64,000 nucleotides of DNA from Squalus acanthias. Its lineage: Eukaryota. Every line of letters starts with the position of its first letter. Position 1 is the stretch's first letter. Location of the stretch: the NCBI GenBank assembly GCA_030390025.1, contig CM059431.1:125986001-126050000 (forward strand), read 5' to 3'. Below are positions 1-64,000 of this stretch, one piece after another. The position numbers and the translations under genes were made by a program. The notes beneath the pieces were generated by a model, which did no database searches, was not told where the DNA came from, and saw only the letters and a program-made list of their open reading frames with translations.

Positions 1-1399
1 CTGTCCGAACCCCACTTTGGAATCCTCCTCAATCCCGGTAAATTCCAGGGCCGCCTCCTCCCAGGTGGTGAGCTGGGCTACTGAGGGTGGCCCTCCTCCT
101 GTCATGGCTCTTTCCCTCTTATTGTGGGCTCTCTTTTGCTGCAATGAGGGACACAAGTGGAGTTTGAGTGAGAATGAAGGAGTGAGTGTAGAGAATCCAT
201 AGCATAGATGCTTAGAAGGAAACAAAGGGCCCTCTCTGTGTGTTGTAAGTTGTTGTTGTTGCATCACAGTGATAGGGAGTGTGAGGGCTACATGGTCAAA
301 TAGTTAAGTGAATGTGACCATAGAGAGAGAGGGAGCAGGGATGTAAGTGTTAAGTGGGATGTGGAGGAAGAGGTTAGCAAAGCAGAGTGCTGGTGAAGAG
401 AGGCGATGGGGATCAGATTGAGGGAGATGGGAAAGTCAGACTCACTTTTCCTGTGTGGAGAAGGTCATGAAACCTCTTCCTGCATTGCAGCCAGGTTCTG
501 CGGCTCATCGATATGGAGTTGACCTCCTGGGCCACTTGCAGCCACACAGCTTTAGTCTGCTAGATAGAAACATAGATAGAAACATAGAATCTAGGAGCAG
601 GAGTAGGCCATTCGGCCCGTCGAGCCTATTCCACCATTCAATACGATCATGGCTGATCATCCAAATCTCTGTCCCTGCTTTAATCCCCACAGTACACATA
701 TCCCACACTACCCCCGTAACCCCATGTATTTAATTCGCCCTAACATATCCCATCCTATCCCCATAACCCCACATATTTAATCCCCCCCTAACACTAAGGG
801 TCAATTTATCATAGCCAAATCAACCTAACCCGCACATTTTTGGACTGTGGGAGGAAACCGGAGCACCCGGAGGAAACCCACGCAGACACGGGGAGAAAGT
901 GCAAACTCCACACAGACAGTCACCCGAGGTCAGATTCGAACCCGGGTCCCTGGCGCTGTGAGGCACCAGTGCTAACCACTATGCCACCGTGCTGCTGGGG
1001 AGGCTTTTTCCTGCCTGAGGAAGGGAAGAGCACCTCCTTATTCGATCTTGCTCCCTCCACCAGAGCTTGGAGGGAGGGCTCATCGAAGCGTGGAGCACAC
1101 TTTTGCCTGCTGGTGGACATAGTCGATCAATGAATTCCTTACTACAATCACCGTAAAGTTTGTAGTCTCCAGAAGAAGCAAGGATGCTTGCAGGCCTTAA
1201 ATCCAGCAGCATTGATGACATCATTGGAGGCGACTTTCTGTATGTAAAAACTCATTGGGCCAGGGGTTCCCACACGCTGGAAATCAATTGCCCAATTCGG
1301 GGAAAATTGCACTTTTCCCCACTTCACTTCGGAGTCTGGGTCCTGACACGAATGACACCTGACACGCCCCAGCCCGCCAAAACTGGCAAAATCGAGTCC
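1..1399 (-). mobile_element. Harbinger DNA transposon terminal part (Myb/SANT gene exons 1-2 plus terminal inverted repeat), runs off the window start
   Basis: Minus-strand MSTSRQKCAPRFDEPSLQALVEGARSNKEVLFPSSGRKKPPQQ from 1120. Sequence is closely colinear with 48060-49033. Ends in GGCAAAATCGAGTCC (TIR-like) at 1399. Confidence 0.85.
562..991 (-). mobile_element. HE1-like tRNA-derived V-SINE with CR1-derived 3' tail
   Basis: Reverse strand begins GCACGGTGGCATAGTGGTTAGCAC...GGGTTCGAATC (pol III A/B boxes). It has the V-domain CTGTGTGGAGTTTGCAC...GGGTTTCCTCCGGGTGCTCCGGTTTCCTCCCACAGTCC and a CR1-like tail GGCCTACTCCTGCTCCTA plus (CTATGTTT) repeats. It splits Myb exon 1, with CTGCT on both sides (557-561, 992-996). 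Confidence 0.85.
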
Positions 1400-3116
1400 T
1401 CTGTGTCTGTCTTCACGGAAGAAGATGCAAAAAACTTCCCAGAAATAGTGGAGAGGCATGGGTCTAGCGAGAATGAGGAATGAATGAAAGAAATTATTAT
1501 TAGAAAAAAAATAGTACTAGAGAAATTAATTGGACTGAAAGCCAATAAATCCCCTGGACCTGATGGCCGACATCCTAGGATTTTGAAAGAGGTGGCTATA
1601 GAGATAGTGGATGCATTGGTTGTCATTTTCCAAAATTCCATAGATTCTATAACGGTTCCCGGGGATTGGAAGGTAGCAAATGTAACCCCTCTACTTAAGA
1701 AAGGAGGGAGAGAGAAAACGGGGAACTACAGACCAGTTAGCCTGACATCAGTAGTAGGGCAAATGCTAGAATCGATTATTAAGGATGTGGTAACAGGGCA
1801 CTTAGAAATAATAATAGGATTGGGCAGAGTCAATACGGATTTCTGAAAGGGAAATCGTGTTTGATGAATCTGTTAGAGTTTTTTGAGGTTGTAACTAGCA
1901 GAATAGATAAGGGGGAACCAGTGGATGTGGTGTATTTGGATTTTCAGAAGGCATTCGATAAGGTGCCACACAAAAGGTTATTAAACAAAATTAGGGCTCA
2001 TAGGATTGGGGGTAATATACTAGCATGGATTGAGGATTGGTTAATGGACAGAAAACAGAGAGTAGGAATAAACAGGTCATTTTCAGGTTGGCAGGCTGTA
2101 ACTAGTGGTGTACCGCAAGGATCAGTGCTTCGGCCTCAGCTATTCACAATTTATATCAATGATTTGGATGAGGGGACCAAATGTAATATATCCAAGTTTG
2201 CTGATGATACAAAGCTGGGTGGGAATGTAAGTTGTGAGGGGGGATGCAAAGAGGCTTCAAGGGGATATAGGCAAGCTAAGTGAGTGGGCAAGAACATGGC
2301 AAATGGAATATAATGTGGAGGAATGTGAAGTTATTCACTTTGGTAGGAAAAATAGAAAAGCAGAGTATTTTTTAAATGGTGAGAGATTGGGAAATGTTGG
2401 TGTTCAGAGGGACCTGGGTGTCCTTGTACACGAATCACTGAAAGTTAACATGCAGGTACAGCAAGCAATTAGGAAATCAAATGGTATGTTGGCATTTATT
2501 ACATGAGGATTTGTGTATAAGAGTAAAGATGTCTTACTGCAATTATATAGGGCCCTGGTGAGGCCACACTTGGAGTATTGTGTACAGTTTTGGTCTCCTT
2601 ACCTAAGGAAGGATATACTTGCCAAAGAGGGAGTGCAATGGATGTTCACCAGACTGATTCCTGGGATGGGGGGATTGTCCTATGAGGAGAGATTGAGTAG
2701 ACTAGGCCTATATTCTCTGGAGTTTAGAAGAATGAGAGGTGATCTCATTGAAACATACAAAATTCTTACAGGGCTTGACAGGGTAGATGCAGGGAGGATG
2801 TTTCCCCTGGCTGGGGAGTCTAGAACCAGGGTCATAGTCTCAGAATAAGGGGTCAGCCATTTAGGACTGAGATAAGGAGAAATTTCTTCACTCAGAGGGT
2901 GGTGAATCTTTGGAATTCTCTACCCCAGAGGGCTGCAGATGCTCAGTCGTTGAGTATATTCAAGACAGAGATCGATAGATTTTTGGATATTAAGGGAATC
3001 AAGGGATATGGGGAGTTGAGGTAGAAGATCAGCCATGATCTTATTGAATGATGGAGCAGGCTCGAGGGGCCAAATGGCCTACTCCTCCTCCTATTTCTTA
3101 TGTTCTTATGTTCTTC
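1400..3116 (+). mobile_element. CR1 LINE, 3' half of ORF2 (RT) and 3' UTR, frameshifted
   Basis: Fragments [63 protein letters not shown]. Tail is (TTCTTATG)n near 3095-3112. Confidence 0.95.
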
Positions 3117-3614
3117 TATTACATTACACTGCTTTCCTCTTAAAAAAAATGTATGTATTCCCCTCTCAAATGCAACAAACTATGGTCCCAACTTTCCCAA
3201 CAATACATGTACCACATAACAAAAACTCCTGGCTTTTTTTCTTTTAAATGAACTACAAATCCTACAAATGAACTACAAATCTAGCTTAATAACAGGTTTG
3301 CTTTTTCCTGATCTCCTTACAAAAGGTTTTGGTGTTGAACCAATTTTCAGGCTGTTTTGTTTGGGTTCCGAACTCAGAGGTAATCCTGTTTCTATCACAG
3401 ACTTGTTTGAACCTGGCACTTCAGTTACTGAAGTCTGAACTGAGTCAAACACATGTATGTGTTCATGATCAAGTGGTTCAAGATCATTGTCCAATCCAGA
3501 CCAGTAAACAAAGCTTCTTGCAATTGATTTCATACTGACGATCTCTGGATGTTCAGTCTGAAGCTTGTCCAGAATTCTATCTCTCAAAGAAGTAGGTACC
3601 ACCACTCTGTTTCC

Positions 3615-4610
3615 CTAGTTGATACAACCTTGCTCACAGGACAATTCAGTACGATGGTTATGGAATGGTTTCAACTCTGCGTCCATACACTGATCAGTCC
3701 ATCCAGTAAAGGTCTTTTCATTCACTCTTTTCAGTACTGAGTCCTTTTGAGTCTCATCTGCAATCTCAGTTGCATTCACAGGAAAGTCTTTGTCAACTGC
3801 ACCTAGCGTGAAAATCACACCCTCACTCCCAACACACGAGTCCTCATGTGGTAACCTGGACAAGGCATCTGCGATTGTGTTTTGCTTTGAATTGCGATAT
3901 TCAATCGTGTAGTCATATTGTGACAACAGCACTGCCCAATGTTGCATTCTTGACGCGGTCATTGCAGGGATGGCAGATTTGGACCCCAATATTGCTAGGA
4001 GCGGTTTGTGAATGGTTATCAGGATAAACTTTCTGCCGATCAGGAACTGTTGGAATTTCTTGATTCCAAACACCACGGCGAGTGCTTCCTTTTCAACTTG
4101 ACCGTAGTTTCTTTCGGTCTTTGTGAGGGTTCGCAATGCGAACGCAATTGGTTTCTCTTGGCTGTCATCCATTACATGGTTTATGACAGCTGCCACACCA
4201 TAGCGAGATGCATCACACGCTAACTTAAGCTCATGCTCTGTGTTGTAGTGCACAATTAGAGCATCCCTAGAGAGACTTCTCTTACAAGTGTTGTAAGCTT
4301 CCTGTTGTGCTTTCATCCACTTCCACTGGACATCCTTCTTGAGGAGCTTGTGCAATGGAGCTAACATGGTCGCTAACTCAGGTAAGAACCCTGCGTAGTA
4401 CTGGACCATTCCAAGGAAAGATCTTAACTCAGACACGTACTTTGGCTTTGGAGCATTGATGACAGCATCAACCTTTTCCTTAACTGGTTGCAAGCCATTT
4501 GCATCAACTTTCAGACCAAAGTACACAACCTCGGGCTGCACAAAAGCACATTTGCTGCTTTTCAATTTGACATTGTGGGAATTCAGCCTTTGAAGCACTA
4601 AATCTAACAC
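3615..4610 (-). pseudogene. Gypsy pol fragment (RT C-terminus, RNase H)
   Basis: 331-aa ORF with ELRSFLGMVQYY, CDASRYG, ERNYGQVEKEALAVVFG and ADALSRLP. Confidence 0.9.
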
Positions 4611-5426
4611 TTCTAGATTTTCTTCCTCGCTGCTTGTTGCGATCAGCCCATTACCTTGATTGCATAAGCAATTTGGAATTCCTTACAAAATCTTATCCAT
4701 CGTAGTCTGGAAGATTTTGGGGGAGGACTTTACACCATATGGCAGCTTGGTGAATTAATATATTCCCTTGTGTGTGTTGATGGTGAGATACTTTTGACTC
4801 TCTTTGTCAACATTCAGCTGAGCGTAAGCATGCAACAAGTCAAGCTTGGAGAAAACCTTTGACCCAGCGAGTGCTGCATACAAATCTTGCAATGTAGGTA
4901 ATGGGTACTGCTAATCGTCAACTGCTTGGTTGGTAGTAACTTTGTAGTCACCACACAAATGTTAGTTTTGTCTGCTTTGGGCACTACCACAATCGGGGTA
5001 GCCCATTCACTTTTGTCAGTTTTTACTAGCACTCAGTTTTCTCTGAGCTTCGCTAGCTCTTCCTCCACCTGACTTTTCAACGCATAGGGGACCGGCCTTG
5101 GACTTGATGCAGATATGCGCGCCATACCCAGTGGTGCCCTCATAACTGTCTGTGAACATGCTTTCGTACTTCTTCAGCATTGTGTCGAGTCACTTCTTTG
5201 AAGCATCTACACTGAAGATATTTTCCAGTCTAGTTTTAACTTTCTCAACCAGTCTTTGCCCATGAGAGTTGGCCTGTTGTTGTAGCTCGCTACAATAATG
5301 GGCAGCTTTACTGACTGGCCATTGTGTTGAACTGTACATTCCATTTGTCCACATGTCTCTAGAATTTCTCCAGAGTAGGTTTTTAACTCTACGGTACTCC
5401 TTGTAAGTGGTATTTGATTAAACTTA

Positions 5427-6187
5427 GGGGGGAAAATTGAGTCGCGCCCCCTTTTGGGGCACTAACTTCGCCGGGGGCCCTACTTTTAGCGCCCCAAAAA
5501 CATTAGCGTCCCCACGGCTGAAATTCTTTGGTTGCACCACCAGAGGGAAGCGGGGCACTACTGGAAGCGCCCCGCCTCCCTCTTGGGGCGCTGCGAGGGA
5601 ATATCGCGGCGCTATGTGCCGCAGCACCACGCGCTGCGGCACATCATGTCACGGTACTGCAGGCCTTCCTCCCCTTCTTAAAGGGGAGGGGCCTTGCGCA
5701 GCGTGACCCAGGGCCCAGCTGGGCCACCAGGGTTTGGAGTGCTGGCAAAAGAGCCCGGCACTCAAGAGAAGTGCCGGGCTCAGGGAGCGCAGCCGGCACG
5801 CCGAGGGGGGGCTGAAGAGGAGGCAGGGGATGGCAATGGGAGCAGGTGCTGGCAGGCGGCCAGAAACACAAATGGCCGCCCGGCACCTCGCCTTTAATTA
5901 GCGTCGCTCCGGCCACAGGTAGGCCCCCCTGACCCCGTCGGAAATAGCATCCGACGGTAAGTCAGGGGGCGCTACCAAAGATCGCGGCCGGGGCGCAAGC
6001 GGGGTGCTGCGCATGGCGATGACTTCATCACCAGCGGCGCAGTGCCATGGGGCGCTAATGGTTACCACCGCCGCTAACCTCCCGCTGAATTTCGCGGGAG
6101 GAGTTGGCGGCGCCGCGCCCGGGCACTAGTTTCTTTGCGCCTCTTAGGGCGCTAACGGGAGGCGCAAAACAACTACATTTTTCTCCC
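5427..6187. mobile_element. Harbinger-type MITE inserted in the Gypsy protease region
   Basis: TTA TSD at 5424-5426 and 6188-6190. Termini GGGGGGAAAA / TTTTCTCCC. Removing it restores the Gypsy frame DTYESKFNQ. Confidence 0.9.
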
Positions 6188-6424
6188 TTACTCTCATATG
6201 TGTCCTTACTCATGATAGAGCAGTCCACTGTCGTGTCAATACACATATCAATACATTGCTCGTTGATCAAAAGCTTTGTACGGAAGTCTTTCTCACGACT
6301 GCTTGCATTGCTGCTAGTGGCATAGATACTGTAGATGCCTAGTCTTCAACGCCAGGTGTGTTCACTTAATATTGTGAACTCTTCCCTTTTGTTGTCACTG
6401 CTTTGCATTGCCACTAGAATGGTT

Positions 6425-7214
6425 CTAACTTCCTGCTTTAGACCTAGCTCTGCAAGTTGTTGAAATATGACCTTGCTTCTGGCAGTGAAAACATGTTGCA
6501 TTTCTATATTGGCAGGACTGTGGTGATTGATTTCCATTGCAGCGATAACAATTCAATGAACTGCTGTCACCAACATGCTTTTGACTTGGTCTCACAACTT
6601 TAGGTTCAGCAGTGGCTTTGTGACTGTAGACCTCAGCTGCACTAGTCACTTGAGTTAGACGGAGTTCCCTAGCATTCTTAGACACCATCTCCATAGATAG
6701 GGCAATATTGCATGCTATGTCAAATGTTAGGTTCAGAGTGTTCAATAACTTGGTCTGTGTGCGCTCATCCACCAGTCCACACACAAACTTATCTCGCAAC
6801 ACACAATCCAAAAATGTGTCAAAGTTTAAATGCAAAGACAGGTTCTTAAGAGTACAATGTACTTACTGATGGTTTAACTTTGTTTTTGGTTTCTGGTACC
6901 AAACTTATTGCTCTCTGCTATTTCTAATGGCTTTGGGTCGAAATGGTCCTCAAGTTTCTCGACAATGTCTTCAAACGATGTATCCTTCGCTGTCAATGTT
7001 CTGTAGACATCTGGCCCGATCTCCGTTAGAAAAGTTGCTTTCTTCCGTTCATGAATTACTTTATTTTTAGCTTGAACATTCTCATCTGCACCTTCAGTCT
7101 CAATAATGTTATTGGCCTTAAAAAACATCTCCATCCGCTCAATTTAAGAACTGAGTGGTTCACGAGGTCGGTCATACATGCTGAGGCTTCTGATGAATCC
7201 CGTAGACGTGGCCA
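6425..7214 (-). pseudogene. Gypsy gag remnant
   Basis: ORFs 6874-7134 and 6425-6835 give ..FLTEIGPDVY.., LRDKFVCGL and CCHC-type knuckles. Confidence 0.85.
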
Positions 7215-7799
7215 TGATTTCCCCAACCCTGTTGAACAGTGATTCAGCACACTACTTGTGTACCTGTGAGAATCAACGCCGCTGTTGCTGTGTATACATA
7301 CACGCGAAGGCGAAGCACAGACGATTCTGCATGAGCATTAATGGTAAAACATCGTACAAATTCAGTTTAGATGTCACAATTTCACCTTAAACTTGTCCAC
7401 TCGAAGGTTGAACACTGTGTCCTTCCATGATCTCTAAAAATGGCTTTGAGATCCCATCCTTGTCGCCAAAAAGTAATATATGTGGATAGAACAAATGAAG
7501 GACAGAGGCACGATGAATTGTTGGTCCACGTGCTTGCTTTACTCGGCCAGAGAAAACTGAGCATGCTCATACAAAACTATGAGACAAACCATGTGATAAT
7601 ACATTACACGTAACAAATTGGTTTACTCACATTCCTGCCACTAGAAGTGTTCACTTTAGGCTTTAAAGTTTCTGCTATTTGTACTGATGCAACAGTATCA
7701 CTTGGTGTATATACTAAATTAGGAAGTAACACTTCAACATTTATCTGGTGCTAGTGATAGCTCACTCTTAACCTGCAAGATGATCTGACCTATTATCAT

Positions 7800-9050
7800 T
7801 TGAACTTGGAATGATTCCTGGTGATAGTGCCATTAGCTGTCTACATTACAAACAATTTTGGAGTCCTGCTATTGCCTCTCACTGTAGCAGGACTTCTCCA
7901 ACCTTTATCCACATCACTTTGATCCTTACTTGATCACAAGGTTCTAGCACTGGAAATATCCTAACTGGATATGACTGGTTAAAGGAATGCTGGTAAGATT
8001 CCTTCACTTTCTTGTTAGCCTGCTTTATTAATTTTTTACTGGGTCATATTAGCTTCAAATTTGCTGTCCAGCATAGGAACCATAATCGCTCTTCCAATCA
8101 TTAACTGTGCTGGGCTATTACCTTTAGCCAGAATTGGAGCTGCTTTGTAAATCAATTACAGAAGGAAAAGATCCTCTTGTTTCAGAATTTTTTGCAGTTT
8201 ATGCATTACTTTCAGCCTCTCCATTAATTTGTGGATCATAAGGATTAGTGTCGGTATGTACAGGTCATGCAGATTTCTGAATGCCTGAAAATCTGTAGAC
8301 ATAAATTGTGTTCCATTTTCAGTCAAAAGTCCCCAGGAATATCCCAAGGAGTAAACATATCCTCAAGTTTTCCCATAGCATGATGATTTATTTTCCATAT
8401 ATGACAGTTAAACTACTTCAGGAAATCTGGAAAAATAGTCAATAACTACAAAGTATTTTTGTCCTCTGAGCTCACACACATCCACTGCAATCTTCTGTCA
8501 AGGTCACTCTTGTAATTATGTTGTCATCAAAGGCTCTTTCCTTTGAATTGATTTATTAACTTTGAAAAACCCACAGGAAGACTTTTTTTCTAATATCCTT
8601 GTTGATGCCTGACCAACACATGGATATGTTCGCCCTTTCTGGTTCTTCATTAATGCTTGATTTCCCTCATGGATTCTGTCAAGAACCTTGTTCATAGTAG
8701 CAGGGATTAAAATTCTGTTGCCGTATAGTAACAAGCCATTCTTTGCTAAGTATTCTCCTCGTATAGTTTAGTAATCCCTCAATTCACCAAGAATACTTTG
8801 CATATAGGTAGACCATACCTCTTTAGTAGGCCCAATAGTTACTTGAAGTTTTCTGACTGCTGTTTTTGCTTCTCTTATCAATGAAAATATTTCCCTAGAC
8901 AGTGGTTTGTTGACCATAAATTCGCCAAGAGAAGCTTTACCTCATTCTCAGTATTTGCTCCATCTGTATCTTAATCAGGTTCCTAGATAGAGCATCAGAT
9001 ACAATTCGCTCTTTCCTTAGAACATGCTTCCCTTTTACAACTAGTACTAT
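7800..9050 (-). mobile_element. Second, older Gypsy pol fragment (RNase H end and integrase)
   Basis: VSDALSR near 8985, LLYGNRILIP..LDRIHEG, VVIDYFSRFPEV near 8420-8455, TENGTQFMSTDFQAF. Confidence 0.8.
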
Positions 9051-9080
9051 AGGTCATATCATTCCATAACTGTCTCAATG

Positions 9081-9298
9081 GTGAGAAGTCGCACAACACC
9101 AGGTTATAGTCCAAAAGTTTTATTTGAAATCACAAGCTTTCGGAGCTGCTGCCCCTTTGTCAGGTGAAGACTTCACCTGACAAAGGGGCAGCAGCTCCGA
9201 AAGCTTGTGATTTCAAATAAAACTGTTGGACTATAACCTGGTGTTGTGCGACTTCTCACTTTTGTCCACCCCAGTCCAACACCGGCATCTCCGCATCA
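9081..9298. mobile_element. Penelope-like element terminal (pLTR) fragment arranged as an inverted repeat
   Basis: 89-bp arms at 9081-9169 and 9171-9259, each holding a hammerhead-like core. Flanked by direct repeat TGTCTCAATG(GTGA) at 9071-9084 and 9299-9312. Confidence 0.85.
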
Positions 9299-10049
9299 TG
9301 TCTCAATGGTGACAGCTTGTTTCATTCTTTTTGATTCCTCTCGCAGTTTTGGACTCCGCCCGTCGACTGTCCAAAAGTCATAATCGACCCCATGCTCTTC
9401 TTCTTGCTCCATAGCATAAACAGGAAGTCTTTGGGTCATTGTAACTTTTAGCGCCGGGCAAAAAGTAGGTGATAGTGAATCGGGAGCCTGTTTTACACCT
9501 CACCAGATCAATGGAAAAGAAAATCGGGTGAGGTATAAAACGAGCTGCTGTTTAGCTAAATTTTCCCCCTCTAATCTATATATCATCACCTTTTTGGGAA
9601 GTTTTAGTCATAGTCCTGAACTGTGAAAATCTTTCTTGTCATGTTGACCAGAGTGACTGCAGGCTGAAGATAAAACTTTATGGTGGTTTAAATTAAGACA
9701 ATTTTAGTTTATTTCTGACTCCATACCATATGATCAGACTGAAGCATTTCTTGGTTCTCAAAAGTTTTTTCAAATAATCTAAACAGCATTTGATTTTACT
9801 TCTAACAGTTTCACAAAAAGGATGCAGCAAATACTTGAGTAAACACTAAACGCTCCTGTCTTCTCACCAGACTAACCAACTAATTTGTGGAAATGCACTT
9901 TCATCACAATATTTATGCTACAACGCCCATTTTACATCTGCACCATTTCCCTTTATTGCACAACTGCTGCTATGCTGTCTAGCTACTTGTTTAGTCATGA
10001 ATGAGCCAAAAGTTCCTTCAACTAAACATTGAAAATCCATCCGGTTCGG

Positions 10050-10449
10050 TTCAAGCCAGAATCTCCTCAACCTTCACCCTGATTCCACCTCTCTCCCCAA
10101 TTGATCATTCAAGTTGAACCTGACCATGCACAACCTTGGTGTTCTGCCCAATTCTGAACTGAGTTTCAAAGCCCACATCCAGTTTATCATCAAGCCCACA
10201 TAATTCCACTTCTGAACCTTTGCCCACATCCCTATTCACTCCACCACCACCAAAAGCCTCATCCATGCCTTTGTCACCTTCAGGCTCAACTTTTCTAATG
10301 CTCTCCTCAATTCACATAAGCTCCACCCTCAAAGTCCAACTCATCCAGAACACCATCATTATTCTATCCTGTAAAGAATCCCACTCAGCATTGTCACAGT
10401 TCTCAGTGACATACATTGGCTCCCCATCTTCTAGCGCATAGATTTCAAA
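10050..10449 (+). mobile_element. L2 LINE 3' fragment (left piece, continues at 13253)
   Basis: AACCTTGGTGTT..TGAACTGAGTTTCAAAGCCCACATC, CTCATCCATGCCTTTGTCACC and CAACTCATCCAGAAC are typical of the L2 ORF2 C-terminus. Confidence 0.7.
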
Positions 10450-13252
10450 GGGGATAAAATTTGGTAGATTAGCACCTCTCATTAGTGCCTGCAGAGGGCA
10501 ATAATGGGGCGCTAATGCAGTAGCGCTGGGGCGAGGCGAATCCAGCACCGCATGGCAAATCCGGCCCCCCCCCCCCCCCCCCGTTGCACCGCCTGTACGA
10601 GGTACTGCTGGGGACTTCAATGCCAGGCAGATCCTGACGTCAGTGAGTGTGCTCACCGGGTGTCCGATCTATAAAATTCATTGTCACCACTTACCTTTTT
10701 GCGCCGACCAGACAGCGACAGGAGAGGGGGCAGACAGCTGCAGGAAGCCGGCTCCAGCTTCATTATTTAAAGATGTCAGCATTAATCACTCACAGCTATC
10801 AGGGCAGGCTAGTTTCAGTGGCTTTGTGTCAGTTTCAGCCAGTGGAGCAGTTTGTATGAGAAATTTCAAGCTTCTTTTGTATCAGCAGTTTTCTGGCAAG
10901 TGCAAAGTGGCTACATTTATTGTTCAAAGATTCAGACTGCTACACTTGGCAACATTAATGGGGGCTGTACTGGCATGCCACCTCACCGTCCAGGAGCTCC
11001 GGTGGAGGGAGCGTAGGCAATGAGAAATACGGGAACATGTGCGCAGAGAGATGAGGAGGCACATCAGGGCACTTACCAGGAGAGCTTACCCTCCGAGGGT
11101 ATTCCGACAGCACTTCTCCTACAAAAGCAAAATACTGCGGATGCTGGAAATCTGAAATAAAAACAGAAAATGCTGGAAATACTCAGCAGGTCAGGCAGCA
11201 TCTGTGGAGAGAGAAACATTTCAGGTCGATGACCCTTTGTCAGGAACTGGAAAAAGTTGGAGATGGAACAGGTTTTTAAGCAAGTGTAGGGGCAGGGAAA
11301 GGGGGGAGGGGAGGAAAGAACAAAAGGGAAGGTCTGTGATAGGATGGAAGGCAGGAGAGATTAAGAGACAAAAGGGATGATGGTGCAAGGCAAAAGGAGA
11401 TGGTAATGGGACAAGTTAAGAAACAAAAGATGACTCTAGATGAAGTGTAAATGGCAGAATGATTGACAGCTGCCATGTGAGAGAGAGAGAAAAACAAGAT
11501 GGGGCAGAGGTTATGGTCTGAAATTGTTGAACTCGATGTTGAGTCCAGAAGGCTGTAAAGTGCCTAATCGAAAGATAAGGTGCTGTTCCTCAAGCTTACG
11601 CTGAGCTTCATTGGAAGAGTGTAAGAGGCCAAGGACGGTGAGGTCTGAGTGGGAGTGGAGCGGAGAATTAAAGTGACAGGCGACCGGAAGCTCGGGGTCA
11701 CCCTTACGGACTGAACGGAGGTGTTCCGCAAAGCGGTCACCCAATCTGCATTTGGACTCCCCAGTGTAGAGGAGACCGCATCGTGAGCAGCGAATACAGT
11801 ATATAATAAATTGCAAGAAGTTCAAGTAAATCGCTGTTTCACCTGGAAGGATTGTTTGGGGCCCTGGACAGTGGGAAGGGAGGAGGTAAAAGGGCATGTG
11901 TTGCATCTCCTGCGCTTGCACGTGAAGGTGCCGGGCAAAGGGGAAGGGGTGTTGGGGGTGCTAGAGGAGTGGACCAGGATGTCGCGGAGGGAGCGGTCCC
12001 TTCGGAATGCTGAAAGGGGAGGTGAGGGGAAGATGTGTTTGGTGGTGGGATCAAGCTGGAGGTGGCGGAAATGGCAGAGGATGATCCGATGAATGTGAAG
12101 CTTGTTGGGATGAAAGGTGAGGACAAGGGGAACCCTATCGTGGTTCCGGGAGGGAGGAGCAGGGGTGAGAGCCGAAGTGCGGGAAATAGAACGGACAAGG
12201 TCAAGGGCCGTGTCAATCACAGCAGAGGGGAATCCTCGGTTGAGGAAAAAGGAAGACATGTTGGAAGCACTGGTATGGAAGGTGGCATCGCCAGAGCAGC
12301 TGTGGCGGAGATGAAGAACCTGGGAAAATGGAATAGAGTCCTTACAGGAAGCGGGGTGGGAGGAAGTGTAGTCCAGTTAGCTGTGGGAGTCAGTGGGCTT
12401 GTAGTGAATATTTGTCAATAGCCTATCCCCAGAGATGGAGACAGAGAAGTCGAGGAAGGGAAGGGAAGAGTCAGAGATGGACCATGTGAACGTGAGGGAA
12501 GGGTGGAAATTAGAAGCAAAGTAAATGAAATTGTCTGGTTCAGGGCGAGAGCAGGAAATGGCACCGATACAGTCATCAATGTTCTGGAAAAAGCACTTCT
12601 CCTACCTTCAATTAAGCGAGGAGCATTATATTAGACGACTCCGCATCACCAAGGTGGTGGTCACAGAACTCTGCCACCTCCTCCAAACAGACCTCCAGCC
12701 TCACACATGGATGGCTTAAATCCCAGATCCCTTTTGCTCACCACATGCCCATCATACCATCCCTCTGTCATGCCATATCACAGCGTCCTCCTGGGCGCAA
12801 AGGTGACATGAGAAAGACCATAAAATATTGCAAACTCCATTAATACATTTTTGCATAAACATATCACAATCATTCTAATAACTAATGACCCTTGTGCCTG
12901 CCATAAGTGAATAGCTGTCATTGTGTGCAAGGCATGAGATGTGGGTGTAAGACAGCTGCACAGCCAGCAATTCTGAGAATGAGGTGCTGTAGTATCAATG
13001 AACCTCCCCTTTAAGTACTGGGAAAAGCCTATGGCAATGATGAGTTGAGATTAGACTGCACCCGATATTGGTCCACCCTTTGATTGTAATGCCACTGAAC
13101 TAGACCTTTAAGACTTGATTTAGCACCCCAATCATTTCTTTGAGCAGTGAGAATGGATTTTGCGTTCAGTCTAAAGCATTAGCGCCTGGCACTAATTCAC
13201 AAACTTTTCTAAAAGTACCACCTGTTCCTGGGCTATAATGAATCTCTAGCCC
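10450..13252 (+). mobile_element. Internally deleted Harbinger element (same family as 34708-38766), interrupted by a Penelope insertion
   Basis: Both ends are colinear with the ends of 34708-38766. Transposase N-terminus MGAVLACHL..YPPRVFRQHFSYLQLSEEHYIRRLR is split at 11122/12592. Confidence 0.85.
11123..12591 (-). mobile_element. Penelope-like element, 5'-truncated (RT C-terminus and GIY-YIG endonuclease, 3' pLTR)
   Basis: YCIRCSRCGLLYTGESKCRLGDRFAEH..EQHLIFRLGTLQPSGLN and RVPLVLTFHP. 14-bp TSD AGCACTTCTCCTAC at 11109-11122 and 12592-12605. Confidence 0.93.
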
Positions 13253-13630
13253 ATTGTCTTTATTCTTGCTTACAAAGTGGTCACATTCTATCCCACCAAT
13301 ACAATTCTTCTAGCCCTACATCCCATCTTTCACTCTCCACTGTATGAGTCTGGATTACTGTGTGTCTTCACTTCCCACTTCTCAACCATCTGCCAGAGCC
13401 TTCATTATTCATGGCTCTGCACTTTGGAATTCTCATCCTAAATCCCTCCACCTTGCCTCATCTCTCCCCATCTTCAAAAGCCTCCACAAAATCTACCTGT
13501 TTGATCATGCCTTTTGTCACCATCGCAACCTTCTCCCTTTGCCTGCTCAAAGTGGAATCTGCCCCTTTGTTAAGTATCTTGAGATATTTTGCTACAATAA
13601 CCGCACTTTATTAAGGGTGAGTTTGTTATT
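13253..13630 (+). mobile_element. L2 LINE 3' end (right piece)
   Basis: CTTTGGAATTCTCATCCTAAATCCCTCCACC..TTCAAAAGCCTCCACAAAATCTACCTGTTTGA, an L2 3' region. Confidence 0.65.
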
Positions 13631-14128
13631 GTTATATAAGTGTCATAGCATTAAAAGTGACCTGGAATTTTGTCTTCAGAAGCTAATGTGATTTCAGCAG
13701 ACTGAAATTACTATCAAAGGTGCCATTGGAAACAAAATAAATCTATAAATGGATTTATTATATTGAACCTTTTTAATGACATTGCTCCATTGCACACTAT
13801 GTTGCTTTATTTAATCTCATTAACTTTTGTCTTAGTAATTAATAATTATGCTCCCTTTCTGAGATGTACTGAACATGAGTTTTACTGATTAATTTAATTT
13901 CTAAAGAATTCGTTAAACTGTGGATTCTTTTTAATTGTGTTTTTTAAGGCCAGACGTGCGGTACTGCATTTCAGCAAACCACCAAGCACAGCAACAATAG
14001 ATAAACTAAGTTGTTGTGAACTAGGCCAAAGTGGACCAGGAAGTCAATGTAGATGAAATCAATATAACAAAAAAACTGCTAAATTTAGTAACGTTTAGGC
14101 TGTAACACATATATTCATAAGACAAACT

Positions 14129-14831
14129 GAGCCAGAATTTGCTGTCAAAATAATGGCAAGGCTAATGGTATTCGACGTTATTTATGGGTAAATGGTACAG
14201 CAACTTCAGGCGAGGAGCAGATTCGCTGATAAATGTGAATATCCAAAAGTTGCTTGCACTTAGCCTCCTGTTTTTTTTTAGGAACTTGCTGTATTTGCTC
14301 ATTAATTGCCCCATTAAATTCATCACAGAAAGTTATGTGAAGCGTAAATACCCTTTTTAACAATTGACTGCCAATCAACCTCTCTAGCATCAAAAATTAA
14401 CTGTTACAAGTGTGGAGTCTCATTTCATCAGGTAATGAATCTTTTGGCGAGATTTTAAATTTAATTTTTTTCTTACTTTTCCTTTCCGTCTCTTTTTTTC
14501 TCTCTCTCTTAAACTAATCTTTCTTTCCCTCACCTTACCTCTCTTTCTGTATCTGACTTGACATTAAATTCACCCCTTTTAATTCACCCTCATTCTCAGT
14601 CCTTCCTGTGTTTATTTTCCAATCTTTAAATCTCATTGGTTATGGAGATAGATACCCTGTTGGTTGTGCTGTTCACTAAGGTCCCAGATGCCCTGTTTCC
14701 CTCGCTGTACCGTTATTAGCTTGCACTTTCAGCAACTTTGTGGGCAGATTTTTTTTGAGCTGAAGGGTGCAGGGGCAAGTCTAATGGACGCCAGATATTA
14801 TTAGATGCCCTGCTACAGCAAACTCTGGCCC
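14129..14831. mobile_element. Harbinger-like MITE
   Basis: Termini GAGCCAGAATTTGCTGT / ACAGCAAACTCTGGCCC form an imperfect TIR around a non-coding core. Confidence 0.7.
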
Positions 14832-15513
14832 ATTATGTCTCTGTCAATGTACTTAAAGTGTAAATTACAACATGGGCTTTTACTTTGGGGTTGGTAACAT
14901 CTTACACTCAGCAATTTATTACAAAAACAATAATAACATCAGCATCTGCAAAAAAAAAATGGTTCATCAGGTACAGAAATCGCCAGTAGCAGAAAGGCAA
15001 CTTGAGACTGACACTGGGATCAATAAATGTTCTTAAGGTCTTTTAATGTTTCCAATACAACTCATTTATTTAACAGTGCAAGAAATTAGATGACATAGAA
15101 ACAGAACGAATGAAATCTCCAAAGATTTCAAAGGACAAATTATGTTATTGTTAAAAGACATATGTGGTCACAAAATAACTTGGGTCATGAAAGTTGGGTT
15201 ATGGTCCAATCATTTTTCACCAGAAGCTGACGATTTGATCTCACAATATGGGAAAGAATAAATAGCTAAATACATTGCAGTGTCTGATCAATTCAATTCA
15301 AATTAAATCAGCAGATGTGTTGTTACTCATGGTCAATTGGAGTTTATACTGTTACAAAAGGGGTCCAAGTGTATGGGACTGTTGGAAGGATTTGGAAAGA
15401 TTTTGTCATAGATACACTCAGAAACAGTGAAGTGTTTTTGATTGGCTCCTGGAATGTAAATAAATAGGCTCTGAAATTCCTGGGCTAGGAGGGGGCAGTG
15501 GCAACACAAATGT

Positions 15514-16062
15514 GGCCTGGAATTTAAGGTGGGACTTGATTTTGCCAAATGTTTGCCCTTTTCTTGCCATGTCTGAACATTCTGTTGGAAACAAGGATGA
15601 GTGTGCCTTACACCCATGCCCCCTCTCTGCAAGTGTTGCCAAAAGAGGCAGGACTGGTGGCCTGACAGAAATCCCTTCCAGTTTCATTTTACTTGCGTAC
15701 AAAGTACCCTGGAATGATGCAGACATACTTGTGTGCCAGGATCAGAATCTGGTGGAAATAGGCCCCAACACTTTTGGAAATATCCGATCCTGACTGCTAT
15801 CAATCACAATTTTTCATGTTTTAGTCTTCTTTGGCTGGAACACCCAACAGCATATCATAAGGCCTGCTCCCTCACTGAGGTGCATGCCCCAGTTATGCCG
15901 AAAATGGTACAAGTGGCCACCTGCGGCTCCTCCCTCCTCCCCATACAATGTGCCCCAACTGCAGGATATGGAATGAAGTCAGGGCCAGAGCAGACTTGTG
16001 GTCGGAAGTCCCACTCTGCTGCACTTCCAGTGGCAGAGCAGGGCTCCAGGAATTTCAGGCTC
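15514..16062. mobile_element. Degraded Harbinger-like MITE
   Basis: GGCCTGGAATTT ... AATTTCAGGCTC termini bound a GC-richer block in AT-rich DNA. Confidence 0.45.
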
Positions 16063-16674
16063 GCAGTGTTTTCCTCACCTACTGCAGGTAAAAAATAATA
16101 ACTTAACATAATACAGTTATAAAAATCAATAAATCTGTACATGTGTCACAGAGGAACTGGCTCTTTACCTAGGACATCAAATGGCCTCACTCTTCCATTT
16201 GTTTCCTGTATACGTCTTTATAGTAAAGGCCAAGATATGTAAAATATAAGAAAAGCAAATACTTAATTTGCATTTTTTCTTTTATACCAAATACATCAGC
16301 AAGGGCCATTACTGTTAATGAAAGGATCTGCTGAGATGAATATCAGTAAATTCAGGAGTTTTATACAGAACCTCCTTCCAAACTTGAATTATGGTACAAT
16401 CCTGCCAGAATTTGCACTGTTACGTAAGCCATTTTGTTTTTGCTCAGCTGATTTTGAATTCTTGCAGATTACCACCAATAAAAAAATGCAAATAAACTAA
16501 CCAATTGGAATACATTACAAAATATGAATAAAAATTAAATAACAGAAACATTTCAATTACAAAGTTTAATTCGTCATCTATATAACATGCTGTATTTGTT
16601 AAATAAAAAACAAATGACTATAGTAACTTAAGTATGTTTTTCCAGTAGCTACCTCAAAAATCTTGAAACAATAA

Positions 16675-17946
16675 TGGGGATTAGATTGGATAAACCCCGA
16701 AAATGGGCGCAGGGATCGCGGTATGGCAGGCAGCATGTTAATTTTGTGCTGCCTGTTGATTTTATTGATTACTTCATGCAGCCATTGCTACCCGTGCTGT
16801 TAAATGTCTGCACACTGCAGCAGGGGACCCAATATCGCAAGTGGCTACCGCTCTCTAAAGGCCGCCTGCACCTTTTAATGGGGAGGTGTATTGTGGCTGG
16901 AAGAAGTGGTGGGAGTCATTTGAAAACTGAATCTGTGTTCTAATACTTTGAAGAATGGCTGAACATTAGAGAGAGCGTGTACCAAGGTTTTCTGATGCTG
17001 CACTGGTGTCTTGGTGTAAGAAGTTGAGAGAAGGAGGGACATTCTGTATCCACAGGGGGCCAGGAGGCTCTCAAGACATATGCTGAGGAGACAGTGGGAG
17101 GAAGTAGCTAAAAAGGTCAATGACAGGAGTGTAGCTCCAAGAACATGGATGCAGTGCAGAAAGAAGTTTAATGATCTGACACGAGTTGTCAAGATAAGAA
17201 TAATCTTCAAATGGCATATACTAACAGCTGCATCACTAGCCTCATTAACTGCTCAATTTACGACACCCCCATCTCTCACCTACCAACAATCTCTAGCAAT
17301 CAGTACTGAACACTTCAATTCATATGCTTTAACTCACCCTCACAAATGTAGCAGATGCTGATGTGTCCTGCAGCCGACACAATGGGGCGGCCAGTGCACC
17401 AATGTTATGGAGCGGATAGTGGTACCAGGGATAGGCCAGGAGATGACATGCCGAGGGTGCCTTCCTCTCCTAGCTCCACTCAGCAGGACAAAGGTGTGGC
17501 ACTCTAGGGCCCAGCCATGCAAAACAAAAGGTTTGAGGCACACCAGCAAGTGTATGAGATATTGGCAGGCCTGCCAAACACCTTGACCACTCTGGCGGGA
17601 AGGATCGAGGAGTCCACTTTTGTCACAGGGCATTTCTACTCCTCAAACGATCCTGGATGGTGTGGCCACCTCCAGGGATACTGCAGCCGAGCCCTCAAAA
17701 TAGGAGCCTGTATCACCAGCCTTTGCAGCTTTGATGCAAGCTCAGATGGCTGCCATAGGACCCCAATTTATATGATATTCATGAGGCTTCCACCTGTCTG
17801 CAGCAAGAACCTCGTCCCTGAAGAAACTCACCACCATTAAAATACTGCCAAATTAAGGAACTTAGGGCCGTACACTTGGCTCATTTTAAACCCTTGCCTG
17901 CCCCTATCCCGCCTGGCAGCGCAGTGAAGGATTTAAAATCAGGGCC
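16675..17946 (+). mobile_element. Harbinger derivative with Myb/SANT exon 1
   Basis: ..RRRDILYPQGARR..RRQWEEVAKKVNDRSVAPRTWMQCRKKFNDLTRVVK at 16955-17195. Ends TTAAAATCAGGGCC. Confidence 0.75.
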
Positions 17947-17949
17947 ATA

Positions 17950-18540
17950 GATTTGCAGTAAAACGGACTTAGAAAGGAGATGGTTCAGGTCTCTCAAATG
18001 ATAGAAGAAACGGAGATTCAAGCCAATTATTTAACTTGCTTTGCAATAACAGAACTAAATGACATAAATATAATTTTAATAAACATCAGCAAAAACTTGA
18101 CTTTATAAAAAAAAATTCAGAGTTGTAGATACAAAAAACAGACTTCTGGCAAAAGGAATTAATTCTGTCGATAAATAACTTGGAAAGGAGCTTGATGATA
18201 AATATTTGGTTCGGAATTGGATTGACATTTATAAGGATATAAACAGATACGGATGATCAAATGCACTTGTAAAGCTTCTGAAACTGGTGTGAATGTGGAA
18301 CTGTCATGCCAAGAAAGGCAATTGATCTAGGATGAATTATGCAGGATGTGAGGGTAGACAGATGTTCAATGTATCTCTGGGGGCACAGAAAGAAGTGTGC
18401 TTAACTTTTCCTCAACAGGTTAAATGGATTGAATAGCACCCGTGGTAGAATCCATTAATAATGATACGTAGAAGTCAAGGGCTTGATGGACTCAATGGGC
18501 CATCTGACTTTTTCTAATCATGTATTTTTATATTCTTATC
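17950..18540 (+). mobile_element. Old, highly diverged CR1 3' end
   Basis: GGACTTAGAAAGGAGATG..AGAACTAAATGACAT.. and tail GGCTTGATGGACTCAATGGGC resemble the CR1 3' region. Confidence 0.5.
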
Positions 18541-18597
18541 TGTTTAGATTTATACAATTTCAGTTATCTGGAGGCTGACAATGAAATGTTGAAATTA

Positions 18598-19716
18598 TGG
18601 GGGCAACTTCTATGTCCCTACACTTTTTGCCTAAAAATGGGATGGTAGCGGGATCAAAATCATGAGTGGGATTGAAGCGTTGACTTACTGCTGGTTGTCC
18701 GATTTTCTGCCAGACCTCGATCTAGCCGACCATAGCTCCTGCCGGGAATAGGCTGGGACCTGATTAATAAATATAAATCACGGTCAAATAACATAGTTAC
18801 AACACCATTTCTGTCTTTGTCTACGTTGCTACTCGCAGTTCCTGATCTCACCCACAAACCATGTCGTGAGGCGGCCATATTTTCTGTGATATTTAAAGGG
18901 ATCCTCAGCTACTCTTGGGTAAACATTATAGCTGGAATTTTGTCGGAAACCCGCTGTCAAGCTGCCTCCAGACAATCTTCCCAGGTGTCGGGTCCTCGAT
19001 TTGTGCATGAACCCGACACCTAGCGACGGGAAGAGGATTATCAACACTTAACTGCTTGTTAACAGGTTGTTAACAGGCAGTTAAGAGGCTTTTTGCAATT
19101 TTGACAGGTATACTGCGGGCTTCCCGACATCCGGACACCACGCCAGGTAAGTGTGGCGTGCTGTGGGTCTACTGTAATGTTTCTGCATTGATGACAGCTG
19201 CAGAAGTGGTGTGAAGGATCCAATGGTACACTGGTGAGTTTCAGAGTTAAGAACATGTTGGGAAAATCATTTTTAATGCATTTACACTTTTCTGTAGGTG
19301 ACAAGTTTTGGATTGTGTGTGTAGTTCCACCTCTCTCACCAGTGACAGATCGCTTCTGTAACCTCACCTGCAGCTGCCATCTGTTCTAGCCTAAGGAGGG
19401 AGTCACTGGAGAGTCTGGGTGCAAGGGATCACCTTTGTACAGTGATTGTCAGTTTTTGCAGCACCTCAATGCTGTCAAACACTGACAAATCAGCTGTCAA
19501 AAAAAATTGTGCATGGCCCCTTTAAGAAACCAGCAGATGACGCATCATCAATTGATGTCATCTGACACCAGTTTCCTCTTAATTGGCCGGCAAACCCGCA
19601 GGGCAGGCTTAACAAGGCCAATTGACGCAAAATTGCATCTGTGCGTCTGATGTCATTGGGGGCGGGACTGGAACCCGGAAGGCAGCTGTCCCACCCCAAG
19701 CCGCATCGATAGGAAA
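18598..19716. mobile_element. Degraded non-autonomous Harbinger-like element
   Basis: Carries the TTTAAAGG and CCCCTTTAAG..GATGACGCATCATC modules seen in other Harbinger ends. Terminus GGAAAAATCACGGC. Confidence 0.45.
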
Positions 19717-20897
19717 AATCACGGCATAAACATCTTCCTTGTAATGCACAGTGTTTTTTGTGACTTAGATGATTCAAAGGGCTTATAATTGTAGAGTGTT
19801 CTGAACTAAGAACATAAGAACATAAGTATTAGGAGCAGGAGTAGGCCATACGGCCCTTTGAGCCTGCTCCGACATTCAATAAGATCATGTCTGATCTTCG
19901 ACCTCAACTCCACATTCCCGCCCGAGCCCATATCCCTTGATTCCCCTAGAGTCCAAAATTCTATCTATCTCAGCCTTGAATTTACTCAATGACTCAGCGT
20001 CCACAGCCCTTCGGGTAGAGAATTTCAAAGATTCACAACCCTCCAAGTAAATAAATTCCTCCTCATCTCAGTTTTAAATGTCTGACCCCTTATCCTGAGA
20101 CTATGCCCCCTAGTTCTAGACTCTCCAGCCAGGGGAAACAACCTCTCAGCATCTACCCTGTCAATCCCCCTCAGAATCTTATATGTTTCAATAAGATCAC
20201 CTCTCATTCTTCTAAACTCCAGAGTATAGGCCCAATCTATTCAATCTCTTCTCGTAGGACAACCCTCTCATCCCAGGGATCAATCTCGTGAGCCTTCGTT
20301 GCACCGCCTCTGAGAAATGTATGTCCTTTCTCAGATAAGGAGACCAAAAATGTGCACCGTACTCCAGGTGTGGTCTCACCAAAGCCCTGTACAATTGTAG
20401 TAAGACTTCCTTACTCTTGTACTCCAACCCCCTTGCAATAAAGGCCAAAATGCCATTTTCCTTCCTAATTGCTTGCTGTACCTGCATGCTAACTTTTTGT
20501 GTTTCCTGTAGGAGGACACCTAAATTTCTCTGAACAGCAACATTTAATAGTTTCTCACCATTTAAAAAATATTCTGTTTTTCTATTCTTCCTACCAAAGT
20601 GAATAACCTCACATTTCCTCACATTATACTCCATCTGCCACCTTATTGCCCACTCACTTAACCTGTCTATATCCCTTTTGTAGCAAAACAACTTTTGCTG
20701 ATTAAGATTGGCTATCATTATGCTTGGCCAAATTTTTAATGGACCAGCATGCCTTAAGAGACTGAAGGCTGTGTTGCTGGGCAAATTCCGTAATCAACAG
20801 ATAAGGAATGAGGTGTTGCAAGACAAACTTAATTAAACAATGGAACCGTCTCGATGACCCCTGACCAAATGAAGTAAGCCGACATGTGCAAAAGGTC

Positions 20898-21275
20898 CTT
20901 CTCGTGTTTACATTTATATTTTATTTTTTCCACCCTTTTATTTGCCCCCCCCACCTTTTTTTTCCTCCTAGAAGCTGGCAGCTGTCCTTCATTCTGCCAG
21001 TGGATTTCACACTTCTTTCAGCCTTAATCTGTCACATTAACACCACCTCTAGCCTTGCATATCTCTTAATGTCTCTTAATGTCTCTTCATCTCCCCCTTT
21101 GTTCTTTTATCCCCTCCCCCTTTTCCCAGCTTTACCCTGGCCTTAAATCTATTTGATTTCCGGCTCTTCCCAGTTCTGACGAAAGGTCATCGACTTGAAA
21201 CGTTAACTCTCTTTCTCTCTCCACGGATGCTGCCTGGCCTGCTGAGTTTTTCCAGCGTTTTCTGTTGTTATTTTA
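20898..21275 (+). mobile_element. Penelope-like 3' pLTR fragment
   Basis: Homologous to the reverse complement of 11123-11400. 12-bp TSD GTGCAAAAGGTC at 20886-20897 and 21276-21287. Confidence 0.88.
21172..21208 (+). ncRNA. Minimal type I hammerhead ribozyme motif (Penelope-associated)
   Basis: AGUU-CUGACGA-A-AGGUC(AUC)GACUU-GAAA-CGUU-AACU. Both core boxes are intact, with stem II, stem I and palindromic AACGUU. Confidence 0.75.
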
Positions 21276-23808
21276 GTGCAAAAGGTCGTCTGGTGGAAAA
21301 GTAACAGAACCAACCAACAGATTTGGACACATGCCAAGAAAAGCATATAAAAGGGGAGAGTTAACAACCAGACGGGGCTGCAGTCGGGAGGAGGTGGCCT
21401 GGCCAGTCATCTCACCTACGAGGATTAGCCTGCAGTCGGAAGAGGGGTGTGACTTGGTCGGCCAGCCCAAGGAACCTACAATCAACACGAACTGACCATC
21501 CATGGGTGATCGTATGTATATCCTATCTGTAAATATGTTAGTGGTGATGTGCATTGTATTGCAATACGTTTAGTTTTGACATTGTATTGTAACCCTTGAT
21601 CTCTGATGTCTCAATAAAGTTGAGTTAAGTTGGAATCCGCGTTTTATCAATTACTCACTTATAATCCTCGGGTCAGAATCTTAAACCTGTGATGTCCCGA
21701 AAGGACTCTGCAGGCTCTTTGTGTCCTCCTCACATCTTACTTTCCCACCTAGCTTTTTATTGTCAGCCAACTTGGATACATTGCACTCGGTCCCTTCATC
21801 TAATCATTAATATAGATTGCGAATAGCTGAAGTCCATGCACTGATCCTTGTGGCACCCCACTAGTTACAGCCTGATAACCGGCAAATTACCTGTTTATCC
21901 CTACTCTCTGTTTTCTGTCCGGTAACCAATCCTCTATCTATGCTAATATATTACCCCCAACCCCATGAGCCCTTATCTTGTGTAGCAACCTTTTGTGTGG
22001 CATAAATTTGTTAAACACGATTTCCCTTTCATAAAACCATGTTGACTCTGCCTAATCATATTATGACTTTCTAAATGCCATTACCACTTCCTTAATAATG
22101 GATTCCAGTATTTCCCAATGACTGATATCAGGCTAACTGGCCTGTAGTTCCCTGTTTTCTCTATTCCTCCTTTCTTGAATAGCGGGGTTATATTTGCTAC
22201 CTTCCAATTCACTGGGACCGTTCTGGAATCTAGAGCTGTTAAGAGGCTTCTGTCAACATACGTTTTTTCATGGGGGTCCTTTTGGCAATTCCACACTTGC
22301 AAGAGGAAGCGAAGGAGCAGCAACAGCAAGGAGGGAGCAGAAAGAGCTAAGCTGCAGGGAGAGTAAATCGAATGAGGTATGCTTGCAAGAATCCTTAGCC
22401 TTCCAATCGAGTGTATAGGCCCATGACAACATACCTGAACTTCTCCAAGAAACAGTGCATAATGAGGCTTTGCTTCTCTATGGAGGCTGTGACAGAGTTG
22501 TGTTGCCTCCTGCAACAAGACAAGGTATTGCCTGTTGCACTCAAGATCACTGCAGCCCTGAACCTCTTTGCCTCAGGCTCCTTCCAGGATGCCACAGGGG
22601 ATATCAATAACATATTAATTATCCACCTGTTGTGCGGCCATAGTGCCTGTCTTCAGTGTACTTTTACCAACTTTAGTGCTTCTATAAGGTGCAACACCAG
22701 TGGCTGCAGCATTGGAGGTGGAAGGATCCTGCACCTCAGTTCATGAGATGCTCATAGTCAGTTACCTCTAGGAACTCGGATCTGACAGAGTCCGGCTGCA
22801 GATTACAGCAACTCAGCAGCTGTCAAGGCGGCTTGGCCCATCTGGCTTTCAGTCATCAGGGCAGGCATCGTTGAGAGGTGCTGTGATCCTGAGAGATGGT
22901 CTCATGTTCCATTCCTATTGCACGACTGCCCCTGCTATCAGGCTGTGACTCACCACTCCTACTGACCAATGAGAGAGCAGACTGTAGGACATTCCTATCC
23001 ATTTGGTCTCAAATCTGCCCAAGACAGAGGAGATAGTGAAGCCCAATGATTGCATGGCCCCAGTATGAGCATTCTGAGAGATAATGGAATTAACCCGATT
23101 TTGGGCCTTGGGCCTCATTAACATAGGATTGGTGAGCTGCAGATACCTGCTGGGCATCCCCAGGCAGCTCGCCAGTGAAGAACATTTGAATTTGGGGTCA
23201 CTGCATTGCTGGGAGATCAGGTAGGTCTTGGGAGAATCAGGGGAGGTGCAACCAGGAGAGGGGAGTGATTGGGAGAGGGGAGTGATTGAGAGAGGGGAGT
23301 GATCGGTGGCCAGCAGCAGTCCCTGGTTTAAATGTGGAGACAGGAGGAGCACTTCTGTACCTCTGGGCTCCACATTCAGGTAAGTATTTTTTTAAAACTT
23401 ACCTTTTTGGTGGCGAACTGCAGCGGTCCCTATTAGAAACAATGGTTAGGCTGCATGTAGACCTGATTTTCCTGAACACAGTCAGCCTGGTGCTAGCTTC
23501 GTTCAGGACAAATCAATCTGGTAAAGGACGCATTGAACAGGCGTTAGACCTTGGAGGCTCTAGGTATAGGCAAGAAGTCTAACACCTGCTCCAGGTGTGG
23601 CTCTTGGAGGCCTCTTTTGATGCCCATACCAATATGGTGGATGATGCACTACTGGTGTGGAATGTGCGTGCGCATGCAACCCGCCATACTGGATGCTTTG
23701 GAGCGTGTTTTGCTGCTGTAAAATGGGGAGCAACATCATTGAATTTCTAGGCAACTCTTCCTCGTGCCACATACTCCTGCAGGGAGTGCCCAGCTACAAT
23801 GTCCATTG

Positions 23809-25531
23809 TGTAAGGGATTCCTGATCCTGCGTGTCTCGCAGCCTGTGAGATTCACGCGGCTCTGTGCAGCCTGTATGTCAGTGCGGGTCTAGGCCTTGCT
23901 GCCTGTTCTGGTCTCCAGCCAGTCTGGGAACACTAGACACACCTGTGAGTGGTTCGAATCACTCTCCCTTACGGTTCTAGACACTGGACTTAGATGCGAG
24001 AGCAGTAATGGAGATAAAAACTCATGTAGGCTTGGTTTGACTGGTACGAAATGGAAAATCTTTATTGCATGATACTTAAAATTATGAAATACATGTCATA
24101 AGCACAGATTAATGACAGTACAATCTTACAAACAGTTATGTAGTCGATCTTAGGGAAACGAGGAACGAACGGCACAAAGTAAATAGGGGCACACATTACA
24201 AATATCCTTAATCCTTAAACCCTCCCCTATCAATATCTATCCTAAACTAGATTCGTAGGATCTCGAGACTCATGCTCACCACTCGTGATAACTCGGAGAA
24301 ATTCCGAATAGCTGATCGGATGTTTTTCACCGCAGCACCCACGTGTCGGTCAGGAGATCTCCTGGTCCCACTTGTTTACTTGCTTCTGCTGCTCCGGCTA
24401 GCAGGCTGGACCGTCTGCTGTGATGAAGACCTGTGTTGGTTGGCTTAACAGGTACTCTTCGAGCACAGTTGTCAATATCGTCGATACGATATGTTTTCAC
24501 GTTCCAGTTACTTTGGGCACAGTCCAGTTATCATCGATGCAATATGTTTCGTTGCAAGTTCAAGAGAAGTCTTCCTGGCGAGGAAAACTTGGCTAATCGA
24601 CCTACAGGCGCGGTCGGGATTTTACTGACCGTGGCGATGGATATGGTCTTCCTCTCTTCTCATCTCATCTCATCTCATCTCATCTCATCTCGGGCCTTCG
24701 GTTCCGCTGCCAGTTACCAACATAGGTCTTCGTTACGCGACACGAGGTAGATCCGAACGGATCAGAAAATGCAACAGTCTTTTCAGAAGAGGCAACAGGC
24801 AAGCAGAAGCCCAACTACGAGTACACAGGAGCAGGCACGAGGTTACGAATCGACCGGATAAAAGCACAGGAGCCAGCGAGCAAGAGCAAGAGCGAGAGAG
24901 AGAATGGGCGGTTTGGAGCCTGCAATTATAGTGCAAAATCTTCCGTTTCCCGCCCAACTATAATGTCCATTCTTTTGTTTAGGGTTTGGCGCCCAAATGT
25001 CTTGTATAGGTGATCTCCGTTCTTAATGGGTTTCGGGGCTACTCGTAAATGTCTGAGTACCTGTTAATATTTCTCCCATTGTTAAATCGGTCGGTGTTCT
25101 CCCTGGAGGGGTTTGGGGCTTCCAAGTGTCCTGTATAACTACCTGCTAACGGCTCTCTCATCGTAGAGTCGTTGGGATTTTACATATTAATGTCTTTTGG
25201 ATGGGCCCTTGATTACTCGGTACAATGGCTTTCCTTTGTACCTGGGAGACCGATTTCAGTATCTATGTGTATACTGCAAACCCATAATGTCTCGTGTATT
25301 ATCTTCACTGTGCTGAATCTTAATCGATCTTGCACAAATGTTTATTGGAACGCCATCTTGTCTGCCTGTTGAAGAGTCTAGAATGTTCTGTCACGAGGTG
25401 CGGCGGCCATTTTACAGGCTGCTTGTGTCCACTTTAAACCTGCCAGCATTCTGCTGAAAATAAAAGCTGTTTGAACGAAACTCTGTGTTTTCTCCTTATT
25501 AACAAAATCGCGATATATTGCGAATTCTACA
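23809..25531 (-). mobile_element. Long solo LTR (1723 bp), ERV-like
   Basis: TGTAAGGGATTC...GAATTCTACA termini and perfect 4-bp TSD ATTG (23805-23808, 25532-25535). Minus-strand AATAAA at about 24061 and TATA-like at about 24925. Confidence 0.85.
24657..24691. repeat. (CATCT)n pentanucleotide microsatellite inside the LTR
   Basis: CATCTCATCTCATCTCATCTCATCTCATCTC read directly. Confidence 0.95.
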
Positions 25532-26402
25532 ATTGTGGTGATCACATCCTCCATGGTTGACTACAGATTGTCGATGACAAACACTAAAACCCCACATAAT
25601 TTGGTAGTGATCTTCTCCACACTCTCTGACATTTTGCGGATGCTCCCTGGCAGGTAGTTCAATGCATTGGGGTAATTGCTGGTACACGTAAAGCATCAGG
25701 GCTCCTAAAGTTTGCATCCCTGTCCTCTTTGGCAGAACTACGATGCAAGGTTGCCCTCCATTGAGCAGTTTTCTGGCCCGTCCTTGCCATCTGTACCTGC
25801 TCCTATTCACTTGTGCTCGGTAAATCGTCCAGTGCAGAGCTCTGTAACTCACCAGCTATACCATGCAGATTGCTGATTTCTGTACCGATGGTTGGAAGAG
25901 TGTGAGTGAGTAATCTTCTGATGAGTTCTCCCCCTGTGACTGCAAGGACCAAGTCATCTGATGGACCTAGAGAAAGGGGAGATGGACAAACGTTAGCATG
26001 AAGTGACAGGGTAAGCAATAATAGATCAGTGGCAGTGCAGTGTGACACCAGGTTATATTGTTCAGTGTGTGAGTGAGAAAGTTACGTAGACATCGAAAAA
26101 GGGAAGGTGCACTTGCTGTGCCTGCCCTCCAGCCTAGTCATCTCGCATGCTGCGTACCCTCTCTCCAGCAATGCTGTTGATGGCGGCCTCTTCCATTAGC
26201 ACCAGTGTCTGTAGAGTGAAAGTATCTTTTCCTTCCATCATACTCCCCTTTCTGTTGTGTGCCAGCTTGTCCTGCAAGCAGAGTGGAAGTCGGTTAGTCT
26301 GTGCCCTAATTGAGGGCTTTAAAGATGCCTGAGGCAGCTTAGCCAAGTGTGCATGATGAGAGGAAGAAGCAGCAACTGTGGCCAAGAGGGGGAAGTAGTT
26401 GT

Positions 26403-29400
26403 AAGAGTACAGAGAACAGGATAGTTAGGCTAAATACGTGGCTTGAGCAGTGGTGTAAGAGGGAGGGTTTTAAATTTTTGAGGCATTGGAAATAGTTTTG
26501 TGGTAGGTGTGACCTATACAAAAGGGACGGTCTACACCTATGCAAAGATGGAACTGATGTTCTCGGGGTAATTTTTGATAAAGCAGTTCGGGAGCATTTA
26601 AACTAGTATGGCAGGGGGCTAGAAACCTATGTAGTGAAATAGAGGAAAGTGAAAGGCAGACAGAAATAAATGGTAAAAGGGTGAGGAACAAAAAACAAAG
26701 GGCCAAACTAATTCATAAAAAATGTGAGCATAAAAAAAGCCTGAGGGTTTTATACCTTAATGCGAGAAGCATCAGGAACAAGGTAGATGAATTAGCTGTG
26801 GAAATAGAGGTTAATAATTATGATCTAATTGGGATTACGGAAACATGGTTGCAGGGTGAGCAGGGCTGGGAGCTTAACATACAGGGGTATTCAGTATTTA
26901 GGAAGGATCGACAAAAAAGAAAGGGAGGAGGGGTAGTATTGCTGGTAAAAGAGGGGATAAATGCAATTGAAAGGAAGGATATTAACTCAGTTAATACAGA
27001 ATCTATATGGGTGGAGCTAAGAAATAGCGAGGGGCGAAAAACATTAATAGGAGTGGTATATAGGCCTCCAAATAGTAAAATAGAGGTTGGGGAGGGCATC
27101 ACGAGGGAAATTAGAGAAGCGTGCAATAAGAGCACAGCTGTCATCATAGGTGACTTTAACTTACATATAGATTGGACTAGCCTAATCAGTAAAAATAATG
27201 AGGAGGAGGAATTCCTTGAGTGTTTAAGGGATGGTTATCTGGATCAATATGTCGAGGAACCAACTCGGGAACAGGCTATATTGGACTGGGTACTGTGCAA
27301 TGAGAAGGGACTAATTAGTAATCTTGTTGTACGGGGACCCTTGGGTCAGAGCGATCATAACATGATCGATTTCTCACTCGAAATGGAGAGCGAAGAAATT
27401 GACTCAGAGACTAAGGTCCTGAATTTAAACAAGGGGAATTATGATGCCATTAGACGGGAACTGAGTAGGTCTGATTGGACAACGTTCCTGGGAGGACTGG
27501 AGGTAGATAAACAATGGCAAGCATTTAAAGATAGAATGACAAAATTGCAAAAATTGTTTATACCAATCTGGCATAAAAGGAAATCTAAAAAGGTGACTCA
27601 ACCGTGGATAACAGGGGAAATTAGAGACAGCATAAAATCCAAAGATAGGGCGTATAAAATAGTCAAAAAAAGCGCCAGAGCGGAAGATTGGGAACAGTTT
27701 AAGATAGAGCAAAGGAGGACAAAGGGCTTAATCAAGAGGGGCAAAATAGCTTATGAAAGCAAGCTGGCGGAAAATATAAAAACTAACTCCAAAAGCTTTT
27801 ATAAGTATATCAAGAGGAAAAGACTGGTGAAAACCAAAGTTGGTCCATTGCAGTCAGATACGGGGGAATATATAACGGGAAATAAGGAAATGGCAGACCA
27901 ACTAAATGCATACTTTGGGTCAGTCTTTACGAAGGAAGACACAAAAAACCTCCCTGGGATATCGGGAAAAATAGGGACATTGGCAAAGGAGGAACTGATG
28001 CAAATCAATATCTCTAAGGATATGGTGTTAAGGAAGCTAAAGGGATTGAAGGCGGACAAATCCCCAGGGCCTGATAACATGCATCCTAGGGTACTGAAGG
28101 AGGTGGCCCTAGAGATAGCGGATGCACTAAGTATGATTTTTCAGAATTCATTAGACTCGGGAACAGTGCCCATGGATTGGAGGGTAGCTAACGTTACCCC
28201 ACTATTCAAAAAGGGGGGTAGGGAAAAAACAGGTAATTACAGACCTGTAAGCCTTACATCAGTTGTGGGCAAAATGCTGGAGTCCATCATTAAGGATGAA
28301 ATAGCGGAGCACTTAGCAAATGGGGACAGGATAGGACAGAGTCAACATGGATTTACAAAGGGTAAATCGTGCTTGACTAATCTATTGGAATTTTTTGAGG
28401 GAGTAACTGGTAAAATAGATGGGGGAGAGCCAGTAGATGTGGTGTACCTGGACTTCCAAAAGGCCTTCGACAAGGTCCCACATAAAAGATTAGCATGGAA
28501 AATTGAAGCTCATGGGATAAAGGGGAAAGTATTGACGTGGATAGAGAACTGGCTGTCAGATAGAAAACAGAGAGTTGGAATAAACGGCTCATTTTCTGAA
28601 TGGCAGGCAGTAACAAGTGGGGTACCGCAGGGATCTGTCCTGGGTCCCCAGCTGTTCACAATTTACATTAATGACCTGGATCAGGGAGTCGGATGCAGCA
28701 TTTCCAAATTTGCAGACGACACTAAACTAGGAGGGGGGGTGGGCTCAGAGGAGGAGACCAGGAAGCTCCAGAGCGATTTAGACAGACTGGGTGATTGGGC
28801 GGATAAATGGCAGATGCACTATAATGTGTACAAGTGCGAAGTTATCCACCTTGGGTGCAGGAACGGGAGGGCAAATTATTATTTAAATGGCAATAAATTG
28901 GGAGAGGGGGAAGTACAGAGAGACCTGGGTGTTCTTGTACACCAGTCACTGAAGGCGAGCATGCAGGTGCAACAGGCGGTCAAGAAGGCAAACGGTATGC
29001 TGGCCTTCATAGCAAAAGGGTTGGAATACAGGAACAGGGATACCTTGCTGCAGCTGTACAGGGCACTGGTGAGACCACACCTCGAGTACTGTGTACAATT
29101 TTGGTCGCCTCATCTGAGGAAAGATGTTCTTGCCATGGAGGGGGTGCAGCGGCGATTCACCAGGCTGATACCAGGAATGGCGGGATTGACCTATGAGGAG
29201 AGACTATGTAGTTTAGGGATGTACACACTGGAGTTTAGAAGATTGAGAGGGGACCTCATAGAAGTGTATAAAATTCTGACAGGTCTAGACAGACTAGATG
29301 CAGAAGGAATGTTTCCCTTGGCAGGTGAGAACAGAACTAGAGGACATAATTTAAGGATAAGGGCTAAACCATTTAGGACAGAAATGAGGGGGAATTTCTT

Positions 29401-29642
29401 CACTCAGAGGGTGGTGAACCTGTGGAACTCATTGCCACAGAGGGCAGTGTACGCCAGCTCATTAAATATATTTAAGAGGGAATTAGATATATTTCTACAG
29501 GCAAAAGGGGTTAAGGGTTACGGAGAGAAGGCGGGGACGGGATACTGAATTGGAGGATCAGCCATGATCTCATTAAATGGCGGAGCAGGCTCGAAGGGCC
29601 GGATGGCCTACTCCTGCTCCTATCTTCTATGTATCTATCTAT
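26403..29642 (+). mobile_element. Young CR1 LINE, 5'-truncated within ORF1, complete ORF2
   Basis: ORF1 C-terminus (LNTWLEQWCKREGF..LYKRDGLHL..EHLN*, SGNH esterase-like), intact ORF2 and (CTAT)n-type tail. TSD GTAGTTGT at 26395-26402 and 29643-29650. Confidence 0.97.
26681..29548 (+). CDS. CR1 ORF2: APE endonuclease plus reverse transcriptase (955 aa; frame actually open from 26582)
   Basis: YLNARSI, GITETW, GDFN, LDWVL, SDH (APE); [30 protein letters not shown] (RT). No stops or frameshifts. Confidence 0.95.
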   Translation: MRNKKQRAKLIHKKCEHKKSLRVLYLNARSIRNKVDELAVEIEVNNYDLIGITETWLQGEQGWELNIQGYSVFRKDRQKRKGGGVVLLVKEGINAIERKDINSVNTESIWVELRNSEGRKTLIGVVYRPPNSKIEVGEGITREIREACNKSTAVIIGDFNLHIDWTSLISKNNEEEEFLECLRDGYLDQYVEEPTREQAILDWVLCNEKGLISNLVVRGPLGQSDHNMIDFSLEMESEEIDSETKVLNLNKGNYDAIRRELSRSDWTTFLGGLEVDKQWQAFKDRMTKLQKLFIPIWHKRKSKKVTQPWITGEIRDSIKSKDRAYKIVKKSARAEDWEQFKIEQRRTKGLIKRGKIAYESKLAENIKTNSKSFYKYIKRKRLVKTKVGPLQSDTGEYITGNKEMADQLNAYFGSVFTKEDTKNLPGISGKIGTLAKEELMQINISKDMVLRKLKGLKADKSPGPDNMHPRVLKEVALEIADALSMIFQNSLDSGTVPMDWRVANVTPLFKKGGREKTGNYRPVSLTSVVGKMLESIIKDEIAEHLANGDRIGQSQHGFTKGKSCLTNLLEFFEGVTGKIDGGEPVDVVYLDFQKAFDKVPHKRLAWKIEAHGIKGKVLTWIENWLSDRKQRVGINGSFSEWQAVTSGVPQGSVLGPQLFTIYINDLDQGVGCSISKFADDTKLGGGVGSEEETRKLQSDLDRLGDWADKWQMHYNVYKCEVIHLGCRNGRANYYLNGNKLGEGEVQRDLGVLVHQSLKASMQVQQAVKKANGMLAFIAKGLEYRNRDTLLQLYRALVRPHLEYCVQFWSPHLRKDVLAMEGVQRRFTRLIPGMAGLTYEERLCSLGMYTLEFRRLRGDLIEVYKILTGLDRLDAEGMFPLAGENRTRGHNLRIRAKPFRTEMRGNFFTQRVVNLWNSLPQRAVYASSLNIFKRELDIFLQAKGVKGYGEKAGTGY

Positions 29643-30454
29643 GTAGTTGTGAGAGCAGCAGCAGGTGTTGAGTGTGCGAGTGTAAGCACAAAGAAGGTGC
29701 ACTGAAGTGTTCCATACTGACTTGAGGAGCAGCATGGGAAGAAGGGAAGGGAAAGGTTGATAGTGCTGCGGATAAAGTAGGATGGTGCAGGGCTGTGCAG
29801 AGAGCAAGGCAGATGTGAAGGGGTGTCAGCCAGGTTTTGGGGACAATGATTGTGACAATGACTTGCGCTGCCAACTCTCACCATGCCGGCTGACTACTTT
29901 GTCTCGGCACCTGTTGCCCATCGGAGGGGAAGCGAACCTCTGTCCTCCTGTTCTCTAGGTCAATGAGCACCTCCACCATTGTATCCGGGAATCTGGGGGC
30001 TCTGGTAGAAGTCATCCTGCCTCATGCTACACAATATCGGTGTCCCCTATTTACCATTGAAAATAGCATCTCCCCTTTAAGGTACTGCAGGCTGCCTTTA
30101 ATTGGCAACTGGCCTGCTAGATTTCCTGCTTTCCCAATTGGTGAGCTACCTATAGGGAGCACATGCTGGAAGCTTATCAATTTAATTTAAATTAGGCCCG
30201 ACCATGACATTGGCACAAACCAAATGCCGATTTCTTCGGCTAGACAGAGCACACACCCCGCTCACTGACGACTCGGTTAATGTTGTATTTGATAAATCAC
30301 CCCCATGTGTTAGGTTTTGACCCAGACACTAGTGGGTAGAATTTTCACCGGGGTTCCCTGATCTCCTGCTGTAACTCCGGCGGAAGATCGGCAGAAACAA
30401 TGGAAAAATGGTAGGATTGGCTGTTTGTGTCATGACTTCGAGGTTCCTGACAAT

Positions 30455-32303
30455 CTTCAAGACAGAAAGCAGAGAGTAGGGGTAAAGGGTAGCTATTCAG
30501 AGTGGCAGAAGGTGGGAAGTGGGGTTCCACAAGGATCAGTGCTGGGACCGCTGTTGTTCATAATTTATATTAATGATTTAGACGTTGGAATAAAAACACA
30601 ATTTCTAAATTTGCGGATGACACCAAATTGCGGGGGATAGCCAATACTGAGGAGGACTGCAACAAATTACAAGAAGATATTAATAAACTTGCAGAATAGG
30701 CAAATAATTGGCAAATGAAATTCAACATGGATAAATGTGAGGTGTTGCATTTTGGTAAGAAAAATAGGGAGGTCACTTATTACTTGGAAAATAATGGGGA
30801 GAAATTCATTATAGCCCCGTTTGGGGCACTAACTTCTAAAAGTTGAAAAAATGATTGCCAGGCACTAACGTTTCTCAACTGTTAAAAAATTCAGTTTTGC
30901 GCTCCAGGAGGGAAGTGAAGCGCTAAATCAAACGCTCCACTTCCTTCCTGGAGTGCAACAGGCAGCAGGCGGGGTGGTAGGTGAGCAGCGCTGCACACTG
31001 GGCCGAGCAATGCTGCCGCGTTGGAAGGCTCCTTCCCTCCCTTAAAGGGAAGCACCATCGCTGCAGGCTCTGCAAGGAAACAATGTACCTGGACCCAGAC
31101 GGTAGCTACGATCCAGCCTGACCAGTCCGATGCAATGCAGCAGAGTGCCGGGCTGATCGAGCTGGGGAAAAAAAAGCAAAAAAAAATGAACGAGCATTTG
31201 ATAATTTTTTTCCCTACCTCGGCCACCTCGCCTTTAAGTATCGCCCCCAAAACGCCCGGCCTCCCGATGAACGTCTCCTGTAGCTGCCGGTGTTGTCACC
31301 CGGCGATGTTGCAGGGGGTGATACAGAAGTTTGGGTCCAGGGCACAACCGGGATGATGCGCACGGCGATGACTTCACGATCTCCGGGCGAACGAGATCAG
31401 GGCGCAACGCCATACCGCCGCCACAAACCTCCTGATGAATTTAGTGGGAGGCAATATTCTCGCCGCGCCCGAACAGTAAGTGGTTAGTGCCACATTATCG
31501 CCCCCCCGGTGGCAATAACGGGAGGCGCAAAGGTACCCAATTTCTCCCCCTATGAATCTAAATGGGGTAGAGGAACAAAGGGATCTAGGAGAACAGATAC
31601 ACAAATCACCAAAAGTATCGACACAGGTTAACAAGGCCATAAAAAAAGCAAACCAAGTACTAGGGTTTATTTGCAGAGGGATACAACTGAAAAGTAATGA
31701 AGTTATGTTAAACTTGTATCGTACCTTGGTTAGACCACACTTGGAGTACTGTGTGCAATTCTGGTCACCATATTATAAAAAGGATATAGAGGCACTGGCG
31801 AGGGTGCAGAGAAGATTTACGAGGATGATACCAGAAATGCGAGGGTACACCTATCAGGAAAGGATGAACAGGCTGGGTCTCTTTTTGCTTGAAAAGAAAA
31901 GGCTGAGGGGTGACCTAATAGAGGTCTTTACATTCATGAAAGGTTTTGATAGAGTAAATACAGAGAGAGTGTTTCCACTTGTGGGGAAGAGCAAAACTAG
32001 AGGCCATCAATATAAGATAGTAACCAAGAAATCAAATAGGGAATTTAGAAGAAACTTCTTTACCCAGAGAGTGGTGAGAATGTGGAACTCACTACCACAG
32101 GAAGTGGTTGAAGCGAATAGTACAGATGCATTTAAGGGGCGGTTAGATAAGCATATGAGGGAGAAGGGAATAGAGGGTTATGCTGATTGGGTTAGATGAG
32201 GAAAGATGGGAGAAGGCTCGAGTGGAGTAGAAACACCGGCATGGACTGGTTGGGCTGAATGGCCTGTTTCTGTGCTGTATATCCAATGTAATCCTATGTA
32301 ATT
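30455..32303 (+). mobile_element. CR1 LINE 3' portion (different subfamily), split by a MITE
   Basis: [38 protein letters not shown]. Tail TGTAATCCTATGTAA. Confidence 0.93.
30795..31550. mobile_element. Harbinger-type MITE
   Basis: TIR (T/G)GGGGAGAAATT, TSD TAA/TAT. Related to 5427-6187. Removing it restores CR1 YLEN.NLNGVEE. Confidence 0.88.
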
Positions 32304-32382
32304 ACAGTGGGGAATCAAGATAAACCTGCAGAAATTACTGGCATATGTGTCTGTTACTATCTCAGAAAATGGAGCTTTGCAG

Positions 32383-34090
32383 TGTAGGGGGTGGTGTTTT
32401 TGTGTCAGCTTTACCTCTGACTTCTGAGCAGTTCGAATTGCTCCCAAACCCTTGGTTCTAGACCTTGGACTTATTTGGGGATGTGATACAAAAGGTGCAG
32501 CAGACAACTGAGCTTGATGAAAGAACTTCAATCTTTATTAAAAGGTAAGCCACAAATAATATCACTCTTATCACTCTAAAGGTGGGGAACACTTCGGTAC
32601 AAGCGAGGGAAATGACAGTAGAACAATACTTCACCCCTCCCAACTCCACTTTACTAGCTAAGTTAGGTTTTGAAGGACCAGGGATAATCCTCACCAATCC
32701 TTTGACAGTTGGGCTAAATCGCAGTTTTGGGGTTCGCTGTTTATGGCGGTTAGTGTCTGCCGTACCCCGCACGTGGTAGAGGACTTCACCTGGGTCTCTG
32801 GTCAGTCTTCGCGAGTCCGCTGATGCGGTAGGATGTCGTAATGGATTTATCTGGTGAGTACACAATTTCTTTAGTTCAACAGTAGGGCTTAGAGTCTTTA
32901 GGGAAAATCTTACCCAGGGGTAAGTCAGGAGTGGTTTGTAGTGTGGAAACTTTGTGATTCTTTGGGTTTTCTTCCCTGGAGTTGGTCTTTGTTGGTCGCG
33001 GTGGCCTGCGATTACCCAGTTAGTTGGGGGTAATGCGCAGTTGTTGGTTTCGTGAGGCCTTTGGTTTCCGCGATGGCTTTAGGCCTTGGAAGGTGTGTCG
33101 GTCGACCTCGTGGAGCCATCAGTGACTTGTTGCTGCTTGTTGCTCCGGGTGACTGTGTTGGGGCCGTTGTTGGGGGTCCGTCGAGGTGGTGTCTTCGCGA
33201 GCTGGACTCAGGTGTGTCTGAGTGGTGAGCGATGCTGACTCGCTTCCAGCTCGGGCCTTCTTCTTCTTGGTCTGTCCTCCTTCTGATGACCACCGGTTGC
33301 GACTGACTGCTTGACCCAACGAACGCTGGACTGTGTTGTTTCTCTCTCTTCTAGCTAGCTTGGTGTGTGCTTGGTGGGCCTTCAATTATACAGAATTGAA
33401 GTGGCCTTATCTACCCGCCAAATCTGTTCAGTTCATTGTCTAGTTTTGGTGGGCTCGTAAATCGGTAACGATTTACTTGCACGTTAACTGGGTTTTAACA
33501 GGCCTTCAATCTGACCCATTGAATATGGCCTTATCTACCCGCCAAATCTGTTCAGTTCATTGTCTGAATTTGGCGGGCCTGCCACCAGTAACTGCTCTGT
33601 AAGTGTCAAATGGGTTTTTGGGATGGTTTGCATCCTGTCGATCTTCTTGGCTGATTGCTGGTGATGGGTTTTGTGTTTTGTGTTCCTAGGCTGATCTATA
33701 GCCTAGTCCTGGGTGCTCTGTATTATGCATGTTTCTTGATGGGCCCTGTAATCGGTTTGATGGGACCTATTGTTTTGGGTGGGACTGTCTTCTCCTAGCG
33801 TCTATTGTCAAAATGTTAATGCATGCTGGGGCTTTGAGTGAGGTCATCCCGGTTACCCAGACATTGCAATTAACTGCAATACCCAAAACTGCTTTTACAG
33901 AGGTCGAACCCAACTTCCTTCACAGCCTTTTCTCCCTTTACAGGCCTAGACATGTTTTTAAAATGCCAAAACTTGGTTTTTGGTCTTATATTCCTTAGGT
34001 TAGGCCCAAATGCATTTTTATCACTCTGAGGTAGTTCCAAAGTCCTTTTTCCTTAGGTTCTGGGGGTCTGTAAATTTTGGAAACCTTACA
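32383..34090 (-). mobile_element. Long solo LTR (about 1.7 kb), ERV-like
   Basis: TGTAGG...CCTTACA termini with CAG on both flanks. Minus-strand AATAAA at about 32534 and TATA-like at about 33385. Internal duplicated block at 33403 and 33527. Confidence 0.75.
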
Positions 34091-35216
34091 CAGTATAGGC
34101 AAAATCTAAAATTCTAGTTATTTTATAGCTGAGATATATATATAAAGCTGCACTGAAATTGCACCGCATGGAGAATATTTATTCACCCAGCCCCTAACTG
34201 ATAAGATTACAGAGGAAAGGAAAGAAAAATTGAAACCCCATCAAACATTTGAATTCTCCAATAGTCTATTATTTTTACAGCAGGCTCGGGAACATAATCA
34301 TAAGAAAGGTCACCACTAATAAAAAGTAAGCCAAGTTCTATGAATAAAAGTAAGCATTCAAAGTTGTTTACCTGCTTTACATTATTGCTTTATTCCTCTC
34401 ATTTTATTTCCATTTGATTTTTAACTTTTGTTGCATTTTCTGTGCTGGCAGGATCATAGCAGCTTTTAAAATTGAACCTTATTTTGTTCTCTTGCCCACT
34501 TTTAATGGTTTTGCTTTTGACTGAAAGTGTTGGAACAAATAAATGGTCAGGGCCTCAGACTGTGACAAATAACCTAAAAACAGACACAAACATTTAAGAA
34601 CTGGACGCTGATGGATGTTAGCTGCTAAGATGTGGCAAAGGCAAAGCGTGCATTATCCCAGGAAAGCCAAGGGCAGTTTGAAGTAATTCACGTCTTATAA
34701 ATTCTAAGGGGGAAACATTCAGTTGGTTACCGCCTCCAGTTAGCGCTTGGCGGGGGTGCTAATGGGGCGTTGATGCAGTAGTGCCGGGGCGAGGCGAATC
34801 CAGTGATGCACGCCAAATCCGGCCCCACCCCCTGTAGCACTGCCACTTCGAGTTACTGCCAGGGACCTCAGCGCCAGGCAGATCATTATGTCAGTGAGCG
34901 TGCAACGCTCACTGGGTGCCCGATCTGCAAAATTCATTATCGCCCCCTGCCTTAGCGCCTCACCCCAACAGCGACAGGGAGAGGAGGCATCAAGCAGGTG
35001 GATGCCGGCTCCAGGGGTGCTACTTAAAGGGATCATGAGTAATGAGTCGCAGCTGTCATGTTAGTGCTGTTTCAGTACTTCCTTGTCAGTTTGTTATTGT
35101 GCAACAGTTTAATTCAGTCATTTAAAGGTTGTTTAGTATCAGGAGTGTTGTGGCCACTAACAATTAGTTACATTTATTCTCACAACATATCAAAGTGCTA
35201 CACTTGGTTACATTAA

Positions 35217-36301
35217 TGGGGGCTGTACTGGCAGTCGACCTCGCCCTCCAGGATCTACGGCGGAGGGAGCGGAGGCAGCGAGAAAGATTGGAACATGTGG
35301 CCAGAGGGAGGAGAAGGGCCATGAAAACACTCAATAGGAGGCCTTACCCTCCGAGGGTATTCCGAGAACACTTCTCCTACCTCCAATTAAGCGAGGAGCA
35401 GTGTATGACAAGGCTACGCTTCAGCAAGGAGGTGGTCACAGAACTCTGTCACCTCCTGCAACCAGACCTCAGGCCTCAGATCAGGGTGACCATGGCTCTC
35501 TCAGTGGCAGTCAAGGTCACCGTCGCCCTCAATTTCATCACCAGTGGATCCTTCCAGTCTGCAACAGGAGATATATCTAACATCTTGCAATTCCCCAACC
35601 ATCGCTGCATCTGGGAGGTCACAGAGGCTCTCTACAGTAGGAGAAGGGACTACATTTCCTTCCCTATCACCAGAGAGAAGCAGGATGAACGTGCATGTGG
35701 CTTTGCCAGGATAGTGGGATTCCCCATGGTGCAAGGTGCCATTGACTGCACCCACGTGGAATTGCTGGCACCGCATAACAATCCTGAGATCTTCCGTAAC
35801 CGCAAAGGCTAACTCACTTAATGTGCATTTGGTATGCAACCAAAGACAACAAATCCTCAATGTGAATGCCCGCTATCCTGGCAGCAGCCACGATGCCTCC
35901 ATCCTGCGCCAGTCCGGTGCGCCAGACTCTTCCAGCCACCACGTCAAGCTCATGGCCGGCTGGTCAGAAACAAGGGCTATCTTCTCTCCACCTGGCTCAT
36001 GACTCCCCTCCGCAACCCCAACACTTCTGCCCAGCACTCATATAATGAGAGCCATGCTGCCACCAGGAACATCGTTGAGCAGACCATCAGGGTGCTCAAG
36101 CAACGGTTCAGCTGCCTTGACCGCTCAGGAGGAGCCCTCCAGTACTCGGCTGAGCAGGTGTCCCATTTCGTTGAGGTCTGCTGCTTGCTCCCCAACTTGG
36201 CCATCATGAGGGCCCAGCTCTTGCCACCAGGGATGGAGGGACCACTACAGGAGGAGGAAGAGGGAGAGGAGGAGGAGGAGGAAGATGAGGATGAGGAGTA
36301 G
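35217..36301 (+). pseudogene. HARBI1-like DDE transposase with frameshifts
   Basis: GAIDCTHV, FRNRKG, SLNVHLVC, ARYPGSSHDA, (N)KGY, YNESHAATRNIVEQTI..LKQRF and an acidic tail. Frame breaks near 35810 and 35920. Confidence 0.92.
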
Positions 36302-36559
36302 TAGGGGGAGGAAAAGGAGCGAGGGGGGAGGCAACCACTCAATCGGCCTCATCAGACTGCAGTTCCAATAAATTAAACCCCAGATCCCCGTTGCTCACAA
36401 CATCCCCATCATTCTATCCCTCTCGTAGGCCATATCACAGTGCAAAGCTGAAATGAGAGATACCACAAAATAATCTAAACTGAATTAATAAATTTGTCAA
36501 TAATCAGTGAACACGTGTTTACAGCAACATTATTACCTATTCACCCTTGTGAAATCCCT

Positions 36560-38410
36560 TAGTGCCTCTCGTTACTGTGCCTTTGCCTACTCTAGTGCTC
36601 CTACGACTGGTGGAAGGCTGCTGAGTGTCCGTGCGGGAGACTTCAGATGGCCTTGCGGGACGCCCTCGCCCAGCTCTGGGCCTGGAAGGCCCAGCTGTAG
36701 ATTGCACCACCTCAGCATGGGCGGCAGCAGTCTGGGCTGGCTAGATGATATTCAGCAACAAGGACAGTGGCGGAGTGCCAGTGGTGGGAGCAGGAATGCG
36801 GTCATCCTGAGAGAGGACATCAGCTTCCTGCTCCATTGCATTCAATCTCAGACTGCGCTCATACAGTCTCAGCTTGATGCCACGCAAGCTCTGAATGCTG
36901 TTGGCATCAAGCTGAGACTGTATGAGCGCAGTCTGAGATTGAATGCCACCAAGCATAGACTGCATTACAGCACTAAGACGTTGTGTCGCTTCCGCCTGTG
37001 CTGCAATGGAAGCTGCCAGATTGCCCATCACACGCGGCATCAGGTCTGGGTCGCCACGTTCTCTCTGGGAGTCTACCATCCTTTGCAGACTGAAAATGAT
37101 GGGCTTCATGGTGTGCGCAGAGCTCTGTGCAATGTTGGAGGTGGACTCCTCCACGCTCCTCATCATTGCAGAGAGGCTCTCGGGCACCCTTGCCATTGCA
37201 CCTATCATCACTGTGTGCATACCCATCATCCTTCTTCTAAAGGCCTCCCCGTTGAGGTCCTCATCTGAGTTCTGTGCAGCAGAACTCGCACACAAACTCA
37301 CCCTCCGGGGGGCTGGCCCCCGAGCTACCCTTTCCCCCTGGCCTTGCTGCAGCCCGCTTCTCCCCAGTGCATCACCCTGTGCAGATCCCGCTACTATACT
37401 AGCCTCTAAAGAACGCATAGTGCCAGTATCTGAGCTGGTGCCTGCGGGTGAGACATGCAGTGAAACAGTGTGTTCTTCCTCCTTCTCTTCTCCCGCCTCG
37501 TTCTCAACGGTACCATCAGGGACAGGCTGCTCAGGTGCTTGCTGATTATCTGAAAGCATAAAGGCACAAGAGTCGGGTTAAGGTGAGGGGAGGGGGGCAG
37601 GAAGGGAGAAATGCATTCATGCAGCATGATTAGCTGGAAAGTGCAAAACGCTTGTGGGCTGAGGGCGAAGTGGGATGTGAGAAGAAGGAGTAGGGATGAA
37701 CATACCGTTGTTGTCCCCAAGGGGGTCAACGTCGCCAGTGGCCACGGCACCCACCACCTGGTGCCCAATAATCAGCAGCACTCTATTCTCCAGCTCAGAC
37801 AGTGTTTGGGTGTTGGCTTGTCACCTGCCTGTGCGCTCCTGCTCCCTCCTGTTGCCAGCCACCTTGGCCTGAAAGGGAAAGGCAAGATGATGGGCAATAA
37901 ATGCTGGCCTTGCCAGCAATGCCCACATCCCACAAAACAAATACTTTTTTTTAAAGTATGTGAGTGAGTGTGGAGCAATGTGTCTGGGTGTTGTGCCTGC
38001 CATAGTTGAATAGCTCTGATTGTGTGCAAGTGTGAGATGTGGCCGTCAGTGTTGGTAGGTAGAGATTGTTGGTGGGTGAGTGCTAGGAGTGTGATGCTTT
38101 GGGCAATGTGGGCAGACTGTGGTTCAGATGGCGGTGTGTAGCATTTGTTGAAGCATTGACTTATCCTGACCTCCCGAATGAGTTCTTTAAATTTCTTCCT
38201 GCACTGTGTGTGAGTCCTGGGGACCACAGTGCTGCCCGAGATGTGCTGGGCTACCTCCCCCTACATGGTGCGGAACACTTGCGGCGAGGGTCTCCTGCCA
38301 CTTGCTGGGTAGAGCACCGCCCTCCGTCTTTCCACTGTGAACACCAACGCCTCCAATACATGGCTGAAGAATCTACCGGCTCTCTCCCTGGGGCATGGAT
38401 CTGCCATCAT
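36560..38410 (-). pseudogene. Harbinger Myb/SANT-like DNA-binding protein gene, 3 exons, with stops
   Basis: Exon 1 MMADPCPRERAGRF..LEALV..QCRKKFKELIR (about 38410-38165), exon 2 AKVAGNRREQERTG.. (about 37868-37706), exon 3 from about 37549 (ORF 36741-37559). Confidence 0.8.
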
Positions 38411-39722
38411 TACAGCTGCTTGAGTCGTCCGGCTCCTTCTCCTTGACCTGCTGCTGCTGGCTGAGACGGCTGCACAGCCAGCAATGATGAGAATGAGTTT
38501 CTGCAGCATCAATGAACCTCCCCTTTAAGAACTGGAAAGAGCCTGTGGCAATGATGACTTGTGATTAGACTGCACCTGATATTGGTCAGCGCTTTGAGTT
38601 TAATGCCACTGAGCTAGGCCATTAGTGCTAGCTTTAGTGCTCCAATTCTTTCTTTGTGCAAGGAGACTTTATTTTGCGTGCAGTCTGAAGCATTAGCGTC
38701 TGGTGCTAATTCTCAAACTTTTCAAAAGTTACCGCCCATTCCTGGGCTATAATGAATTTCTCCCCCTAAGAGCCAAAAGAGATCAAAGGTAATAATGGTT
38801 AGGCACCGTTGAGGCGGTTTTTGTCCGGACATGTGTAGCTACTTTACTTGAATTGTGTCAGCCCTGAACTCTTTACTGTGAAGTTAGCCTTTTTAATCCA
38901 AGGTAGTAATGAACTTGCAGAGAAACCATGTTTATAAGCAGTTATATAGAAGCAGATGCAATTCCTTCCAATGATTTTCAAAAGGAATATTATTTCTGTA
39001 ATCATCTTTTCAAAGCCAAGGCAATAGCAGATCAAATTATAAAAATCTATGCAGCTTAAATTTCTGAATACTCACCTAATTAAATAACTTATTCATCTTT
39101 GAGAAGCAATCATTAAACCAATTTGAGGAAAAATTCTGATAATTAGAGGTGAAATGAATAAAATAGAGTAAGGAAGGTAAAATATGAATACTTTCACCAA
39201 TTTGACATTTGACTTTGAAGCCGTAACAATGAGCTCTCAGGCAAAACAGAAAGGCAAATTTTCTCCATTAAAGCCTCCTGCTTATTTCCTTGGTCCAGTA
39301 ATCACAGAGCTAATTGACCGACTTCCAGCCCCCAGTATGAGTCTTGCTCTCCGAGAGCACATATTGAAAATTAAGGTGTGTGCTGTACATGATTATAAAT
39401 GGTTAGAAAATCAGGGGTGATGTTTGCTTGCACTTTTATCGTGTGAGTTCCCCCAACAGAAAGCAAAGTCAGAAAATTATCCTTCATATTTTATAAGTTC
39501 CCTTTTGAGTATCGGATTACTCCTAAGCGATAAAACTACAGTCAAAAAAATATTAGTGAGAGGTCAAATTGTCTTGCCTGCAGTAGTGGCATCGTGTTAT
39601 TGGTGTCCAATAGAAAATTGTCTTTTGGGCATCAATTTTCAATGGGCTTATTTTTCCTGAATCACAATTTTGATGAAGCATCTATGGGTTAGAGTTTCCA
39701 TGGGGATTTGTAAGAACACTGT

Positions 39723-40919
39723 GGTTCCACCACAGACCCAATTCATGTACAGACCGGGGTCAAGCAAGGCTGTGTCATTGCACCAACGCTCTTCTCGATC
39801 TTCCTTGCGGCAATGCTCCATCTCACCCTCAGTAAGCTCCCCGCTGGAGTGGAGCTAATTTACAGAACAAACGGGAAACTGTTCAACCTCTGTCACCTCC
39901 AGTCCAGATCCAAGGTCGTCCCTTCCTCTGTCATCGAATTACAGTATGCAGACGATGCTTGCGTCTGCGCACACTCGGAGGTCGAACTCCAAACCATCGT
40001 TAACACCTTCACCGAAGCGTACAAGAGCATGGGCCTTACACTAAACATCCGTAAGACAAAGATCCTCGACCAACCTGCCCCCGCCACACAGTACTGCCCC
40101 CCGATTATCAAAATCCATGACAAGGCCTTGGACAACGTGGACCACTTTCCATACCTCGGGAGCCTACTGTCAACAAGGGCAGATGTCGATGACAAAGTCC
40201 AACACCGCCTTCAGTGTGCCAGTGCAGCCTTCGGTCGCCTGAGGAAGAGAGTGTTTGAAGACCAGGACCTCAAACCCAGCACCAAGCTCATGGTCTACAG
40301 AGCAGTAGTAACACCCACCCTCCTGTATGCCTCAGAGACATGATCCATGTACAGCAGGCACCTTAAAGAACTGGAGAGGTACCACCAACGCTGCCTCCGC
40401 AAGATCCTGCAAATCCATTGGCAGGATAGGCGCACCAACGTCAGTGTTCTCGCTCAGGCCAACATCCCCAGCATCGAAGCTTTGACCACACTCGATCAGC
40501 TCTGATGGACGGGTCACATCGTCCGCATGCCCAATACGAGACTCCCAAACGAAGCGCTCTACTCGGAGCTCCAACACGGCAACAGAGCCCCAGGTGGGCA
40601 GAGGAAACGCTTCAAGGACACCCTCAAAGCCTCCTTGAAAAAGTGCAACATCCCCACCGACACCTGGGAATCCCTGGCCCAAGACCGTACAAAGTGGAGG
40701 AGAAGCATCCGGGAAGGCGCCGAATACCTCGAGTCTCTTCGCCGGGAGCAAGCGGAAGCCAAGCGCAAACAGCGGAAGGAGCGCACGTCAACCAAAGCAC
40801 CCCGCCTGTGACAGAGACTGTAGGTCCCGCATTGGACTCATCAGTCACCTGAGAACTCATTTTTAATGTGGAAGCAAGTCATCTTTGGTTCCGAGGGACT
40901 GCCTCAGAAGAAGAAGAAG
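39723..40919 (+). mobile_element. RTE-clade LINE, 5'-truncated
   Basis: GVKQGCV, LQYADD, FPYLGS, YRAVVTPTLLYASET, GGQRKRFKDTLK. Tail is (GAA)n at 40906-40919. Confidence 0.93.
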
Positions 40920-41107
40920 GATTAATATGCTGGCAAGATTTGTCAAGGACACCAGATAAAGCCTTAACCCTACACCTTAACTCCTTGTCAAGGAACCGTC
41001 TGAGATTTGCCACCCAGTTTATATCTAAGAGCTAATAATGCCCAAATTTAGCTTGACAAGCTTTCTTACATCAACCAATTCATATTATAATAACATTTAC
41101 AGCAAAA

Positions 41108-41350
41108 ACAATAACAACAACAACTTTATTTATATAGCGCCTTTAACATAGAGCTTTAGGAGGGAATTCCAGAACTAAGGGCCTAGGCAGCTGAAGGCAC
41201 GGCTGTCAATGGTGGGTCGATGGAAATCAAGGATGTGCAAGTGTTCAAAAATTGGAGGAGTTCAGAGATCTCGGAGGGTTGTAAGGCTGGAGGAGGTTAC
41301 AGAGATAGGGAGGGATGAGGACATGGAGGAATTTGAATACAAGGATGAGA
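41108..41350 (-). mobile_element. L2 LINE 3' end fragment
   Basis: (AAC)n + TTTATTTATATAGCGCCTTTAAC tail and GGGAATTCCAG..GGGCCTAGGCAGCTGAAGGC. Confidence 0.8.
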
Positions 41351-42975
41351 ACCAGACTCCCATCAGATCTGCTCAAACTTCTGGGTGAATGAATTCACCT
41401 TTTCTGACCAATTATTAAAGAAGTCAGACAGCAAATGCATGAAGTAAGAATTATTTATTAACCTAAGATTTAGAGCTAGCAAAGCTGAAACTTAAACATT
41501 GAGTATGCAAATAATTAATAGGATTAATTGACAAAATAAATAACAGGTGACAAAGACAGTTCATTTATGTCGAAGTAATTAAACAAATTAGCTGCTTGCT
41601 AATTATAAATTTATAGTTAAGATTAGTGTCTGAGATTAATATAAATTGGTAAAATTAGGATTCAACTCCTTTGAAAGCTGACAAGTTAGTAGCATTAGGA
41701 GGCCAAACTATGAATAGATATAAATCTATGTGCTCATAGTTATCAATATTTCTAGAACTTATACAACCTCAGCCTTATCAGCTGGCATGGATGAACTGGT
41801 TGCCTCACCTTCCTCTGGGAAGATGGTGATAGTCTTCCGATATGTCAGAGTGATGGACCTTTGTATAGAGAGGTGCTATTCATTCCTCCTGGATTCTATG
41901 TGCCTGGATAAATTCACCTTTTGCACTGATAGCTGTATCTGGATCCGCTGTCTTAAATCTAACCTTACTTGCTCTCAGGAAAAATCAAACATTTAGGTGA
42001 CACACTTATATCTTCTTGTGTCTGGCTGGTATCGCTGTACAATATTAATTTCTGAAACCTCTCTCAGTCAGTGATGCACTTTCTGATTTTACAGAAAACT
42101 TTCTACATATGCTAGACAAAAGCTCATACACCTTCAACTACAAAGACTACTGCAAGAATGGCTAAAACAAATAGAACTGAACTAAGAACTAAGACAGAAT
42201 GCTCCAGACTAAGCTTTAGTGTCATAAAACACCATTTCATATATTCTTCATTTCCAAAGCAATCTCCTCCATTCTATTAACCGTTCTGCATGCCACATGT
42301 GTTAGAAGAGTTCAGCCATCTGGTGATATTCACCTCACGCAACCCTCTAGGTACCCTTGATTACCTCAAAATCAATGAAGTTCCAGCACCTAGACATGCC
42401 AGGGCACTTGCTTACTCCCTAGCTTGTAAGTTCTTGGCTAACAAAGAAGACACACACTAGTCCAGATAAGACAGGACCTCTTTATGTCCCCCTTAGCAAG
42501 TGCTTTGTGGGTCTGTGGTCTTATTTTCTATCCCTGGTAAGGAATATTTTGTTTGTAGAAGCCTTTGTGATTTGAGTAGCATTGGCATTTTCCTTTCCCA
42601 GCATTCAGTCTGACGACTGACTCCATTTTGATGACACATTTAAGGCAATTTTTAGTGCATGTTTCTTATAAATTCTCTAATCTCCCACTATAAATTCAGC
42701 AGAAGATTGGCAGAAATCTGAGAGAAATGGTGTAAATGGCAATTAACACCTTTTCTCCAGGATTTCCGCCAATCTTCTGTCAAAGTCACAGCAGACAATT
42801 GAGAGAACCTTTGCGGAAACGAGTGACATACCTCTCTACCGCCACTGTTCATTTCCTGACGACTGCTGTGTTCTCTAACTGTTTAGTCAACATCAAAACT
42901 GGATGAGCAAGAACTTCCTTCAACTGAATAGCTGCAAGTCTGAAGCTACCTTGCTAAGTTCCTACTAAAAAATAT

Positions 42976-43739
42976 TGGCCCGAAAATTAAACCTAATACG
43001 CGAGAGTACGCACTGTGTACTCTCGCGTATTAGATCCCGAATTGCCGGTTTCCTGCATGCACTGCGCATGCGCGGGAAACCGGCACTTCGTGAATTGAAA
43101 AGGGGACGGTTCCTAAGTGAACCGCGTGCGCACTACAGGCTGTGCGCACGCAGTGCACTTAGTTATTTTTTCAGCTTTGAACGCGCAGGTAAGTGGTGAA
43201 GATTTTACACATAAAGAAAGCAGGCGTAGGACACCCTTTTAACAAGGTAAGTAGTTAATTAAGTGTTATTTTAAATTTTTTTCAACAGGTTTATCTTTTT
43301 TAGAGAATTAAAGAAAGGTAAGTTTATTTTTATAACTTTTAAAAAGATTTTAAATTTTTTCAAAAATTTAATTTTCTGTTTAAAGTGGTTAATTTATTTA
43401 ACTATACTTATTTTATTAATGTGATGGCTTTTTTTAAATTTAATTGAGGTTTAGCCGTTCTTTTGGGGGTGTGTAGTATTCATAGCTTTGACAGGTCTTC
43501 CTGTCAAAACGATGAATGAAAGATGGTGTGCTGCCATTGGCTCTAACTGAATCACGTGATCCCAGAGCTCGCACGAACTAATTGCGCCTCTGGGTCACGC
43601 AAGCACTGCATGGTTCCAAGAGAGAGAGCCTTTCAAACTAAAGTTCGTGTGGGCCCGGAGCAAAAAGGTAGGCGCGGAGTGCGATATCGCGGGGAATCCT
43701 TACCCCCGCGGGAACCCTCACTGTTTAATTTCTGGGCCA
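42976..43739 (+). mobile_element. About 760-bp MITE, AT-rich core family (copy 1)
   Basis: TIR TGGCCCGAAAATTAAAC / GTTTAATTTCTGGGCCA. Homologous to 57437-58199 and 61879-62645. Confidence 0.85.
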
Positions 43740-43804
43740 TTAATCTTAGCCAACAACTTCATCCTTCGCTTGGCTAGCTGCTCAGGCAGAAGCCAATTAT
43801 CAGA

Positions 43805-44160
43805 GAAACATCGAATCTTACAGCACAGAAGGAGGCCGTTCGGCCCAGCATGCCTGTGCCAGCTCTGCGAAAGAGCTAGCCAATCAGTCCCACTCCTGCT
43901 CTTTCTCCAAAGCCCTGATTTTTTTTTCTTTTTAAGTATTTATCCAATTCCCTTTTGAAAGCTATTATTGAATTGCTTCCATCACCCTTTCAGGCAGTGC
44001 ATTCCAGATCATGACAACTCGCTGTGTAAAGAAAATTCTCATCTCCCCTCTGGTTCTTTGCCAATTACACTAAGTCTGCCTCCTCTGGTTACCAACCCCC
44101 CTGCCAGGGAAACATTTTCTCCCTATTAACGCTATCAAAACGCCTCATTATTTTGTATAC
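43805..44160 (-). mobile_element. CR1 3' end fragment, diverged
   Basis: GAATCTTACAGCACAGAAGGAGGCCGTTCGGCCC..CAGGCAGTGCATTCCAGATC is the reverse of a CR1 3' UTR. Confidence 0.75.
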
Positions 44161-45337
44161 ATTACATAAATGTCTGTATATTTTTAGCAGTATGTATAGT
44201 TTTTAGCTTATATTTTGTATCTCTTAGAACTTGCAATTCCATGTAATATATTGTAACAATCCTGAGGGGCAAAGCTGTGGGAAGGTGGTTGTGTGGTCCA
44301 TTCCACTTCTGGAGAAGGGGCAGGAGAAGCTGGGTATAGAAGGAAATAAGCAGTATGTTTTGGGGGAGAGAGAGAGAGAGAGAGCACAACAGGGGAGGCA
44401 GAGAGCTGCTCAGTTGCTGACTTGTATCATTGGTACTGGTTATTGTTCCACACACTGTTCTACATATATAGCCATGTTTGGAGCTGTTCTGGAAGAAGTT
44501 GAAGACCTTCTTAACCAATGTTTATGGGTACATTCCAGGCTCTCATAGAAACACTCAAGTCACCTTTGGATGTCCTTATTCAAACATTATTCCTCAATAC
44601 AGTAAACATTTTGCACTTCGCTGAGTAAAAAAAATCTCCTCATCTCCCCTCACTTCTTTTACATTCTCCGTTCTGTTTAATCCTGAGCTAAGCATCATTG
44701 TCACTACCAAGACTGCCTATTTCCACAATATCACTTGCCTCTGCCCCATCTCACCCCTACTGCCGCTGAAACTTTTATCTATGTCTTTGACAACCTCCAG
44801 ACTCAATGGGCTGGATTTTGAATGACACGTGGAGTCGGGTTTGGAGGCGTGTGGGGGGTTAAAGTAGCAGATTCGGGGGTCCCGACCCCATCCCGACTCC
44901 AACATGCCTCCACGCAATTTTGACAAAATCGGTCGCGGGGTTCCCGACTCCGTCCCGCCTCCAAGAGGCGGGAGAGGCCATTAACTCCCTTAACAATCCC
45001 TAAAGTGGCTCAGTAATGCCATTTTGAAGCTTTTTAGGTAGTTTAACCCTTTTCCCACGTGAAGCACACCTGATGGGAAACACTCCAGTGAAACCTGGCG
45101 GGAGCACAAGTGCATTGCTGACTCTCAGCTGCAGCTCAACTTTTAAATAGGAGATTTGATCAGCCATCAATTGCAGGTGGCAGGACTTTGTTGTCACAGG
45201 TTTGGGGGAACATTTAGAAGGCATAACCGCAGCTCTGGAAGTTTGGAGCCTGACACCCATCTGCAGTGTGACCTCCTGGGAACCGCCTCTCGCCACTCTC
45301 ATTGAGGGCTTCCTCAACTGAGACCTATACCAGAGGC

Positions 45338-46580
45338 ATGGGAACCATTTATTTCCATCCCTCTTGGGCATCCGATGAGGATGAACAACAGCCGCAGCAC
45401 CAGCAGAACCATGAACAACAGCAGCACCAACAGCAGCAGCAACAGCAGGAGCGCCAAGCTGCTGCTCACCCACCTGAAGCTGCACAGGACAGAAGGGGCC
45501 AGCGCATGGAAGGCTGTCGGCGCAGGAGATACCCCCCAAACAGGGTCTACCGACACAGGGTCAGCTACCTCAACATGTCTGAGCAGCAGTGCCAAAGGCG
45601 GCTCCGACTTTTGCGAGAGGTAGTGGGTGACATCTGCGCAATGCTGCAACAAGACCTGGAGCCCAGAGGACCAGGTGGATGCCCCTTACCAGTGGCCATC
45701 AAAGTCACCACCGCACTCAACTTTTTTGCTTCAGTCTCATTCCAGGGATCAGCAGCAGACATCAGCGGCATCTCCCAGGCGGCCGCGCACACCTGCATCA
45801 CGCAGGTAACCGATGCCCTCTTTGCCATCGCGCACAATCACATCCATTTCACCAAGGATCGAGCAAGTATCACGGCGCGTGCGGTTGGATTAGCTAATCT
45901 GGCAGGCTTTCCAAGGGTGCAGGGCGTCGTTGACTGCACACATGTGGCCCTTAAGGCACCCCATCGCAATCCAGGTATTTTTGTCAACCGCAAGGGCTTC
46001 CACTCCCTCAACGTTCAGCTGGTGTGTGACCACAACAAGGAAGTTCTGCATGTTTGTGCCAAGTACCCTGGCAGTTGCCATGACTCCTTCATACTGCGCT
46101 AGTCTAGTGTGCCTCCGCTATTCAGTCCACCAGACCAACTTCACGGATGGCTACTTGGAGACAAGGGCTATCCCCTGAAGACGTGACTAATGACGCCGTT
46201 GAGGAAAACATCCAACGCAGCTAAGGAGAGCTACAACGCCAGCCACATTTCCACCAGAGCCATAATCGAGCAAACCATCGGTATGCTGAAGATGCGCTTC
46301 AGATGTCTGGATAGGTCAGGTGGAGCCCTGCAATACTCAGCAGCCAGGGTCTCCAGAATCGTTGTGGTTTGCTGTGCACTTCACAACATGGCACAGCGTC
46401 GTGGCTTACAGATACCGGAGGACCAAGTGGTTCCTCACATAGCCTCCTCAGATAAGGAGGAGGAGGAGGGGGAGGAGAGAGAGAACAAACAACTTGCAGA
46501 GGCCCCTCAACCAGCGGCAGCATTACGCGAGACCATAGCTGCAAGGAACACACTCATCTTGGCCAGATTTGCTTCGCCTA
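45338..46580 (+). pseudogene. HARBI1-like DDE transposase with two in-frame stops
   Basis: [68 protein letters not shown]. Stops at 46100 and 46184. PolyQ N-terminus. Confidence 0.93.
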
Positions 46581-46832
46581 GACAAGCAAGCACTTTTGCC
46601 TCGCAGCTTCTTACCAGATCTACGACAATGGCCCAGACCCAGCGGATCCCTAACAATGTGACTACCATACTGACAATTGCAAGTTATCCTAAGGCCTCAT
46701 TGTGGAAGTCCCATTAGCGAAATGAAGACACCACAACTGCAGCTGTAGCCATCAGAGTTTTTATTTAAACTTTACACCTGATGGCTTTTTCACAATACAC
46801 ATAAAAATTCACCCAAGTGACTACCCTTGTGA

Positions 46833-48756
46833 CTATTTGTGCAGTTTCTTTCTCTTACGCGTGCTCCTACGTGGTGCTTCCCCTGTGGCTTCAGCAGAAG
46901 TGGAGGCCCCCTGCTCACTTTGTTGCTGCTCTTGTCTCAACTCCTTTGGCGGGCATCCTCTGGGGTTGCGAACCTGAGAGGGCTCGGCAACAGTCTGCTG
47001 CTCCTGTGGCTGGGCAGGGGTTGAGACGCCGATCTCACTTGGGTGCGGACTCTGGTGGGGCTCTGACTGAGGACCTATCAGTGGCATGGAAGTGTGAGTG
47101 CTTGGAGAGGAGCCCCCACCTCCTTGTTGTGTGCCACCAACATCCCTCTCATGGGTCAGGTCCACCTCAGCGCTTGCAAGTGGCTTGAGAGCACCTTGCT
47201 GCGCATCAGGGGGGCCATGGGGACCCGTATCTGCACGGGAAGTCCTACTCAGAAGGACTTCCATGAAGGTCTGGTTTCTCTGTTCAATAGATGACCATCG
47301 CTCCTCCAGAGATGTCATTCTATTCAGAACACTCACCATGTTTTCTGCACTCTGGCGACTTATCACCTCCATGGAGGTTGTCATCCTTTCCATGGTGATG
47401 CGTTCATGCGCCAATGACTCCACAAAGGCTCTGCTCATGTTCGCTATGGACTCCTCCATTCGCTCCACACTCTCAGCGACCCTGGAGACAAAACCTGCCA
47501 GAGACTCCTGCATCTGTTCCTGGAGTTCCAGCACCGCTGATCTTATGGATGGACCCTAGGCAGAGGGTCAACATGCAGCTGAGCCGAGCTAGGAGAGTCC
47601 TGCGCCCTCCGACGAGGACTCTCCACTGCTGTCCCTGTCTCCACCATCTGCTGATGCTCACTTGTGAGCTGTGATACACCAGGTGACAACACTACTCTAT
47701 GTCCCGAGGGTCCCACCGAGGTGTGAGTGTCTGCGCTGGTGCTGGGTGCGCTGAGTTCTGCTGATGCTGCGCCCTCAGAGGTTGCAGCTTCCTCTGAGGA
47801 GTCTGTCTGCTCAGGCTCTTCCTCCTGGCTAGTGGGGACGGGTGCTTGCGATGGTCCTGTCGGGGAGAACAGGAAAGAGTCAGTGATGTGATGCCAAGGT
47901 TACATGCACATTGCATATTGCAGATGATCATAAATCCATCTGTTCGAGCTTCAGATTCATTATCAGCGACTCATGCAATGTCAATGAGAGAGATGGAACA
48001 CTATTCAGTCACCAGCTTGCTCTGGTGCACCCGTCTGTCCATCCCTCACTTGCGTTTCCTCCTCTACGCCCACGATCTCCAGGACCGCATCCTCACAGCG
48101 GGTGAGCTGGGCTAATGAGGGTGGGCCTCCTCCTGTCCTGGCTCTTTCCCTTTTATTGTGAGCTCTCTTTTCCTGCAATGAGGGAGACAAGTGGAGTTTG
48201 AGTGAGATTGAAGGTGTGAGTGTAGAGAATCCATAGCATAGATGCTTAGAAGGAGACAAAGATGGATTGAGCTGGCGAGACTAAGGGCCCTCCCTGTGTG
48301 TTGTAAGTTGTTTTCAAAGCATGACAGTGATAGGGAGTGTGAGGGCTGCATAGTCGAATAGTAAGGTGAATGTGACCGATAGAGGGAGAGGAAATGGGTA
48401 AGGGTGCATGGATGTCAGTGTCAAGTGGGATATGGAGGAAGAGGTTGCTAAAGCTGAGTGCTGGTGAGGAGTGGCAATGGGGATCAGATTGAGGGTGAAG
48501 GGAAAGTCATACTCACTTTAGCAGTACGTAGAAGGTCATGAAACCTCTTCTTGCACTGGATCCAGGTTCTGCATGTGAATGATAAAGAGGTGACCTCCTG
48601 GGCGATCTGGACCCACACAGCCTTTGTCTGCTGGGGAGGCTTCTTCCTCCCTGAGGAGGGGAATGACACCTCCCTGTTGGCTCTTGCTCCATCCACCAAA
48701 GCCTGAAGGGCAACGTCATGGAACCTGGGAGCAACCCTGGGCCGTTGGCTGGCCAT
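46833..48756 (-). pseudogene. Harbinger Myb/SANT protein gene: exons 48756-48517, 48172-48013, 47856-46833
   Basis: GT-AG introns with compatible phases (0, 1). Exon 1 is an 80-aa Myb/SANT-like domain. One frameshift near 47555. Basic C-terminus RRSTRKRKKLHK. Confidence 0.88.
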
Positions 48757-49076
48757 TCCTGCTGCAGGTTTTTGGATTAGAGGTCCAAAAGCTTGGCAGC
48801 CTGCAGAGGAAGCAAGGCTTGTTGCAGACCTTAAATGCAGCAGCAATGATGACATCATCGGAGGCGACTTTCAGACTGGAATAACTCATTGGCCATGGAT
48901 TCCCACATGTTGGAACTCAATTGGCCAATTAAGTTAAAATCGCATCATTCATCCACATTAATCTGGAGTCGGGGGGGCAACACGAAATGCGGGTAACACG
49001 ACCCCAACCCGACCCCAAGACAAAATCCAGCCCATAGACTTTTGTCTCACTACCACCTTTTTTGTGCTCAAAAACG

Positions 49077-49756
49077 GGAGCCAATTTTAAGCAGCTGCTA
49101 GTCGCACTAACTTACCGCTGCTTTGATGCCTGTTCCAACGTTGGGGTGGGTGTGAATCCTGGCAGCCATAGCTCCTTCTGAAAATAGGCTGGAACCTCAT
49201 CAATAGGGGTTCAGTGACATCATTTAGACCGCAATGCCATTTTTGTCTTTCCTCTCCTTACTATCCCAACTTCCTTTTCACATATACTAATCATGGGCGG
49301 TACAAGTCAGAAGTCGACCATTTCCAGTGATATTTAAGGGGATCCACAACTGCTGGCAAGTGGATAGAGCTCTTGGAGATATTTTTTCTGGCAGTTGCTT
49401 GTGAGTTTTCCACGTTAATGGATTTGAAAGCTTATATAATTGCTTCTACGGATTCTGCACTCATGTTGCCTGTTACTCCAGGGTGTTGTATCTTTCCGCT
49501 CTCAATGAAAAATACAACACCCCTTTAAGCTGCTGCTGCAGGCCCTTGACAAGCAGCCACATTGCCAGATTCCCAGCCTCCAAATCAGAGAGCTGCCTAT
49601 TGGGTTCGTGTTTCGAACTGGCAGCTCGCTGACTGCACGATAATGAGAGCTGACCATGAAAACTGCAGGGGTACCACACTGATTGCTCCAGGGACCGCAG
49701 TGCACATCCCACCCACAGCCCGCCCATTTACCACATGCTGACAAAAATCATTGCCA
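49077..49756. mobile_element. Degraded Harbinger-like MITE
   Basis: GGGAGCCAATTTT ... AAAATCATTGCC ends. Internal TATTTAAGGGG and CCCTTTAAG modules. Confidence 0.45.
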
Positions 49757-49759
49757 ATT

Positions 49760-50270
49760 GCAATGCCAATGCCATTCTCCTTGCTGGATTCCCAAGTTCC
49801 ACCCGTGACAACTTACAGCGCATCTAAAATACCCCAGCCATGTCCTGTCCCAAACTAAGTCCTGTTACCCTAATACCTCTGTTCTCCCCAAACTCTCATT
49901 GGCTTCCCATTCCCCAACGCCTCAATTTCAAAAGTCTTGTCCTCATCTACACGTCCCACCATGGCTTCACGCCCTCTTACTTCTGCAATCTCCTTCAGCC
50001 CTCAATTTCAGCATGTTTTTTATACTCTTCTGACTCTGGTCTCCTTTGTTTCAGCAATAGAGCTTTCAGCTATTTTAGCCACACCTTCTGGAATGCTCTC
50101 CCTAAGCGCTGCAGTCCTACAAAAGCCTCAGTAAAACCTCTGAACTTGCTTTTGAATGCCATTCCCAACCCTCTCCCACTGTTGCTTGGAGTCTGGTTAT
50201 CTTTTCACCCTTGTAAAATGCTTTGCAACATTTTACTACATTAAAAGTACTATAAAAGTGCAAGTTTTTG
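49760..50270 (+). mobile_element. L2 LINE 3' end (continuation of 44570-44807)
   Basis: HWLPIPQRLNFKSLVLIY..RAFSY..WNALP is the L2 ORF2 C-terminus. Confidence 0.8.
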
Positions 50271-51279
50271 TCAGTATTGAGAATCAATCATTATGTAGAA
50301 AATTACAATGATTAAAAGGGAAGAATAAATGTAATAAATATTTAATATCAAAGCTCGATCTCTCCTGGGCAGAAATAACTTTACGATGAATGTTGCCCTA
50401 GATTACTGCATCTCAAGATTTACCTATCTCCATCACTGCAATTTTTATTTGGTTCCCATTATAAGTAACTGAGCAGGTTCATTTGAAGGGAAAGAAAGGA
50501 GTTCAAAACTGACCAATGAGTAGCTCAACTTGATGTATGGTCATTTCAGTCACCAACCACATGATCTAAATGTTCTTATGAATTCAGGTAAAATATTGCA
50601 CGTTTTTCCTTTTGAACCATCTGTTGTGCATAAACAGCTATACCCTCAGAAAAGAAACCTGACCCAATTTGCTCCTTATACCTATGGGACCTCACATTTG
50701 GAATGATATCTGCTGGAAAGTTGTGCTCCTCAAAGCTTTCTCACATCTCTCCGATCTACACTAACAGAGGTCCCCCAAAGATGTTGCACAAGGTAGTGCT
50801 CCAAAGCTTGTACCAGCTGAAAAGTGTCAATTCTTTACTTATTTAAATCATTCCAGTAAATATTGGAAGAATTTTAGTTGGATTGCAGTCCTTTTTTCAA
50901 TATACTGCAGATCTGCTATTTTTTTTAAATAAATTCAGTTAAGAACCCCATGAATAAAATTAGTTTTGTGTGTCTTTTCTTTTGGAAATGAATGTAAAAA
51001 TGGCAATTTAATTAAGCTAGCTCACAATGCACAGTGTCAGAAGCTATCAAAGGTTTTGTACATGTCAGGCAATGACAAATTAATTACTGTTTAATATTAG
51101 AGTTCAGGTTACGATGAGATAGGTTTTGATGAAAAAGGCTCACATCCTTGCAGAATAGAAATCCCACCATCTTCCAGCGGGATGTAATGTAGGTAAGGTC
51201 AGGGGAGCAACCATGGTGAAAGCCATCTTGTCAAGCATGCATTGGGCTAGACTGTTCAAGTGAAAGATGATTTAAGAGT

Positions 51280-51380
51280 AAACAACAGTTTCCATCAGCT
51301 TAGGAAGTTCAGAGGATATGGTAATAGGGCAGTAGTTGGAAAGGATAAAAGAGATATTTACTCCTAGAGATTGGATGAAC
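51280..51380 (-). mobile_element. Small ancient L2 RT fragment
   Basis: LSNYCPITISSELPKLMETVV resembles NYRPIS..LSKILEKVV. Confidence 0.45.
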
Positions 51381-51832
51381 CAGCAAATTTCCAAACTTTG
51401 GGTAGTTAGGGCTGAACATTTTCCTTCAAATTGTTCACATTTTTTTCCCCGATTTTGTACCATTGATTGAAGGATGTTGTCAGATAAACTGAAAGTATCA
51501 TGAACTATAACAGGATAATTGTAGTCAGGGATGGTTATCATTAGGGTAAGTATTGTCTTTGAAGGGTTTCACTATTTTCTTCTGCTTTGTACTCTCAAAA
51601 AGTTTAATCAATATGATACAAATGAACTCACATGTAATTTTGTAAAGCTAATGCCTAATTTAGGTACTGCACTTATCTCATCTCAAATTACAGAGGTGTT
51701 AAAAGTTGTCATGTTCTGCCCTTTCAGGAATTAGTTTCTTAAAGGTGAACTGTTTACATTTTGATTGCTGCAAGAAAAATTGTCAAATTAGATATCGTGT
51801 TCTGTGCACCTTTATCCCTAAGGTTTTGGAAG

Positions 51833-52294
51833 AAAAGAAAGACTTGCATTTAAGTAGCGCCTTTTACGACCACCGGACATCCCAAAGCACTTTACAGCCA
51901 ATGAAGTACTTTTTTTTGAAGTGTAGTCACTGTTGTAATGTAGGAAATGCAGCAGCCAATTTGCACTCAGCAAGCTCCCACAAACAGCAATGTGATAATG
52001 ACCAGATATTCTGTTTTTGTTATGTTGATTGAGGGATAAATATTGACCAGGACACCCGGAATAATTCCCCTGCTCTTCTTCGAAATAGTGCCATGGGATC
52101 TTTTACGTCTACCTGAGAGGGCAGACGGGGCCTTGGTTTAACGTCTCATTCAAAAGATGACACCTCCGACAGTGCAGCAGTCCTTCAGTACTGCTCTGGA
52201 GTATCAACCTAGATTTTTGTACTCATGTCTCTGGAGTGGGCCTTGAACCCACAGCCTTTAGACTCAGAGGCAAGGGTGCTACCAACTGAGCCAC
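51833..52294 (-). mobile_element. SacSINE1-like Deu-SINE (tRNA head, L2-like tail)
   Basis: Reverse strand GTGGCTCAGTTGGTAGCAC..GGGTTCAAGGCCC, then GCACTGTCGGAGGTGTCATCTTTTGAATGAGACGTTAAACC..GTAAAAGATCCCATGGCACTATTTCGAAGAAGAGCAGGGG. Confidence 0.85.
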
Positions 52295-52329
52295 TGGAAG
52301 GCCAAAGAAGAGGATGAATGAAAGGTTGC

Positions 52330-54110
52330 TAGGGAGTTTCACCTGGACCATATCCACCATTATCCACTAAGTCATGCTTATAGACCAGTTATAGCACTCT
52401 GGGAATGTCAACAAAAAACTGCTTTTGTAGGCTAATGTTCACCTGGGAAGCAATGACAGATTTGTGCCACATGCTACAATCTGATCTGCAGACAATCTCA
52501 ATCACAAGTACTGCACTGCCAATGGAAATAAAGGTCACAACCATCCTAAACTTCAAAGCGCTTGGACCCTTGCACACTGCCAAAGGGAAACCTGCAACAT
52601 TAATCAATCAGCAACACACAGATGCAGCAAACACATCACTGATGCTTTGCCCATCAGGACAAATTTCTTCCTTACTTTAGCTGGGATAAAGCAACATTAG
52701 AATAAGAAGGCAGTGCAATTCTTCCAAATATCAACAGGATTCCCAAAAGTCTAAGGGGGAAAAATTTGGTTGGTTAGCACCGCCCGTTAGCGCCTCCGGG
52801 GGATGCTAATGGGGCACTAGGAACTTAGCGTCCGAGCACGGCGATTTTAGCGCCGCTCGCGAGATTGACCAGTCGTTTTGCGGCTGCACTAAACACTACT
52901 GCCACGATCCCCTGCACCCGCAGGTTGTGACGTCAGTCAAGCGTGCAACGCCCCGGAAGCGCCCCGGACCGGATATTGAGTCGCGCCCCCTGCCTTAGTG
53001 CCTGCCGCAAGGAACGACAGGTAGAGGGGAACGTTTTCAAGTTGGGGAAGGCTGGAGGAGCACTATTTAAAGGCGGGCGCTTCCTGCCTTTTCTTGTCGG
53101 CAAGTTTTGGTTTTAACGCTTTCCTAAGGAGTTTTGGCCCTTAGCACCACTTTTGAGATTCCTAAGTGCCGAGCTCTTTCCCTGGGCCTATCCATTAGTG
53201 CTTCCAAAACAATTGCTTTTGAGGTCTCTCCAGGCCGAAATTCAAGGCTGCAATGAGCAGGGTGTGGCTGGCCTGCAAGATGGCCCCTCCTCTTTAAGAA
53301 TTGGATGGCGCTAGTCTGTCTGGCTTCCATGGTAACTGGCGTCGCCTGAGCTTCGGTAACATTCTGAGGTAGCGCCTCGCTCCCTGACATTTGCGCCTTA
53401 AGAGAGGTGTGTAGCACCTGATTTAGCGCTCAAATCACCTCCAGGGGTGATAGAGGTGAATTTTGCAGTCGGAGGCGATAATTAGCGCCAGGTGCTAAAC
53501 TTTGCGCCCAGCCGATATTAGCTCCCCAAAATGGGTGATACCGAATTTTTCCCCCTAAGTCATAATCAACAGCACCAATGTGACTATCCAGCCCCCAAAA
53601 CACTATTGAACTCTAATCACTTTCATTCCATCCATGTCCAAAAGGTCAGTGACCAACAGCGTAAGAATCATGCAATGCAATGCTTGCTTCCCAGGCAGGA
53701 TTCTTTTACATTAAGGCAATCCTCTATGCCTAGGCTATTTGATGTAGGAGATATATTTGAAGGTTGGATCCGAAGGGACAAAGGTTATCCTCTGCAGCCT
53801 AGGCTGATGACATTTGCAAAGCCCATGGTTAGAAAGTGAATGTAAGTGCAACAATGCTCATAAATCTACCAAGATGCTCATACAAAAGACCTTTGTCATC
53901 TTGAAACAGTGCTTAAGATTGCTGTGCAGGTTAGGAGAATAGTGCAGTACAGTCCTGCCAGGATCTCCAAGTTCATTGGTGTATGGTGCATGCTCCACAA
54001 TTTTACTATCTAAAGAGACCTATGGAGAACTAAGGAGGAGTTGAAGGAGGAGGAGGCCTATCAGCAGGTAATACCAGAGGAGGATTCTGACAACAACACT
54101 GAAAATATTA
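52330..54110 (+). mobile_element. Old degraded Harbinger transposase, split by a MITE
   Basis: LCHMLQSDLQ..ALPMEIKVTTILNF, GWIRRDKGYPLQPRLMT, QYSPARISKFI..CMLHNF. Confidence 0.75.
52755..53555. mobile_element. Harbinger-type MITE (801 bp)
   Basis: 16-bp TIR GGGGGAAAAATT(T/C)GGT and perfect TAA TSD. Confidence 0.93.
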
Positions 54111-54919
54111 CTGCAGAAACAGCTTTGCAGCCAGGAAGAGTAGTAAATCAAGCTTTCACCAAGGTGGCTGACCTCTCCATTTAACCAACAGATCTGCCCA
54201 CATGTGAACTGTGCAGTGGCTCAAAACACCAACCGTAGCCCAGCATCTGACCCTTTCTTTCATGGCTGCTAAAGTGGATGTAATGCTGTATGAGATGTTT
54301 GTGAGGATTGTACTTGTTCATAAAGAGTGCAAGATTAAAATGGCACAAAAAGGAGACCTTCAACATTGCACTGATAATGGTTTAATTGGAGCTAGGTTGC
54401 CCCAAAGTTTGTTGCTAGAAAAAGTTGGAACCCTGGACATGGAACTCAAAAGAAAGTACAGAGCCAATTTAGAAAAGGAAGCTCCTTCCCCTGTCCTCAT
54501 GTTCTTATCATCACTTATATCTTGATGCAAAATGAGATTGGCACAAATTATAAAAGGTCACTTGTATATAACCTTCAATTTGAATGTAGTTTGTTTACAT
54601 AGCTTAAGCTATTTTATTATAAATAGATAAGCAGAATTATAATTCGTTTCATTTTCTTCACAATCAACAAACACCTCATTTTGATTAATGGCTTTAATAT
54701 ACTTTGAACAGCTCAGATTAGCTACTGCTTGCTTCTGAACAATTTAACTCCAAAATGAAACAATCTTGCACTTAAAGGTGAAGGAAAGTCTTCAAATTAC
54801 CCTTTTTAACAGGGACCTGTCATACTGAGTATGTCATGCAACCAGTCAGCAGTATATTTTCCCATGGTCAGGTGCCTCTCGATCAGCTCTCAATCTGGTC
54901 AAAAAACAGCAATGAAAGG

Positions 54920-55338
54920 AAGCACGTGCATTTATATTGCACCTTTCACGAACTCAGGACATCCCAAAGCACTTTACAACCAAGGAAGTTCATTGTTGTA
55001 ATATAGCAAAACTTGCACAGCAAGGTTCCACAAACAGCAATGAGATTAATGACCAGATAAACTGTTTTAATGATATTAGTTGATGGATAAATATTGGCCA
55101 GAATACCGGGAGAACTCCCCTTCTCTTCTTTGAAAAGTACCGTGGGATCTTTTACGTTCACATAAGAGGGCAGTTTAATTTCTCATCCGAAAGGTGACAT
55201 CTCCGACAGTGCAGCCATCACTCAGTGCTGCACTGGAGTATCAGCCTGGATTATGCGCTCAAGTCTCTGGAGTTGGGTTTGAACCTATGGCATTCTGAAT
55301 CAGAGGCGAGAGTGCTACCAATGAGCCACGGCTGACAC
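54920..55338 (-). mobile_element. SacSINE1-like Deu-SINE (copy 2)
   Basis: Colinear with 51833-52294. Head GTGTCAGCCGTGGCTCATTGGTAGCAC. Confidence 0.85.
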
Positions 55339-55774
55339 CAAAAGCCAATAAATAAATGAAACCAATCTGGGATTTCTCACCTTCGCTGAAGTCTCGAGGA
55401 TGCCTGGAGGGAAGGAGACCTAACATAACAGGTCTCAGCTAGGGCGGCAAATTTGTAGTTTTCTTTTCTTTAATATATTGAAAATGTGGCATCTAGCGCA
55501 CACTTCCTGTTTGCCATAGTCATTTCCTGTTGTCACTTGTTTGCAATCAGACTTTTGCTGTTACACATTTGCATAAACTTTCACGATAAACTTTGTAGAT
55601 TGACTTAAAGTAAAACAGCAGCAAATCTGAACTGAAAAAGTAGTGAACATATTAATCAAAAGCAACAAAATCGATCAGTTAGAAACTACTAATGACACGA
55701 AAACAACCAATTTTGAATAATCAGTCAACAAAGCATACTAATCAAAAAAAAAAGTTAAAAGAATTGAAACATAA

Positions 55775-56463
55775 GGGGGAATTTTAACTTTTTGACACAT
55801 CAGGAGGGGGTGGGGGGGGTGGGGTGGCCGGTAGTGCAAAACCTGGAAGTCTGGAAGCATGCGTCTGATGTCACTGACAGGTTCGCGCCCGGAAATCAGT
55901 CTGATTGACAGGCTTCACTTCTAGTCGGGCAGGGGATGTTGGAGAAGAGGCCGTAGGACCAGGTAGGTCTGATCCCCAACCCCGGGGAGGCTGTCCGATC
56001 CCGGTGGGTATCCGATCCCTGACCCCAGGGGAGGGTCCGATCCTGAGGGTGTCTGATCCCTGACCCCGGGGGGAATCCAAGCCCGGGGGGAGGGGAGGGG
56101 GGGTCTGATGGTGGGGGAGCTTGTGGGCTGGGAGGAAGCACTCCTGCTCTTCCTGGCCCACAAGGTGCTCCCCAAGGCTGTTCTCGCCTCCCTGCAGCTG
56201 TTGCTTTCCCTGAGGCCCAGGAAACACGGCTGGCCACAGTAAAACCTGCAAGGCAGGTTAAATCCGAGGCTTCCAGCCTCATTAACATATTTAAATTGCC
56301 AATCTGCCTCCTGGGAGCGTGTTGGCTGCCCACCCCTCGTCCCGCCTGAGTAAAAGCTGGAAGTCGGCAGGTTGTAGCCAGCTTTCTGGCATGCTTCCAT
56401 TTTTTGGCCATTTAACCCCCCACCCGCACCAGTACACCTGCTCCCCATGTTAAAATTCCCACC
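55775..56463. mobile_element. Harbinger-like MITE with internal GC-rich tandem repeats
   Basis: TIR GGGGGAATTTTAAC / GTTAAAATTCCCACC. Repeated TC(C/T)GATCCCTGACCCC units at 55968-56070. Confidence 0.75.
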
Positions 56464-56524
56464 ATAATTTGAGAACAATTTTTACAGCATTTTTTCTTCA
56501 CAATTGAAATTTCTCATCTAAATT

Positions 56525-56699
56525 AAGCTTTTAAATAAGCATATGAGGGAGAAGGGAATAGAGGGTTAAGCTGACAGAGTTAGATGAGGAAAGACGGGAG
56601 GAGGCTCAAGTAGAGCATAAACACTGGTTGGACTGGTTGGGGCGAATGGCCTGTTTCTGTGCTGTATATCCTATGTAATCCTATGTAAACCTATGTAAA
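56525..56699 (+). mobile_element. CR1 extreme 3' end
   Basis: Nearly identical to 32130-32303. (CCTATGTAA)n tail. Confidence 0.9.
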
Positions 56700-57436
56700 T
56701 AAAGATGGGTACCAAATAAATTGCTCTGAAAAATTTCTGAAAATTCTTCCAGTACAACTTATATTTTCTCAGTAACTGAAAAAACTAAAGTTGAAATTCT
56801 TACATTTATTTTGGTGCAAAAATTGCCCAATCTGAGTGGACAGGAGGATTTCAGAGAGAACCCATTTCAACTGGGCCACATCCCCATTCTGGCTCCAAGG
56901 CAGAATTTCAACAGTGGGGGTGGGGGGTTGGGGAATCCTTCCATCCTACCCTACCCCTCCCTCCATAGTGACATCACTGTGAAAGGCAGGATTGATGGAA
57001 TGACATTCCCTGACAATTCCACCTGGAATACAGCCAACATACCATGTGACTGCATGATGCAGGCACACTTGCCATACAGCAACTGTAAGTGGGGGGCACA
57101 ATGCCATTTCCCAATGCCAATTGATGTCTGAGAAATTAATTGCCATTAGGAAAGCAACACCAAAACCAAGGAGTACCTTCGGGAAGAAAAATGTTTTTCA
57201 GCCTATTCGGGACACCCTATGGAGAAGAAGCACAGGGAGCACTGTAAAGGATACATGTGCCAACCTCTTTTATGCATTGACCCCATCCCTGAGATCTGGA
57301 TTGGGGTCAGCACTGGGGATGACTGGTGGGCAGATGTTCTTCTCCACTACACTGCCAGTGCAGCAGCGGTTCATGAGGAATTTCCAGTTTAAGATTTGTA
57401 ACATAATAAAGCAAGTAAAAATTATTTAATTATAAT

Positions 57437-58199
57437 GGGCCAGAAATTCAGCTTTCCGGCTTCCTGTCGGTGCAAGCATCACGCGCGTACTTGCCTACCG
57501 CGCCTGCAGTTGTGCTTTGGGCCCACGAGGACTTCGGGTCCTCGGCCTCCTCCAGCTGCAGGTGCGCAGTGCTTGTGTATCCCAGGGGCGCAGTTAGTTC
57601 GAAGCGTCCCCTGGGATCACGTGGGCCATGGAGAGCCAATCCTAGCAGGGTATTTTCATTCATAGATTTGACAGGAAGACCTGTCAAATCTATGAATAGA
57701 GATCGGCCCCAAAACTACACTTAAACTTCAAATATTTTTTTTTTTAAATCACATTTTTAAAATAACTATAAGTTAAATAAATTAACTACTTTAAACAAAA
57801 ATTAAAATTTTTGAAAAAATTAATTATACTTTGTAACGGTGCTAAAAATAAACGTACCTTTCTTTAAAGTATCTAAAAAAGATAAACCTGTTGAAAAATT
57901 TTTTAAATTGTAATTAATTAACCAGTTACCTTGTTAAAAACAGGCCTTGCGCCTCCTTTTTTAAAGCGCAGCTTCTTCATACTTACCTTCCCGGAGAAAC
58001 CTGAAAAAAAAATCGAAGTTCGCTGCGTGCGTGCAGCCTCTCCCGTGCACGCGTTCGACTTCTGAACCCCTCCCTTCAGGGGAACGGAAGTTCCAGTTTC
58101 CCGCGCATGCGCAGTGCATGCAGGAAACTGGCACTTCAGATGGCCTTACGGGTGAGTACACAGCACGTACTCACCCGACAACAGCCGAATTTCTGGCCC
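57437..58199 (-). mobile_element. About 760-bp MITE, AT-rich core family (copy 2)
   Basis: Perfect 13-bp TIR GGGCCAGAAATTC / GAATTTCTGGCCC. Reverse complement of 61879-62645. Confidence 0.9.
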
Positions 58200-58528
58200 T
58201 TTATGATTAAAACTTAACAAAGTTTTGTTGTATTATCTGACTTTGAGTATGTTCATTAATATTTCACTCAGAGGCCTCTGAAAGCCCAGGGTTTGAACTG
58301 ATATTCTTCCAAAGCTGTTCTATTCCAGCTGGAAATATAACAGCAACTCCCCGAAAGTTCCTGTGCTTCAAATTCACAGCATGCTATAATCTGAATATAG
58401 GTACTGTACCTCAACAACACTTCTCTCAACCCCTCCATCGTTTCTATATTGTCAGACTGCTTGTCCGACATCCAGTACTGGATGAGCAGAATTTCTTCCA
58501 ACTAAATATTGGGTAGACCGAAGCCATT

Positions 58529-60856
58529 GGCCTGAATTTTCTGTACCTGGGCGGGTCGGGTGTGGGCGGTCACCGTGCAGGTCGCGACCCTCTGCTCATT
58601 CCATTCCGCTCCTGAGATCGACTTTCCATTAATTGTGCCTATTAAGGCAGCCCTGCGCATTACCTGGCCCTATTAAATGGTACGGGTCTGATGACATCAT
58701 CGCTGCTGAATTTGCAGTCGGGATATTTAAAGGAGCCATGGGTACATTGCATTTGAAGGTTATCTCGGATTGTGCAGGCACTGCACTGGAGCATTGGAGT
58801 GTTCCAAACACTTGCAAACATGACTGCACAGAGGCAGAGGACTGCACCCAGGTTCTCCGATGACTCCCTCCATAAGCTTGTGGAGGGAGTGAGAGCATGC
58901 AGGGAGCTCCTCTTCCCTTCCGATGGGCGGAAGAGACCTCCCCAGCAGACCAAAGGAGCCTGGCTCCAAATAGCAGAGGAGGTCAACAGCAGGGATGTGG
59001 TCAGGAGGGTGCAGTGCCGCAAACGTTTCAATGATCTCATTCGATCAGGAAAGGTGAGTGCAAAGTCACACTAAACTTCATTCTGCTGTGCCTCTCATCA
59101 CATCCCCATCACTCTGCCTTCCCAACCCTACTCCTGCACATCCTTACTCACATCCTTACTCACACCAACATACCTTGCAAGTCCATCCATCCCTCTCTCT
59201 ATATCTGCATTATCACATTCCCATCTGACTAACCACCTATCACACTCACCTTCATCCTAATGCAATCATACCAATTAACAACACACAAGGAGGCCACATG
59301 GCATTGCCACTCCACTCCATCATAGTCACCCTCTAAAGATCTAACCCTTCCATTCATTCCATCAGTCTCACTCAACCTTCTCTACTTTCCCTCCTTGCAG
59401 GAAAAGAGAGCCCGCAATAAGAGGAGAGAGAGAGAACTGGAGGTGGCCCTCCATCATTGGCCAACCTAACAGCAGCAGAGGAGGTTGCCTTGGAAGTATC
59501 TAGAGTCGCCGAGCAGCTGGAGGTGGAGACAGAGAGAGGTGGACATCTCAGAAACCTGGTGACAGAATTACATCTCATACAGGCACATGGCATACATCAG
59601 TCACTCATACGGGGACTGATGTCAGCAGCTAGTGAATTTTCATCATGTGCATAATGGTATCTGTACCTATTCTTGATAAGCGTGAAGTTAAGTGAATCTG
59701 GCCATGATGAGGCCATCCTTGGCCTCTCGGGCAGCAATGTGCTCGGGTACTGATGGGATCTGGACCGCAGGTTCCTCCTGCTCCACCTCCTCCTCGTCTT
59801 CCAGCTGATGCTCCTCCTCCGCCGAAGAGGCTGTGCGCTCAGTGCCTTGATCCTCATGCAGCGCTAATCCTCGCTGCTGCGCTCTGTTGTGCAGGACGCA
59901 GCAGACCACGATGATTCTGGAGACACTGGCTGGTGCGTACTGAAGGGCTCCTCCAGATCTGTCAAGGCATCTGAAGTGCATTTTTAGCATGCCTATTATC
60001 TGCTCTATGACACCTCTGTTGGAAATGTGGCTTTCATTATATCGCTCCTTGACCTTCTCAAGGGTGTCATAAGCCACGTCTTCAGTGGATAGCCCTTGTC
60101 TCCAAGCAGCCATCCAGAAAGTCTGTTTGGCAGTGCGAAGAGCTGAGGGAGGGTGGACTGGCACAAGATGAAAGAGTCATGACAGCTGCCAGGGAATTTG
60201 GCGTAGACATGCATGATGATCTTACTCTGGTTGGAGACGAGCTGCACATTGAGGGAGTGGAGGCCCTTGTGGTTCACAAAGAATCCTGGGTGATGATGGG
60301 GTGCCCTGATGGCCACATCTGTGCAGTCGATGATGCCCTGCACCCATGGGAAGCCAGCCAGAGCGGCAAAGCTGAATGCCCACACAGTAACACTGGTGTC
60401 ATCAGTGGCAAAGTTGATATAAATGGCTGATTGTCAAAGAGGGCATCGGTGACCTGTGTGATGCATCAGTGGGTGGCTGACTGCAAGATGCTGCAAATAT
60501 CTGCTGCAGATCCCTGGAAGGAGCCTGAGGCGAAGAAGTTAAAGGCGCTGGTGACTTTGACAGCCACTGGTAAGGCATGTCTACCTGCTCCGCTGGGCTG
60601 CAGGTCTTGCTCCAGCAATCTGTAAATATCTGCGATGACCTGGCATGACAGCCTGAGCCTCCTTTGGCACTGTTGCTCCATCATGTTGAGGAAGCTCATC
60701 CTCTGCCTGTATGCCCTGTGTTGGGGGTATCGACTCAGGCGCGGTGCAGCCCTGCGCTGATGCCCTAGTCCTGTGCAGCATCTGGTTGTTGAGCAGAAGG
60801 TTGGTGGTGTTGTTGTTAGTGCTGCTGGCGTGCCTGGTGCTGCTGGTGTTGGGGCC
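58529..60856. mobile_element. Internally deleted and truncated Harbinger element
   Basis: Terminus GGCCTGAATTTTC. Myb exons (+) at 58820-59053 and 59401-59558 with GT-AG. Transposase (-) at 60856-59688 ([25 protein letters not shown]). Myb exon 3 is absent. Confidence 0.9.
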
Positions 60857-61064
60857 AAGGCCCTAAGTGCTGCAATTCCCTCCCAAACCTCTCCGCCTCT
60901 CTACCGCTCTTTCCTCCTTTATAACGCTCCTTAAAACCTATCTCTTTGACCAAACTTTTGGTCATCTGCCCTAATATCTCCTTACGTGGCTCGGTGTCAA
61001 ATTTTGTTTTATAATGTTCCTGTGAAGCGCCTTGGGACGTTTTACGACAAGTTGTTGTTGTTGT
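60857..61064 (+). mobile_element. L2 3' tail fragment
   Basis: AATTCCCTCCCAAACCTCTCCGCCTCTCTAC..CCTGTGAAGCGCCTTGGGACGTTTTAC..(GTT)n. Confidence 0.85.
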
Positions 61065-61878
61065 TGGCTTTCCGAATATGCTTTGTCTGCAGTAACTGTG
61101 CATAACTTGAATTTTGTCTATTTTCTGTCTATAATACGAAATATAAGTTCCGAACTACTTCCAAATAGCTTCCAAATAGGCTACAGGCATCTTTTTTGAG
61201 GTAGATTTTGACAGGAAAGCTATTTTCAAGTGACTATTTTTACTTCAGAGTTCTGGAGAGACAAAGGAAGGGACAGAGGAATAGAGAGAGAAAGATAAAT
61301 ATAGAGAGAGACATAGAGACACACACAGACAATGAAAGTAACAAAAAGTAAGATAAACAAAAAGAGAGAACGAGAAACTGAGAGACACACACAGAAAATG
61401 GTATCTTTTCATTGTGTAATGTACTGTAAATGGTTGCAGCAGCTATCTTTTGTTGTACAGTGAGTATTAAAAATACAATTCATTTATCCAGCTGTGGTAT
61501 CCATTTAGTTATCTATCTACAGTGGGTAAGGAAGACATTATTTTCCAGGAACCAATCAAAAAGTCCTTCATTGTCTTTGGGGAGATCTCTTAAAAACTTT
61601 ACTCCAAACACCTTCAATGAAAATGTCCACTCCAGTCCCAATTCTATTCCCCAGTACCACCTTTGAAAAAGCATAACCTCTGATTCACTATGATCAGTGC
61701 CGTGGGAGATAACCCAGCATGCTTTTTGTTGGTCAAATCACACTTCCTGTGTCACATTTTAGGAGGCATGCTTCGGCATCACTCCTCTGCATATGTGACT
61801 TCCATGCAGTTGATTGGCTCACATAAAACAGCAACAAATCACAAGTGAAGTGGTAGGAAACGTATAGATCAACCATAA

Positions 61879-62645
61879 GGGGCCAAAAATTCGGCACTTG
61901 CCGGGTGAGTACGCGCTGTGTACTCACCCGTAAGGCCTCCTGAAGTGCTGGTTTCCTGCATGCACTGCACATGCGCGGGAAACCGGAACTTCCGGTCTCG
62001 TGAAGGGAGGGGTTGAGAGGTGAACCGCGTGCGCGGGAGAGGCTGCGCGCACGCAGCGAACTTAGGTTTTTTTTCAGGTTTCTCCGGGAAGGTAACTATT
62101 AAAGAAGCTGCGCTTTTAAAAAGGCGGTGCAAGACCCGTTTGTAACAAGGTAAGTGGTTAATTAATTACAATATTAAAACATTTTCAACAGGTTTATCTT
62201 TTTAGATACTTTAAAGAAAGGTAAGTTTATTTTTAGCACTGTTAAAAAGTATTTTAATTTTTTCAAAAATTTTAATTTTTGTTTAAAGTAGTTAATTTAT
62301 TTAACTTATAATAGTTATTTTAAAAATGTGATGTTTTTTATAAAAATTTATTTGAAGTTTAGGTGTTGTTTTGGGGCCGATTTCAATTCATAGATTTGAC
62401 AGGTCTTCCTGTCAAATCTATGAATGAAAGATGGTCTGCTGCCATTGGCTCTCCATGGCCCACGTGATCCCAGGGGATGCATCGCACTAACTACGCCCCT
62501 GGGTTACACAAGCACTGCGTGCCAGCAGCTGCAGGAGGCCCAGGAGCTGAAGTCCCTGTGGGCCCAGAGGTCAACGGCAGGCGCGGTAGGTAGGTGCGCG
62601 CGGGATCCTTGCACCCACGGGAAGCCAGGGAGCCTAATTTCTGGA
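61879..62645 (+). mobile_element. About 760-bp MITE, AT-rich core family (copy 3)
   Basis: Left TAA|GGGGCCAAAAATTCGGC. Right end AATTTCTGG is slightly eroded. High similarity to 57437-58199. Confidence 0.88.
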
Positions 62646-64000
62646 AATGGATAGAGGAACTACCAATAAGGAACCACTAAAGACATATGGAAGTAGCCAA
62701 CAAACTCCACTCATAAAAGATAGTTGGACCAATTAAATTGTTCAGTTGTTTTTGAAAATTCTTTCACCTGCCGCCTTACTTTCTGCACTAAGGTGGAAGT
62801 AAGGAGGGAAGTACGTGAATTTTCGTTAGGCATTTATACCATTTTTTGAGGGTATCTGTGGCTTTTCCGTCAAAGCTACAACAGACAAGCAGGAGAGCCC
62901 CGACAGAAATTCACCCGCAAAGGTTTAAAGCCATAAAAAAACAAGACCAATAAGAAATTTACCTGTGCAATATAATTTTCTGTGTCAAAATACCTCTAAA
63001 GATGCTCTCTGTCAGCAGTCTGTGTCTAGGTGAAAAGTTGCAGCAACGGATCAGAAGCAGCTCTGAGGAAATTTCCGGTCCTTGTGCTTCTCGGTCCCAC
63101 CTGATTTTTCGCCCCCACCACTTTACCCAAGCCCTTTTTGTACTGGGATTCCATCCGAGGCCACGAATAAATTTAGAACCAACAATTCTAATATAATCAC
63201 CGAACATTCTGATATCGGATAAACTGCTGATATCAGATCGGCTGCCCGGTTATATACCCCGCTTGTTTGTCCTTTCCAGTGAAAAGAAGTCCCTGGTAGG
63301 GAAAATCGTGCGGAGTGTAGAAAGTGCGGTTGAGCCCCGCCAAAATTGAAAGTTCCGCTCAATGTTTGGGATTTATTTTCACCTATCTGACACTCCACCC
63401 TCCCACAAACTCTCTCTGACTGAGAAAGTGGTCTGAGAGAGTGAACAGATGATTTGTTTCCAGACCTGGCCAAATATATCTTACTTCTCTATAACTTGGT
63501 GTAAGCAATTAGGGGAATGTGAACAGGAGTAACCCTTGGCAACACCTCCTGATTTTCCCCTGCTGTCTGTTGGGGAAGTACCTACTATCTGTTCACAACC
63601 TCCCCCATCCCGAAACTTGTTTAATCTTCAATTTCTTGTTGAATGTAGCTTACACTGAATTATATCAAACATAGCTTAAAGAAGTATGATGAGATCATGG
63701 TGGACCAGCACATTTAAACCAGCAGCATCCCTTAATTAGCATTGTTGCTGCTGAAATCACAGAGGTGATACTTGTGGGCTGCATTATTACAGTACCAATT
63801 ATCTTGTCGTTTTACCAACATTCAGTAAGTTAAAAATATACAATAAAAATATTTAGTTTCTTAAATTAATTAATGAGAGACTATTTTCAATATGGGCAAG
63901 CTAAGTACTGCACAAATGCAAATTAAAGGCCAGCTGCAGTTTGACTTATCAGTATGCAGACCAATGACAAATGCAATAGGCTAGAAGTTATGGTCGCTGA

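Follow-up and report, generated by a model that had tools for sequence, protein, structure and literature searches.

CR1 retrotransposons are the commonest jumping genes in sharks and reptiles. How LINEs make the product of their second open reading frame (ORF2) is still debated, with reinitiation the presumed route in L1 and SART1. In the covered parts of earlier reports, synthesis of L1 ORF2 has been ascribed to AUG-independent initiation and that of HeT-A gag to frameshifting (PMC5009743), a +1 frameshift or reinitiation has been suggested for Paramecium LINEs (PMC5405496), and it has been argued that the functions of ORF1 have to be produced separately from ORF2 (PMC3708506). The closest described elements are the type IVB CR1 LINEs (CR1 subgroup 7), in which, according to the covered part of PMC4120745, an ORF1 with a leucine zipper or zinc finger and an esterase is followed by an ORF2 encoding an apurinic endonuclease (APE) along with a reverse transcriptase (RT), and copies show 5' truncation and a simple-repeat tail. 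No mechanism of ORF2 expression for type IVB CR1 is given in the covered parts of PMC4120745, PMC11835228, PMC4255032, PMC2734521 and PMC8665684, and CR1 is absent from that of PMC5009743. Across the literature covered, which did not extend to the 1997 chicken and turtle CR1 papers, we found no proposal of -1 frameshifting in CR1. Reportedly, the 1997 turtle paper noted a short overlap of the two ORFs, and a passing suggestion of frameshifting may exist.

Beyond LINEs, the gag-pol junctions of retroviruses and LTR elements and the 1a/1b junction of nidoviruses offer close parallels. As in CR1, an in-phase X_XXY_YYZ heptamer from the same set stands at the end of the structural ORF, and the polymerase ORF lies in the -1 frame without a start of its own; CR1 differs in being a non-LTR element and in that neither a hairpin nor a pseudoknot is apparent at 5-9 nt downstream. 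The -2/-1 frameshift in PRRSV nsp2, which is stimulated by PCBP and nsp1beta, likewise has an unstructured 3' region and a linear motif behind a 10-nt spacer (covered part of PMC4937337), although that motif is C-rich where the CR1 motif is G-rich, the CR1 heptamer is U_UUA_AAC, and for CR1 no trans-acting protein is known. L1 and SART1 share with CR1 a bicistronic LINE RNA and low-level ORF2, whereas the CR1 ORFs overlap in the -1 register at a slippery heptamer, with no in-frame start near the stop.

The copy that we analysed lies in a 64,000-nucleotide stretch of the Squalus acanthias genome (the window), on the forward strand at 26401..29642. It is a 5'-truncated CR1-type LINE of a young family, with nine siblings at 99% identity, whose matches begin at 26399-26401 in seven and at 26540 in two, and it is flanked by an 8-bp target-site duplication (26395..26402 and 29643..29650). 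Only the 3' end of ORF1 remains (26401..26606), encoding the C-terminus of an SGNH esterase, and the upstream part of ORF1 common to the siblings is missing; an in-frame TAG at 26493 is absent from all seven anchored siblings. An intact ORF1 is not present here, which corrects the preliminary description; truncated at about 26401 and with a stop at 26493, the copy is itself untranslatable and the signal discussed below is a property of its family. Full-length ORF1s with a zinc finger and an SGNH esterase were found in siblings L002, L003 and L007. In L002, ORF1 has 315 residues, with a zinc finger and Lipase_GDSL_2 (PF13472); the zinc finger, as read from sibling ORF1, is CX2CX16CX2C, after which the esterase follows. 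The closest named ORF1 homologs come from cartilaginous fishes, and homologs are present in rays, sharks, bony fish, turtles, lizards and frog.

The ORF2 frame (26582..29548, 988 aa) contains the APE endonuclease at residues 60-259 and the reverse transcriptase at residues 546-756 (Pfam PF03372, PF14529 and PF00078), and is followed by a 3' UTR (29549..29642) with a stem-loop (dG -34.8, without shuffle control) and a simple-repeat tail in place of poly(A). Classified by its architecture and not by placement in an RT tree, the element is a CR1 LINE with a type IVB ORF1: the APE-RT ORF2, the zinc finger/esterase ORF1, 5' truncation, the target-site duplication and the simple-repeat tail were all found. 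Five older CR1-like ORF2 fragments (1406-3103, 19830-22239 on the reverse strand, 30455-30864, 31570-32187 and 43888-44169 on the reverse strand; 33-79% protein identity) also lie in the window, none with an ORF1 junction. Two further open frames, 3618-4682 on the reverse strand (355 aa) and 39714-40340 on the forward strand (209 aa), have motifs which we take to resemble other retroelement reverse transcriptases.

At the junction itself the preliminary description read the sequence correctly. ORF1 (mod 3 = 0) ends ...EHLN* with T_TTA_AAC (26597..26603) in the X_XXY_YYZ phase, directly abutted by the stop codon (26604..26606), which is TAG here, with both TAG and TAA occurring among the families. 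Relative to ORF1, ORF2 lies in the -1 frame (mod 3 = 2), which is open across the heptamer and has no start of its own; from 26597 it reads FKL... and continues through an unconserved linker of 51 residues to the endonuclease (26597..26749). As had been claimed, its first in-frame ATG comes late, with the methionine being residue 261 (27362), 227 codons past 26681 and at the end of the endonuclease, and the nearby ATG at 26608 is out of frame, opening only four codons in the +1 frame.

TTTAAAC occurs 13 times on the two strands of the window together, so a single copy proves nothing and conservation is the test. From the 3.7-Gb genome we assembled 72 loci, 30 by DNA search, 30 through a distant ORF1 and 12 picked by hand from two 127-row tables, and located their junctions through the upstream DGxHL motif, independently of the heptamer. 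They fall into about nine families, divided partly by eye, which are mostly 55-75% identical where aligned over 250 nt, although some pairs gave no alignment. TTTAAAC stands immediately ahead of the ORF1 stop in 58 of the 64 anchored junctions, the six misses being substitutions or a deletion; among nine loci lacking the DGxHL anchor, inspection found the heptamer in seven and no junction in two. One locus, L021, carries within the G-run of its CR1 junction an insertion (L021:1-1501) that is 93% identical to a repeat of about 1.7 kb at 23808-25505 of the window, which has apparent TG...CA ends and which we presume to be solo-LTR-like.

In search of junctions from other animals, we scanned metagenomes with a pattern of ORF1 motifs only, which gave at least 57 stretches; of the 57 listed, 15 were esterase ORF1s by tblastn, one ending before the junction, and 42 were not CR1. 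The resulting 14 junctions have the exact heptamer in five, one or two substitutions in six and a rearranged site in three; 13 of these 14 come from one record set and are decayed copies closest to amniote ORF1s, which we assume to be bird-like. There was no CR1 among 47 prokaryote-genome matches, and a search of viral contigs for CR1 junction DNA of other taxa found none. In protein records of natural fusions, which come from a ray, a tortoise and a distant lineage, the ORF2 frame is read as FKL. Conservation of the heptamer and of the -1 register across CR1 families, on which the preliminary description had staked its proposal, was therefore borne out, both among the roughly nine families found here and in further vertebrate lineages, synonymous sites included. 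In position, phase and conservation the heptamer is far beyond chance, and the signal is real, family-wide and deeply conserved.

The constraint reaches the level of codons. Among 12 lineage representatives chosen from intact junctions (eight from this genome and four others, three of which were picked as intact among the 14 mostly decayed other-animal junctions), the last Leu codon is TTA in 12/12 and the Asn codon AAC in 12/12; the codon before them ends in T in all 12, though its residue varies among H, D, G and A. By comparison, these 12 encode the invariant Leu of DGxHL with six different codons. From ORF1 codon usage, the chance of this combination is about 0.014 per lineage, the lineages not being independent. 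Dual coding without a slip fails as an explanation, since the -1 frame closes 1-8 codons upstream of the heptamer in 11 of 13 representatives and none of the 13 has an upstream ATG, so that FKL is unreachable by normal initiation.

Distant ORF1 proteins extend the pattern. They end in LN in 95/120 homologs, with sharks, rays, bony fish, turtles, lizards and frog named, and in 103/119 of a second set, in which the tail is 29-39 aa long as against 26 and members named Ridgeia piscesae occur in 2 of the 10 clusters looked up. Thus, while the covered part of PMC4120745 places esterase ORF1s in vertebrate subgroups only, an LN-ending esterase is found here also in clusters named for this annelid, where the esterase ORF1 has an associated APE. 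The fused record of the distant lineage, from a cluster neighbouring the Ridgeia-bearing set, runs FKL-V-G-K-G-G into an endonuclease 38% identical to that of the window. Some annelid-related ORF1s (P0160, P0166, P0190, P0238, P0239 and P0377) have an SH3-like domain before the esterase, by Pfam marks and, in P0377, by sequence. A CR1-type ORF1 with 64% identity (P0011) is annotated as an SGNH hydrolase of Pseudomonas aeruginosa, a record that is probably host contamination.

A profile search of cluster representatives at 50% identity, of which we considered the best 150 of 18,632, used a profile (A2) built from LN-ending proteins and so favours LN-ending matches. The final residue was Asn in 82 of the best 150, where about 4% would be expected, although related sequences in these terminus counts are not independent. 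The 82 tails comprise LN (60), GN (11), KN (4), SN (2), EN (2) and three others, so that L, G or K precedes the final Asn in 75/82, whereas L, G, K or P precedes internal Asn in 24%. The 68 that do not end in Asn include many fragments, three ZfL2-1-like proteins and a group of eight that keep an internal KN, invariant and equally spaced, ahead of a variable tail, with the stop 2-12 codons later. The esterase of ZfL2-1 ORF1 (PDB 4C1B; covered part of PMC3905857) is homologous to the CR1 domain (E 3e-45); its closest rows (P0432, P0451 and P0478) do not end in X-N, and of the PDB chain the final two residues are not displayed. Other ORF1 tails without X-N (P0438, P0466, P0474, P0484, P0434, P0442 and P0494) have NF, FL, FF or GF at positions 23-28, which would be compatible with U-rich heptamers, or with chance.

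LN, GN and KN are the dipeptides of U_UUA_AAC, G_GGA_AAC and A_AAA_AAC, three of the four heptamers ranked among the shiftiest for mammalian ribosomes in the covered part of PMC5009743, and slippery sites may have been swapped; for the GN and KN lineages, heptamer covariation is read from protein and stays putative at the level of DNA. A T-ending codon is possible for the residue preceding LN in 59/60, 92/95 and 103/103 cases, the exceptions all being Glu (background 0.82 for the set of 60). Gln, which has no T-ending codon, precedes 9 of the 11 GN ends, and the preceding-residue test for GN alone gave 11/11 (p ~0.09, not significant). No long fused proteins of GN type appeared among 8000 scored, which is weak evidence. 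In a quick tree of 99 of the 150 representatives with complete tails plus eight references, terminal residues excluded, LN was clustered (11 changes against 35.6 when shuffled); the tree shows LN clustering only and gives no basis for claims about origin or transfer. Judged from codon invariance and from the alternation of LN, GN and KN, the heptamer is conserved beyond what the protein needs.

The frame into which a slip would lead is also under constraint. Across 12 lineages the stretch linking to the endonuclease ranges in length between 32 and 94 aa with the -1 register kept throughout, and over 687 linker codons there is one stop in the -1 frame as against 52 and 80 in the other two. The best surviving alternative, though an unlikely one, is termination-reinitiation, with an L1-like restart near the ORF1 stop without an AUG, the motif acting as a reinitiation signal and ORF2p being made as a separate protein. 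Such a mechanism has been described or favoured for other LINEs (SART1, with UAAUG, and AUG-independent initiation in mammalian L1, as far as the covered sources go), and in CR1 the stop does abut the motif, with an open linker from there onward. However, no AUG of the SART1 type lies in frame at or beside the stop, and neither an AUG nor a near-cognate codon is conserved near it in the ORF2 frame, which speaks against the independent near-cognate start that the preliminary description had named as able to overturn its reading. The ATG at +4 (26608) lies in the +1 frame and is missing from most families. Furthermore, reinitiation leaves unexplained the perfect in-phase X_XXY_YYZ, the LN/GN/KN alternation and the KN group whose stop comes 2-12 codons later.

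Still less probable is that the ORFs are joined in the RNA, by splicing, editing or slippage of the polymerase, or that ORF2 has a subgenomic transcript to itself. The AG that follows the motif in TAG-ending families and the in-frame Met before the endonuclease in 5 of 12 linkers would suit these readings, but the stop is TAA and not TAG in 8/12 representatives, on which ground a splice acceptor at the junction was rejected, and 7/12 linkers have no usable Met, the first in the window's family lying only where the endonuclease domain ends. To L003 we aligned four of 24 listed runs, two of them raw RNA runs of a related organism (24-31% of each covered) and two contig sets; at junction depths of about 87 and 120 in the two raw runs, neither a splice joint nor an indel reached 3% there. 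As these reads come from many, mostly dead copies and from both strands, they argue against splicing and slippage but do not thereby demonstrate full-length transcripts. The least credible of the alternatives, that ORF1 needs a C-terminal Leu-Asn for its fold, a degron or binding while ORF2 is made otherwise, can point to the invariance of L314 and N315 in alignment A1 (whose members were largely chosen as LN-ending) but is largely refuted by codon invariance, the codons being fixed beyond the residues, LN staying terminal at anything from 26 to 39 aa away from DGxHL, and the solved ZfL2-1 esterase aligning only to profile position 313 of 317, with close relatives that are not N-ending.

As the downstream stimulator, the preliminary description proposed a weak stem (GGCAGG..CCTATGT); its weakness was confirmed on L002 (dG -5.9, z +0.5), which stands for the window because the first 75 nt past the stop match, whereas its conservation across families was not. 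Nor did the covarying stems that had been suggested across junctions appear: none is shared, and folding of +8..+77 in 13 representatives gave no stable or conserved stem-loop (z -1.6 to +1.6; pseudoknots lie outside the fold model). The region 3' of the heptamer is instead purine-rich with few C, and what is conserved in it is a linear G-run 10 nt after the heptamer (26614..26618 in the window), with G at +18 in 15/17 lineage representatives, +19 in 14/17, +20 in 14/17, +21 in 17/17 and +22 in 14/17. Of these, +18 and +21 fall at third positions of ORF2 codons, and GGG accounts for only 32 of the 85 Gly codons in the window's ORF2. Gly coding may play a partial role in this conservation. Three other candidates were rejected: a G-quadruplex as common stimulator is predicted downstream in only 5/13 representatives, the best long-range partners of +11..+30 lie at unrelated places in ten sequences, and pairing with the 3' UTR stem ranks second best in the window only and would use a strand that is already paired. 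In its unstructured 3' region and its conserved linear motif about 10 nt downstream, the junction resembles protein-stimulated frameshifting of the PRRSV nsp2 type. As the stem-loop or pseudoknot of canonical sites was not found, we do not class it as canonical structure-stimulated frameshifting.

Taken together, we consider it very probable, from comparison of sequences, that full-length CR1 members make an esterase-APE-RT fusion by -1 programmed frameshifting; the fusion proposed in the preliminary description would thus apply to these members and not to the truncated copy in the window. Translation would start at the ORF1 AUG, and the majority of ribosomes would terminate right after U_UUA_AAC to release a zinc-finger/esterase protein of about 315 aa. 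A minority would slip back one base as the tRNAs for Leu and Asn pair anew with UUU and AAA, pass the stop, and read on through the flexible 32-94-aa linker into the endonuclease and reverse transcriptase. The product would be a Gag-Pol-like ORF1-ORF2 fusion, of about 1,296 aa (315 + 981) in the window's family, made at a constant low proportion; as no protease domain was found, this product may remain uncleaved. Not a local hairpin but the G-run 10 nt downstream would probably provide the stimulus, whether protein-bound, long-range paired or, in some families, as a G-quadruplex, and slow termination perhaps helps the slip. More tentatively, and at somewhat less than even chances, a whole branch of esterase-ORF1 LINEs, in jawed vertebrates and at least one annelid, may make its reverse transcriptase only as a frameshift fusion, swapping U_UUA_AAC, G_GGA_AAC and A_AAA_AAC and stimulated by a linear G-run 10 nt downstream instead of an RNA fold, a mechanism that would be undescribed.

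A conserved -1 frameshift in CR1 would mean that a major group of vertebrate LINEs follows the retroviral Gag-Pol plan, with a lipid-binding esterase tethered to the reverse transcriptase. It would explain why CR1 ORF2 frequently lacks a start codon and would correct the annotation of ORF2. Furthermore, nature would thereby offer numerous versions of a frameshift signal that has no obvious RNA fold.
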